Part shown: positions 1-31,802 of the stretch, piece after piece
How positions within the stretch are numbered: the first letter of the stretch is position 1
Layout: every line of letters starts with the position of its first letter
NCBI GenBank assembly: GCA_965371675.1
Contig: CBDUZK010000001.1
Coordinates: forward strand, 1-31,802
Length of the DNA: 31,802 nt
DNA from: an uncultured bacterium
Lineage (GTDB): Bacteria > Hydrothermota > Tepidihabitantia > Tepidihabitantales > Tepidihabitantaceae
Reading direction: 5' to 3'
Notes under the pieces: generated by a model
Told to the model about the DNA's origin: nothing
Database searches by the model: none
Seen by the model: the letters and a program-made list of their open reading frames with translations, nothing else
Program-made: the position numbers and the translations under genes

Positions 1-3000
1 TCATCACCGACGGCGCTCCGAAGCCGCGGCCAGCGGACGAGAAGCTGCGAATGAAGGAATCGACTATGGCAGAGTTCACAATCGCGCACAGGTAGTGCGC
101 TTCAGTCCTGGAGGACGCTGCGATCATCGACGTGGTATCGGTTGCTATGAGAGTTTTCCGCCCGAACGGCGTCTGGGTGGATGACAGGACCGTGCCGACC
201 ATTCTTCCTGCCATGCGCTTCCAGACTGTCCTGTACGACGCGAACGTCCATTCTCCGATGTTATACTGCGAGTAGAATGGAGCCTTAGGCACATATGTAT
301 CCGGTCGCCCTTCATGTGGTACTTTGTCACAGTAGTACTTCCGAAAGGCGGCCCGACGAAGGAGAACCGGCTTGAACACAGCAAGATATGCAAGCGTAAG
401 AGGCGCCTCGACCTCCAGGACGCCGGGGTCGATACCCTTCCGAGCTGCGGGGTCCTGTATGACAAGTGTGTAGAAGTGGCCCTTGGTTCCGTACCGCATT
501 AGCTCGCCCCCACTGACAGTCGGGTACACGAACTTGGTTTCGATCGATGTCCTGAGTGGTTTGATGCGTGTCTTGCCTCGGTCGTGCATGTTCGAAACGA
601 CCAGCAGTTTGTCCGGGCGGACTTCACGTACCTTGAGCCAGAAAACCCCGTACGGTTCTATCCGGGCACCAACCCACGGGCGGTACTTATTCTCGCCTTT
701 GAGTGCAGATAGAATATCGAGGTGGGTCTGGGTAGCGGTCTGCCACGACGACTCAATCCGATGAGGGTCAACGGGGATAGCCTGAAGGCTGGTTCGGAGT
801 GTATTCTTCCGGACCGTACCGATATCCCAGCCTGGGCGCACATGACCGATACCCTTCCTCGTGCGCCATTCCAACACCGGCACAGGGTACGTGGTCTTGC
901 GTCCCTTCTGCATCACAAACAGGGACGTCTTGTTTGCGGCTCGGAACGGCTTGAGGTTGACCATGTCCTCCATTCTCAGGACTTTGAGTGGGATACGTTT
1001 GTGTTTGATTTCGAATCCGCGGAAGCCCTCGCCTGCGCCCTTGGACTTGAAAACCTCCATCGTGATCAGGAACCCCAGCTTGCCTTTGTCCTTGAGGTAG
1101 TTGTCGGCACAGACGTAAGTGAAGAGCATCGAGAAGTCCTTCTCGCCGGCTCCGAGTCGTGTCTCGTGTCCTTTGAGCGAGAAGAGGCCGTAGCGATGCC
1201 ACATTTTCAGCGTCTTCCTGCGGTAGTCATCCGACAAGTAGCCCCACCGTATCCACGGCGGGTTGCCGATGACGAAGTCGAACTTGCCGACGTAGACCGG
1301 CGCGAAAGCGTTCTTTATGTACCGCGCCCAGATGCCGTCTTCTCCAGCTTCATCGATCTTCTTGATGCGCTTATAGACATCCTCCAGCATATCGATGTCA
1401 GTGACCTCGAGTTTAAACTCGTTCGTCAGTCGAGTTCGGAAGGCCTCAAGCGACAAACGATGGCCGCCGCGCAGGGCCATGTCGACCATCGCTGTGAACT
1501 TGTCGATTTGCTCCCTGTCCTGCATCGTGATCGGGAACTGGAAGGTCTCCCGGGAGGTAGTAAACACCAGCCGGTCCTTGAACTCGATCTCTCCCTCGTC
1601 CTCGTATCTGGATGGAGCCCGCACCGAGTCGCACAGGTAGACAGGCAGCGATATCGGCCGGACGTAGGGGATGAACCGGGCGAACGCCACCAGGTAGTTG
1701 GTCCGTGATGCCAGGACCGCCAGTGGGTTGAGGTCGAAACCGACGATATCCTCAAGCACCCGTCGTCCGTGCGATGCCGGATCAAGCTTGCCCTTCTTGC
1801 CGGCGGTATCAATGGCCCGGTGGATAGCCTGAACGAGAAATGTCCCCGAGCCACAGGCCGGGTCCAGGAAACGCGTCCCCGGCTTCCCTTTGTAGCCGGT
1901 TCGGTCGATGAGGTAGCCGGCAAGCCAGTCCGGCGTGTAGTACTCGCCGAGGGCATGGCGCAATTCCTTGGGTACTATGTCCTCGTACAGGTTCTGGAGC
2001 AGGTCGCGCGTCCAAGCCGGCTCTAGAACGGGCGTGGCCGCTTCAAACCGTGCCAGGGCCTCGACGGTCGTCCTGACCGCCCCGATCAACCCGGGTGACC
2101 AGGCGTCCAGGTACCAGGAGAAAAAGTCCGCTTCCAGGAAATTGACGATACCTCGCTCGGCGAACTCGGCTCCGCTTTCCATCTGGGACAGCTTTACTCG
2201 GAGTTCCTTGTCATTGACCGCTCCAAGGTCCGAGACAAAGGACTCCACCGAGCTACCTTGCTGTAGTGAAACCAACTCAACCGCAATCAATTTCATCAGG
2301 AGCGCGTAGTAAGTGTGGATAGCGAACAGCAGTTGCTTCAACCGTACGCCACCGGGCATCTCGTACAGCTCGGCGGTCTGAGCCGCAGCTGCCTGAGCTC
2401 TTGCCAGTTCCTGCCCGTAGACTACACCGAAGATACGGTCCCACTCCTTGAAGAACGTCCTGGTTCGGGATGCTGACTGCTGACGCTGAGCCTTCATAAC
2501 CGCAGTGTAGAGCTCGGCTACCATCCGACAGGCCACATCGTGGGGAGGGGCGAAGACTGCGGCCAGGTTCTGAGCTGTGAGAGGTCGCCGCTCGGACGCG
2601 CGGAAGAGCACGAGCAAGTTCGCGATACTGTACGCTGAGATCGGATACGGGCCGAGTATCTGGAATCCGCGTCGGACTTTGACCTCCGGGAACAACTCCT
2701 CTGCCGCCTGCTTACTGGGAACCGGAAGCTGCAGTAGGGTAGCGGTTTTGCTGAACCGAAGGAACAGGATGTTCTGTCCGTCCGTGGCAATGCCGACCGC
2801 CTTCTCCAGATAGTCTTCACGCATGCCTCCGTACTTCTTGGCGTCCGCTGTCAGGTACTTCTGGAGCTGCTGATTGACCTTGGCGACTTCGGCCTTGCTC
2901 TTCAAGCGTCCGGGTTTTTTGTACTCAATGGTGATGAAGCCGTAGACGCTGTCCCGGCGGCCACCGAAGGTCGTGGATGATTTCTCGTAGCGGACGCCAC

Positions 3001-3139
3001 TGACGTCCAGCCCCATCTGCTTCAAGGCGGCCTGCAGGATTGGCTCGAACGCCATCTTCAGATCCTCTTCAGTTATCGCCCGTCCCGCAGCCTTGAGAAT
3101 GGCCTTGGCGATACGGGCTGTGTCAGCTTCTGTTCCCAT
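1..3139 (-). CDS. Type IIG fused restriction endonuclease / N6-adenine methyltransferase (Eco57I/BseRI-like), 3' end truncated by window edge
   Basis: Hand translation of the minus strand from ATG at 3139 stays open to base 1 (>1046 aa). N-terminal PD-(D/E)xK-like 'RDSVYGFITIEYKKPG', motif X 'LGEYYTPDWLA', motif I 'FLDPACGSGTFL', motif IV 'FDFVIGNPPW', and a C-terminal TRD-like region. Absent from the ORF track because there is no stop in the window. Confidence 0.9.
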   Translation of the reverse strand, partial: MGTEADTARIAKAILKAAGRAITEEDLKMAFEPILQAALKQMGLDVSGVRYEKSSTTFGGRRDSVYGFITIEYKKPGRLKSKAEVAKVNQQLQKYLTADAKKYGGMREDYLEKAVGIATDGQNILFLRFSKTATLLQLPVPSKQAAEELFPEVKVRRGFQILGPYPISAYSIANLLVLFRASERRPLTAQNLAAVFAPPHDVACRMVAELYTAVMKAQRQQSASRTRTFFKEWDRIFGVVYGQELARAQAAAAQTAELYEMPGGVRLKQLLFAIHTYYALLMKLIAVELVSLQQGSSVESFVSDLGAVNDKELRVKLSQMESGAEFAERGIVNFLEADFFSWYLDAWSPGLIGAVRTTVEALARFEAATPVLEPAWTRDLLQNLYEDIVPKELRHALGEYYTPDWLAGYLIDRTGYKGKPGTRFLDPACGSGTFLVQAIHRAIDTAGKKGKLDPASHGRRVLEDIVGFDLNPLAVLASRTNYLVAFARFIPYVRPISLPVYLCDSVRAPSRYEDEGEIEFKDRLVFTTSRETFQFPITMQDREQIDKFTAMVDMALRGGHRLSLEAFRTRLTNEFKLEVTDIDMLEDVYKRIKKIDEAGEDGIWARYIKNAFAPVYVGKFDFVIGNPPWIRWGYLSDDYRRKTLKMWHRYGLFSLKGHETRLGAGEKDFSMLFTYVCADNYLKDKGKLGFLITMEVFKSKGAGEGFRGFEIKHKRIPLKVLRMEDMVNLKPFRAANKTSLFVMQKGRKTTYPVPVLEWRTRKGIGHVRPGWDIGTVRKNTLRTSLQAIPVDPHRIESSWQTATQTHLDILSALKGENKYRPWVGARIEPYGVFWLKVREVRPDKLLVVSNMHDRGKTRIKPLRTSIETKFVYPTVSGGELMRYGTKGHFYTLVIQDPAARKGIDPGVLEVEAPLTLAYLAVFKPVLLRRAAFRKYYCDKVPHEGRPDTYVPKAPFYSQYNIGEWTFASYRTVWKRMAGRMVGTVLSSTQTPFGRKTLIATDTTSMIAASSRTEAHYLCAIVNSAIVDSFIRSFSSAGRGFGAPSVM

Positions 3140-3148
3140 ATGCCAGCC

Positions 3149-3176
3149 AGCATATGCCCGTAGCTTCTACAGTCAA
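3149..3176 (-). promoter_or_regulatory. sigma70-like promoter of the RM gene
   Basis: Minus strand TTGACT-N16-TATGCT, 9 nt before ATG 3139; no SD. Confidence 0.6.
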
Positions 3177-3566
3177 GAGCGAACCGTTGAACATACGTAA
3201 GCTTCGTCATGGCAACCGGCTGGCGCACTTGTAGATTCATGAGCGTCGGAACTTCGGGCATGGGCCAAAACGAGGGTCGTTGCGGCGGCTGTGGTGAGGG
3301 TTCTTGCGGCGACCTGCTCGGTTGGTTTGAGCAGCGTCGCGGCGGCAGGACGGATGTCATCCATGAAGAGCGACACGCTGGCCGGCATGGGGTGGAAGGC
3401 GGCCCCCGGAGTGGTACAGGGGACGGCTGTGATGACCATGTCGTAGCAGGAAGCGACTTATTGCCAGGCATGCGGTGGTCATGTTGCGTTTTCGGTTCCA
3501 ATTCCCTGTGATTCCTGGCTGCGATAGTGCCGAATCCCCGCTGCTACCCCCACTCCCTACTGCATT

Positions 3567-3782
3567 CCCGGGGCGGCTCCGGTAGCGGCCCCCCTAGCCG
3601 CTGGGGGGATGGCTACCCCAATAACTACCCTAGCCGCTAGGGTAACGGCCAGGGTAGCCGCCAGGGTAACGGCCAGGGTAGCCACTGGGGTAGCGGTCAG
3701 GGTAGCCGCTCCCCTAGCCGCTGGGGGGACGGCCCCGGGGGCGGTTGGGGGGATAGCCCGGGGATACCCCCGGGGAGAGCCC
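3567..3782. repeat. Degenerate 12-bp-period minisatellite, ~18 units
   Basis: Units stay in phase, e.g. AGGGTAACGGCC, AGGGTAGCCGCC, AGGGTAGCCACT, GGGGTAGCGGTC, CCCCTAGCCGCT. Exact 19-bp repeat CCCCTAGCCGCTGGGGGGA at 3591-3609 and 3711-3729. Confidence 0.85.
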
Positions 3783-4002
3783 CCACGCTGAATTGTCAAC
3801 CCAGATAACACATTGGTTTGCCGGGCGTTAGCGGAAATGACCCGTCAGTTTATTTGTTTCATAGTGTTGATAGTCAATAAAGTGAACTATTCGGGCCGTA
3901 GGCGTAAGTGCTTGTTCCGAATTGCGAGTTGCGGATTCCGAATGGCGAATACTGCCCGGTACTCTTGGTGTCTACCCTGGGCTGCCCGACCCCGGAAACC
4001 CC

Positions 4003-4034
4003 TTGCCTTTATGCCAGCTTTACTGTAATATAAT
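4003..4034 (+). promoter_or_regulatory. Promoter for the MerR-like/VIT-vWA operon (leaderless)
   Basis: TATAAT at 4029-4034, 6 nt before ATG 4041. TTGCCT at 4003-4008 gives a 20-nt spacer, or 17 nt to the alternative -10 TAATAT at 4026-4031. Confidence 0.65.
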
Positions 4035-4040
4035 ACTGTC

Positions 4041-4475
4041 ATGAAAGAGCTACAAAAGTTCGGCCTCGATGAGGTGTGCGCGCTGACCGGGTTCCCGAAA
4101 CGGACGGTCCGGTATTACATCCAGCTCGGGCTGGTGGACCGGCCGGAGGGGTCGAAGCGGGGCGCGTATTACACCGGGTGTCACCTGGAACAGTTGCTCG
4201 CGGTGAAGACGTGGCAGCGTTCCGGGTTGTCGCTCGAACGGATTCGGGAGCTTCTGGGCAGCGAGGATGCCGCACTGGCGGTCCCGGCCAAAGGCCGCGG
4301 CGCGGGCACGGTCGAGGTCTGGAGCCACATGGTGCTGGGTGACGGGTTGGAGTTGCACGTCGAGCCCGGGCAGGCCGAGCTGAACCCGAAGCAGTTGCGC
4401 GCGCTCGCCCGGGGAGTCCGCGAGTTGATGGACGGCATCCGGTCGGCGGACCCGGAGCGCGGAAAGGAAAGCTGA
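4041..4475 (+). CDS. MerR-family helix-turn-helix protein
   Basis: 'FGLDEVCALTGFPKRTVRYYIQLGLVDRPEG..RGAYY..HLEQL' is a MerR-type wHTH. TGATG overlap with the next gene. Confidence 0.85.
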   Translation: MKELQKFGLDEVCALTGFPKRTVRYYIQLGLVDRPEGSKRGAYYTGCHLEQLLAVKTWQRSGLSLERIRELLGSEDAALAVPAKGRGAGTVEVWSHMVLGDGLELHVEPGQAELNPKQLRALARGVRELMDGIRSADPERGKES

Positions 4476-6706
4476 TGATAGGTTCACATTTGTCGGCGCC
4501 GGAGTTGAGGGTGCGAGGACAGGCCCGGGTCGTGCTGCAGGGCGTGGAGGTGGAAGCCAGGCTGCAGGACCTGGTATCCGAGGTGGAGATATGTCAGACG
4601 TACCGGAACCTAGAGCAGAGGAACATCGAAGCGGTGTATACGTTCGCGCTGCCGCTGGACGCGGTCCTGCTTGAACTGGTGGTGCACCTGGGCGAGCGGA
4701 AGCTCCGGGGGCACGTGGTCGAGAAGACCGAGGCCGAGGAGCGGTACGAGAATGCAATCACCGACGGCGACTCGGTTGTCATGCTCGAACGGGCGGCGGA
4801 CGGGGTCTACACGATGAACGTCGGCAACCTGATGGCGGGCGAGACCGCGCGGGTCCGGTTCCGTTACGCGTTGCTCCAGCAATGGCAGGACGACACGCTG
4901 CGGTTTCTCCTGCCGACCGTGATTGCCCCACGTTACGGAAGCGCCGCGCGGGCCGGGCTGGCGCCGCACCAGGAACCGGACACGGACACGACCGGTGACG
5001 TGGAGAACCGGTTTCGGCTCCGGGTCAAGGTGACAGGCCTGCTGCGGCAGGCGGAGTTTGACTGCCCGACCCACCGGGTTACGACCGAACGCGGGGAGGA
5101 ATCGACCGTGATATCCCTCGCCGACGGGTCCGCGGTCATGGACCGGGATTTCGTCCTGAATTTCCGGCTCGACCAGGCGGGAAGCGCGAGCGCAACCGTG
5201 AGCCGGGACCGGGACGGGTACGTCGCCCTTGCGTCATTCAACCCGCGTTTCCCGGTGAGGATGGACGACGCGCCCCGCAGCCTGAAGGTGGTAATCGATT
5301 GTTCCGGGTCGATGATGGGGGACTCGATTGGCCAGGCGCGCAGAGCATTTATGCGGATTCTGGATTCGCTCCGGCCGCAGGACTGTTTCAACATCGTGGT
5401 GTTCGGAAGCACGGCGCGGGCGCTGTTCCCAACGGGCAGGGAAGCGACCGGCCCGAATTTGATCCGCGCGCGCAAGTTCGCGCGCCAGATGGACGCGGAT
5501 ATGGGCGGGACCGAAATCGCACCGGCATTGAACCTGGCGTACCGGCTGACGATGCCGGCAGGAAAACCTCGCGGGGACGTACTGCTGATAACGGATGGAG
5601 AGTTCTGGAACGACGCGGTCGTAACCGAGGACGCTCGCGCATCGGGTCACCGGGTATTCACGGTCGGGGTCGGGAGCGCGGTGGCCGAAGCCGGGCTGCG
5701 CGAACTGGCCGACGCGACCGGGGGCGCGTGCGAGCTGGTGGCGCCAACCGAGGAGATGGCCGGGCACGTGTACCGGCATTTCCAGCGCATCTACCTCCCG
5801 CGTGCCGAACGGGTGAGCCTGAGCTGGCCAGCCGAGCCGGAGGAAGTGGAGTCGAGGCGATTGAACGCGGTCTTCTCCGGGGACACGGTGCACGTGTTCG
5901 CGCGGTTCCGCGAGCGGCCGGAGGGTACTGTCACACTGCGGGCCGAACTCACGGGCGGCAGGCGGGTAGAGCTGGCCACGGACATCCGCGCGCTGGAAAG
6001 CGGCGAAGCGGATGCCGGGCTTTCGACCCTGGCCCGGCTCGGGGCCGCGGCGAAGTTGCGCGGGTTGACCGCACGGCTCATCGACAACGGGGAACCGGAG
6101 GAACATGAGGACGTCCGGGCGCGGGCGGTCGAGCTTGCGACCGCGTACCAGTTGGTGAGTGAAGTGTCGAACTACCTGGTGCTGCACGTCCGGGCCGACG
6201 ATGAAAAGGCGGTGGACCTGCCCGACCTGCGCAAAGTGCGGCAGACCGTTGCCGCGGGCTGGCACGGGCTGGGGAGCGTGGCGATGGGGGCACCGGTAGC
6301 CTATTCCACCCGACGGAAGGCGAAGTTGATGTCGGTGGAGTACGGCATGGTGCTCCACGACGCACAACCGATGTTCCTGCGCAGAAACCTCGGCATAGAG
6401 AACCGCTTCATGTTCGCGTTGAACCAGTGCATTCCATCTGCGTCCGAACGCCTGCCGGTGACGTCCCTGCGTGACCTGGAAACGATGGGCCTGTCCGGTG
6501 AGTGGCTGTCCGCCCTACGGGCCCTGGTGGAAGTGGATGGCGAGGACGAGTACATGGTGGTCGTTGCCCTGCTCAAGGCCCTGGTCGACATGGACTCGGA
6601 AAAAGAGCTGTCCCTGAGGTTGAAACGGATGATTCGCAAGGCGTACAAGGAAGCGGGTGTTCCTCGCAAGCTACGGCACGCCGTCGGGCGGATTGTCACG
6701 CCGTGA
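4475..6706 (+). CDS. VIT + von Willebrand factor A domain protein
   Basis: N-terminal VIT-like region ('NIEAVYTFALPLDAVL...AEERYENAITDG'). Intact MIDAS residues: 'VIDCSGSM' (DxSxS), 'GGTE' (T), 'LITDG' (D). Confidence 0.9.
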   Translation: MIGSHLSAPELRVRGQARVVLQGVEVEARLQDLVSEVEICQTYRNLEQRNIEAVYTFALPLDAVLLELVVHLGERKLRGHVVEKTEAEERYENAITDGDSVVMLERAADGVYTMNVGNLMAGETARVRFRYALLQQWQDDTLRFLLPTVIAPRYGSAARAGLAPHQEPDTDTTGDVENRFRLRVKVTGLLRQAEFDCPTHRVTTERGEESTVISLADGSAVMDRDFVLNFRLDQAGSASATVSRDRDGYVALASFNPRFPVRMDDAPRSLKVVIDCSGSMMGDSIGQARRAFMRILDSLRPQDCFNIVVFGSTARALFPTGREATGPNLIRARKFARQMDADMGGTEIAPALNLAYRLTMPAGKPRGDVLLITDGEFWNDAVVTEDARASGHRVFTVGVGSAVAEAGLRELADATGGACELVAPTEEMAGHVYRHFQRIYLPRAERVSLSWPAEPEEVESRRLNAVFSGDTVHVFARFRERPEGTVTLRAELTGGRRVELATDIRALESGEADAGLSTLARLGAAAKLRGLTARLIDNGEPEEHEDVRARAVELATAYQLVSEVSNYLVLHVRADDEKAVDLPDLRKVRQTVAAGWHGLGSVAMGAPVAYSTRRKAKLMSVEYGMVLHDAQPMFLRRNLGIENRFMFALNQCIPSASERLPVTSLRDLETMGLSGEWLSALRALVEVDGEDEYMVVVALLKALVDMDSEKELSLRLKRMIRKAYKEAGVPRKLRHAVGRIVTP

Positions 6707-6824
6707 AAGGAAACGGCTTGCGGGCGCGCCGGCGGAAGTCGCGACTGCTGGAGTCTGCCTGACAGGTAGCACAGGCCGGTAGCGATCTACAACCTGACCG
6801 CCGTAAAGCCCGTAAGCAGAGAAC

Positions 6825-6852
6825 TTGCACTTGTTCCGCTATTGCGTATAAT
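6825..6852 (+). promoter_or_regulatory. Promoter of the TA operon
   Basis: TTGCAC-N16-TATAAT, 10 nt before ATG 6863. It overlaps the track's TTG start at 6842, which argues against that start. Confidence 0.7.
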
Positions 6853-6862
6853 TGTTCCTGAT

Positions 6863-7411
6863 ATGAGAACAGAAGCCCGTGAGGCGTCCCCTGCCCGGGT
6901 GTTGTTCGGCGAGACGCGGCGCAGGATTCTGGACCTGCTCTTCAGGCGGGTTGACGAGGAGTTTCACCTGCGGGACCTGGCACGCACCGCAGGTGTGAGT
7001 CCGGGCGCAGCGCACCGTGAACTGAGCCTGCTGAAGTCTGCCGGGTTCGTGGCGCGTCGGAAGCAGGGACACCAGGTGTATTTCCGCGCGAACCGGGAAT
7101 CGCCGGTATTCTCTGAACTGAAAAGACTGCTTGCAAAGATCTCCGCTGTCCCGACCGGCCGGCCCCCGGATTCCGTGCTGCGCCTGCTGTGGGACGTTGA
7201 CCGGTCGAAGGTCGATATCCGGCAGCATCAGCGGTTCCTGATTGCACGGGTCCTGGACTACGGGGACCCGGAAACGGTGCGCTGGCTGCGACGGACGTAC
7301 GGCGACGAAGCGCTGCTGGAAGTGGTGGATTCCGGCGCCGCGCTCTCCCCTCGAACCGCGGGTTTCTGGCGCGCGCTTCTGCGCCCGGGCCGGACCGGCC
7401 ATGCATCCTGA
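6863..7411 (+). CDS. wHTH (ArsR/MarR-like) fused to a DUF6922-like domain; putative antitoxin/autoregulator
   Basis: N-terminus 'LFGETRRRILDLL..EEFHLRDLARTAGVSPGAAHRELSLL..GFV' is a wHTH. C-terminus 'LLWDVD..DIRQHQRFLIARVLDYGD...WLRRTYG...LSPRTAGFW' matches the small partner typically found with AbiEii-like toxins. Confidence 0.75.
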   Translation: MRTEAREASPARVLFGETRRRILDLLFRRVDEEFHLRDLARTAGVSPGAAHRELSLLKSAGFVARRKQGHQVYFRANRESPVFSELKRLLAKISAVPTGRPPDSVLRLLWDVDRSKVDIRQHQRFLIARVLDYGDPETVRWLRRTYGDEALLEVVDSGAALSPRTAGFWRALLRPGRTGHAS

Positions 7412-8051
7412 AGTCATAAGCCGGGCCGGACGCGAGCTGGTCGAGGTCCTGCCCGAAGAGCTGTTCGAGCGTAAGTTCCACCTCGCCGGCGGTACGGGCC
7501 TCGCGTTCCAGCTTGGACACCGGCGGTCGGGTAGTTTTGACTTCTTCTGCCTTCACCGGTTCGACGTGCCCGGATTGGCCCGACTGCTCGGGTCCCTGCC
7601 CGGATACGCCGAGGTCGCGACGAGCCGCGATACGCTGCACTGCCGGGTGGGCGATGTGAAGCTGTCGTTCATCCACTACCCGGTGGAACTCTGTTACACA
7701 CCGCTGGTCTTCGGCCGCATACCGGTCGCGGACTGGCGGGACATCCTGGCCGAGAAGCTGAAGACCGTGTCTCAGCGCGGCAGCCGCAAGGACTTCTATG
7801 ATATCCACGCGTGCTGCACGTTGCACGGAACGTCACCGCGCGAAGCGGTGGAGTTTCTGCGCGCGCGGTTCCACGACACCGGGCTGAACCTGTACCACGT
7901 CGCCCGGAGCCTGGCCTGGTTCGGGGACGCGGACGCCGAGCCGGACCCGGTGTTGCTGAACCCGACCGACTGGAACAGGGTGAAGGCGTTCTTCATCGAG
8001 CACCTGCCCCAATTCGAGGCTGCGCTGCTCGGCGAGGTATCCGGGGACTGA
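7401..8051 (+). CDS. AbiEii/AbiGii-family nucleotidyltransferase toxin (DxD motif altered)
   Basis: 'FHLAGGTGLAFQLGHRRSGSFDFF', 'ILAEKLKTVSQRGSRKDFYDI', 'SLAWFGDADAEPDP'. ATG 7401 overlaps the upstream stop by 11 nt. Confidence 0.85.
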   Translation: MHPEVISRAGRELVEVLPEELFERKFHLAGGTGLAFQLGHRRSGSFDFFCLHRFDVPGLARLLGSLPGYAEVATSRDTLHCRVGDVKLSFIHYPVELCYTPLVFGRIPVADWRDILAEKLKTVSQRGSRKDFYDIHACCTLHGTSPREAVEFLRARFHDTGLNLYHVARSLAWFGDADAEPDPVLLNPTDWNRVKAFFIEHLPQFEAALLGEVSGD

Positions 8052-8073
8052 TATCTGCCTGCTGCCCGCCTGC

Positions 8074-8101
8074 TTGACACCCGGGATCCTTGCACTATCT
8101 T
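8074..8101 (+). promoter_or_regulatory. sigma70-like promoter upstream of the uORF/Zn-ribbon gene
   Basis: TTGACA-N16-TATCTT, 5 nt before ATG 8107. Confidence 0.6.
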
Positions 8102-8106
8102 GCCGC

Positions 8107-8160
8107 ATGAGCAGGATGACTGAGATCCAGTCCGTACCGGCGCTGACGGAGCCTACCTGA
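8107..8160 (+). other. Putative 17-codon leaderless uORF (MSRMTEIQSVPALTEPT)
   Basis: Starts at the expected TSS; its TGA overlaps the ATG of 8160 (TGATG). Confidence 0.35.
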
Positions 8161-8438
8161 TGGGTGGGATGGTCCGGTATCAATGCCCGAAGTGCGGGTA
8201 TGAAATCAACGCGTTGGCTGGTGCGGGAATGATGGGCATTGAGTACGACTGGTTCGTGTGCCACGAGTGCGCGGAGCTGTGTAACGTAGAGGTGTACGAC
8301 CACATCCGCGAGCGGAAAATCCTGCCACGGTGCTCGGAATCGAAGAGCCACCACATCGAGAAATGGTCCGCACCCGGTCCGTGCCCGAAGTGCGGGGCTA
8401 CCATCGAGGAAGGCGAGGGTTTCGGATGCTGGGACTGA
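8160..8438 (+). CDS. Small Cys-rich zinc-ribbon protein
   Basis: CPKC, CHEC and CPKC knuckles, ends in WD; 92 aa. Confidence 0.75.
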   Translation: MGGMVRYQCPKCGYEINALAGAGMMGIEYDWFVCHECAELCNVEVYDHIRERKILPRCSESKSHHIEKWSAPGPCPKCGATIEEGEGFGCWD

Positions 8439-8460
8439 CGCCCGGCGCCGGTCACCGGTC

Positions 8461-8586
8461 ATGATCTGGATTATCTACGGCCCGGTGATACTGGTTGTCG
8501 TGGTCGCGATTGCGGCCGGCGTCTCAATCGTAATCCGCAAGCTGCGCGGCAAGGACGACAACCCGTACATCGACAGCGACGAGTGA
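8461..8586 (+). CDS. 41-aa single-pass membrane peptide (not in ORF track)
   Basis: MIWIIYGPVILVVVVAIAAGVSIVIRKLRGKDDNPYIDSDE*: hydrophobic helix, then a positive-inside RKLR and an acidic tail. Confidence 0.65.
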   Translation: MIWIIYGPVILVVVVAIAAGVSIVIRKLRGKDDNPYIDSDE

Positions 8587-8587
8587 G
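8550..8587 (+). repeat. 38-bp direct repeat, copy 1
   Basis: CAAGGACGACAACCCGTACATCGACAGCGACGAGTGAG; 37/38 identical to 9782-9819. Confidence 0.95.
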
Positions 8588-8640
8588 ACGGCCGTAGTCC
8601 GCCGCCCGCGTGTGGAACCCGCGGCGTTGCGGGGAGAATG

Positions 8641-9543
8641 CTAGTCGGTAGCCGGCGTGCCGGGAGGAGCCAACACGTAGCTCCGGTATTCCCAGGCCCC
8701 GGTGCGGAATGCTTCATAGGTCGCCGTTCCCTCGGTCGCCGCGAACTGGCAGAACAGCGGCCGGAGCAGGACGGGCACGCGTCGCCGGACCAGGGCGAGC
8801 TTGCGCCCGCTGTCCTGCGCCAGCGCGGCAGAGACGTTGTGCGTGATTGAGCGTTCGGACACAATCCGGAACCCGCCCCGGACGAGCTGGTCGCGCAGGA
8901 CACCGGTGAGGCCGCGGCTGCGGAAGTCGGCGAACAGGAAAAGCCCGCCCGGCCGCAGGACCCGGCGGACTTCGCCCAGAAAGGAAGACATCGAACCGTA
9001 GCAGTGGGACGATTCCACGTTGACCACCGCGTCGAACGAGCCGGCCGCGAACGGCAGGGACTCGCTGTCTCCGCGCCGGAACCGGAGCCCGGGCATCCGG
9101 TGGTTGCGCCGGCAGAATGCAACCGCGCCCGGGTCGAGGTCGAGCCCGGTGACCGTACGCGGCCCGTGGCACCGGGCGATATACGACGCCCCGCCGCCCC
9201 TGCCGCACCCGATTTCGAGCACATCGCGGCCGGTAAGGTCCATCGCCCCGGCAACGTGATGGTAGAGCTGGATGCCGAGCCGGTCCGGCTCGTCCGCCGC
9301 GCTCAGGACCGGCGCTGCCGGGTCACCGGCAGCGAGGGCATAGCCGTAGTTGGTGTAGGTGACTTCACCCGCCCGGTCGAGACGGGCGAGGCGTCGGTAC
9401 AGGGCCCGGTAGGCCACGCGCCGCAGGATGGGGAACACGCGGAAGACCGTTTCGGTCGCGCCCATGAACGGGACCCGTTCGGCGACGCGATGCGCCCATC
9501 CGGACCGGACATACCTAGCCGTCGAAGCGCCATTCGCAGACAT
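8641..9543 (-). CDS. Class I SAM-dependent methyltransferase
   Basis: 'YTNYGY', 'LGIQLYHHVA', 'DVLEIGCGRGGG', 'GDSESLPF', 'VVNVESSHCY', 'EVRRVLRPGG'. Resembles the lipid/fatty-acid O-methyltransferase subfamily. Confidence 0.85.
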   Translation of the reverse strand: MSANGASTARYVRSGWAHRVAERVPFMGATETVFRVFPILRRVAYRALYRRLARLDRAGEVTYTNYGYALAAGDPAAPVLSAADEPDRLGIQLYHHVAGAMDLTGRDVLEIGCGRGGGASYIARCHGPRTVTGLDLDPGAVAFCRRNHRMPGLRFRRGDSESLPFAAGSFDAVVNVESSHCYGSMSSFLGEVRRVLRPGGLFLFADFRSRGLTGVLRDQLVRGGFRIVSERSITHNVSAALAQDSGRKLALVRRRVPVLLRPLFCQFAATEGTATYEAFRTGAWEYRSYVLAPPGTPATD

Positions 9544-9551
9544 TGGCTCTC

Positions 9552-9580
9552 ATTGTACCGGTTTCACGCGCTGCAGGCAA
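9552..9580 (-). promoter_or_regulatory. Promoter of the methyltransferase
   Basis: TTGCCT-N17-TACAAT, 8 nt before ATG 9543. Confidence 0.7.
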
Positions 9581-9618
9581 TCGCCGAGGAAGGCCCCGAA
9601 ACCCGACATGGGAATCTC

Positions 9619-9759
9619 AACACAGAGACACCAGGAACACCAAGCGGCAGACCAGAAGCCGAGAAGCGTTGTCGCCCGGCATGTGCGGTATCGCCTTGAC
9701 CGAGGAGGCGGCGCAAGGCTTCGTAACCCCCGGCTTCTCACCTTCGTGTCTTTGTGGTT
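9619..9759. repeat. Imperfect inverted-repeat-bounded (REP/MITE-like) segment
   Basis: AACACAGAGACACCAGG (9619-9635) versus the reverse complement of CCTTCGTGTCTTTGTGGTT (9741-9759); core 10/11 identical. Confidence 0.4.
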
Positions 9760-9781
9760 CCGTTCCGGTTCTTGGGGAGGA

Positions 9782-9819
9782 CAAGGACGACAACCCGTAC
9801 ATCGACAGCGAGGAGTGAG
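9782..9819 (+). repeat. 38-bp direct repeat, copy 2
   Basis: CAAGGACGACAACCCGTACATCGACAGCGAGGAGTGAG. Confidence 0.95.
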
Positions 9820-9889
9820 CGGTCCCCGACGGCTTCACCATACCGGACTCTCACCGGCATGGAAGTTTGTCAATACTGTGCATTTTGTC

Positions 9890-9917
9890 TTGACAGCACG
9901 ACCCGGGCGAGTAGAGT
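9890..9917 (+). promoter_or_regulatory. Candidate promoter for the lipoprotein gene
   Basis: TTGACA-N16-TAGAGT; TGTCAA at 9868-9873 forms an inverted repeat with the -35. Confidence 0.45.
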
Positions 9918-10030
9918 AGAAATCGAGATAGGGTTACTCTCACTCCGCACGTTACGGCCGGTCGTCGATTGACACTTGGCGCAGAGTCCGGGGGTATACG
10001 TGCGATTTGCAAACGGAAAATTACAGCCGT

Positions 10031-10316
10031 CTGACCCGGTCGGGTCGGCCGGAAGGCGGCGAGCTGAGATGGCAATAAGATGCCCGGTCTGATGCGATCG
10101 TGACGGCCGGGACATCAACGGAGGTTGAGGTAAGTACACCAGGGCAGCGGCATTACCGGACCGACTGAAGAGTGAGCGGGTGGCATTCGCCATCAATTCG
10201 ACAGTCACCGCCGGCTCATCTGCTGCCCAGGGTTGCCGCTCCGAACAACTGTGCCCCGTACGCTGAGATGCACGAGTGCTGCGGCGGCGCGCTGATGGGG
10301 CACTGCGCGCCGCCGC
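10031..10316 (+). ncRNA. Candidate structured 5' leader (unclassified)
   Basis: Multiple complementary stems, including a perfect 12-bp stem (10281-10292 / 10305-10316) just upstream of the SD. No credible ORF in this region. Confidence 0.35.
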
Positions 10317-10339
10317 GGATAAAAGCAGGAGGCTGATAT

Positions 10340-11362
10340 ATGAAACAAAGAGCATGGCTCATCACGCTCATAGCGGTCATGGCGGTTGGTCTTTTGACCA
10401 CCGGCTGTGACAAGCTGTGGGAAGAGCCTGAGGCTGCCTTTGAGATTGCCCGCACCGTCTGCGGCGAGCCAAAGGTTGTCACGATCTGGGCCGGCCAGCA
10501 CATCGACGCCGGTACGGTAACGGTCCAGAACTGCGAGGACTCGATCTGCGTCAAGATTGAGACTTCGGGTGATTGGGTGATAACCGAAAGCCACTTCGCC
10601 ATCGGCAACTCGTGTCAAGAACTGCCGCGCACCAAGAAGGGCAAGTTGATTCCGGGTCAGTTCCCGTACCAGGTGGTCAATGACCCGCCGGTGACCGAGT
10701 ACCGGTACTGCGTCCCGATTGGCGACTGGGAGCCGGGCGACACCGTCTACATCGCGGTCCATGTTGTCGTCGCGCGCTTCGATGAGGGCGGCGAACTGCT
10801 CCAAGAAGAAACCGGCTGGGCCGACTCCTGGAAGGGCTGCTTCTGGTACGAAATCCAGGAGTGCTACAAGGACGTCACCCTGCCCGACTACCCGATCCGG
10901 CTCAGGGGGTTCTATCCCGGGACGAGCAGCTACTGGCGGATTGAACTCGACGGCATCAACGAGACCGGCTACAACGTCTGGAACGGCGACCAGTGGCTTG
11001 GCTGGTGCTCGGAGAAGACCGTCGGAATGTACCCCGGTCGGTGGTACACGGTCACCCTGCTCTCAAGCCAGGACCCGAACATGCCCGACCGGGTGAAGTA
11101 CGGCACATACCGCGGCCTGCGCCTCTGGGGCTCTGTCAACTGGCTGTTGAACAACAAGCCGACCGGCCTGACCAACGCGCAGATGCAGAACATCATGTGG
11201 TACCTGGTTGGTGAGTTGGCCAGCAAGCCCAGCGGTCTGGAGACCTACATTGACCAGGCCATGGGCCACAACGACTTCCGGCCCGAGATCGGCCAGTGGA
11301 TTGCGGTTATCACTCTCACACCTCAGACCGTCCAGCTCTGCTTCATCGAAGTCGACCCATAG
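10340..11362 (+). CDS. Lipoprotein with two extracellular domains; C-terminal domain thioester-domain-like
   Basis: SD AGGAGG at 10327-10332 and lipobox LTTG-C. Domain 1: 'WAGQHIDAGTVTV...KLIPGQFPY'. Domain 2 has 'GWCSE' and 'QMQNIMW'. Confidence 0.8.
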   Translation: MKQRAWLITLIAVMAVGLLTTGCDKLWEEPEAAFEIARTVCGEPKVVTIWAGQHIDAGTVTVQNCEDSICVKIETSGDWVITESHFAIGNSCQELPRTKKGKLIPGQFPYQVVNDPPVTEYRYCVPIGDWEPGDTVYIAVHVVVARFDEGGELLQEETGWADSWKGCFWYEIQECYKDVTLPDYPIRLRGFYPGTSSYWRIELDGINETGYNVWNGDQWLGWCSEKTVGMYPGRWYTVTLLSSQDPNMPDRVKYGTYRGLRLWGSVNWLLNNKPTGLTNAQMQNIMWYLVGELASKPSGLETYIDQAMGHNDFRPEIGQWIAVITLTPQTVQLCFIEVDP

Positions 11363-11386
11363 ACTTCCTGGACGCAGCAATACTCA

Positions 11387-11420
11387 CGGGGGAGCCAAAC
11401 GGCTCCCCCGCTCTTTTTCT
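11387..11420 (+). terminator. Rho-independent terminator
   Basis: CGGGGGAGCC-AAAC-GGCTCCCCCG followed by CTCTTTTTCT. Confidence 0.85.
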
Positions 11421-11619
11421 CAACAAGAGAATCCGGGGGTGGTGCCGCTTTCCACCACGCGTTTGACTCAAGCCCATCGGAGCATTCTGCACTTGTGTCG
11501 TCAGCGGACGACTCGGGGAGACGGAGGCCGGACGAGGAAAGAGGAGGTGCGCAACGGAAAGATCAGGCAACAGAACAGGGGGATTCGAGGATTCCGGTGG
11601 CCGACGATGACATGAAGGG

Positions 11620-11648
11620 TTGACCCGGGGACGGGCCGCACCTATCCT
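11620..11648 (+). promoter_or_regulatory. sigma70-like promoter
   Basis: TTGACC-N17-TATCCT, 6 nt before GTG 11655. Confidence 0.65.
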
Positions 11649-11687
11649 GAATCTGTGAATGCAGCAGACCGGGCCGGGGACTGACCG

Positions 11688-12398
11688 GTGGGACTGAGCG
11701 TCACGAGCCTGGTGTTGGGAATCGGGGCGATGCTCTCCGGCCCGATTGCCGGCGTCCCGGCAATCATCCTCGGCTGGATTGCGCTGGCACGCGGGAAGCC
11801 GGGACGAGGCATGGCGATTGCGGGCGTGATCACCGGGGCGTTCGGGACCGTGATGGTGTCGATACTCCTCCTAGGCGCGGGCATGGCGTTGACGCGGCTG
11901 CACGAGGAGAATCGCCGGGGTGAAGTCTGGCGGAACATGTGTTTCGTGCACACGGCGATGGAGAACTGGTATATCACCCACCTCGGAACGTACCCGGGCC
12001 CGGAGGTTTCGTGGGCCCCGGACGTGGACGAAACCGGTATGGCCGGTCATTTCCCGGCCGACGATGACGGGACATCGCCGTTCTTTCCGGTCAATCCGTA
12101 CACGGGTAAACACTACGCGCCCGGTACAGACCTGTTCTACTTCCCCGACTACCTGATTCAGGGGCAGCGCGAGATTGTTGACGGCTCGCAGCCCGGCTGT
12201 CCTTACCAGGACCTGGCCGCACCGGGGGGAAAGCCCGGTACAATCCTGGTGTTGGGCTGGACGAACACCGGGGATGGCGAGCGCCGGCTGGAGGAATACG
12301 TGGTGGTCGGCTACAGCAGGAAGACCAACGAGCCGCTTCACACCGACAAGTGGCGCGACGGCACAGGTGTCAGGACGTACCGCGTCCGGTACAACTGA
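11688..12398 (+). CDS. DUF4190-like membrane anchor fused to a pilin/pseudopilin-like domain
   Basis: 'GLSVTSLVLGIG..PAIILGWIAL..GRGMAIAGVITG' resembles DUF4190. 'RRGEVWRNMCFVHTAMENWY...GTYP' resembles a pilin alpha-helix. Confidence 0.6.
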   Translation: MGLSVTSLVLGIGAMLSGPIAGVPAIILGWIALARGKPGRGMAIAGVITGAFGTVMVSILLLGAGMALTRLHEENRRGEVWRNMCFVHTAMENWYITHLGTYPGPEVSWAPDVDETGMAGHFPADDDGTSPFFPVNPYTGKHYAPGTDLFYFPDYLIQGQREIVDGSQPGCPYQDLAAPGGKPGTILVLGWTNTGDGERRLEEYVVVGYSRKTNEPLHTDKWRDGTGVRTYRVRYN

Positions 12399-12407
12399 GG
12401 CATATTG

Positions 12408-13202
12408 ATGCCGGGAAGACTGGCGGACACGATGGTAAAGCTCTCAGCCGGCTGCCTGGCAGCGGCCGCAATGCTCGTTTGCTGCGGCGTCGCGTCGGCA
12501 CAGGACATGCCGGGCGAGCCGAAGCTGTACGAAGTACGGCAGACGTACGCGCTGCCGGTGGCAGACTACCTGTCCCTGTACATCGATGCTTACGGCGCAA
12601 ACGTGACGCTCGAGAACGGACCGGCGGGGCTGGTCGAGGCGGTATTTCACGTCGCCGATACGCTCCACCCGCCGGTATTCGACCGATATGTCTGGGCCGA
12701 CAGCGGGGAACAGGGTTCGTTCCAGTTCTCCCGGCCCGAGGACGACCCCGGCGCAATGAAGGGCGAACTATGGGCGATTCGCGTGCCCCGGGACATGGAT
12801 TTCGTCAGCATCTCGTTCGCCGGGTTTGCCGACGTCGCGCTCTGGGAGGTCGACACCCTGACCACATACTTCACAGCCGATTCCGCCAATCTCCTCATGG
12901 ACCTGAGCAGCCTCGAGTCGGGCAGGATTACCATGATTGCCGAAGCGCGGACCGGCGACATATTTCTCTATGTACCCAGGACCGCGGACGTCGCCGTATT
13001 CGCAAGCTGCACGCTGGGCGTGTTGAACGCGCCGGGATTCGTCGAAACCGACCTGGCTGAGTACGCACCGGAGGTGAAAATCGAGTTCCCCGTGCCTAGA
13101 CAGGGCCGACGTTATGCCCCGGCAGCCGGGGGTGGGGCAAAGGTCGTCCTGATTGCCACTGCGGACCGCGGCGACGTGAACGTGGTGCTGGTCGACCCCT
13201 AG
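12408..13202 (+). CDS. Secreted hypothetical protein, beta-rich (toast-rack/DUF4097-like)
   Basis: Signal peptide 'AAAAMLVCCGVASA-QD' and repeated beta-strand patterns. The family call is tentative. Confidence 0.55.
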   Translation: MPGRLADTMVKLSAGCLAAAAMLVCCGVASAQDMPGEPKLYEVRQTYALPVADYLSLYIDAYGANVTLENGPAGLVEAVFHVADTLHPPVFDRYVWADSGEQGSFQFSRPEDDPGAMKGELWAIRVPRDMDFVSISFAGFADVALWEVDTLTTYFTADSANLLMDLSSLESGRITMIAEARTGDIFLYVPRTADVAVFASCTLGVLNAPGFVETDLAEYAPEVKIEFPVPRQGRRYAPAAGGGAKVVLIATADRGDVNVVLVDP

Positions 13203-13204
13203 CA

Positions 13205-13237
13205 GCGGGAAGACGCGGGACAGTCCCGGCTTCCCGC
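13205..13237 (+). terminator. GC hairpin after the 13202 stop (possible terminator)
   Basis: GCGGGAAG...CTTCCCGC with an inner stem; no U-tract. Confidence 0.3.
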
Positions 13238-13244
13238 CACCCGC

Positions 13245-13272
13245 TTGACAGGTGACGGCGAAAACGTAGTAT
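13245..13272 (+). promoter_or_regulatory. Promoter of the DUF2769 lipoprotein
   Basis: TTGACA-N16-TAGTAT; SD AGGAGG at 13296-13301. Confidence 0.6.
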
Positions 13273-13306
13273 GTCCTGATTTCGTGTACACAAAAAGGAG
13301 GTGCCG

Positions 13307-13699
13307 GTGTTGAAGAGTTCGCTGTTCATTTTCCTGGCGTCCATGCTGGTGGCCGGCTTCGTGGCTTGCCCCGGACCGGAGCAGGTGGCGGAGAAGCCAC
13401 CCGTGCCGGCTGAAGAGAAGCCGATGACCGAAGAACAGAAGATGCAGTTCGTGATGGAGAACTGCGTCTGCAAGAACTGCCCGAGTTGGACCCCGGCCTG
13501 TGACGAGCAAGGTATATGGGGCGGCTTCTGCGCAATCGGGAAGACCGAGTGCATCACCAAGGAGCAGGGCTGTATCTGCCCCGAGTGCCCGGTCACGAAG
13601 AAGATGGGTCTGAAGTGGGGCTACTACTGCACCCGCGGCTCCGCCGAAGACATGATGAAGAAGGAAATGGAGAAGAAAGAGGGGGAAACGGGCGGATAG
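13307..13699 (+). CDS. Lipoprotein carrying a 10-Cys DUF2769-like domain
   Basis: Signal peptide plus lipobox FVA-C, a Pro/Glu linker, then CxCxxCPSW..C..GFC..GK..CI..GCICxxCPV..YYCxxG. Start set by SD spacing (13307 or 13310). Confidence 0.8.
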   Translation: MLKSSLFIFLASMLVAGFVACPGPEQVAEKPPVPAEEKPMTEEQKMQFVMENCVCKNCPSWTPACDEQGIWGGFCAIGKTECITKEQGCICPECPVTKKMGLKWGYYCTRGSAEDMMKKEMEKKEGETGG

Positions 13700-13705
13700 C
13701 CCGGT

Positions 13706-14008
13706 TTACTCCGCGCCTTCTTTTTTCGTAGGACTGTCGACCATCGCCGCCCGCCGCCTGCGGGCGGCGCGCTTTCGTCGCTGAAGCCACAGCTGAATGA
13801 AGATGATACTGCCGGTGACCGCCATGAACGCCAACCCTGCCGCCAGTGCGAGTGCGACGTACCTGCTGACCAGCGACCAGTTGTGCAACAGGCGTACATT
13901 GCGCTGGAGGCTGTCCAGCCGCAGCAGAAACCCGGTCACCGCCTGCAACAACACCAGCGGTGCGATGGTGATACCGGTGTATCGGTGCAACTTCCTGACT
14001 AGAATCAT
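13706..14008 (-). CDS. Small PepSY-associated-TM-like membrane protein
   Basis: SD AGGAG then MILVRKLHRYTGITIAPLVLLQAVTGFLL. The 'RKLHR..G...TG' motif and a second TM helix preceded by 'LLHNW'. Confidence 0.75.
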   Translation of the reverse strand: MILVRKLHRYTGITIAPLVLLQAVTGFLLRLDSLQRNVRLLHNWSLVSRYVALALAAGLAFMAVTGSIIFIQLWLQRRKRAARRRRAAMVDSPTKKEGAE

Positions 14009-14156
14009 GCTTCGCTCCTTTTGTCGGTGGCGTCGTAGCGGTCCGGGAACGCGACGCTCTCCAATGGCAGCCGTTCCGGACTGACCTTTTCGGCGCGACG
14101 TCCCACGATTATGATGACGTCGTGGCGATGGGTCGTATTGGCATTCATCGGTAGCC

Positions 14157-15938
14157 TCAGTCGGGCGACTTGGTGGCGGCCGCCATCTTGTCCGGGTCCA
14201 CAAGAGTCTCGACGAGGGCGGGGCGATCCGAGCCGAAAGCGGTTTCGAGCACTCCGTCGAGCCGGTGCGGATCCTCGACCCGGTAGCCATCGCCGCCGCA
14301 CGACTCGGCGAATGCCGCGAAGTTCGGGTTCGGGAAGCTGACTCCGTACTCCGGGTAGCCGTCGCGCGCCTGTTCTTTCTTGATGTTCTTCAGCTTGCCG
14401 TCGTTGAACACGACGACCTTGATTGCGAGCCCTTCACGGACCGCGGTCGTGAAGTCGGCGCCGAGCATTCCGAACCCACCGTCCCCGGTCAGGCAGACGA
14501 CCTGGCGGTCCGGGTAGTCAAGCTTGGCCGACAGCGCCGCCGGCAGTGCGAATCCCATCGATGCGATATTGGCGGAGAGGAACACACGCTGGCCTTCGCA
14601 TTGGAACTTCTTGAAGAACCAGTAGGTGTGGTCGCCGACGTCAACGGTGATGACCGCGTCCCGGGCCACATGGCGCTTGAGCGCCTGGATAGCGTAGCCC
14701 GGACTGACCGGCACCGCCATGTCTTTCGCGTCGGCCTCGAGCTCAACCCGGTGCCCGGCCTTGAGGGTCTCGATCCGACCCCAGAACTCCTCGTCCCGTT
14801 CTTTGGGATTGGTCTTGTCGAGCAACTGCCCAAGCACAAGTTCGGCGTCGCCGACAAGACCGACGTCGATGTCGAACGTCCGTCCGATGCGGGCCGGGTC
14901 GCGGTCGACCTGGACCATCTTGAGTCCGGCGGGGACGAGGTTGGCGTGTCGGAACCCGGTGCCGACGACGAGGACAAGTTCCGCCTGCTGGATCATCCGG
15001 GCGGCGTGCTTGGAGCCGATTGAGCCAAGGACACCGAGGCTCGATCGGTGGGTTTCATGAATGACACCCTTGGCCCGCGACGTGGTGGCGACCGGGGCGC
15101 TGAGTTTCTCCGCGAGCTTGAGCAGGTTCTCACCGGCGTGCCGGGCGCCCCAGCCGGCGATGATGACGATGCGGCGGCAGTTGTCGATCAGGCCGCCCGC
15201 GCGCAGGACCTTGTTCTCATCAGCCGGGTTTCGGTCGGTGAAGACCCGCTTGCGCGGCTTGTGGATCTTGCCGGCGAGCCGCTCGACCAGGACATCGGTC
15301 GGCGTGCTCAGCACCGCGACGCCCGGCCGGGCATAGGCGTGCCTGGCCGCGTTGATGACGAGCTTGAGCGCCTGGCTGGCGCGGGCAACCGTCTCCGAGT
15401 AGACGGTGAACGGGTGGAACAGCTCGAGCTGGTCGATTTCCTGGAACGCCTCGGAGCCGAGATACAGCTCTGCGACTTGGCCGGCGAGCGCCAGCACCGG
15501 CGCCCGGTCGGCGGACGCGTCCATCAACCCGGTAATCAGGTTGGTGGCGCCGGGCCCGGCGATGCTGATGCAGGCGCCGATATGGTCGGTCATCTTGCCG
15601 TGTGCCGAGGCCATGAACGCCGCGGTCTCCTCGTGCCGGGTGAGGACGAAACGAATGCTCTCGTGTCGACGGATTGCGTCGATAAGCGGCAGGTTCGAAT
15701 CGCCCGGGATACCGGACACGACCTTGATGCCGAGCGCAACCATCTGCTCGACGATCTTGTCGGCAACGGTAGTCAGGACCTTCTCGTCCTGCTCTTTGTC
15801 GACGCCCTCACGAACAAAGGCGGACTTGGGCGCGCCGCAGTTCGGACAGGTATAGGAATCCGGGAGGTCGGCGAATGGAACACCTTCCTTTCCCTCGTCG
15901 TATATCCAGTTGCAGACGGTACACCGGTATCTGGCCAT
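14157..15938 (-). CDS. Rubredoxin-fused thiamine-pyrophosphate enzyme (pyruvate oxidase/AHAS family)
   Basis: N-terminal '[12 protein letters not shown]...[14 protein letters not shown]'; 'GIPGDS', '[10 protein letters not shown]', '[11 protein letters not shown]'; TPP motif 'GDGGFGM...FNDG'. Confidence 0.9.
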
Positions 15939-15968
15939 CCGTTTCTCCTTCCGGCACCCGGCCGGTCG

Positions 15969-16229
15969 CTAGCCTCCGCTTGCCTGGTTCTGCTCCATCT
16001 CCGAACCGTCGGTGCAGAAGTAGATGTTCTTCAGTTCGAGTTTTTTAGTAACCGGGCAGCCGCCGCAGATACAGCCGTTCTGCTCGGTGATGCACTTCGA
16101 CTTGCCGATGGACGGGAAGCAGTAGCCGCCATCCTCACCGCACTCCTGCCACGACGGACAGTCGGGGCAGACGCACATCGCCAGCACCATCTTCTTTTTC
16201 TCTTCCATCTCCTGAGGGTTCATTTCCAC
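15969..16229 (-). CDS. DUF2769-like 10-Cys protein (copy B)
   Basis: Same Cys pattern as the other two copies. GTG 16229 gives MEMNPQEMEEKKKMVL, matching copy C. Confidence 0.85.
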   Translation of the reverse strand: MEMNPQEMEEKKKMVLAMCVCPDCPSWQECGEDGGYCFPSIGKSKCITEQNGCICGGCPVTKKLELKNIYFCTDGSEMEQNQASGG

Positions 16230-16313
16230 GGACATCCTCACTTTCCTGCGGGCGCGGTCGGCACCCGGTTGCTGTTTTTGCCTGTCAAAATCGTGCCCGC
16301 CGGGTCATTATCA

Positions 16314-16342
16314 ACGATACCGCGGACTGCTCCCGGTGACAA
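16314..16342 (-). promoter_or_regulatory. Promoter for the DUF2769-B / TPP enzyme unit
   Basis: TTGTCA-N17-TATCGT on the minus strand. Confidence 0.55.
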
Positions 16343-16363
16343 TTGACCGGGAAGAAGGCTGCC

Positions 16364-16723
16364 TCAGGCATCCGGTTCGCCGGACCGGTGGAAGGTCGCG
16401 ATTTCCCGGTCGAGAAAGAAACCGATTACGGTCCGGATTACGACAATCCCGCCAAGGAGCCCGATTTCGAGCAGGGTCGGGTGGATTATCGTCTCGAGTA
16501 CGTCCGCGGCAATCAGCAACTCGAGGCCAAGCAGCAGGTATCCTCCGAGTTGGTGGCGGAGAGCTTCGCGCGCGCGATCGGTATCGCGGCGGCGCAGCCG
16601 CCGGACTTCGCACCGGACGAACCGTACGAACGTCAGAGCCACGCCCCAGAGAATGACCGCTGCTCCGCAGTACCCGACTACGAGCGCGGTGTTGTGCAGG
16701 ACCAGGGCGGCAACATCACTCAT
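16364..16723 (-). CDS. DUF1622 family membrane protein
   Basis: 'RHQLGGYLLLGLELLIAADVLETI...LGGIVVIRTVIGFFLDREI' is the characteristic DUF1622 signature. Confidence 0.85.
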   Translation of the reverse strand: MSDVAALVLHNTALVVGYCGAAVILWGVALTFVRFVRCEVRRLRRRDTDRAREALRHQLGGYLLLGLELLIAADVLETIIHPTLLEIGLLGGIVVIRTVIGFFLDREIATFHRSGEPDA

Positions 16724-16768
16724 GTCGCCTCCGAACGCAGCGGTTCCTGGCCGCCGAACAGGTATTGT

Positions 16769-18262
16769 CTAGGCATGCCGAACCCCGGTGTGGCGCGAAA
16801 TCTCGGAGTTCGTCGTGCACAGGTCGTCAAGCGACAGCTTGTGGACGTCGTCATGGCCGGCCAGGCGCGCGAAATCCCGCAGTTCGTCGGTCGAGACCCG
16901 CAGGAAGTTCTCGAGCAGACGGGCCGAGATGTCGCCCTTGAGCCGGGCGCGCAGTTCCGGATCCTGGGTCGTCACGCCGACCGGGCACTTGCCTGTAGCG
17001 CAGAGCCGGTACTGCTGGCAGGCGCACGCCATCAGCGCGGCGGTGCCGCTTGCAACCGCATCCGCCCCCATCGCCAGCGCCTTGGCGAAGTCCGGTGACA
17101 CCCGCAGCCCGCCGGTAATCACGAGCGTGACGTCCTTCGCTCCCTGCGCGTCGAGGTACTTGCGCGCCCGGTGGAGGGCGTAGATCGTCGGCACCGAAGT
17201 TGAGTCCTTCACGAACTTCGGCGCGGCGCCGGTCGCTCCGGGCCGACCGTCGATGGTGATGAAATCCGGTCCTGCAGCAAGCGTTACCTCGAGGTCCGCT
17301 TCGATGTGCCCGGCCGCGAGCTTGATGCCGACGGGTTTACCGCCGGTCTTGTCACGCAGCCAGTCTACTTTGGCCTTGAGTTCATCCGCGGTGCGGATGT
17401 CATCGAAGTGTGCCGGGCTGATGATGTCCGAGCCCTCCGGGAAACCCCGCAGGCCGGCGATTTCCTTCGTCACCTTCTCGGCCGGGAGATGGCCGCCCAT
17501 GCCCGGCTTCGCGGACTGACCGATCTTGATTTCGACGGCGTCCACTTTCTGCAGGGTCTCGTCGGTCATGCTGTAGCGGTTGGGCACGTACTCGAAGATG
17601 TACTTGTAGGACGCTGCCATTGACTCGGCCAGGATGCCGCCCTCCCCCGAGCACATCACGGTCTTGACTGCGGCGCTGCCCTTGGCGAGAGCGAGCTTCG
17701 CCTCGCGTGACAGGGCACCGAGGGACATGTGGGTGATGTACACCGGCGTCTCAATGACCAACGGGTGCTTCGCCTTCGGCCCGATGATGGTCCGCGTGCT
17801 GACTGGCTCTTCGCGATTCAAGGGCAGGTGCGCGAGCTGCGCGCCGAGAATCAGGATATCGTCCCACGATACGACCGGCCGGGTGGTACGCATCGGCTCG
17901 GTGATGGATCGTCCCGTGCCCGCGATTCGGTGGATGTCTTCCATGCGGGTTTCAAGCTCGTCCGATTTCCGCTTCCACTCACCAAGGTAGCTCTCGATAT
18001 CCACGGTCTCGGAATGGACATGGGTGAAACTAACCCTGGTCTTTGCGCCGCATACCGGACAGGTTATTTCCTGCTCCACGGGTTCGGCCGCGGGCTTTGC
18101 CCCGACCGGCTTCAGGTGGTCCTTGTTCGACCGGCAGACCGGGCACTCCCAGCCGTCAGGGAAATCCTCGGGCCTAGTGCCCGGCTTGATGCCGGCTTTG
18201 GAATCGCCCCGCGTGTCGTCATACTTGTACACACGGCACACGTCACACTGGTACTTCGCCAT
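16769..18262 (-). CDS. Rubredoxin-fused FMN-binding glutamate-synthase-family protein (stand-alone GltB2-like)
   Basis: Rubredoxin 'CDVC..YDDTRGD..GIKPGT..FPDGWECPVC' plus an extra CPVC. Synthase-family motifs 'SGEGG', 'EIKIGQSAKPGMGGHLP', 'ISPAHF', 'DGRPGATGAAP', 'GGLR' and the 3Fe-4S motif CQQYRLCATGKC (CX5CX4C). No amidotransferase domain. Confidence 0.9.
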   Translation of the reverse strand: MAKYQCDVCRVYKYDDTRGDSKAGIKPGTRPEDFPDGWECPVCRSNKDHLKPVGAKPAAEPVEQEITCPVCGAKTRVSFTHVHSETVDIESYLGEWKRKSDELETRMEDIHRIAGTGRSITEPMRTTRPVVSWDDILILGAQLAHLPLNREEPVSTRTIIGPKAKHPLVIETPVYITHMSLGALSREAKLALAKGSAAVKTVMCSGEGGILAESMAASYKYIFEYVPNRYSMTDETLQKVDAVEIKIGQSAKPGMGGHLPAEKVTKEIAGLRGFPEGSDIISPAHFDDIRTADELKAKVDWLRDKTGGKPVGIKLAAGHIEADLEVTLAAGPDFITIDGRPGATGAAPKFVKDSTSVPTIYALHRARKYLDAQGAKDVTLVITGGLRVSPDFAKALAMGADAVASGTAALMACACQQYRLCATGKCPVGVTTQDPELRARLKGDISARLLENFLRVSTDELRDFARLAGHDDVHKLSLDDLCTTNSEISRHTGVRHA

Positions 18263-18295
18263 CAACTCGCTCCCTGTTCGGCAGCAGACAACGGG

Positions 18296-18547
18296 CTACA
18301 TTCCTGACTGCTCTTTCTCGGAACCCTTCGTGCAGTAGTAGGTGTGCTTCAGCTCCATCTTGGCGTACACGGGACAGCCGCCGCAGATACAGCCCTTCTC
18401 CTCGGTAATGCATTTGCTCTTTCCAATCATCGGGAAGCAGAATCCGCCCTGCTCGTCGCATTCGACCCAGCTCGGGCAGTTCTTGCATATGCACATCGAA
18501 AGGACCATCTTCTTCTTCTCTTCCATCTCCTGAGGGGTCATCTCCAT
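18296..18547 (-). CDS. DUF2769-like 10-Cys protein (copy C)
   Basis: 10-Cys pattern; SD GGAGG upstream. Confidence 0.85.
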   Translation of the reverse strand: MEMTPQEMEEKKKMVLSMCICKNCPSWVECDEQGGFCFPMIGKSKCITEEKGCICGGCPVYAKMELKHTYYCTKGSEKEQSGM

Positions 18548-18598
18548 CTCTCCTCCCTGGTCATTGTTGTCCCCGACTGCGCCCGGCCGGGTCAGCAG

Positions 18599-18626
18599 AT
18601 TATAGCCCCCTCAGGTCACGGGGCAA
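18599..18626 (-). promoter_or_regulatory. Promoter for the DUF2769-C / glutamate synthase-like unit
   Basis: TTGCCC-N16-TATAAT. Confidence 0.6.
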
Positions 18627-18672
18627 CCCACGGTCATCCGGCCGATGGTCAGGCGAAGCGGCTGGGGTTGGT

Positions 18673-18701
18673 TTGACAGCAGAGTCGGAGCGGTCTATGC
18701 T
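18673..18701 (+). promoter_or_regulatory. Leaderless sigma70-like promoter
   Basis: TTGACA-N17-TATGCT, 6 nt before ATG 18708. Confidence 0.75.
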
Positions 18702-18707
18702 GGCGCG

Positions 18708-19003
18708 ATGACCATACGCACCCTGACCTGTATTCCCGTTGTCCTGCTGGTCATGCTTGCAGCTGGACCCGGGCGCGTACGTGCTCAAGGCAATCGCGAC
18801 CGACAACCGCGGTATCTACTGGGTGGAATTCTGGGCGCGCGGCGAGATGGTCGGGATTACGTGGCGGTGCAAGGCCTACACCTGCCGGATCGGCTGGGAC
18901 TGCCGTGATGATACGTTCCGGAACTACTTACCTGGCCGCCATCGCCGAAGACTGGAACGACAACTGGGCGACCACGGTCGTGAACGTCCACGTGAGGCGC
19001 TGA
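18708..19003 (+). pseudogene. Frameshifted secreted bacterial Ig-like domain gene
   Basis: Signal peptide in frame A (MTIRTLTCIPVVLLVMLAAG); 'YVLKAIATDNRGIYWVEFWARGEMVG..IGWD' in frame B; 'TYLAAIAEDWNDNWATTVVNVHVRR*' in frame C. Together these give one Ig-like pattern. Confidence 0.6.
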
Positions 19004-19014
19004 CGGATGCTGAA

Positions 19015-19800
19015 GTGAGTGGCAGGTCGTCCCCGCAGAAGGTCTACCGGAATCCGCTGTACTACGAGGTGGCTTTCAGCTTTATCGACCCGAAGAAACA
19101 GGTCGCCCTGTACGAACGGCTCATCAGGAGGTACTCGAACACGAAGGGGCGCCGGTGCGCGGAGCTGGGCTGTGGACCCGGGCTGGTAATCCGGGAGTTC
19201 GCGCGCCGGGACTACCGGGCCGTGGGTCTGGACAAGAGCCGGCCGATGCTTGCGTACCTGGAGCACACGGCAAAGGACGAAGGGGTTCGGGTCGAACCGG
19301 TCCTGGGTGACATGACCGATTTCCGGCTTGGGCCCAGAGCCGACTTCGTGATGCTCCTGATGGGTTCGGTCGAGCACATCCCGGACCGGGAGCGGATGCA
19401 AACACACCTTGAGTCAGTCGCGGCATCGCTGAAGCGCGGGGGCTTGTATCTGGTCGAAAATTACCGTCTGAACTGGGCCTGGGAGACGTTGAACAACTCG
19501 GTTACCTGGGAGATGGAACGGGACGGGGTGGGGGTGAAAACCCGGTTCAAGACCAGGGTCATGGACGTGTTGAACCAGCGGGTACGCAACGAATTGCGGT
19601 TGAACGTGAACGACCACGGGAAAAGCCACCTCCTGCGCGAGCAGTGGGACATGGACCTCATTTTCGGCCCGGAGTTCGAGGCAATGGTTGCGAGCACCAG
19701 GGGCCTTGAGTTCGTCGGCTGGTTCGAACGATTCCGGCTGCAGCGGCTGAAGTTCGCGAAAGCGGACAACATCGGGTTGATCAGGAAGACCCGGGGCTGA
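19015..19800 (+). CDS. Class I SAM-dependent methyltransferase
   Basis: 'AELGCGPG', 'GLDKSRPML', 'VLGDMTDF', 'SLKRGGLYLVE'. The start (GTG 19015) is estimated; the upstream part of the track ORF belongs to the pseudogene. Confidence 0.85.
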   Translation: MSGRSSPQKVYRNPLYYEVAFSFIDPKKQVALYERLIRRYSNTKGRRCAELGCGPGLVIREFARRDYRAVGLDKSRPMLAYLEHTAKDEGVRVEPVLGDMTDFRLGPRADFVMLLMGSVEHIPDRERMQTHLESVAASLKRGGLYLVENYRLNWAWETLNNSVTWEMERDGVGVKTRFKTRVMDVLNQRVRNELRLNVNDHGKSHLLREQWDMDLIFGPEFEAMVASTRGLEFVGWFERFRLQRLKFAKADNIGLIRKTRG

Positions 19801-19878
19801 GAACCCGGAACAATCACAACTTCCGGCATCCCGAGGTACAGTCCCAGCTTTACGCCGCGCTGCCCGGGCCGGACCGGC

Positions 19879-22311
19879 CTACTCGAAGTCGCCTTCTTCG
19901 TCGTCGTCGTCGTCGGGCCGACGGCGCTGGGGACGAAAGTTGTTGAAATTGTAACTGACGTTGAGCATCACGACCGGCGACTCGCGGGTGAAGTGCCTGT
20001 GACTATAGAACCCTTCGCCCTCGGACGTGAACTCGTGCCCGCCGGTGCCGAGCACGTCCCGCACCTGGAGCGTCACCGACAGTCTGCGGTTGAGGAATTC
20101 CTGCTTCACCGAAACGTCGGTCATCAGGAACCCTTTGCGCTCACCCTGGGCTGATGCCGACGGGCTGTAGTACCGACCGTTCAACTGGAACCGGGTCTTG
20201 GTCGGGAGCTTGAATTCGTTGCCGAACCTCGCTCGCCAGTTGAAGCTCGTTTGTTCGAATTCGCTGCCCTGGAGCGTTCCGTTCACCCGGTAGTCGTAGA
20301 CGTCGCCCATCAGGTTGACGGTCCACCAGTCGAACGGACTGAGGTTGAGCATCGTCTCGACCCCGAGCGAACGGGCGTTGCCGACGTTCTCAAAGGAACG
20401 CAGGATGACATTCGGCGCGTAGACCGACTGGACCCGTTCCATCTTATTGTGGACCACCCGGTAGTAGGCTTCGGCGGAGAGCCGGTTCTTGCCCAAGGGC
20501 AACTGGTATGACACTTCGTACGAGTCAATGTACTCGGGCAGAAGTCCCGGGTTGCCCTGACGCACGTTGTAGGCGTCCGACCAGGTGAGGGACGGTTCGA
20601 GGCTCCACCAGCGCGGGCGCTGAATCCGGCGGGCATAGCTGGCCATCACCTGCTGCTCCGCAGGAAGTCGGTAGGACACGTGGACGGTCGGGAAGTAATC
20701 CGGGCGGTCGATTGTGGACACGGAATCCTCACCCAGCAGTTCGATTGCGCGGTCGGTGTACTCGCCCCGGAGCCCGCCCTGGAACCCGAAATTGCCGACG
20801 CTGCCCGCGTAGAGCGCGTAGAGCGAATGGATATCGCGGGCATAGTCGGTCGTGTGGCTGAACGAATCCCGAAACACGTAGCTGTCGCCGGCCGGGCTGT
20901 ACTCATAGGCTTTGTTGACGTCTTCCGACCGCCGGACCCGGCTCTGGTACCCGGCTTCGAACTTGTCCGATGCCCGGAGCGGCAGCGTGTAGTCGAGTTT
21001 GAGGGTCAACCGGCCCCTCGGTCCTGCCTCGGTTGTGCGCCAGCCGTTGAGAGTGTCGGCCCGGGTCGAGTCGTTGTAGAGCTCGGTGGTCGATTCTTCC
21101 TCGGCGTCGCGGCTGTTCCAGGAAGCCTGCACCAAGAGGTTATGTCCGTTCTCCCCGAAGTCGTGCTGATGGTCGAGGTTCAGCGAAAGGTGGTCGCCGC
21201 TCCGGCGCCAGTCGCCGTCGCTGAAGTAGAGATTGGTGTCTCCGGGCACGGTCCATTCCGTGAAATCAAGCGTGGTCGCTCCCTCCATCGCCCGCGCACC
21301 GTACCTGCCCGCGAAACTCAGCCGGTCCGCGGAACCAAGCTGCAGGTCGACACCGACCCGCACGCCGTGGGAAGGCCGGTCCCGGGTCATAGGCCCGGCG
21401 GAATTGACGTACGACGTCGTGTCACCGCGGGTCGTCCGGTTCTCGGTCGCCCTGGTGCCGCCGAACTCCCGTTTGTTGTAGTCCGCGCCGATGAATGCGT
21501 TCATGATGCCGTGCCGGACACTGAGCAGGAAGTCGCCGCCGTACTTGTCGCCAAGCCCGACGTTTGCGTTGAAGATGCCGCTGATGCCGCTCACTTTCTT
21601 CTTCTTGAGGACAACGTTGATGATGCCGGACACACCGTCCGGGTCGTATTTGGCCGACGGGTTCGTGATGATTTCGATATTCTCGATGGTGCCGGCCGGT
21701 ATCTGCTGCAGCACTTCGCTCGGTTCGAGGATGCTCGGCCGGCCATCGACCAGCACGGTGAAGTTTTCGCTTCCGCGCAGGCTGACGTTGCCTTCGATGT
21801 CGACGTCGACCGACGGGACGTTTTCAAGCACGTCGACCGCGGTGCCCGACGTCACAGTTGTCATCCGGCTCACCTCGATTACCTTCTTGTCGATTTTGTA
21901 GGTCAGCGTCGGCCGGTCGGCAACCGCTTCGGCGCCTTCGACCGCCACGACCGTCTGCCGGAGCGAGAGGCTGCCGATATCAAGGCTGGCCCCGGGCGCG
22001 ACCTGGATGTCACCCACGGTCCGCGGTCGGTACCCGATGAACGATACCTCGAGGTAGTACCGGCCCGGACGCACAGTCAGCTCAAACCCGCCGCTCTCGT
22101 TTGTGATCGTGCCGGTGACCTGGGTGCTGTCACGCTGCCGGTACAGGACGATATTGGCATACTCGACCGGCACTTCAAGGTCCCGGTCGAGGACTTGGCC
22201 GAGAATGGTCGCCGGCCGGGCTTCGGGTCCCTTTCCGCGGCCGGGTCCGCGCTGCGCCAGGGCTGCGGCAGCGAGTAACAACACAAGTACAATCGTGATT
22301 CGTTTCGTCAT
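19879..22311 (-). CDS. TonB-dependent receptor / outer-membrane beta-barrel family protein
   Basis: Signal peptide MTKRITIVLVLLLAAAALAQ; CarboxypepD-like domain; plug 'DVLENVPSVDVD..GNVSLRG...VLVDGRP', 'IEIITNPSAKYDPDG..GIINVVLK'; barrel 'RQGNPGLLPEY'. Confidence 0.9.
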   Translation of the reverse strand: MTKRITIVLVLLLAAAALAQRGPGRGKGPEARPATILGQVLDRDLEVPVEYANIVLYRQRDSTQVTGTITNESGGFELTVRPGRYYLEVSFIGYRPRTVGDIQVAPGASLDIGSLSLRQTVVAVEGAEAVADRPTLTYKIDKKVIEVSRMTTVTSGTAVDVLENVPSVDVDIEGNVSLRGSENFTVLVDGRPSILEPSEVLQQIPAGTIENIEIITNPSAKYDPDGVSGIINVVLKKKKVSGISGIFNANVGLGDKYGGDFLLSVRHGIMNAFIGADYNKREFGGTRATENRTTRGDTTSYVNSAGPMTRDRPSHGVRVGVDLQLGSADRLSFAGRYGARAMEGATTLDFTEWTVPGDTNLYFSDGDWRRSGDHLSLNLDHQHDFGENGHNLLVQASWNSRDAEEESTTELYNDSTRADTLNGWRTTEAGPRGRLTLKLDYTLPLRASDKFEAGYQSRVRRSEDVNKAYEYSPAGDSYVFRDSFSHTTDYARDIHSLYALYAGSVGNFGFQGGLRGEYTDRAIELLGEDSVSTIDRPDYFPTVHVSYRLPAEQQVMASYARRIQRPRWWSLEPSLTWSDAYNVRQGNPGLLPEYIDSYEVSYQLPLGKNRLSAEAYYRVVHNKMERVQSVYAPNVILRSFENVGNARSLGVETMLNLSPFDWWTVNLMGDVYDYRVNGTLQGSEFEQTSFNWRARFGNEFKLPTKTRFQLNGRYYSPSASAQGERKGFLMTDVSVKQEFLNRRLSVTLQVRDVLGTGGHEFTSEGEGFYSHRHFTRESPVVMLNVSYNFNNFRPQRRRPDDDDDEEGDFE

Positions 22312-22321
22312 AGTGGCACCG

Positions 22322-22349
22322 AGACTATGCGTGTTGGATATGAAGTCAA
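22322..22349 (-). promoter_or_regulatory. Promoter of the TBDR
   Basis: TTGACT-N16-TAGTCT, 10 nt before ATG 22311. Confidence 0.5.
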
Positions 22350-22393
22350 TCATGACTGTATGGACACGCAAACCCGGCTTCCCCTGCGCCTGC

Positions 22394-22422
22394 TTGACAC
22401 CGGCGCACTCATCGGCTAGCCT
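22394..22422 (+). promoter_or_regulatory. Promoter of the 22432 gene
   Basis: TTGACA-N17-TAGCCT, 9 nt before ATG. Confidence 0.65.
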
Positions 22423-22431
22423 GAACGCGAG

Positions 22432-23079
22432 ATGCCGACCGTTCATATGTATCCTGCTCAGAGTTTGATTGAGTGGCTGACCCGTGAGGAACTGGTCGCG
22501 TTCGCGCGGAAACACCATCTGCAGCCCCGGGCCAAGGATTCCAAGAAGCAGGTGATTGCCGCAATCACAAGCCGGTGCAGCCTGAATGAGATTACTTCCT
22601 CGCTGCTTGACATGTTCCCGAAGCGACGGGCGAGCGGCCACGGCAAGCGGTCGGGCGAGATCCGGCTCGACCGCGCGGCTCACTTATGCGGCACCGCGAC
22701 CATCCACGTATACTCGCAGTCCAACCCGGGCCTCGGTCGACTCCTGCTTGAACACACCGATTCCTGTATCGTGCTGCGCGTCGGCCACACCCAGCTCCTG
22801 ATGGAAAACCGGTGGCCGTTGATTGCGGCCGATGCCGGGCCCGTGCCGCTGAACCGGTTGTTTGCCGCGTTCGTGCGCCGCGGCCGGATTCACCCCGAAG
22901 CCGGAGCGCCGCCGCCCGCGGAACGGCCTTTCATCATCGACGAGGGTGTCTATGGACTGCGCGACGCGCGGCTGCGGTTTGAAATGCAGCATTCCGGCCC
23001 GCTGTCGTTCAAGGTGTTGTTCATGAGATACGGGCCGCGTTCGGGCCGACCCGAGTATATCCTCCGTCCGATTGCCTGA
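22432..23079 (+). CDS. Hypothetical protein (possible SAP/Rho-N-like N-terminal helix pair)
   Basis: 215-aa ORF filling the gap, with its own promoter; 'LTREELVAFARKHHL..KKQVIAAI'. Confidence 0.6.
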   Translation: MPTVHMYPAQSLIEWLTREELVAFARKHHLQPRAKDSKKQVIAAITSRCSLNEITSSLLDMFPKRRASGHGKRSGEIRLDRAAHLCGTATIHVYSQSNPGLGRLLLEHTDSCIVLRVGHTQLLMENRWPLIAADAGPVPLNRLFAAFVRRGRIHPEAGAPPPAERPFIIDEGVYGLRDARLRFEMQHSGPLSFKVLFMRYGPRSGRPEYILRPIA

Positions 23080-23095
23080 CCTTCGCCGGGAAGAC

Positions 23096-24505
23096 TCAGA
23101 ACCTGAACAGGCGTAGCGCGAGCGTCGCCAGTCCGAGCAGGATGAACAATCCGACCATGTCGGTGGTCGCGGTCAGAAGCAGGCTCGACGCGAGTGCCGG
23201 GTCTTTGCGCATTCGGGCGAGCAGCAGCGGCGTCAATGCTCCAAGCGATGAACCGACCGTGACGTTCAGGACCATGGCCAGAAACACAACCAGCCCGAGC
23301 ATGACCGAGTGGTGCATCAGCACCGCCACGATTGCCGCTACCGCGCCGGTCGCGAGCCCGGCGACCAGCCCGACCCGAATCTGTTTCCAGAGCAGCCGTC
23401 CGACGTCACCAGGCAGCACCTCACCCAACGCGAGTGCACGCACAATGATGTTGGTCGCCTGGTTGCCGGCCGCGCCGCCAATCCCGGCCACAATCGGCAT
23501 GAAGGCCGCGATGATTATCACCTGGACGATTGTGCCCTGGAACAGCAACACGACAAACGACGACAGTATCCCACCCAGCAGGCTGACGTACAGCCAGGGC
23601 ACGCGGCCGCGAACGCTGCTGCGGACCGAGGAGAACGCCTCTTCAAGGTCCATGGTCTGGCCGAGTTTTGCGATGTCTTCACTCGCTTCCTCAACCACCA
23701 CGTCAAGGATGTCGTCCGCGGTGATGATGCCGACCAGCCGGTCCGACTCGTCAACGACCGCAACGGTCGAGTAGTCATACTTGCGGGCCAGTTCCGCGGC
23801 CTCTTCCTGGTCGTCGAGCACCCGGGCCCATCCCTCGACCGGCTTCATGATCGCCCCGATCGGGGTCGCCGGTGCGTTCCGCAGCAGGTCGCGCAGCGCT
23901 ACGTATCCAGCGAGCCGGCTGTTGCCGTCCACCACGTACAGGAGTGCCGGTTCCACGTCCTGCGGTTCGGCGCGCCGCACCCGATCGGTCGTATCCCCGA
24001 CCGTATCCGTGTCCGGCACCGCCACAAACTCAAGCCGCATGCGGCCACCGGCGGTGTTCTCCGGGTACTTGAGCAACTCCGCGACTTCCTCCCGGTCCTC
24101 AGCCGGCAGGTCGCGGATGACCTCGGCCCGCTCCTCGTCGTCCAGCTCCGCAACCACGTCCGCGGCATCGTCCGAATCCATTTCCTTGACGAGGTCGGTG
24201 ATTTCCGAGTGGTCGAGTTCGGCCAGTACCGTTTCCAGCGACTCGTGGTCGAGTTCGACCACGACGTCGGCCGACTGGTCGACATCGACCTGCAGCAGGT
24301 CGAACAGCTCCGGTTTGCGGTCGGACCGCAGCCGGTCGATGACGTCGGCGATATCGGTGGGGTGGAGGTCAACGACCGCGGCCCGGGCGTCCGGGGTCCG
24401 GCCCTGTTCGAGCAGTTCCTCGACATTGCGGGCGATAGCGGCCGTATCCGGTTGCTCCCTGGTTCCGGCCGTCGGCGGTGCGTCTTTCTTAATCCTGTCC
24501 GGCAC
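23096..24505 (-). CDS. mgtE: Magnesium transporter MgtE
   Basis: 'DLHPTDIAD', 'MDSDDAADVVAEL', 'YPENTAGGRM', tandem CBS domains, 'RGRVPWL', 'GGAAGNQA', 'DPALAS..TTDMVG'. Start moved to GTG 24505 because of the promoter position. Confidence 0.95.
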   Translation of the reverse strand: MPDRIKKDAPPTAGTREQPDTAAIARNVEELLEQGRTPDARAAVVDLHPTDIADVIDRLRSDRKPELFDLLQVDVDQSADVVVELDHESLETVLAELDHSEITDLVKEMDSDDAADVVAELDDEERAEVIRDLPAEDREEVAELLKYPENTAGGRMRLEFVAVPDTDTVGDTTDRVRRAEPQDVEPALLYVVDGNSRLAGYVALRDLLRNAPATPIGAIMKPVEGWARVLDDQEEAAELARKYDYSTVAVVDESDRLVGIITADDILDVVVEEASEDIAKLGQTMDLEEAFSSVRSSVRGRVPWLYVSLLGGILSSFVVLLFQGTIVQVIIIAAFMPIVAGIGGAAGNQATNIIVRALALGEVLPGDVGRLLWKQIRVGLVAGLATGAVAAIVAVLMHHSVMLGLVVFLAMVLNVTVGSSLGALTPLLLARMRKDPALASSLLLTATTDMVGLFILLGLATLALRLFRF

Positions 24506-24510
24506 GGGGA

Positions 24511-24538
24511 ATCGTATCCCGACCCGGACGATTGTCAA
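24511..24538 (-). promoter_or_regulatory. mgtE promoter (leaderless)
   Basis: TTGACA-N16-TACGAT, 5 nt before GTG 24505. Confidence 0.7.
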
Positions 24539-24556
24539 TCCGCCGCAAGTGTTGGC

Positions 24557-24584
24557 TTGACTGGGCCGCGCGCGGCCGGAGAAT
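24557..24584 (+). promoter_or_regulatory. PrsW-family gene promoter (leaderless, divergent from mgtE)
   Basis: TTGACT-N16-GAGAAT, 5 nt before GTG 24590. Confidence 0.55.
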
Positions 24585-24589
24585 AGCCG

Positions 24590-25336
24590 GTGGTTGTTAC
24601 CTTGGTCCTCATCGCAGTCGCGCCCGCAGCCGCGCTCGGGCTTTTCTTTTATGTCCGCGACCGGTACAAAAAGGAGCCGCTTGCCAAGTTACTGGTCACG
24701 TTTCTGCTCGGCGCGGCGATGCTGGTCCCGGCCGCGGTCTGCTCGCTGCTGCTGCAGCGCTGGACCGGCTGGAGTTCCGACACCTCGAACCTGGTGCACC
24801 TCGCGCTCGGCGCGGTCCTGATTGTCGGGCTGATGGAGGAAACCTGGAAATTCGTGATTGTCCGACTCTACTGCTACGAACGGCCCGAGTTCGACGAACC
24901 CTACGACGGCATCATGTACGCGGTCATCGCCTCGCTCGGTTTCGCCACGGTCGAGAACCTGCTCTACGTGCTGAGCGGTGGATTGCACGTCGGTGTCCTG
25001 CGCGCGCTGCTGGCAGTACCCGGCCATGCGTTCTACGGTGTGCTGATGGGGTACTTCATGGGCGAGGCGAAGTTCGCCGCGTCCCGACTGCAAGCCGCTG
25101 GGTTGCAGTTCGCCGGGCTCGGCCTTGCAGTCCTCGCCCACGGGGTCTACGATTTCATGGTGTTCTCGATTGACGAACGGCCGTTCATGATCCTGATGCT
25201 GCCCGTCTTCGCCGCGCTCGCCTGGATCATCTTCTTCCGCGCCACCAAACGCCAGGCCGAGCAGTCATTCCGCCGCCGGCCGCAACTGGCCGAACTCCAC
25301 AACACCAGACCGGAGAAGAACCGGAAAGAGGATTGA
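24590..25336 (+). CDS. prsW: PrsW-family intramembrane glutamic metalloprotease
   Basis: 'GLMEETWK' (EExxK), 'FDEPYDGIMY', 'GFATVENLLY', 'GHAFYG', 'AHGVYD'. Confidence 0.9.
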   Translation: MVVTLVLIAVAPAAALGLFFYVRDRYKKEPLAKLLVTFLLGAAMLVPAAVCSLLLQRWTGWSSDTSNLVHLALGAVLIVGLMEETWKFVIVRLYCYERPEFDEPYDGIMYAVIASLGFATVENLLYVLSGGLHVGVLRALLAVPGHAFYGVLMGYFMGEAKFAASRLQAAGLQFAGLGLAVLAHGVYDFMVFSIDERPFMILMLPVFAALAWIIFFRATKRQAEQSFRRRPQLAELHNTRPEKNRKED

Positions 25337-25355
25337 CCGAACCGGACAGGTCAGG

Positions 25356-25988
25356 TCAGGCGCCGGCGCGGCGGAACTGCTCGATTGCCTGCTCGCTCAA
25401 CGGATGGTCGCCGAGTTGTTCGAGCACGGGAAGAGTCAGGGTAAGGTGGTCCGCACCGGCCAGGGTCGCAGCCACAGCCTCGGTCGGGGTCTTGATGCTC
25501 GCCGCCAGAACCTCGGCACCGGTGCCGCACGCCTCGGCAACTGCCGCAAGTTCGGCGACAAGGCTGCAGCCATCACCCATCAGCCGTGTAGCCCGGTTGA
25601 CGTAAGGAATCAGGTATCGGGCTCCGGCTGCGCACGCGGCCAGGGCCTGGTATGCGCCGAACATGGCCGTCACTGCGCACGGGATACCCGGTGCTAGTTT
25701 CGCCACAAGTTTCATGTTCACGGTCGTGGCCGGTATCTTCAGCACCAATTTGTCCGGGCAAAGGGCATGAAACTCCCGGGCTTCCTGCTCCCGTTCTTCG
25801 GGCGTGTCACCGGTCACCTGGTAGAATACCGGTCCGCACGCGACCGTGCATATGTCCGCAATCACGTCCACGGCCGGGCGGTCGACGCGCGCCATCAACG
25901 CCGGGTTGGTCGTGACCCCGGTCACATAACCCAGCTCAATCGCCTGCCGGACTTCGTCTATCTTCGCGCTGTCAATCAGCAGGCTCAT
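25356..25988 (-). CDS. Transaldolase-family protein, fructose-6-phosphate-aldolase (FSA) type
   Basis: 'GVTTNPALM', Schiff-base 'VLKIP', 'LAASIK'; FSA-diagnostic 'FYQV' (Gln) and 'PYVNR' (Tyr). Confidence 0.85.
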   Translation of the reverse strand: MSLLIDSAKIDEVRQAIELGYVTGVTTNPALMARVDRPAVDVIADICTVACGPVFYQVTGDTPEEREQEAREFHALCPDKLVLKIPATTVNMKLVAKLAPGIPCAVTAMFGAYQALAACAAGARYLIPYVNRATRLMGDGCSLVAELAAVAEACGTGAEVLAASIKTPTEAVAATLAGADHLTLTLPVLEQLGDHPLSEQAIEQFRRAGA

Positions 25989-26931
25989 CTTCCTCCTCCG
26001 GTTCGGCCGTCTCCGGCTCGTTCGTCGTCATGAACCGCTCGACATCGGCGAGCCGCGGCATCGAAGGCTCCGCCCCCGCGACCGTGCACGCAAGCGCACC
26101 GCTGGCGTTCGCGAATCCCACCGCCGCGTCCACTGTTCGGCCCCGGACGAGCATCACCGCCAGGCCGGCCCGGAAGGCGTCACCCGCACCGGTCGTATCG
26201 ACCGCGTCAATCAGGTACCCGGCATGGTCACGCGTGCCCTCGCCGTCGATCACCAGAGCCCCGGACGCGCCGCGCGATATCACGACCGCCAGCAGTTCCT
26301 CATCGAACAACTCACGCGCCCACTCTTCCGGGTTGTTGCATTCCGCCAGCATGTTCGCTTCCAGCTCGTTCGGCACCAGGTAGTCAATCGGCCAGTCCAA
26401 GTTCCCGCATTCCAGGTGGACCGGCGCCGGGTCCAGCATCACGAGCGTGTCGTGCCGCCGGGCAATTTCGGCCGCATGCTTCGACGCCGCCGGGTTGACC
26501 TCGAACTGAAGCATCAACAGATCCGCAGCTGTTATCTTCTCCTTGGCTTGCTCGATGTCCTCGACCGTCAATGCCATGTTCGCGCGGGGAACCCCGATAA
26601 TGCTGTTCTGGCCATCCGGAAACACGGTCGGACACGCCACGCCGGTGCCTTGCTCCGGGTCCCGAACGACGAACCGGCTCGCCATGTGCTCATCGTGCAG
26701 CCGGCGCAGAAACCTGTCGCCGAACGGATCGCGACCGACCCGGCCGACCAGCGTTACTTCCGCGCCGAGCCGGTTGGCGGCCACCGCCTGGTTGAATCCC
26801 TTGCCGCCGAGGAACATGTCGAACCCGGTGCCGGGTAACGTCTCGCCCGACTGCGGACGGTGTGCGACCCGGAATACGAGGTCCATAACTAGGCTGCCGA
26901 CCACTGCGATTTTCGGATGTCCTGCCTTCAT
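25972..26931 (-). CDS. rbsK: Ribokinase (PfkB family)
   Basis: 'VVGSLVMDL', 'GGKGFNQAVAANRLG', 'DTTGAGDAF'. Confidence 0.85.
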   Translation of the reverse strand: MKAGHPKIAVVGSLVMDLVFRVAHRPQSGETLPGTGFDMFLGGKGFNQAVAANRLGAEVTLVGRVGRDPFGDRFLRRLHDEHMASRFVVRDPEQGTGVACPTVFPDGQNSIIGVPRANMALTVEDIEQAKEKITAADLLMLQFEVNPAASKHAAEIARRHDTLVMLDPAPVHLECGNLDWPIDYLVPNELEANMLAECNNPEEWARELFDEELLAVVISRGASGALVIDGEGTRDHAGYLIDAVDTTGAGDAFRAGLAVMLVRGRTVDAAVGFANASGALACTVAGAEPSMPRLADVERFMTTNEPETAEPEEEDEPAD

Positions 26932-26939
26932 CGGGTCAG

Positions 26940-26968
26940 AGAATGCCTTCGCGCCCACCGTGTGTCAA
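26940..26968 (-). promoter_or_regulatory. rbsK promoter
   Basis: TTGACA-N17-CATTCT, 8 nt before ATG 26931. Confidence 0.65.
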
Positions 26969-26982
26969 GCGGTCGTTACTGC

Positions 26983-29028
26983 CTAGCTGTCCCAGAGTTT
27001 GTCGATCCTGCTCCGGACGTCGGTCTCGGCCTCGAAATCGGCCGGCATCGGCTCGGCCAGGCCGTAGCGCACCACCTGCTGTTTGAGCAGCGACGCGACG
27101 TTCGTCGGGATGAAGCGGGTAAGCTGGGCATACAGGTGCGCGTCGCCCATCCGGAACTTCTTGTGGTAGTAGCGCAGCGGGAACAGGATATAGAGTCGAT
27201 CCCGCGCCCGGGTTACGGCAACGTAGAACAGCCGGCGCTCCTCCTCGATTTCCTCGTCCTTGCCGGTTGCCATATCCGACGGGATCATCCCGTCCGCCGC
27301 GTGAATCACGTACACCACCTTCCACTCGCACCCCTTGGCCGAATGCATCGTCGACAGGACCAGCCAGTCGTCGTCTTTGTGCGGCGGCCCGGCGAGGTCC
27401 GCGGTCGACCGCGGCGGGTCAAGCGTCAGGTCGGTGATGAAACTCTGCCGGGTCCTGTAACGCCGGGAGATGCTCTCGAGCTGTTCCAGGTCGCGACCGC
27501 GCGGCAGCGGGTTGTCGTACAGCCGCCCGAGCAGCGGTTCGTAGTACTGGCGCAGCTTCTCAATCTGGGCCGCGACCGGCAATCCCTCGCCGCCATTGTG
27601 AATCGCAATCAACACCTCGACCAGCTCCGCGAACGTCTCGGCCGCGGCGGCGGGCACCTTGCACTCCTGCAGAGACTCAATCCCGGCCTGTGACTCCCGC
27701 AGGTGGTTGACGATTCGCCGCGCGGTCTTCGGCCCGACGCCGTCCAGCATTTCGAATACCCGGAACCAGCTCAGGTCGTCGCGCGGATTCTCGATTATCC
27801 GCAGCAACGCGAGCAGGTCTTTGACGTGGGCCGCCTCGACGAACTTGAGCCCGCCGTACTTGTGGAAAGGAATGCCCCGGCGCGCGAGCTCGATTTCGAG
27901 CGCGTCCGAATGGTGCCCGGCCCGGAACAGAACCGCCTGCTGCTGAAGCGGGACGCCTTCCTCGAGGTGCTTGAGCACGTCGTCACACACCATCTGTGAC
28001 TGCTCCGCCTCATCAATGCACGTGGTCAGCACCGGCCGCTGTTTGCTCTTGCGGTCCGACCACAGGTTCTTGGTGTACTTGAACTGCGCCTGCTCCATGA
28101 TCTTGTTTGCTACAGCCAGTATCGGCTGCACCGACCGGTAGTTCTCTTCGAGCGTGACTATTTTCGTGTCCGGGAACTGCTCCGGGAACTGCATGATATT
28201 CTGCACCGTCGCGCCCCGGAACCGGTAGATTGACTGGGCGTCGTCACCCACAACCGTGATATTGTGGTTCTCGCGGCGCAGCCCCTGCAGGATTTCAGCC
28301 TGGATGATGTTCGTGTCCTGATATTCGTCGACCAGCACGTGGTCAAACTGCGCCGCCATCTGTTCGCACGCCCGGGGAACGTCCAGCACGTGCTTCCAGA
28401 ATATCAACAGGTCGTCGTAGTCGAGCACCAGACGTTCCTTCTTGCGCTGGGAATACTGCTTGAATATCTCGCGCAGCCCCTTCTCCGCCTCCGCACACCA
28501 TGGGTACTCCTGTTGAAGCACATCCGCCAGCGGCTCACGCGAGTTCACCACCCGCGAGTAAATCGACCGAATCGTTCGCTTGCGCGGGAATCGCTTGTCT
28601 TTGGAGCTATACCCGAGTTCGACCCGGATCATGCCGAGCAAATCGGCTGAGTCGCCTTCGTCCGCAACCGTGAACCCGGACTCCAGCCCGACCGCGCTGC
28701 AGTACACCCGCAGGAGCCGGTTCGCCACCGCGTGGAAAGTACCGCCCCACACCTTGAAGGTCGACTCGCGCGTCAGCGAATGCGCCCGGCTGATCATCTC
28801 CTGCGCCGCCCGGCGCGTGAACGTCAGCAGCAGGATACGGTCGGCCGGCACACCCTGCCGGATGAGCCACGCCACGCGGTATGCCAGGGTCCGGGTCTTG
28901 CCCGTGCCCGCGCCGGCGATGATCAATAGCGGCCCGTCGCCGTGCTGCACCGCCTCGCGCTGCCTGGAGTTGAGCTGTCCGAGCCAGCCGTCGGTTGTTT
29001 CCTGGTTCGGGTCGGTTGGATTACTCAT
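26983..29028 (-). CDS. UvrD/PcrA/Rep-family SF1A ATP-dependent DNA helicase
   Basis: 'AGAGTGKT', 'LTFTRRAA', 'VDEYQD', 'VGDDAQSIYRFRGA', 'LEENYRS', 'TMHSAKGCEW', 'EERRLFYVAVTRA'. Confidence 0.95.
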   Translation of the reverse strand: MSNPTDPNQETTDGWLGQLNSRQREAVQHGDGPLLIIAGAGTGKTRTLAYRVAWLIRQGVPADRILLLTFTRRAAQEMISRAHSLTRESTFKVWGGTFHAVANRLLRVYCSAVGLESGFTVADEGDSADLLGMIRVELGYSSKDKRFPRKRTIRSIYSRVVNSREPLADVLQQEYPWCAEAEKGLREIFKQYSQRKKERLVLDYDDLLIFWKHVLDVPRACEQMAAQFDHVLVDEYQDTNIIQAEILQGLRRENHNITVVGDDAQSIYRFRGATVQNIMQFPEQFPDTKIVTLEENYRSVQPILAVANKIMEQAQFKYTKNLWSDRKSKQRPVLTTCIDEAEQSQMVCDDVLKHLEEGVPLQQQAVLFRAGHHSDALEIELARRGIPFHKYGGLKFVEAAHVKDLLALLRIIENPRDDLSWFRVFEMLDGVGPKTARRIVNHLRESQAGIESLQECKVPAAAAETFAELVEVLIAIHNGGEGLPVAAQIEKLRQYYEPLLGRLYDNPLPRGRDLEQLESISRRYRTRQSFITDLTLDPPRSTADLAGPPHKDDDWLVLSTMHSAKGCEWKVVYVIHAADGMIPSDMATGKDEEIEEERRLFYVAVTRARDRLYILFPLRYYHKKFRMGDAHLYAQLTRFIPTNVASLLKQQVVRYGLAEPMPADFEAETDVRSRIDKLWDS

Positions 29029-29041
29029 CGCGTCGGCGGTG

Positions 29042-29070
29042 ATTATACGCCCACACGGCCCGGGCTACAA
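29042..29070 (-). promoter_or_regulatory. Helicase promoter
   Basis: TTGTAG-N17-TATAAT, 13 nt before ATG 29028. Confidence 0.65.
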
Positions 29071-29097
29071 GGCCGCCCAGACAGGAATGAGTCGGAA

Positions 29098-29823
29098 TCA
29101 GCGGGGGAAAACCTGCTCGACTGTTGAAGTTTCGGCCCAGCCGCCCTCACCGCCCGGTGCCTGGAGCAGGACGTACTCGCCCCGGCGCTCGCGCGCCATG
29201 ACCTCAAGCCCGTCGTGCACAATCAGGATGTCTTTGTAGCCAGGGCCCGGGCCGGAACGCAGGGTCAATTCCGGCACCACGACTACCGCCCGGTGCGGAC
29301 TCACCGCCCCGGCCCAACTCAGCCACGACACGGAACAGTAGAGCCCCAGCACGCCGAACCCGACCGCGAGCCACAATCCGACTCGCGACCGTCGCACAAG
29401 CAACACTGTCAGCGCCGCCGCGGCCAGCAGGAACAGCAGCCCGGTGAGGAGCTTGGCTGCGGCCAGGCTCAGGAATCGGAGCAGTCCAACGAGGAATCTC
29501 ACCAGCGGGTTCGGCACCGATAGAGTCCGGTCCGGTCGGTAGGCCCGGGCGAAGTCCAGGTTGTGCCTGATGTCCGGGTCGTGCGGGTCGAGCACCTCCG
29601 CCCGCAGGTAGTCGGCAATCGCCCGGCCCACCTGGCCGAGCTTGAACCGGGCGTTGCCCCGGTTGTAGAACACACCTGCGGCCAGGACTCGCGCCGCCGC
29701 GCTGTCGTAGAGTACGACCGCCTGCGTGTAGTCGGCCGCCTCGTACGCTTCGTTCGCCCTGTTATACTGCTCGCCCGGGGTGGCGGTCAGCAGCAGTGCT
29801 AACAACAGGCTGACCGGTATCAC
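29098..29823 (-). CDS. batE: BatE-like TPR + SH3 protein
   Basis: 'YNRANEAYEAADY..AVVLY', 'FYNRGNARFKLGQVGRAIADY', 'DIRHNL', two TM helices and an SH3-like 'LRSGPG...HDGLEV...GW'. GTG 29823 overlaps the batD stop (GTGA). Confidence 0.8.
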   Translation of the reverse strand: MIPVSLLLALLLTATPGEQYNRANEAYEAADYTQAVVLYDSAAARVLAAGVFYNRGNARFKLGQVGRAIADYLRAEVLDPHDPDIRHNLDFARAYRPDRTLSVPNPLVRFLVGLLRFLSLAAAKLLTGLLFLLAAAALTVLLVRRSRVGLWLAVGFGVLGLYCSVSWLSWAGAVSPHRAVVVVPELTLRSGPGPGYKDILIVHDGLEVMARERRGEYVLLQAPGGEGGWAETSTVEQVFPR

Positions 29824-31628
29824 AGCGCCTCCAGTACCCGGCGTGCGCGTTCGAGCGTTGCGACCGCGCCGCCCGCGACCGCGGCCGGGCTGAACCGGGC
29901 CGTATCGCAACTTCGCAGAATCCCCTGTAATTCGTCGATGGTACCCGCCGCCACTCCGCGCGCGGCCAGCTCCCGGTTCAGTTCGTCACCGGTCATTCCG
30001 ACCGCCTCGATGTTGAACCGGTCCCCGACGTACCCGAGCACCGCCGCATTCAGGGCCGCGTGGAACTCGCGCTCCCTTGTTTCTTTCAGCAACCGGGCCG
30101 CTTCCGCCAGCCGCTTCTTCACCAGCCGGCTTGACCGGCGACGCCGGGCATAACCCCGGTCCTTCTCCAGCTTCCGGCGGTGACGCCCGAGGATGATTCC
30201 CAGCCCGAGCAGCCCGGCCCCGGCCAGGTAGAACAGCCAGGCCCACCACGGCGGCGAAACCCGCCACCCGCCGAGCAATGCAGCGTCGAGGAACGGCGCG
30301 GAGCACGCGGGCTTGATGTGACGGATATCGGTGCTGAGCATCCTCGCGCCCGTATCTCCATCACTGAGCGGTTCGACCGGCTTCGCGCCCGATGCGACAA
30401 ACTCAAGCCGCGTGGTCGAACGGGTGTAGTACAGGCCCTGCCTCGGGTCGAAGAAACCCAGTTCGACCGCTGGTATCACGTGCCGCCCGTCCGCCTGCGG
30501 AATAATCGGGTAGATGAACTCGCGTGACCCTTTGACCCGTCCGCCGCTGCGGGACACCCGGTCGCGCGTTTCCGGGCTGAGCACCTTTGCGCCCGGGATA
30601 CGAGGCAGCGCCGGCTCGCCGATGAGCTGGATATTACCGGCACCCTCGATCCTGACCGTCAATCGCACCGGCGCGCCAGCAACCGAGCTGTCACGGTCCA
30701 GGCTCGCGCTCAGGTCGAAGCTGCCGACCCCGCCGGTGAACCCGGGCGGCCGACCCGAATCGGGCAACGGCCTGACCTCGATGGTGATCGGGTCCGATGC
30801 CGTCTCAAACGGCTCACTGGCATTGAAGAAGAACCCGCCCCGCCGCACGACCGCACCTGCCAGTCGCATCGCACCGACCTGGAGCCTCCCGGTCCGCGTC
30901 GGAAAAAGCGCGACCCGTTTGATGGTCGCCGCGTTGTACTGCTGTCCGTGGTACTCCCGGGTTTCGTACTGGAGCTGTTCCGCGTCGTACAGCTTCTCCA
31001 TCCAGAACCCGGTGAACGTCGGCACCTGGGCCAGCTTCAGGTCCGCAATCTGCAGTCGGGTGTAGAACGTATACGTGGCGGTCACCTGCTCGCCCTGGTA
31101 CACCGACGTCCGGTTGACGGTCGCGCCCACGTGCACGTCCTCCCGGGCCGTGCCGGTCGGTTCCGGCTGCCCCGGGAACGGGCTGAACGGGTTCTGCTGC
31201 CGGGCAGGCGGGGCCCGGCCCTGGTGTTCTTTGACCACGGTGATGGCAATCGGCTCGGTCCGGTAGATGTTGCCGCCGAAGTCGAGCGTGCACGGACCGA
31301 TAACGAGTTCGCCCAGCTCACGCGGCGCCAGCGAATAGACATGGCTGATTATCTGCTCGCGCGTAATCCGCCCGTTGACGAAGGATATGTTGGTCGACTG
31401 CGACGACGTGCTGCCCAGTTGCTCGAACCCGGACAGGTTCGGCAGCTTCGGTCTCCCCACCCGGCCGATACCGCTGCCGGACACCGTAACCGTCAATGTG
31501 AACCGCTCACCCAGCCCAACCCTGGTCCGGTCGACCCGCGCGCTGAACTGCAACTCCGCGCCCACGACCACGGTCGTGAGCAACACCGTCAGGATTGCGA
31601 CACCCACCGGGCCGCGAATTACCCTCAT
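29820..31628 (-). CDS. batD: BatD family protein
   Basis: 'FSARVDRTRVGLGERFTL', 'STNISFVNG', 'VYQGEQV', 'GFTGGVGSF', 'IEGAGNI'; a TM helix and 'CDTARFSP'. Confidence 0.9.
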   Translation of the reverse strand: MRVIRGPVGVAILTVLLTTVVVGAELQFSARVDRTRVGLGERFTLTVTVSGSGIGRVGRPKLPNLSGFEQLGSTSSQSTNISFVNGRITREQIISHVYSLAPRELGELVIGPCTLDFGGNIYRTEPIAITVVKEHQGRAPPARQQNPFSPFPGQPEPTGTAREDVHVGATVNRTSVYQGEQVTATYTFYTRLQIADLKLAQVPTFTGFWMEKLYDAEQLQYETREYHGQQYNAATIKRVALFPTRTGRLQVGAMRLAGAVVRRGGFFFNASEPFETASDPITIEVRPLPDSGRPPGFTGGVGSFDLSASLDRDSSVAGAPVRLTVRIEGAGNIQLIGEPALPRIPGAKVLSPETRDRVSRSGGRVKGSREFIYPIIPQADGRHVIPAVELGFFDPRQGLYYTRSTTRLEFVASGAKPVEPLSDGDTGARMLSTDIRHIKPACSAPFLDAALLGGWRVSPPWWAWLFYLAGAGLLGLGIILGRHRRKLEKDRGYARRRRSSRLVKKRLAEAARLLKETREREFHAALNAAVLGYVGDRFNIEAVGMTGDELNRELAARGVAAGTIDELQGILRSCDTARFSPAAVAGGAVATLERARRVLEAL

Positions 31629-31629
31629 T

Positions 31630-31802
31630 CTACCAGTCTTTGTCAACCTTGCGTCTCCGGTCCGGCTGGTGGGCCCGCTTCTGCTCTTCTTTCTCTTTGC
31701 CTTCCAGGGCCTGCAGCACTCGCTCCGCTTGTTCCCGGTCCATCTGATCCGGTCGCTGCTGTTGCTGTTGTTGCTCTTCCTGCTGCTGCTGTTGTTGTTG
31801 CT
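31630..31802 (-). CDS. batC: C-terminus of a BatC-like protein (partial, poly-Q linker)
   Basis: QQQQQQQEEQQQQQRPDQMDREQAERVLQALEGKEKEEQKR...KVDKDW*; lies directly upstream of batD. Confidence 0.75.
   Translation of the reverse strand, partial: QQQQQQQEEQQQQQQRPDQMDREQAERVLQALEGKEKEEQKRAHQPDRRRKVDKDW

Follow-up and report, generated by a model that had tools for sequence, protein, structure and literature searches.

In vWA-based conflict systems, such as vWA-MoxR and the TerY-phosphatase-kinase triads, the vWA/MIDAS module is presumed to act as a protein sensor, and these systems display a patchy, island-prone distribution. SulA, YneA, SidA and DidA are damage-inducible, tightly repressed inhibitors of cell division. 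They are small proteins or peptides whose targets are FtsZ polymerisation or late components of the divisome; none is a VIT-vWA scaffold, and none is known to mimic the FtsZ C-terminal peptide. The sole experimental lead comes from LT3126 of Limnobacter thiooxidans CS-K2, a cytoplasmic VIT-VWA protein of 708 aa with a conserved MIDAS and a sporadic distribution (bioRxiv 10.64898/2026.05.23.727404), which is possibly related to the protein under study and whose behaviour suggests a protective role against radiation and stress rather than phage. According to the 2026 preprint, basal expression of LT3126 is very low, its RNA and protein increase 22-fold and 30-fold, respectively, after gamma irradiation, heat and H2O2 also induce it, and overexpression raises survival about 200-fold, with five-fold overexpression at the mRNA level being non-toxic and causing no growth defect (bioRxiv 10.64898/2026.05.23.727404).

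The window analysed here comprises 31,802 nucleotides of DNA from an uncultured bacterium (features lie on the forward strand unless indicated otherwise). Positions 4003–6706 contain a two-gene cassette that is widespread and horizontally mobile, real and largely uncharacterised, and present here in one copy; it encodes a MerR-like regulator (144 aa; 4041–4475; PF13411, E=4e-15) and a cytoplasmic VIT-vWA protein (743 aa; 4475–6706; Pfam VIT, E=5e-24; VWA, E=2e-14). As the earlier note had observed, the two genes are translationally coupled, with a 1-nt overlap in a TGATG junction. They constitute a genuine module, complete in itself and essentially uncharacterised. Homologues of the regulator (45–58% identity over the full length) adjoin the VIT-vWA gene in 77 of 80 species-level loci from many phyla, upstream in 72 and downstream in 5, the reversed order being found in Competibacteraceae; the stop and start codons of the pairs overlap or almost touch, and comparison of the homologous neighbourhoods revealed no conserved third gene. 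The patchy distribution and plasmid copies show that the cassette is accessory and horizontally mobile: it is present in only 2 of 40 relatives within the order and in 1 of 200 other sampled genomes of the phylum, and two orthologues reside on plasmids. Its cultured carriers include Desulfosarcina variabilis, Microbulbifer sp. TYP-18, Massilia sp. H6 and Aquabacterium olei.

The cassette is flanked by several genes and a repeat element that lie outside it. The Type IIG restriction-modification (RM) gene called in the earlier note (2–3139, reverse strand) is borne out by PADLOC (REase_MTase_IIG, E=7.7e-241) and Pfam (Eco57I and N6_Mtase) matches; its 3' end is lost at the contig end, and profile positions 14–1013 of 1100 are covered. 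The GC content (0.58) and GC3 (0.73) of this gene are below those of the remainder of the window, and a search of four same-genus genomes yielded no DNA match to it. The window's initial 55 nt also occur on contig C194. The RM gene is separated from the cassette by a dispersed repeat element (3538–3898, no strand assigned). More than 12 copies of this element, 75–86% identical, are spread over other contigs of this genome, in many cases close to contig ends, and copies also occur in two same-genus genomes. Downstream of the cassette, a gene for an ArsR-like HTH protein with a DUF6922 domain (6842–7411; DUF6922, E=2e-15; PADLOC candidate PDC-M05A, E=6e-26) overlaps by 11 nt, as read from the junction sequence, the gene for an AbiEii-family nucleotidyltransferase (7401–8051; PF08843, E=3.8e-14), of which the HTH-DUF6922 protein is the probable antitoxin or regulator. 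The AbiEii half of the previously suggested AbiEii-like toxin-antitoxin (TA) pair stands, but its partner is not AbiEi. The putative Zn-ribbon protein is a small Cys-rich ORF (8160–8438) with its own promoter-like site upstream and four CxxC motifs, but all its Pfam matches, which are to zinc ribbons, are sub-threshold. In GC by codon position, the cassette matches the core genes, its GC3 being equal to theirs, whereas the RM gene is visibly foreign; hence, the genes appear to be co-located here as fellow residents of an accessory patch, in which the RM and AbiE genes would be independent neighbours of the cassette. Within the genus, the VIT-vWA protein has diverged to 44% identity, compared to 70% for the neighbouring AbiEii (copy in genome G001).

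The MerR-like regulator consists of an N-terminal winged HTH, a Pro-rich break and a conserved, subfamily-specific C-terminal segment. The cassette promoter/operator (4003–4040) immediately precedes the start codon at 4041 and contains a weak −35 element (TTGCCT, 4003–4008), a degenerate left half-site (CCAGC, 4014–4018), a right half-site (ACTGT, 4022–4026), a −10 region (4026–4034) and a third half-site (ACTGT, 4035–4039), an arrangement from which the mRNA is predicted to be leaderless or nearly so. An ACAGT-N3-ACTGT-like palindrome is found in 52 of 69 homologous loci, versus 1% of background windows, and in 36 of these 52 it begins 27 nt upstream of the start codon; a −10 hexamer is located 5–9 nt upstream of the start codon in 40 of the 69. 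The same-genus copy of the cassette carries perfect operator sites.

In the VIT-vWA protein, the VIT (aa 21–131) and vWA (aa 272–419) domains are accompanied by a beta/helical region extending to about aa 596, followed by a linker and a C-terminal domain. The MIDAS is intact, as noted previously, with D275, S277, S279, T346 and D374 invariant across 33 homologues (the DCSGS motif is encoded by nt 5297–5311). The absence of a signal peptide likewise was confirmed, and there is no membrane segment either: the N-terminus is polar, and the peak 19-residue Kyte-Doolittle hydropathy (1.69) falls inside a confident beta strand of the AlphaFold2 model (pLDDT 83). In a Foldseek search, this model matches ITIH1 (E=9e-34), superposed over about 620 columns. 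The linker (aa 597–642; 6263–6400) is disordered (pLDDT <50) as well as variable and gapped in the homologue alignment, and a conserved domain of six helices makes up the final ~100 residues (aa 641–743; 6395–6703; AlphaFold2 pLDDT 92). The C-terminus, previously described as unique over ~140 aa, is not so, because more than 3,700 homologues align across 95–99% of the protein length. Instead, the domain is family-specific: the 447 library representatives retrieved with its profile are, with few exceptions, complete or fragmentary members of the VIT-vWA family, and comparisons with PDB folds (best E=1.9) and Pfam produced no match. We propose that the VIT-vWA protein is a cytoplasmic, non-enzymatic binding scaffold.

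The linker includes a stretch resembling the C-terminal peptide of FtsZ (aa 628–640; 6356–6394), HDAQPMFLRRNLG. FtsZ of the same genome, in which ftsA adjoins ftsZ, terminates in DLEIPAFLRKNLD, with PAFLRKNL in the tail corresponding to PMFLRRNL in the linker; the motif in the window is degenerate, agreeing with the FtsZ tail of this genome at only 4 of the 16 non-anchor positions. Of 120 homologues, 18 carry the motif, as do 14 of 80 species loci. It is recognizable in only about 15–25% of the family members, so that FtsZ mimicry cannot account for everything the family does. The motif nevertheless co-varies with FtsZ: across 11 genomes, the motif matches the tail from its own genome at 5.5 of 16 non-anchor positions compared to 3.5 for the tails from other genomes, a value reached in 0 of 100,000 permutations (p<1e-5). 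In one Geobacteraceae copy, all 15 of 15 residues are the same as in its own FtsZ tail, yet 10 of 45 nucleotides differ, which makes selection on the peptide more likely than recent gene conversion. The location of the motif in predicted disorder is as one would expect of a docking peptide.

Taken together, these features are best explained, tentatively and with slightly less than an even chance of being right, by a self-regulated stress-response scaffold carrying an FtsZ-tail mimic that modulates division. Under this scenario, the MerR-like protein would bind the ACAGT-N3-ACTGT operator between −35 and −10, along with the further half-site at the transcription start, and would control, probably repress, its own near-leaderless operon. 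Stress (DNA damage, heat or oxidative stress) would derepress the operon and the VIT-vWA scaffold would accumulate; the mimic could then engage the usual tail-binding proteins (FtsA here) and either modulate or pause cell division or bring the scaffold to the division site, and the MIDAS face would bind a further partner. The strong stress induction and the protective effect of LT3126 speak for this explanation, as does a MerR-paired VIT-vWA gene that lies among DNA-damage genes in a Limnobacter sp. genome (see below). The degenerate left half-site and weak −35 in the window count against this explanation, and automated calls of the promoter spacer across the homologous loci are mixed (15–20, mode 17), which would be compatible with either repression or MerR-style activation. 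Furthermore, the lack of a growth defect upon overexpression in Limnobacter argues against a strong block of division. Overall, a stress-response module appears to be a better description of the cassette than a phage-defence system.

A scaffold acting in the damage response apart from division is possible but rather improbable. When DNA or proteins are damaged, the VIT-vWA protein would assemble complexes for repair or quality control, akin to the vWA domains of Ku and the TFIIH subunit p44 or the VIT-vWA region of PARP4, and the FtsZ-like peptide, which is missing from most family members, would be merely a degron or a lineage-specific add-on. The induction of LT3126 by radiation, heat and H2O2, with its 200-fold survival gain and no growth defect (bioRxiv 10.64898/2026.05.23.727404), fits this interpretation, but LT3126 is only possibly related to the protein in the window. 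The genomic context of a MerR-paired VIT-vWA gene in a Limnobacter sp. genome is also suggestive, as it lies between SRAP and SprT-like genes, with umuDC-like genes 4.5–6.5 kb upstream; its 781-aa product is 33% identical to the window's protein over aa 20–638 and lacks an alignable C-terminal domain. Elsewhere, a Desulfobulbaceae copy has a helicase with the LT3115 domain layout and a WYL regulator within 4.5 kb, WYL regulators are found near 5 loci and SRAP near another. However, repair genes are not conserved as neighbours, as SprT and UmuDC homologues were not found in the 80 species loci, six other homologous loci or the window, and without a function of the peptide, it is hard to see why it should track, lineage by lineage, the FtsZ tail of its own genome.

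The defence or conflict module envisaged in the earlier note is unlikely. Here, the vWA/MIDAS would sense a phage protein, the MerR-like protein would hold the operon off and the output, perhaps a division block via the FtsZ-tail mimic, would stop phage spread, as in abortive infection. The suggested defence-island setting is partly real: about 7 of 10 inspected contexts include TA, RM/defence, mobile or conflict genes, which is also compatible with a conflict role. The cassette in the window is sandwiched between the Type IIG RM gene and the PDC-M05A/AbiEii pair, an Aquabacterium plasmid copy adjoins genes for a DNA methyltransferase and an integron integrase as well as an AbiEii pair that differs from the one in the window, and other copies adjoin ParE/RHH, HipA, PIN/MazE, Uma2, Mrr, SNF2, WYL, ARPP-1, Cas1 or IS elements. 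The very patchy distribution and the high divergence even within a genus also fit, and the layout, in which a putatively tightly autoregulated operon begins with a small DNA-binding protein, is typical of defence and TA operons. Nevertheless, apart from a trivial HTH match, no PADLOC model, whether of a defence system or of a candidate, matched either protein, and 50,697 phage records contain no match to the cassette. The homologous loci have no conserved defence-gene partner, the AbiE pair of the window recurring in only one same-genus genome, and the density of PADLOC-model matches is no higher at up to 4 kb from the MerR/VIT-vWA genes (405 models matched by 139 proteins) than at 6–10 kb (317 by 133). 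Moreover, a recognizable effector enzyme is absent, some copies reside among housekeeping genes, and the flanks in Spirochaetia are partly conserved (an aldose epimerase adjoins the cassette in 4 loci), which is what stable inheritance would produce. A defence role is unproven and less likely than one in stress and division. Finally, TA-like addiction, with a VIT-vWA inhibitor of growth or division and the MerR-like protein as its transcriptional, possibly direct, antidote, is highly improbable: although the two genes are translationally coupled, putatively autoregulated, led by a small DNA-binding protein, patchily distributed and in some cases plasmid-borne, and toxicity could arise from mimicry of the FtsZ tail, known toxins do not resemble a non-enzymatic scaffold of 740 aa, the Limnobacter protein is not toxic when its mRNA is overexpressed five-fold, and the gene order is reversed in Competibacteraceae.

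Compared with the known systems, the cassette differs from the vWA-MoxR and TerY triads in that it lacks a conserved third gene of any kind, be it for an AAA+ MoxR, a kinase or a phosphatase, and its likeness to SulA, YneA, SidA and DidA is only one of working, namely the proposed tight repression, stress induction and action on the division machinery. The regulator shares with MerR, CueR, SoxR and HspR the winged-HTH N-terminus (PF13411) and the operator dyad between −35 and −10. Unlike in canonical MerR proteins, the long dimerisation coil is replaced, after a short helix, by a Pro-rich stretch and a conserved strand-like segment, metal-binding Cys residues are missing, equivalog scores are far below the cut-offs, the commonest spacer is 17 bp rather than 19–20 bp, and the gene is co-transcribed with its target instead of being divergent. 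TIGR03788, the exported VIT-vWA family of marine proteobacterial sortase targets, is homologous over aa 25–597 (E=1e-76), but the score (259) is far below the family cut-off (552) and the window's protein has neither a signal peptide nor a sorting signal; the same genome encodes an exported paralogue (contig C35, 26% identical) with a signal peptide and without a MerR neighbour. The likeness to LT3126 lies in the cytoplasmic VIT-VWA architecture, conserved MIDAS and sporadic distribution and, as proposed for the cassette, in very low basal expression and strong induction by stress; the paper on this 708-aa protein mentions neither a MerR partner nor an FtsZ-like motif (bioRxiv 10.64898/2026.05.23.727404). 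The eukaryotic VIT-vWA proteins do not share the linker, six-helix C-terminal domain and MerR-like partner gene of this family, which, in addition, is bacterial and lacks the catalytic region of PARP4 (vault PARP) and, in contrast to the ITIH proteins, is neither secreted nor covalently linked. The same succession of VIT, vWA and beta/helical region with a complete MIDAS is nonetheless found in PARP4 (residues 608–1199), the ITIH1/ITIH4 heavy chains and VWA5A, the family profile matches PARP4 residues 608–1199 (E=1.7e-63) and ITIH4 (4e-40), and PARP4 and VWA5A are intracellular, as is the VIT-vWA protein of the window.

The MerR-like gene (4041-4475, plus strand; 144 aa, PF13411) and the VIT-vWA gene (4475-6706, plus strand; 743 aa) overlap by 1 nt (TGATG), with a purine-rich stretch before the junction, so that the coupled pair proposed in the earlier note stands. 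Among 80 species-representative loci holding VIT-vWA homologues, 72 have a MerR-like homologue directly upstream and on the same strand (45-58% identity, full length). In five others, all from Competibacteraceae (L048, L066, L067, L076 and L077), the VIT-vWA gene comes first and the MerR-like gene is directly downstream, and in the last three it is absent, one of these being at a contig edge. The called ORFs of the pair overlap by 1-11 nt or are separated by a gap of 2-3 nt. Clustering of neighbouring ORFs ruled out a third conserved gene, as non-MerR families reach at most 8 of the 80 loci, with ARPP-1 (3 loci), WYL regulators (5), NERD/UvrD helicases (4) and SRAP (1) as sporadic neighbours. 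The three ARPP-1 loci are unrelated: in L115 (6504-7511) and L116 (6483-7484), ARPP-1 is directly upstream of the MerR-like gene and a DUF4258 gene is also present, and in L081 (6486-7397) it lies approximately 1.3 kb downstream of the VIT-vWA gene.

Homologues of the VIT-vWA protein span Desulfobacterota, Alpha-, Beta- and Gammaproteobacteria, Spirochaetia, Rhodothermales, Acidobacteria, Bipolaricaulota and other groups. In the lineage of the window, the cassette is rare and patchily distributed: of 40 relatives in the order, 2 carry it, as does 1 of 200 other genomes of the phylum (at least 85% completeness), the nearest cassette-carrying relative being labelled candidate division WOR-3. Two orthologues are plasmid-borne (Massilia sp. 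H6 and Aquabacterium olei), and a search for phage-borne copies gave no match in 50,697 phage records. The same-genus copy is 58% identical in the regulator and 44% in the N-terminus of the VIT-vWA protein, compared with 70% for the neighbouring AbiEii and 61% for its partner. In that genome (G001), the cassette and the HTH-DUF6922/AbiEii pair are found on short contigs (C352 and C334, loci L085 and L091; 1.7 and 1.9 kb) and may again lie side by side. Apart from a 2026 preprint, we found no description of the cassette in the literature searched.

The VIT-vWA protein comprises a VIT domain (aa 21-131; PF08487, E=5e-24) followed by a vWA domain (aa 272-419; PF00092, PF13768). As the earlier note had it, the MIDAS (DxSxS...T...D) is intact, with D275, S277, S279, T346 and D374 invariant across 33 aligned members, and the protein has neither a signal peptide nor a membrane segment, its N-terminus not being hydrophobic. 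The supposedly unique C-terminus, by contrast, is nothing of the kind, given that more than 3,700 proteins align over 95-99% of the VIT-vWA length, typically at 41-55% identity. In the alignment of 33 members, a variable linker gives way to a conserved stretch made up of the last ~100 residues. In the AlphaFold2 model (pLDDT 83), an ITIH1-like body extends to approximately residue 596 and is joined by a disordered linker (597-642) to a helical end. A separate model of the C-terminal domain (pLDDT 92) shows a unit of six helices, for which a Pfam search returned no family; a known fold, such as a Death-like bundle, was rejected, the best Foldseek hit having E=1.9 and TM below 0.35, with no PDB match. 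A profile of this domain recovered 447 representatives among 1.84 billion proteins, and occurrence in other architectures was likewise discarded, since the best 145 of the 447 matches are nearly all full-length members or metagenomic fragments of the VIT-vWA family.

FtsA, ZipA, SepF, MinC, ZapD and ClpX dock on the C-terminal peptide of FtsZ, which has the consensus D-[IL]-P-x-F-L-R-[KR]. Residues 628-640 of the window linker read HDAQPMFLRRNLG, and the FtsZ of the same genome, encoded on contig C138 next to ftsA (PF14450, E=2e-32), ends in DLEIPAFLRKNLD, so that P-M-F-L-R-R-N-L in the linker faces P-A-F-L-R-K-N-L in the cell's own FtsZ. The window copy is a weaker match, its acidic/Ile part being degenerate. 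Of 120 homologues, 18 carry a strict P-x-F-[LCM]-[RK]-[RKSQN] motif in the tail region, and none has it in the first 560 residues. A slightly looser pattern is seen in 14 of the 80 species loci, and most family members have no recognizable motif. Its location in the alignment is constant, directly before the C-terminal domain. Linker motifs resembling the FtsZ tail are also seen in L067 and L077 from Competibacteraceae.

We compared linker and FtsZ in the source genome and ten further motif-bearing genomes. In a Geobacteraceae member (L016), the FtsZ tail EDQYDIPTFLRKSVD recurs in the linker as an identical 15-mer. The corresponding pairs are DLEYLDIPAFLRSQ and DLEYLDIPVFLKSS in Sedimenticola (L025), FLRQQ and FLRQE in Microbulbifer (L051), and FLRRKAD and FSRRKMA in Desulfosarcina (L003), FtsZ being given first in each case. 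With the Pro and Phe anchors left out, the mean identity is 5.5 of 16 positions within a genome versus 3.5 of 16 between genomes, and none of 100,000 permutations reached the observed own-genome sum (p<1e-5). The identical 15-mers of L016 differ at 10 of 45 nt, all necessarily synonymous, and selection on the peptide is therefore more likely than a recent copying of DNA. That a copy of the docking peptide lies in a disordered linker strongly hints that the scaffold engages one of the partners of the FtsZ tail.

The regulator is an atypical MerR protein. It matches PF13411 through its N-terminal winged HTH (56 bits; cut-off, 21.6); after a short helix, the chain continues with Pro-rich sequence and then a conserved segment (consensus VEVWSH...GVEL.IEP), and it has no conserved Cys. 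Upstream regions align without gaps across phyla when anchored at the start codon, and the promoter elements follow one order: a -35 near TTGACA, a 13-bp palindrome (ACAGT-N3-ACTGT), the -10, a third ACTGT(C) half-site and the ATG. A loosened form of the palindrome is found in 52 of 69 loci, compared with 1% of random 83-nt windows. In 36 loci, its first base is exactly 27 nt ahead of the start codon, and in most loci it lies between the -35 and the -10. In 40 of the 69 loci, a TAnnnT hexamer is located 5-9 nt before the start codon, from which a leaderless or near-leaderless mRNA is predicted; the copies of Geobacteraceae differ in having a leader that contains a GGAGG site. Spacers in the automated -35/-10 calls measure 15-20 bp, most often 17. 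In the window promoter, the -35 (TTGCCT) is weak and the left half-site carries two mismatches; the operator sites of the G001 copy are perfect. We read this pattern as probable autoregulation, presumably by repression. A LexA/SOS box was ruled out, as the half-sites are ACAGT...ACTGT with a 3-nt gap and not CTGT-N8-ACAG, as was a wider regulon in the source genome, where the only other exact palindrome falls within a gene of contig C57, in line with the chance expectation.

The reading that we favour, albeit tentatively, is that the pair constitutes an autoregulated accessory stress cassette, whose VIT-vWA product would act as a MIDAS-dependent cytoplasmic adaptor and, at least in a sizeable subset of the family including this copy, present a mimic of the host FtsZ tail. 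We are more doubtful of a bolder version, in which the cassette would serve as a mobile checkpoint of a new type: stress or infection would release a large MIDAS scaffold imitating the FtsZ peptide of its current host, the copied peptide would compete for FtsA-type tethers and thereby pause division, and, after horizontal transfer, the mimic would re-adapt to the FtsZ tail of the new host. We know of no bacterial family previously recognized to mimic the FtsZ docking peptide, and, if the mechanism holds, this one would be the first. It would amount to a widespread, horizontally traded coupling of stress to cell division or divisome docking.

Among the rivals, the one that fares best is a damage scaffold unrelated to cell division, which we nevertheless regard as unlikely. 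In its favour, and in that of the stress cassette, stands the only experimental lead: a 708-aa VIT-VWA protein of Limnobacter thiooxidans, LT3126, has very low basal expression, is induced by gamma rays 22-fold at the RNA and 30-fold at the protein level (2-4-fold by heat and H2O2) and, when its mRNA is overexpressed five-fold, raises survival at 500 Gy approximately 200-fold with no growth defect; a helicase, LT3115, is co-induced with it, and neither a regulator nor FtsZ is mentioned (bioRxiv 10.64898/2026.05.23.727404). A search with the Aquabacterium protein identified a 781-aa VIT-vWA protein from Limnobacter sp., a putative counterpart of LT3126, which is 33% identical to the window protein over aa 20-638 with a different C-terminus. 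At its locus (L118:8755-13786), a MerR-like gene lies upstream of, and overlaps, the VIT-vWA gene. A divergent SRAP gene is on one flank, a SprT-like gene begins 29 nt downstream and is followed by T5orf172 and transposases, and Peptidase_S24 and Y-family polymerase (umuDC-like) genes are located 4.5-6.5 kb upstream of the cassette. The locus looks like a DNA-damage tolerance cluster. Furthermore, a Desulfobulbaceae copy has, 4.5 kb away, a helicase with an LT3115-like layout (RNase H-like plus superfamily-1 helicase, 1129 aa). Together, the Limnobacter and helicase links circumstantially favour a damage or stress role. On the other side, no SprT or UmuDC homologue was found in the 80 species loci, six other homologous loci or the window. 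An LT3115-like helicase was sought in the source genome and was not found with the query used (genome 91% complete). If the adaptor reading is correct, the radiation-protective effect of the Limnobacter protein would be explained, and its missing regulator and operator supplied.

Less probable still, in our estimate, is a genuine anti-phage role of the cassette, suggested by its position among defence genes. The source genome is metagenome-assembled (2.6 Mb, 443 contigs, 91% complete), the window being all of contig C1, and profile searches upheld the earlier gene list with some corrections. The Type IIG restriction-modification gene (2-3139, minus strand) was borne out (PADLOC REase_MTase_IIG, E=7.7e-241; Eco57I and N6_Mtase), with an endonuclease and a gamma-class N6-adenine methyltransferase fused in one polypeptide. 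It runs off the contig end, where its 3' end is missing, and probably continues on contig C194, one end of which (C194:1-55) is identical to window positions 1-55. Its GC (0.58) and GC3 (0.73) are below everything else in the window, whereas the GC3 of the cassette (0.82-0.86) matches that of core genes (0.80-0.85). None of four same-genus genomes has a DNA match to this gene, whereas all four match the methyltransferase gene at 8641-9543. The claim of an AbiEii-like toxin-antitoxin pair holds for the nucleotidyltransferase (7401-8051, plus strand; PF08843, E=3.8e-14) and not for an AbiEi antitoxin, no AbiEi family being matched; the upstream partner (6842-7411, plus strand; 11-nt overlap), mis-called by the gene caller used, which is approximate at high-GC loci, is an ArsR-like HTH fused to DUF6922 that matches the PADLOC candidate PDC-M05A. 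Similarly, the Zn-ribbon protein survives as a small ORF with four CxxC motifs (8160-8438, plus strand), its zinc-ribbon matches all being sub-threshold. Just 3' of it, an ORF at 8461-8587 encodes a 41-aa single-pass membrane peptide.

A dispersed element with G/C runs (3538-3898) separates the restriction-modification gene from the cassette. It recurs in more than 12 copies (75-86% identity) on other contigs of the source genome, many of them no more than a few hundred bases from a contig end, as well as in two same-genus genomes (G003 and G004), and it probably breaks the assembly. A second dispersed repeat (9590-9780) has approximately 15 copies (75-96% identity) on other contigs, and internal repeats (13463-13632 versus 18330-18493 and 16003-16109; ~70% identity) correspond to triplicated Cys-rich genes. 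Defining the island borders by synteny with same-genus genomes was ruled out by ~70% nucleotide identity and fragmented assemblies.

Both the restriction-modification gene and the AbiEii pair are genuinely of defence type, yet they are independent neighbours of the cassette. The window's AbiE pair was matched in only one same-genus genome, which rules it out as a steady partner, and no defence gene is a conserved partner of the cassette across the 80 species loci. In PADLOC-DB v2, the VIT-vWA protein matches no family and the MerR-like protein has only a 19-bit HTH match to mad1. The 139 ORFs within 4 kb of the pair matched 405 models and the 133 ORFs at 6-10 kb matched 317, which is similar, the comparison being a crude control because only the 25 commonest families are listed. 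The top proximal items are Cas1 (3 proteins), Cas12f/TnpB-like proteins (2) and Csx1 (2), and the distal ones mad3, generic SMC-type ATPase models, Csm3/Csm5 and pAgo; the proximal Pfam tally comprises mainly ordinary metabolism, transport and signalling. Cas1 lies less than 4 kb from the cassette in L048 and, likewise, in two other sampled loci.

Toxin-antitoxin, restriction-modification, mobile or conflict genes are present in approximately seven of ten inspected contexts. Besides the window itself, with its restriction-modification and PDC-M05A/AbiEii genes, these are the Aquabacterium plasmid (a DNA methyltransferase, a different AbiEii pair, an integron integrase and IS3), the Massilia plasmid (IS elements, Imm74 and a restriction endonuclease), a Spirochaetia genome (ParE/RHH, Uma2, HicB and Fic), a mobile-element-like context (DUF932, ParB and UvrD) and two 'conflict' islands (ARPP-1, DUF4258, WYL, helicases, HipA, PIN/MazE, Mrr and SNF2). 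Two others are plainly housekeeping, and one is mixed, with transport and metabolic genes upstream and Uma2 and an AAA_15/AAA_21 ATPase downstream. The cassette thus tends to reside in accessory, conflict-rich DNA, with no defence gene moving with it. The literature searched holds no phage-protection experiment for the cassette. For defence-island mining, the case is a caution that a conserved accessory pair between restriction-modification and AbiE genes need not itself be defence. What probability remains falls to toxin-antitoxin-like or other roles.

Canonical MerR proteins have a long coiled coil with a C-terminal effector site, whereas the window regulator has Pro-rich, non-coil-like sequence after its HTH; the position of the dyad is shared with MerR-type promoters, but their over-long spacer (19-20 bp), which serves activation by DNA distortion, is not general here. 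Unlike the vWA-MoxR and ternary vWA conflict systems, the cassette has no conserved MoxR ATPase, kinase or phosphatase gene beside it, and no MoxR-type ATPase is found among the commonest neighbouring Pfam families. Against the exported sortase-target VIT-vWA family (TIGR03788), the window protein scores 258.6 bits, below the cut-off of 551.65. The source genome also encodes a second VIT-vWA protein (contig C35, L083:1333-3714; 793 aa, 26% identical), which, given its clear signal peptide and the lack of a MerR neighbour, is of the exported type, unlike the cytoplasmic cassette protein. The top Foldseek match to the VIT-vWA model is ITIH1 (6fpy; E=8.7e-34 over 620 columns), and the closest solved relative by profile is the VIT-vWA region of the vault protein PARP4 (E=1.7e-63). 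If the proposed mechanism is correct, the cassette would allow PARP4 and VWA5A, intracellular VIT-vWA proteins that are poorly understood, to be modelled in bacteria.

Follow-up and report, generated by a model that had tools for sequence, protein, structure and literature searches.

Three DUF2769 genes and two genes for rubredoxin-fused enzymes lie together at 13301-18547 of the window, i.e. the whole 31,802-nucleotide stretch of DNA analysed here, which comes from an uncultured bacterium of the Hydrothermota lineage. Comparison with other loci in Bacteria and Archaea led us to propose that this cluster arrived by horizontal transfer and works as a modular redox unit, in which two of the small cysteine-rich proteins, DUF2769-B and DUF2769-C, would act as accessory electron-transfer partners of the two enzymes. 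Taken as a whole, we give this proposal about equal measures of belief and doubt.

Organization of the gene cluster

A Pfam search agreed with the original prediction on the content of the cluster. The gene for a rubredoxin::glutamate-synthase-like FMN/[3Fe-4S] protein (Rd::GltS) is followed by a DUF1622 gene, and the gene for a rubredoxin::PoxB-like TPP enzyme (Rd::TPP) by a gene for a small two-helix membrane protein. The features are:

13245..13272, + strand: sigma-70-like motif before DUF2769-A (TTGACA-16-TAGTAT, 10/12 matches; consensus match only)
13301..13699, + strand: DUF2769-A, predicted exported lipoprotein form (PF10967, 63 bits)
13706..14008, - strand: small two-helix membrane protein 3' of Rd::TPP (PepSY_TM and DUF4405 both below cut-off)
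14157..15938, - strand: Rd::PoxB/pyruvate-oxidase-like TPP enzyme, 593 aa (Rubredoxin and TPP_enzyme_N/M/C)
15969..16241, - strand: DUF2769-B, likely start ATG at 16235 (PF10967, 55.7 bits)
16314..16342, - strand: sigma-70-like motif before DUF2769-B (TTGTCA-17-TATCGT, 9/12 matches; consensus match only)
16364..16723, - strand: DUF1622 membrane protein 3' of Rd::GltS (PF07784, 86.7 bits; cut-off 24)
16769..18265, - strand: Rd::glutamate-synthase-like FMN protein, 498 aa (Rubredoxin and Glu_synthase)
18296..18547, - strand: DUF2769-C (PF10967, 59.3 bits)
18599..18626, - strand: sigma-70-like motif before DUF2769-C (TTGCCC-16-TATAAT, 10/12 matches; consensus match only)

The gap is 30 nt both between DUF2769-B and Rd::TPP and between DUF2769-C and Rd::GltS, and the TPP gene has a strong ribosome-binding site 5' of its start. 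Six sigma-70-like motifs were found, against 1.0 expected from shuffled sequence. No DUF2769 genes other than these three occur in the whole 2.6-Mb assembly. Two marine-sediment runs yielded independent Logan contigs that cover the region evenly at a depth of about 5-8, and Logan pieces bridge the junctions upstream gene/A/membrane protein, TPP/B, B/DUF1622/GltS, GltS/C and C/downstream. Around 13989-14210, from the membrane protein gene to the 3' end of the TPP gene, the depth is unbroken and none of the pieces listed spans the interval. The sequencing runs containing the window are all of the DNA type and from marine sediment; a search among them for an RNA run that could show co-transcription found none.

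The two rubredoxin-fused enzymes

Rd::GltS carries a Rubredoxin domain (PF00301) at residues 4-49 (55.7 bits; cut-off 23) and a Glu_synthase domain (PF01645, 324 bits). Translation probably starts at its second codon, an ATG, and the database copy of the protein has 497 aa. The [3Fe-4S]-type motif C-x5-C-x4-C-P (C416, C422, C427, P428) is invariant in 31 homologues. The FMN synthase domain and the cluster motif are those of the glutamate synthase large subunit (PDB 7MFM, 1LLW, 1EA0), but Rd::GltS corresponds to about 400 aa of that subunit of about 1500 aa and lacks both the amidotransferase domain and the C-terminal GXGXG domain. The small subunit of glutamate synthase is missing as well, with rubredoxin in its place. 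Against the full glutamate synthase equivalog Rd::GltS scored 135 bits (cut-off 1047), over model positions 865-1157 of 1490.

In Rd::TPP, Rubredoxin occupies residues 3-41 (38.1 bits; cut-off 23), and TPP_enzyme_N, M and C each score above cut-off, giving the complete three-domain architecture. The translations hold two CxxC pairs in each rubredoxin domain of the two enzymes (CTVC...CPNC and CDVC...CPVC). The top NCBIfam match of Rd::TPP was pyruvate oxidase. However, its scores fall below the cut-offs of the pyruvate oxidase/PoxB equivalogs NF006377 (469.7 vs 742 bits) and NF006591 (363.2 vs 792 bits), and we therefore call it PoxB-like rather than pyruvate oxidase. Among solved chains, E. 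coli PoxB (3EY9/3EYA, E 3e-81) is the nearest and 1POX the next. Rd::TPP has the same three TPP-enzyme domains as E. coli PoxB, a pyruvate:ubiquinone oxidoreductase, and Lactobacillus pyruvate oxidase; unlike both, it has an N-terminal rubredoxin. It is probably a 2-oxoacid oxidase with FAD which, like PoxB, would have an external electron acceptor other than O2.

The genes for the two enzymes are adjacent at three other loci (L025, L232, L233) and divergently transcribed within one short cluster at two more (L012, L014). Pairs of a GltS-like gene followed by a TPP gene, both without rubredoxin, occur in at least 16 genomes. The two enzymes thus form a unit of their own and often travel together.

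Association of DUF2769 with rubredoxin-fused enzymes

To assess the predicted enrichment of rubredoxin fusions downstream of DUF2769, we sampled 134 DUF2769 genes from 301 Halobacteriota genomes, which gave 50 scorable same-strand downstream neighbours. The enrichment was found: Rubredoxin was the commonest downstream family, with 9/50 (eight Rd::Glu_synthase and one Rd::TPP). With about 57 such enzyme genes among about 0.7 million genes, we would by a rough estimate expect about 0.01 by chance, although the sampled genomes are related and not independent, so that these figures exaggerate the enrichment. In a reverse census of the 301 genomes, 10 of the 23 Rd::GltS orthologues were accompanied by DUF2769, which lay directly upstream in nine cases and formed part of a DUF2769-Rd::TPP-Rd::GltS operon in one. 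Among the close Rd::TPP orthologues, two of 14 had DUF2769 upstream and 12 did not. The closest relative of our Rd::GltS (82% identity) is also without it. The pairing is optional.

An Rd::GltS or Rd::TPP gene directly preceded by DUF2769 recurs in both Bacteria and Archaea, in at least six lineages at phylum level. Copies of the B/C type were found 11-31 nt 5' of one or the other enzyme in WOR-3/Stahlbacteria, an unclassified bacterium, Thermoplasmatales, Archaeoglobaceae, Methanosarcinaceae and Methanofollis, and also 5' of rubredoxin-fused enzymes in Methanoperedenaceae and in Aenigmarchaeota, where the operon order is DUF2769-Rd-Rd::GltS. DUF2769-C is 82-86% identical to copies 5' of Rd::TPP in WOR-3/Stahlbacteria and a Thermoplasmatales archaeon. 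A 74-aa gene 5' of Rd::GltS at a TA06 locus (L227) encodes a single Cys and was rejected as a DUF2769. At another locus (L181), a gene for a lipoprotein cupredoxin adjoins DUF2769-Rd::GltS.

Of the 301 Halobacteriota genomes sampled, 120 encode DUF2769, in at most 15 copies each. Only one clade, containing B and C, is tied to the rubredoxin-fused enzymes. Most paralogues occupy unrelated gene contexts. Other clades adjoin radical-SAM activase-like, CobB/CfbB-like, KatG, peroxiredoxin or glutathione peroxidase, and FNR-like genes, and radical-SAM genes make up 11/76 upstream neighbours. DUF2769 is therefore not, as first inferred, a dedicated partner of rubredoxin fusions: the link is limited to one clade, and the pairing is optional. 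The functional link between DUF2769 and the rubredoxin-fused enzymes is confirmed by synteny across the two domains of life together with the DUF2769::Glu_synthase fusions described below.

The DUF2769 domain and the slot it occupies

DUF2769 corresponds to Pfam PF10967, a 57-position model with a gathering cut-off of 22.8 bits, and all three window copies span model positions 1-57. Their ten cysteines, noted earlier as conserved, are invariant in copies A, B and C. Eight of them (C19, C21, C24, C37, C53, C55, C58 and C72 in copy C) are invariant over 137 family members, and the two extra ones are common to about half of the family. The cysteines form two CxCxxC...C half-sites, present in all three copies. 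This CxCxxCP pattern fits no canonical ferredoxin or rubredoxin motif: the ferredoxin motif CxxCxxCxxxCP is absent, and neither Fer4 nor Rd Pfam models matched. CxC motifs are likewise a common feature of thiolate clusters with Zn or Cu.

The AlphaFold2 model of DUF2769-C has a pLDDT of 92.6, which argues for a folded domain. A search of PDB sequences with the DUF2769 profile gave no match at E up to 10, Foldseek returned 0 matches in the PDB, and a wide VIA-align comparison reached a best Z of 2.1 and no solved structural relative. A fold search of the AFDB clusters returned only DUF2769 relatives and no functional lead, and the literature that we searched contains mentions of DUF2769 and no study of its function. 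We considered that DUF2769 might be a radical-SAM peptide precursor; this is unlikely, given the confident fold prediction and the existence of enzyme fusions.

The slot taken by DUF2769 is filled by other proteins at other loci. A free rubredoxin of 53-57 aa lies in the upstream slot of 5/23 Rd::GltS orthologues, Fer4_19+2xCDGSH is fused N-terminally in two of the 23, and a 211-aa 2xCDGSH+Fer4_19 protein is encoded upstream of 5/14 Rd::TPP orthologues. At three loci (L124, L155, L191) DUF2769 itself is fused to Glu_synthase, at the place that rubredoxin has in the window protein; at two of these loci, L124 and L191, another DUF2769 gene precedes the fusion. Like rubredoxin, the CDGSH [2Fe-2S] proteins and the mono-cluster ferredoxin Fer4_19, DUF2769 is small and Cys-rich and uses the same slots on both enzymes; unlike them, it belongs to a separate sequence family and has a predicted fold with no solved relative. 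Since the slot is otherwise held by rubredoxin, CDGSH+Fer4_19 or fused DUF2769, we infer that DUF2769 may be a small metal-thiolate electron-transfer module. The predicted complex of DUF2769-C with Rd::GltS gave neither support for nor evidence against contact.

Copy A, membrane proteins and origin of the cluster

The inclusion of the lipoprotein DUF2769-A as a third member of the system was not supported. The protein has a signal peptide, a lipobox-like ...GFVA-C, a Pro/Glu linker and the 10-Cys domain. It clusters with A-type copies from related genomes, apart from B and C, and the signal peptide and its Cys are retained in these copies. This exported clade is typical of the family and occurs in relatives without the two enzymes. 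Neither copy A nor its relatives have a twin-arginine motif; they are lipoproteins of the Sec type, a mode of export ill suited to an Fe-S cluster assembled beforehand. In three related genomes the A-type copies adjoin a SufT/DUF59-like FeS_assembly_P gene, assigned by Pfam in two (L008, L009) and from equal length (167 aa) in the third (L004). DUF2769-A is thus a paralogue set apart from B and C, an exported lipoprotein with a putative link to the module.

The label PepSY-TM for 13706-14008 is weak. The PepSY_TM match (PF03929) scores 22.8 bits against a cut-off of 28.8 and spans model positions 2-25 of 295 only; the DUF4405 match, at 20.4 bits, is also under its cut-off. As a conserved part of the module this protein was rejected, for no homologue lies 3' of Rd::TPP at other loci, and the 114-aa genes found there in L199-L201 encode unrelated, soluble proteins. 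DUF1622, by comparison, is a recurrent companion of the rubredoxin-fused enzymes, adjoining Rd::GltS in L225 and L231 and Rd::TPP in L215.

None of 40 relatives carries the two rubredoxin-fused enzymes, which shows that the bacterium gained the module by horizontal transfer. No flank of the window matched the A-type loci of relatives, and this comparison gave no insertion point for the module.

Oxidative-stress context

The genome has the terminal reductases rubrerythrin, superoxide reductase and flavodiiron protein. An operon on contig C4 encodes a Fur/PerR-like protein, rubrerythrin, peroxiredoxin (Redoxin/AhpC), desulfoferrodoxin, ferritin, a flavodiiron protein (ODP+flavodoxin) and Flavin_Reduct::Rd, and its reductases could be the electron acceptors of the module. 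They are of the same kinds as in the NROR-rubredoxin-rubrerythrin/superoxide reductase/flavodiiron chains of anaerobes. The assembly has three rubredoxin domains in total and no free rubredoxin. In one archaeal lineage (L019, L020, L023, L024) the gene order is flavodiiron protein, Rd, 2-oxoacid:ferredoxin oxidoreductase, DUF2769, Rd::TPP, and other members of the B/C clade adjoin KatG and FNR-like genes.

In Clostridioides difficile, the rubredoxin-fused "glutamate synthase" CD630_08280 is reported to belong to a PerR operon and to boost H2O2 reduction by rubrerythrin (10.1101/2024.09.17.613384; PMC11481553). As described in these papers, this "GltD" or "oxidative stress glutamate synthase" resembles Rd::GltS in having an N-terminal rubredoxin on a glutamate-synthase-type protein. 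It sits in the PerR-controlled rbr-perR-rbo operon, whereas the window cluster is not beside PerR or reductases. No DUF2769 is reported for the clostridial system; the window adds a second rubredoxin-fused enzyme, the PoxB-like one, and the small Cys-rich proteins. A role of the window cluster in O2/ROS stress is plausible.

Proposed function and alternatives

We propose that the rubredoxin fused at the N-terminus of each enzyme would be a built-in one-electron port. DUF2769-B and -C, as small folded proteins with a probable metal-thiolate centre (eight invariant Cys and two more in their clade), would be electron-transfer accessories in the position of a free rubredoxin or CDGSH/Fer4_19 protein. 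Electrons from the oxidation of a 2-oxoacid or glutamate would then likely reach rubredoxin-dependent O2/ROS reductases without NAD(P)H. A more far-reaching version, which we offer tentatively, makes DUF2769 a small electron carrier of a new class, with a metal cluster and a fold unseen in solved structures. It would be the functional counterpart of rubredoxin or ferredoxin and in wide use among anaerobic archaea, in free, N-terminally fused and exported lipoprotein forms. In the window bacterium it would connect two rubredoxin-fused dehydrogenases with the ROS reductases, and DUF1622 or the small membrane protein might extend the chain through the membrane to copy A in the periplasm.

Alternatively, DUF2769 could be a Zn- or Cu-thiolate redox or metal switch, sensor, holdase or metal buffer, which carries no electrons but regulates or protects the neighbouring enzymes when oxidants, heat or metals cause stress. 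A small CxC/CxxC-rich domain with 8-10 Cys would suit this role, and the exported Sec-type lipoproteins could take up Zn or Cu outside the cytoplasm. The KatG, peroxiredoxin and glutathione peroxidase neighbours and the cupredoxin at L181 are consistent with it, as is a small DUF2769 protein of M. mazei that was detected under heat stress only (PMC12704099). We nevertheless judge it rather unlikely, given that the gene and fusion slots are otherwise taken by bona fide electron carriers, that N-terminal fusion to the FMN/[3Fe-4S] core instead of rubredoxin is what an electron port would show, and that DUF2769 has no associated DNA-binding or chaperone domain.

DUF2769 as a metallochaperone or maturation factor, bringing Fe or Fe-S to the rubredoxin and [3Fe-4S] centres and elsewhere to radical-SAM proteins, seems to us improbable. 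Its place as first gene of the operon, directly 5' of enzymes rich in metal centres, would fit, as would the clades that follow radical-SAM genes and the FeS_assembly_P genes beside A-type copies. However, most Rd::TPP and many Rd::GltS genes manage without it, and neither an exchange with rubredoxin or CDGSH nor a permanent fusion in the place of rubredoxin would be expected of a chaperone. That there is no functional link at all, the adjacency reflecting inherited synteny or small-gene hitch-hiking with a mobile enzyme cassette, would suit the optional, one-clade pairing and the non-independent counts but is hardly credible, since the 11-31-nt spacing is maintained in both Bacteria and Archaea despite entirely different flanks, DUF2769 pairs with two different enzymes, and DUF2769::Glu_synthase fusions exist.

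For the large DUF2769 family, the comparison yields a testable hypothesis, namely a redox partner interchangeable with rubredoxin and CDGSH/Fer4_19 on two rubredoxin-fused flavoenzymes. The conserved pairing of GltS-like and PoxB-like enzymes points to an undescribed two-step pathway, possibly from glutamate to 2-oxoglutarate and on to its oxidative decarboxylation. If DUF2769-B and -C are indeed electron-transfer partners, methanogens, anaerobic methane oxidisers and sediment bacteria would have a new type of carrier, and the "oxidative stress glutamate synthase" family, itself poorly understood, would have a named partner. This would also help to explain how the O2/ROS reductases of strict anaerobes obtain electrons by a route independent of NAD(P)H.

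Organization of the cluster

Seven genes occupy positions 13301-18547, six on the minus strand and one on the plus strand. Two of them encode rubredoxin (Rd) fusions, written with "::", to a glutamate-synthase-like (GltS) or a PoxB-like TPP enzyme.

Genes of the cluster, in minus-strand order, followed by the plus-strand gene
18296-18547, minus: DUF2769-C, above Pfam cut-off
16769-18265, minus: Rd::Glu_synthase-like protein (Rd::GltS), above Pfam cut-offs
16364-16723, minus: DUF1622, above Pfam cut-off
15969-16241, minus: DUF2769-B, above Pfam cut-off
14157-15938, minus: Rd::TPP enzyme, above Pfam cut-offs
13706-14008, minus: small two-helix membrane protein, PepSY_TM match below cut-off
13301-13699, plus: DUF2769-A, above Pfam cut-off, convergent with the other six

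DUF2769-B and DUF2769-C each end 30 nt short of their own enzyme gene, and the TPP gene is preceded by a strong ribosome-binding site. Two features of the original prediction were confirmed: ten invariant Cys are common to DUF2769-A, -B and -C, and promoter-like motifs occur at the predicted positions (6 seen against 1.0 expected). The 2.6-Mb, 91%-complete assembly has no DUF2769 genes beyond these three copies, all of which lie inside 5.3 kb; such clustering is unlikely by chance (~0.002 by our own rough estimate).

In two marine-sediment runs, Logan contigs cover the region with even depth and bridge every listed gene junction except one, making a chimeric assembly unlikely. The exception is a stretch of ~220 bp from the membrane-protein gene to the TPP gene, which none of the listed Logan contigs bridged but where depth is continuous. 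At 17520-17820 the summed contig depth was 48 in run X1 compared with 5-8 elsewhere, which is likely due to a conserved Glu_synthase stretch common to other organisms in the sample.

Neighbourhoods of DUF2769

Of 301 Halobacteriota genomes sampled, 120 encode DUF2769, with ~330 copies in all. We fetched 130 loci with 134 DUF2769 genes, made HMM-based gene calls (simple ORF calls) and scanned same-strand neighbours against Pfam; the genomes are related, and the counts here and in the reverse census below overstate independence. Rubredoxin was the commonest downstream family (9 of 50 neighbours), as eight Rd::Glu_synthase proteins and one Rd::TPP. Upstream, Radical_SAM (11 of 76) and tRNA methyltransferase (6) were commonest. 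In the domain tree a single clade takes all Rd-linked copies, B and C among them, and copy A falls elsewhere. Members of the B/C clade that lack an Rd enzyme adjoin KatG, FNR-like reductases, DUF362 or carbonic anhydrase. DUF2769 had been proposed as a dedicated partner of Rd-fused enzymes; the association does exist, yet it is optional and confined to one clade.

Another DUF2769 clade, of 71-75 aa, directly follows a ~335-aa radical-SAM gene and precedes an unannotated gene of ~335-355 aa (loci L088, L095, L101, L117, L120, L140, L141, L152 and others). The radical-SAM gene is similar to those of glycyl-radical activases or of the AmmeMemoRadiSam enzyme.

The slot beside the enzymes

For the reverse census we used 23 full-length Rd::GltS and 14 close Rd::TPP orthologues from the same 301 genomes. 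DUF2769 lies immediately upstream of Rd::GltS in 9 of 23 cases, and one more belongs to a DUF2769-Rd::TPP-Rd::GltS operon. A free rubredoxin gene fills the upstream slot in five, Fer4_19+2xCDGSH is fused ahead of Rd in two, and the remaining six have none of these. Upstream of Rd::TPP we found DUF2769 in 2 of 14 and a 211-aa 2xCDGSH+Fer4_19 protein in 5 (a separate gene in L193-L196 and L206); a molybdopterin-oxidoreductase-domain protein accompanies two. In two genomes the protein immediately upstream of Rd::TPP is an Oxidored_molyb protein of 214-219 aa (L197:3494-4153 and L200:3408-4052). Look-ups outside the census gave the orders DUF2769-Rd-Rd::GltS in an Aenigmarchaeota operon and DUF1622-DUF2769-Rd::GltS at a Methanoperedenaceae locus. 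The closest relative of the window Rd::GltS (82% identity) is arranged as Rd::GltS-DUF1622, with no DUF2769.

In three proteins (L124, 475 aa; L155, 483 aa; L191, 490 aa) DUF2769 is itself fused N-terminally to Glu_synthase, at the position of the window protein's rubredoxin, and two of these loci carry a further DUF2769 gene just upstream. Four-module fusions of Fer4_19, 2xCDGSH, rubredoxin and Glu_synthase occur at L163:1495-3705 and in proteins P0003-P0007, P0015 and P0016 (720-748 aa). At L181:1005-1442 a lipoprotein cupredoxin with C-x2-H-x3-M (type-1 copper) near its C-terminus adjoins a DUF2769-Rd::GltS pair.

Since known one-electron carriers otherwise occupy this slot, the likeliest role of DUF2769 is, by analogy, that of a small metal-thiolate module for electron transfer. 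Eight Cys are invariant across the family, forming two CxCxxC...C half-sites. The AlphaFold2 model is confident (pLDDT 92.6); it matched no solved structure, and the AFDB search gave DUF2769 relatives only. The main alternative is that DUF2769 acts as a Zn/Cu-thiolate switch or buffer, which would suit its CxC motifs and the existence of Sec-type lipoprotein forms.

DUF1622 stands beside Rd-fused enzymes in four independent loci and may act as their partner in the membrane. The small two-helix protein, counted into the module as a PepSY-TM protein in the original prediction, is not a conserved component: it did not recur beside Rd::TPP in other loci. It is also the sole sub-threshold domain call (22.8 bits against PepSY_TM, cut-off 28.8).

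The two enzymes

The nearest solved structure to the TPP enzyme is E. coli PoxB (3EY9, E 3e-81), and Lactobacillus pyruvate oxidase comes next. The protein falls short of the NCBIfam pyruvate-oxidase cut-off, and we therefore call it PoxB-like and assign no substrate. Of glutamate synthase, Rd::GltS keeps just the FMN synthase domain. Its C-x5-C-x4-C-P motif, which in glutamate synthases forms the [3Fe-4S] site, does not vary among 31 homologues. Relatives of this enzyme, which public sources annotate as "rubredoxin" or "glutamate synthase-related protein", occur commonly in Methanosarcinales, Methanomicrobiales, Methanoperedenaceae, ANME-2, Aenigmarchaeota, TA06 and Aminicenantes.

Rd::TPP and Rd::GltS adjoin in several unrelated loci. 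In at least 16 Halobacteriota genomes a GltS-like gene (~416-425 aa) is followed by a PoxB-like TPP gene (~530-560 aa), both without rubredoxin (for example, G119:C51:1353-4471 and G050:C1:1661914-1665034, given as genome:contig:positions), in what looks like a conserved two-enzyme unit. Given both kinds of adjacency, the two enzymes probably work in one pathway.

Some PoxB-like TPP enzymes carry a tandem double Rd at the N-terminus (L211:1303-3273, L213:1312-3276, L217:1495-3540). One Rd::TPP orthologue (L202, G283:C2:60471-62243) contains a single in-frame TAG. For two GltS-like genes (L187, L188) the genome search reports four in-frame stops, although a ~411-aa ORF matches there. Pseudogenes, recoding or problems of frame might explain such cases.

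Origin of the cluster

Among 40 related genomes, six carry one DUF2769 gene, of the A type every time, and neither Rd::GltS nor Rd::TPP was found in any. DUF2769-B, -C and both enzymes share 65-86% identity with proteins of WOR-3/Stahlbacteria and several archaeal classes, and this module was therefore evidently gained horizontally. The nearest relatives of DUF2769-A are in Candidatus Fermentibacteraceae. Every A-type protein has a signal peptide with a lipobox-like ...A-C end and then a Pro/Glu/Ala linker, and copy A is thus predicted to be a resident exported lipoprotein paralogue.

In three relatives a divergent 167-aa gene adjoins the exported A-type DUF2769 (L004:1950-2453, L008:1956-2459, L009:724-1227). 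A Pfam scan of the L008 and L009 genes identified SufT/DUF59-like FeS_assembly_P; the L004 gene, outside that scan, has a hydrophobic N-terminus.

Proposed role

Speculatively, the GltS-like enzyme would convert glutamate to 2-oxoglutarate, the PoxB-like enzyme would then oxidatively decarboxylate it, and electrons from both would be unloaded onto their own rubredoxins.

A C. difficile Rd-fused "oxidative stress glutamate synthase", which we liken to the window Rd::GltS from the papers' descriptions, lies within the PerR operon and strongly raises H2O2 reduction by rubrerythrin (10.1101/2024.09.17.613384; PMC11481553). The window genome has an oxidative-stress operon on another contig (G000 contig C4:7500-17500; locus L226, ~1971-6604), with a Fur/PerR-like regulator, rubrerythrin, peroxiredoxin, desulfoferrodoxin, ferritin, a flavodiiron protein and Flavin_Reduct::Rd. 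The latter holds the sole rubredoxin domain in the assembly beyond the two window fusions, and no free rubredoxin was found there. In one archaeal lineage the order is metallo-beta-lactamase-fold protein, flavodiiron protein, Rd, 2-oxoacid:ferredoxin oxidoreductase, DUF2769 and Rd::TPP. The archaeal locus, the C. difficile enzyme and the stress operon point to a putative O2/ROS role for the cluster.

Follow-up and report, generated by a model that had tools for sequence, protein, structure and literature searches.

Three genes for proteins of the DUF2769 family (Pfam PF10967), here called copies A, B, and C, lie in the window, that is, the whole 31,802-nucleotide stretch of DNA from an uncultured bacterium of the Hydrothermota that was analysed here, together with a small two-helix membrane protein, a DUF1622 membrane protein, and two rubredoxin-fused oxidoreductases (Table 1). 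When scanned in full, the assembly (2.6 Mb in 443 contigs, 91% complete) yielded these three DUF2769 genes only, and among 31 genomes (this one, G000, and 30 relatives) the family was found in six, with three copies in this genome only. The family comprises small Cys-rich proteins from anaerobes, both bacterial and archaeal, and most members are 70–110 residues long without a signal. Copies B and C are of this kind: neither has a hydrophobic N-terminus, and both open directly with the first helix of the domain, so that their sequences bear out the preliminary description, which had credited them with no signal; both are predicted to stay cytoplasmic.

Copy A resembles the rest of the family in its full-length domain match, in the same eight core cysteines, and in being a paralogue of copies B and C, but it goes beyond a typical member in carrying a lipoprotein signal, a Pro/Glu-rich tether, and a clade signature, LKWGYYC...GSA. 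The Pfam match covers residues 53–109 and all 57 profile positions (63.1 bits against a cut-off of 22.8; 64.3 bits in the whole-genome scan). Its precursor runs from MLK through SSLFIFLASMLVAGFVA, C21, and PGPEQVAEKPPVPAEEKP to M40TEEQK, which opens the domain with its ten cysteines (residues 53, 55, 58, 65, 75, 82, 89, 91, 94, and 108). The order first proposed from the letters of the sequence, namely a signal peptide, an FVA-C lipobox, a Pro/Glu linker, and a 10-Cys domain, is thus correct to the base.

Table 1. Features of the DUF2769 locus in the window (positions in nucleotides of the window).
Feature	Position	Strand	Basis or remark
Sigma-70-type promoter, TTGACA-16-TAGTAT	13245..13272	+	10/12 consensus positions; expectation from shuffled sequence, 0.1 sites
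Shine-Dalgarno sequence, AAGGAGG, 5 nt upstream of the GTG	13295..13301	+	Invariant in 6/6 aligned loci
Copy A, DUF2769 lipoprotein precursor gene	13307..13699	+	GTG start, TAG stop, 130 aa; 20 full-length homologues
Predicted signal peptide, residues 1–20 (n-region MLK; h-region SSLFIFLASMLVAGFVA)	13307..13366	+	Hydropathy; no twin arginine; dN/dS 0.2–0.4; modelled helix 6–17
Lipobox Cys21, predicted lipid attachment and signal peptidase II cleavage site	13367..13369	+	Cys ends the h-region in 56/56 distinct exported relatives
Pro/Glu-rich tether, residues 22–39 (PGPEQVAEKPPVPAEEKP)	13370..13423	+	Whole-codon length variation among relatives; no predicted secondary structure
DUF2769 domain, residues 40–115	13424..13651	+	Pfam match, invariant columns, AlphaFold model, Cys statistics
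Two-helix membrane protein, 100 aa, PepSY_TM-type motifs KLHRYTG and LLHNW	13706..14008	-	Sub-threshold Pfam matches
Rubredoxin fused to TPP enzyme, 593 aa	14157..15938	-	Pfam Rubredoxin and TPP_enzyme_N, _M, _C
Copy C, DUF2769 without signal, 90 aa	15969..16241	-	Pfam/genome scan
DUF1622 membrane protein, 119 aa	16364..16723	-	Pfam, 86.7 bits
Rubredoxin fused to glutamate-synthase-type FMN domain, 498 aa	16769..18265	-	Pfam Rubredoxin and Glu_synthase
Copy B, DUF2769 without signal, 83 aa	18296..18547	-	Pfam/genome scan

The promoter of copy A is the sole sigma-70-like site between positions 13000 and 14200. When the upstream DNA of six loci (the window, L018, L004, L014, L006, and L007) is aligned, the -35 hexamer TTGACA is invariant, the spacer is 16–17 nt long, and the -10 element reads TAnnAT; the start codon aligned to position 13307 is ATG in four of the six and GTG in the window and L018. 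Codon-level comparison of relatives gave pS values of 0.29–0.88 against pN values of 0.08–0.41 for the signal codons, with dN/dS of about 0.2–0.4 where pS was low enough to correct, which matches the range of the domain; the signal codons are therefore under purifying selection. Furthermore, all differences in linker length among relatives are in frame. These observations bear directly on an alternative in which translation begins at Met40 (MTEEQK), copy A is a third cytoplasmic DUF2769 protein, and the apparent signal is an untranslated leader. Such a start would accord with the invariance of Met40 in the copy A alignment and with the NCBI annotation of an orthologue (P0008 in CP070680.1), which begins at the internal Met. 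However, this Met is equally well kept inside copies B and C and the archaeal homologues, none of which starts there, and it is accordingly better regarded as a structural residue; in the window, Met40 has no GGAGG-type site ahead of it; and the DNA upstream of the annotated P0008 start holds AAGGAGG, ATG, and a full signal, for which reason we consider that start a miscall. At least one public annotation thus uses the wrong Met and hides an export signal. An internal start, an outcome that the preliminary description had named as fatal to its reading, was rejected for copy A because six loci share the promoter, ribosome-binding site, and start codon ahead of the signal and because of the dN/dS of the signal codons, and we regard it as extremely improbable.

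The n-region of copy A holds one Lys (K3) and is followed by an uncharged h-region of 17 residues with a mean Kyte-Doolittle hydropathy of 2.19. Targeting of copy A to the Tat pathway was considered and rejected, as K3 stands in place of any twin arginine and the h-region is strongly hydrophobic. The stretch G-F-V-A-C, with Cys at position 21, satisfies the PROSITE lipobox pattern PS51257, which allows the Cys at positions 15–35. A full-length structural model of low confidence (pLDDT 62.7), used solely for the pattern of helix and linker, places a helix at residues 6–17 and leaves residues 18–41 unstructured. The genome encodes Lgt (PF01790, 193 bits, contig C143) and LspA (PF01252, 105 bits, contig C197), along with LolA, TatC, and five Omp85-family proteins, and the cell therefore possesses two membranes and the machinery for lipoprotein processing.

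The same architecture recurs among relatives. A word-indexed search returned 20 full-length homologues of copy A in two groups, one with signals like that of the window and the other with [ST]-R-R-[GSD]-F-[LV] followed by a lipobox, as in Tat lipoproteins. When one genome per GTDB species was scanned, 80 loci were recovered, with full-length matches, as judged by record title, in WOR-3, Stahlbacteria, Fermentibacteria, Aegiribacteria, and Sabulitectum, and domain-only matches in Methanosarcinales, Thermoplasmatota, Aminicenantes, and others. The distinct export signals separate cleanly by h-region hydropathy into three classes: Sec-type signals without a twin arginine (n = 36; mean 2.53, sd 0.32) and two twin-arginine classes, TatX (n = 13; mean 1.77, sd 0.09) and the Aminicenantes-type TatY (n = 7; mean 1.10, sd 0.07). 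Hydropathy that is higher in the Sec-type class than in the Tat classes is as expected for signals of the two pathways. Since Cys-terminated signals occur in 36 Sec-type and 20 Tat-type distinct relatives, that of copy A is not a chance feature.

Among the Sec-type signals, the residue at +1 is Cys in 36/36, that at -1 is Ala in 28/36, that at -3 is Phe in 25/36, and that at +2 is Gly or Pro. The Phe at -3, which in copy A departs from the strict consensus L-[AS]-[GA]-C, is consequently the norm of the clade. Together with the bulky residue (V, M, F, or L) found at -1 in 7 of the 36, it could be taken to mean that the N-terminus of copy A is an uncleaved signal anchor, making the protein a type II membrane protein with its domain still periplasmic. 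We consider this very unlikely, given that Cys stands directly after the h-region in all 56 distinct signals, that the -1 residue is mostly Ala, Gly, or Ser (29/36 Sec, 13/13 TatX, and 6/7 TatY), that the PROSITE pattern is satisfied, and that both Lgt and LspA are encoded. Its own sequence and those of its relatives thus mark copy A as an authentic lipoprotein with a Sec signal for signal peptidase II, expressed from a promoter of its own and with translation beginning at the GTG at position 13307. In the predicted mature protein, the 18-residue tether should anchor the DUF2769 domain to a membrane on its periplasmic side. The earlier proposal that one and the same domain lies on either side of the inner membrane is therefore very probably right, considering the start site, the selection on the signal codons, the conservation of Met40, and the processing genes.

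The position of copy A within the family was estimated from a quick maximum-likelihood tree of 220 domain sequences, which is weakly resolved, having only 78 columns. One branch (SH-aLRT 86) unites 58 sequences with the signature WGYYC, among them copy A, and 51 of the 58 carry an export signal; the remaining seven are the miscalled P0008, the degenerate L033, the short clusters P0022 and P0023, and three Caldisericota genes. Copies B and C fall among the signal-less majority, and the TatY group is not part of the branch with copy A. By these sequence criteria, copy A is a member of a separate DUF2769 clade of WOR-3 and Fermentibacterota, in which most proteins are exported and the lipoprotein signals are of either Sec or Tat type. 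Across the whole family, an exhaustive profile search gave 595 clusters at 50% identity, and an export signal is present in about 6–8 of the best 150 of these 595, a share that is not an underestimate because the search profile was built mostly from exported members.

The eight core cysteines of the domain form two CxCxxCP...C units (Cys53, 55, 58, and 75, and Cys89, 91, 94, and 108) and are invariant in both alignments, A1 and A2. Two further cysteines, Cys65 and Cys82, are variable. Their equivalents in cytoplasmic members are both present in 103 sequences, both absent in 40, and present singly in 11; the corresponding figures for the Tat lipoproteins are 16, 9, and 0, and in the Sec lipoproteins both occur in 9 sequences and one in 28, so that the pair is not linked there. 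The sequences for this count were picked by the eight-Cys pattern, which makes the invariance of the core cysteines among them partly a matter of construction; it holds in the unselected alignments too. The arrangement of eight cysteines in two such units suggests two putative metal sites of four cysteines each.

Searches for a known cofactor fold gave no counterpart: DUF2769 is the sole Pfam match to copy A at E <= 0.01, with no Fer4 or other cofactor family; a PDB sequence search with the family profile found nothing at E <= 1; a Foldseek comparison of the AlphaFold model of the domain (pLDDT 79.6) with the PDB found nothing at E <= 10; and a search of the ESM Atlas returned DUF2769 clusters only. 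Bacterial 2x[4Fe-4S] ferredoxins (Fer4) share with DUF2769 their small size, their eight cysteines, and two repeated motifs that each contain Cys-Pro, but their spacing, CxxCxxCxxxCP, differs from the CxCxxCP of DUF2769, for which no Fer4, PDB-sequence, or fold match was obtained. With respect to cofactor loading, the occurrence of Tat signals in two independent groups suggests that the domain folds, and probably takes up its cofactor, before export. The Sec pathway, by contrast, delivers an unfolded chain, and Fe-S clusters are not known to be assembled in the periplasm. The Sec-type members, including copy A, must thus fold in the periplasm, which makes an Fe-S cluster hard to reconcile with them and argues either against a classical cluster of this type or for periplasmic loading of another metal.

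The nearest neighbour of copy A is the 100-residue two-helix protein, whose gene is convergent with copy A, ends 6 bp from its stop codon, and is not co-transcribed with it. In Pfam, this protein scores 22.8 bits against PepSY_TM (PF03929; cut-off 28.8), with one helix motif matched, and 20.4 bits against DUF4405; its orthologue in locus L041 reaches 27.6 bits against PepSY_TM, likewise below the cut-off of 28.8. Each of its helices is preceded by a PepSY_TM-type motif with a putative haem-ligand histidine, namely His8 (KLHRYTG) and His41 (LLHNW), and five close homologues and a 40%-identical paralogue from the same genus retain both histidines. PepSY_TM proteins such as FoxB are four-helix, di-haem b membrane reductases with periplasmic substrates (bioRxiv 10.1101/2021.01.28.428567; PMC13038864), and the two b haems of FoxB are bound by conserved histidines at the edges of the bilayer (10.1101/2021.01.28.428567). 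The 100-residue protein resembles the reductases FoxB, FpvG, and CrpH in its two helix motifs (H-R-x-x-G ... T-G) with one His per membrane face; it differs from them in having two helices only, in lacking PepSY domains, and in its sub-threshold score, and its haem binding and dimerisation are putative.

Elsewhere, exported DUF2769 copies repeatedly adjoin membrane electron-transfer genes, the kinds of which differ by lineage. Close homologues of the 100-residue protein (phmmer E of about 1e-47 to 1e-51 over 100 residues) lie directly downstream of, and co-directional with, a Sec-lipoprotein DUF2769 gene in three Fermentibacteria or Aegiribacteria genomes (L036, L038, and L041), and a further homologue follows a DUF2769 gene resembling copy C in L088. 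In six TatX loci (L005, L012, L035, L046, L048, and L049), a DUF4405 protein of 75–87 residues is encoded immediately upstream; it is cytochrome-b-like, scores below the cut-off for Ni_hydr_CYTB, and bears two histidines on one helix. One of these loci, L049 of Stahlbacteria, joins DUF4405, an exported DUF2769, a cytoplasmic DUF2769, and a rubredoxin-TPP enzyme in a single operon, and this enzyme matches that of the window at E = 9e-275. In WOR-3, 12 loci have genes for a membrane-anchored DUF59 protein and DsbD_2 next to the exported DUF2769 gene in divergent orientation. The TatY loci contain a DUF6529-cytochrome c membrane protein, a rubredoxin-like::FeThRed_B protein, a thioredoxin-like protein, and sometimes a rubredoxin-TPP enzyme. 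An exported thioredoxin-fold protein, DUF2703, adjoins Tat members in L005 and L012 only, and phmmer found no DUF2703 near the GTDB loci. No conserved redox neighbour was seen in about 12 Fermentibacteraceae or Sabulitectum loci, and a neighbour shared by the entire Sec-type clade was therefore rejected.

The best explanation of copy A, to which we assign roughly even odds (a probability of about 0.5), is that it is a Sec lipoprotein with a Cys-ligated metal centre that serves as the electron-transfer partner at the end of a trans-membrane route. The DUF2769 domain would bind the metal centre through its two CxCxxCP...C units. In the cytoplasm, the rubredoxin-fused TPP and FMN enzymes, with copies B and C, would supply the electrons. 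The 100-residue PepSY_TM-like protein would carry them across the membrane, probably as a dimer with two b-type haems on His8 and His41, since such a dimer would present two histidines per membrane face. Copy A would then take up the electrons in the periplasm for a further periplasmic acceptor. The FoxB-type haem arrangement and the operon of L049 suggest this chain, which we infer from them and from the gene neighbourhood. Counting against it are the sub-threshold PepSY_TM score, the convergent orientation of the two-helix gene in the window, the Fermentibacteraceae loci with no conserved redox neighbour, the same-genus relatives in which the exported copy adjoins DUF59/DsbD_2, the negative searches for a cofactor family or fold, and the difficulty of an Fe-S cluster in Sec-type members. 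The putative function first guessed for the exported domain (a redox or metal sensor or an electron acceptor) gains support from the conserved membrane electron-transfer neighbours.

Part of the same evidence could be explained if copy A, instead of carrying electrons, were a periplasmic lipoprotein that binds, chaperones, or stores Cu(I), Zn, or Fe, its thiolates capturing the metal, the PepSY_TM-like or DUF4405 protein acting as a metal reductase, and DsbD_2 keeping the thiols reduced or moving metal. The eight invariant cysteines and the many Met residues of the domain would suit such a role, as would the presence of Sec and Tat signals in one clade, which fits centres loaded in the periplasm, and the DsbD_2 and DUF59 genes that adjoin exported copies. 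In addition, ferric siderophores are substrates of known PepSY_TM reductases, and it has been proposed that such proteins help to supply copper (10.1101/2021.01.28.428567; PMC13038864). On the other hand, the loci that were read show no conserved link to a metal transporter or efflux gene, the cytoplasmic DUF2769 proteins are tied to rubredoxin-fused oxidoreductases, which points to electron transfer, and the Aminicenantes-type group has cytochrome c and ferredoxin:thioredoxin-reductase-like neighbours. We hold a metal-storage role to be possible, if unlikely.

Less plausible still is a periplasmic thiol-disulfide relay, or a domain merely stabilised by disulfides, in which the cysteines pair after Sec export and a DsbD_2/CcdA-like transporter and thioredoxin-like proteins reduce or reshuffle them. 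It would agree with the arrival of the Sec-exported chain in unfolded form, with the divergent DsbD_2 gene of the WOR-3 loci, with the DUF2703 gene beside Tat members, and with the thioredoxin-like gene of the Aminicenantes-type group. Nevertheless, most family members are cytoplasmic and keep the same eight cysteines in a compartment unlikely to sustain stable disulfides; the Tat signals of sister lineages indicate that the protein folds, and probably binds its cofactor, ahead of export; and DsbD_2 and DUF59 are on another contig in the genome of the window.

Several known systems offer partial parallels to copy A. The TatY members of Aminicenantes type, like copy A, are exported and encoded beside membrane redox proteins, but they have twin-arginine signals, a long helical region before the domain, and DUF6529-cytochrome c neighbours, whereas copy A has a Sec-type signal and adjoins a two-helix His protein that lacks any cytochrome c domain. 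Under the proposed likeness to FoxB-type reductases, the separate lipoprotein copy A would replace the periplasmic cap. The copper storage proteins Csp1 and Csp3 of methanotrophs likewise pair an exported form of a Cys-rich domain, in their case metal-binding and exported by Tat, with a cytosolic paralogue; they are, however, four-helix bundles without sequence relation to DUF2769, and their copper function is established. For the use of both export routes by one metalloprotein family, nitrous oxide reductase provides a precedent, with NosZ of clade I exported by Tat and that of clade II by Sec, although NosZ differs from copy A in being an unrelated copper enzyme and not a lipoprotein.

With regard to origin, the gene nearest to copy B is from Stahlbacteria, copy C is 96% identical to that of L088, and copy A is 73% identical to a gene of a different genus (CP070680.1) compared with 48–58% to copies of its own genus. 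In the relatives read, the exported copy sits between DUF59/DsbD_2 and a gene for a 281-residue protein; among those of the same genus, it lies beside DUF59/DsbD_2, and a mini PepSY_TM-like gene is found on another contig. In this genome, the DUF59/DsbD_2 locus, on contig C86, has neighbours 60–62% identical to theirs and is without DUF2769. Because of this vacant locus and the closer identity to another genus, copy A was probably relocated or re-acquired beside the operon of copies B and C. Base composition gave no signal of horizontal transfer, GC being flat at 0.61–0.65 from about 3 kb to 28.5 kb, the region of copy A included.

The literature searched gives no function for DUF2769. To this family, the window adds a clade of Sec-type lipoproteins whose sister group consists of Tat lipoproteins, as well as links from exported members to two different minimal His-bearing membrane proteins, and an exported, lipid-anchored clade beside membrane electron-transfer genes provides the family with a concrete, testable role. 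More tentatively, and with the odds clearly against it, DUF2769 may be a new small carrier of a metal cluster on eight cysteines that operates on both faces of the membrane and is connected by minimal two-helix proteins with two haems (PepSY_TM-like or DUF4405 dimers), which would give the uncultured anaerobes of WOR-3, Fermentibacterota, and Aminicenantes a path, not described before, by which electrons from cytoplasmic rubredoxin-fused oxidoreductases reach the periplasm. If so, the Sec-type members would imply a Cys-ligated centre that is assembled in the periplasm, and these poorly known anaerobic phyla may possess a minimal trans-membrane electron route.

In relatives, the locus of the exported DUF2769 gene comprises DsbD_2 and a membrane-anchored DUF59 gene, followed by a 281-aa gene and BrxC/D genes, and the window's own genome retains this same locus without DUF2769 on another contig (C86). 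Copy A, the Sec-type DUF2769 lipoprotein of the window, is 73% identical to a gene from a different genus, versus 48-58% to copies from the same genus. Together, the locus lacking DUF2769 and the closer match outside the genus suggest that copy A was relocated or re-acquired. In its present setting, the stop codons of copy A (+, 13699) and the 100-aa membrane-protein gene (-, 13706) lie 6 bp apart, with no terminator in the intergenic gap, and the sole terminator-like hairpin for the minus strand falls within copy A (13465-13444). The three genes 5' of copy A likewise code for envelope proteins; in the relatives that were compared, none of them shows linkage to DUF2769.

Among orthologues, the WOR-3 bin69 protein P0008 (CP070680.1) is publicly annotated as 115 aa, begun at an internal Met. 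Upstream of this annotated start the DNA carries AAGGAGG and an ATG, together with the entire lipoprotein signal, so its real product has 152 aa. The SpSt-1182 orthologue has a normal domain with no hydrophobic segment in the frame upstream of it; a frameshift or a misassembly of the signal region may explain the missing signal. Cytoplasmic and Tat-exported DUF2769 members have both or neither of the two Cys outside the core (residues 65 and 82 in copy A); in Sec-exported members these two do not co-occur in that way. One subfamily carries Cx3Cx2C in place of the first CxCxxC (for example, P0070, P0121, and P0129).

The second-clade Tat-exported genes of L074 and L068 adjoin genes for a DUF6529-cytochrome c membrane protein and a rubredoxin-like::ferredoxin-thioredoxin-reductase-beta fusion. 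In the Stahlbacteria operon, an 85-aa DUF4405 gene is followed by those for a 127-aa Tat-lipoprotein DUF2769, a cytoplasmic DUF2769 of 82 aa, and a rubredoxin-TPP enzyme of 592 aa; these are the same components as in the window, all running in a single direction. In the Aerophobetes fusion, basic residues come after the last helix, which suggests that its DUF2769 domain would lie on the cytoplasmic side; this fusion ties DUF2769 to membrane proteins.

Coordinates of the genes and loci compared
Feature	Position	Strand	Remark
340-aa lipoprotein (LLTTGC)	window 10340-11362	+	upstream of copy A
DUF4190 membrane protein	window 11688-12398	+	upstream of copy A
265-aa protein	window 12405-13202	+	upstream of copy A; signal present, no Pfam match
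Locus without DUF2769	L011, about 334-2428		own genome, C86
P0008	L004:5890-6348		WOR-3 bin69
DUF2769 orthologue	L033:2899-3297		WOR-3 SpSt-1182
Tat-exported DUF2769	L074:1839-2555		Aminicenantes-type locus
Tat-exported DUF2769	L068:3287-3715		Aminicenantes-type locus
DUF2769 fusion	L053:2578-3225		Candidatus Aerophobetes; N-terminal His-containing membrane segment
Compact operon	L049:209-3054		Candidatus Stahlbacteria
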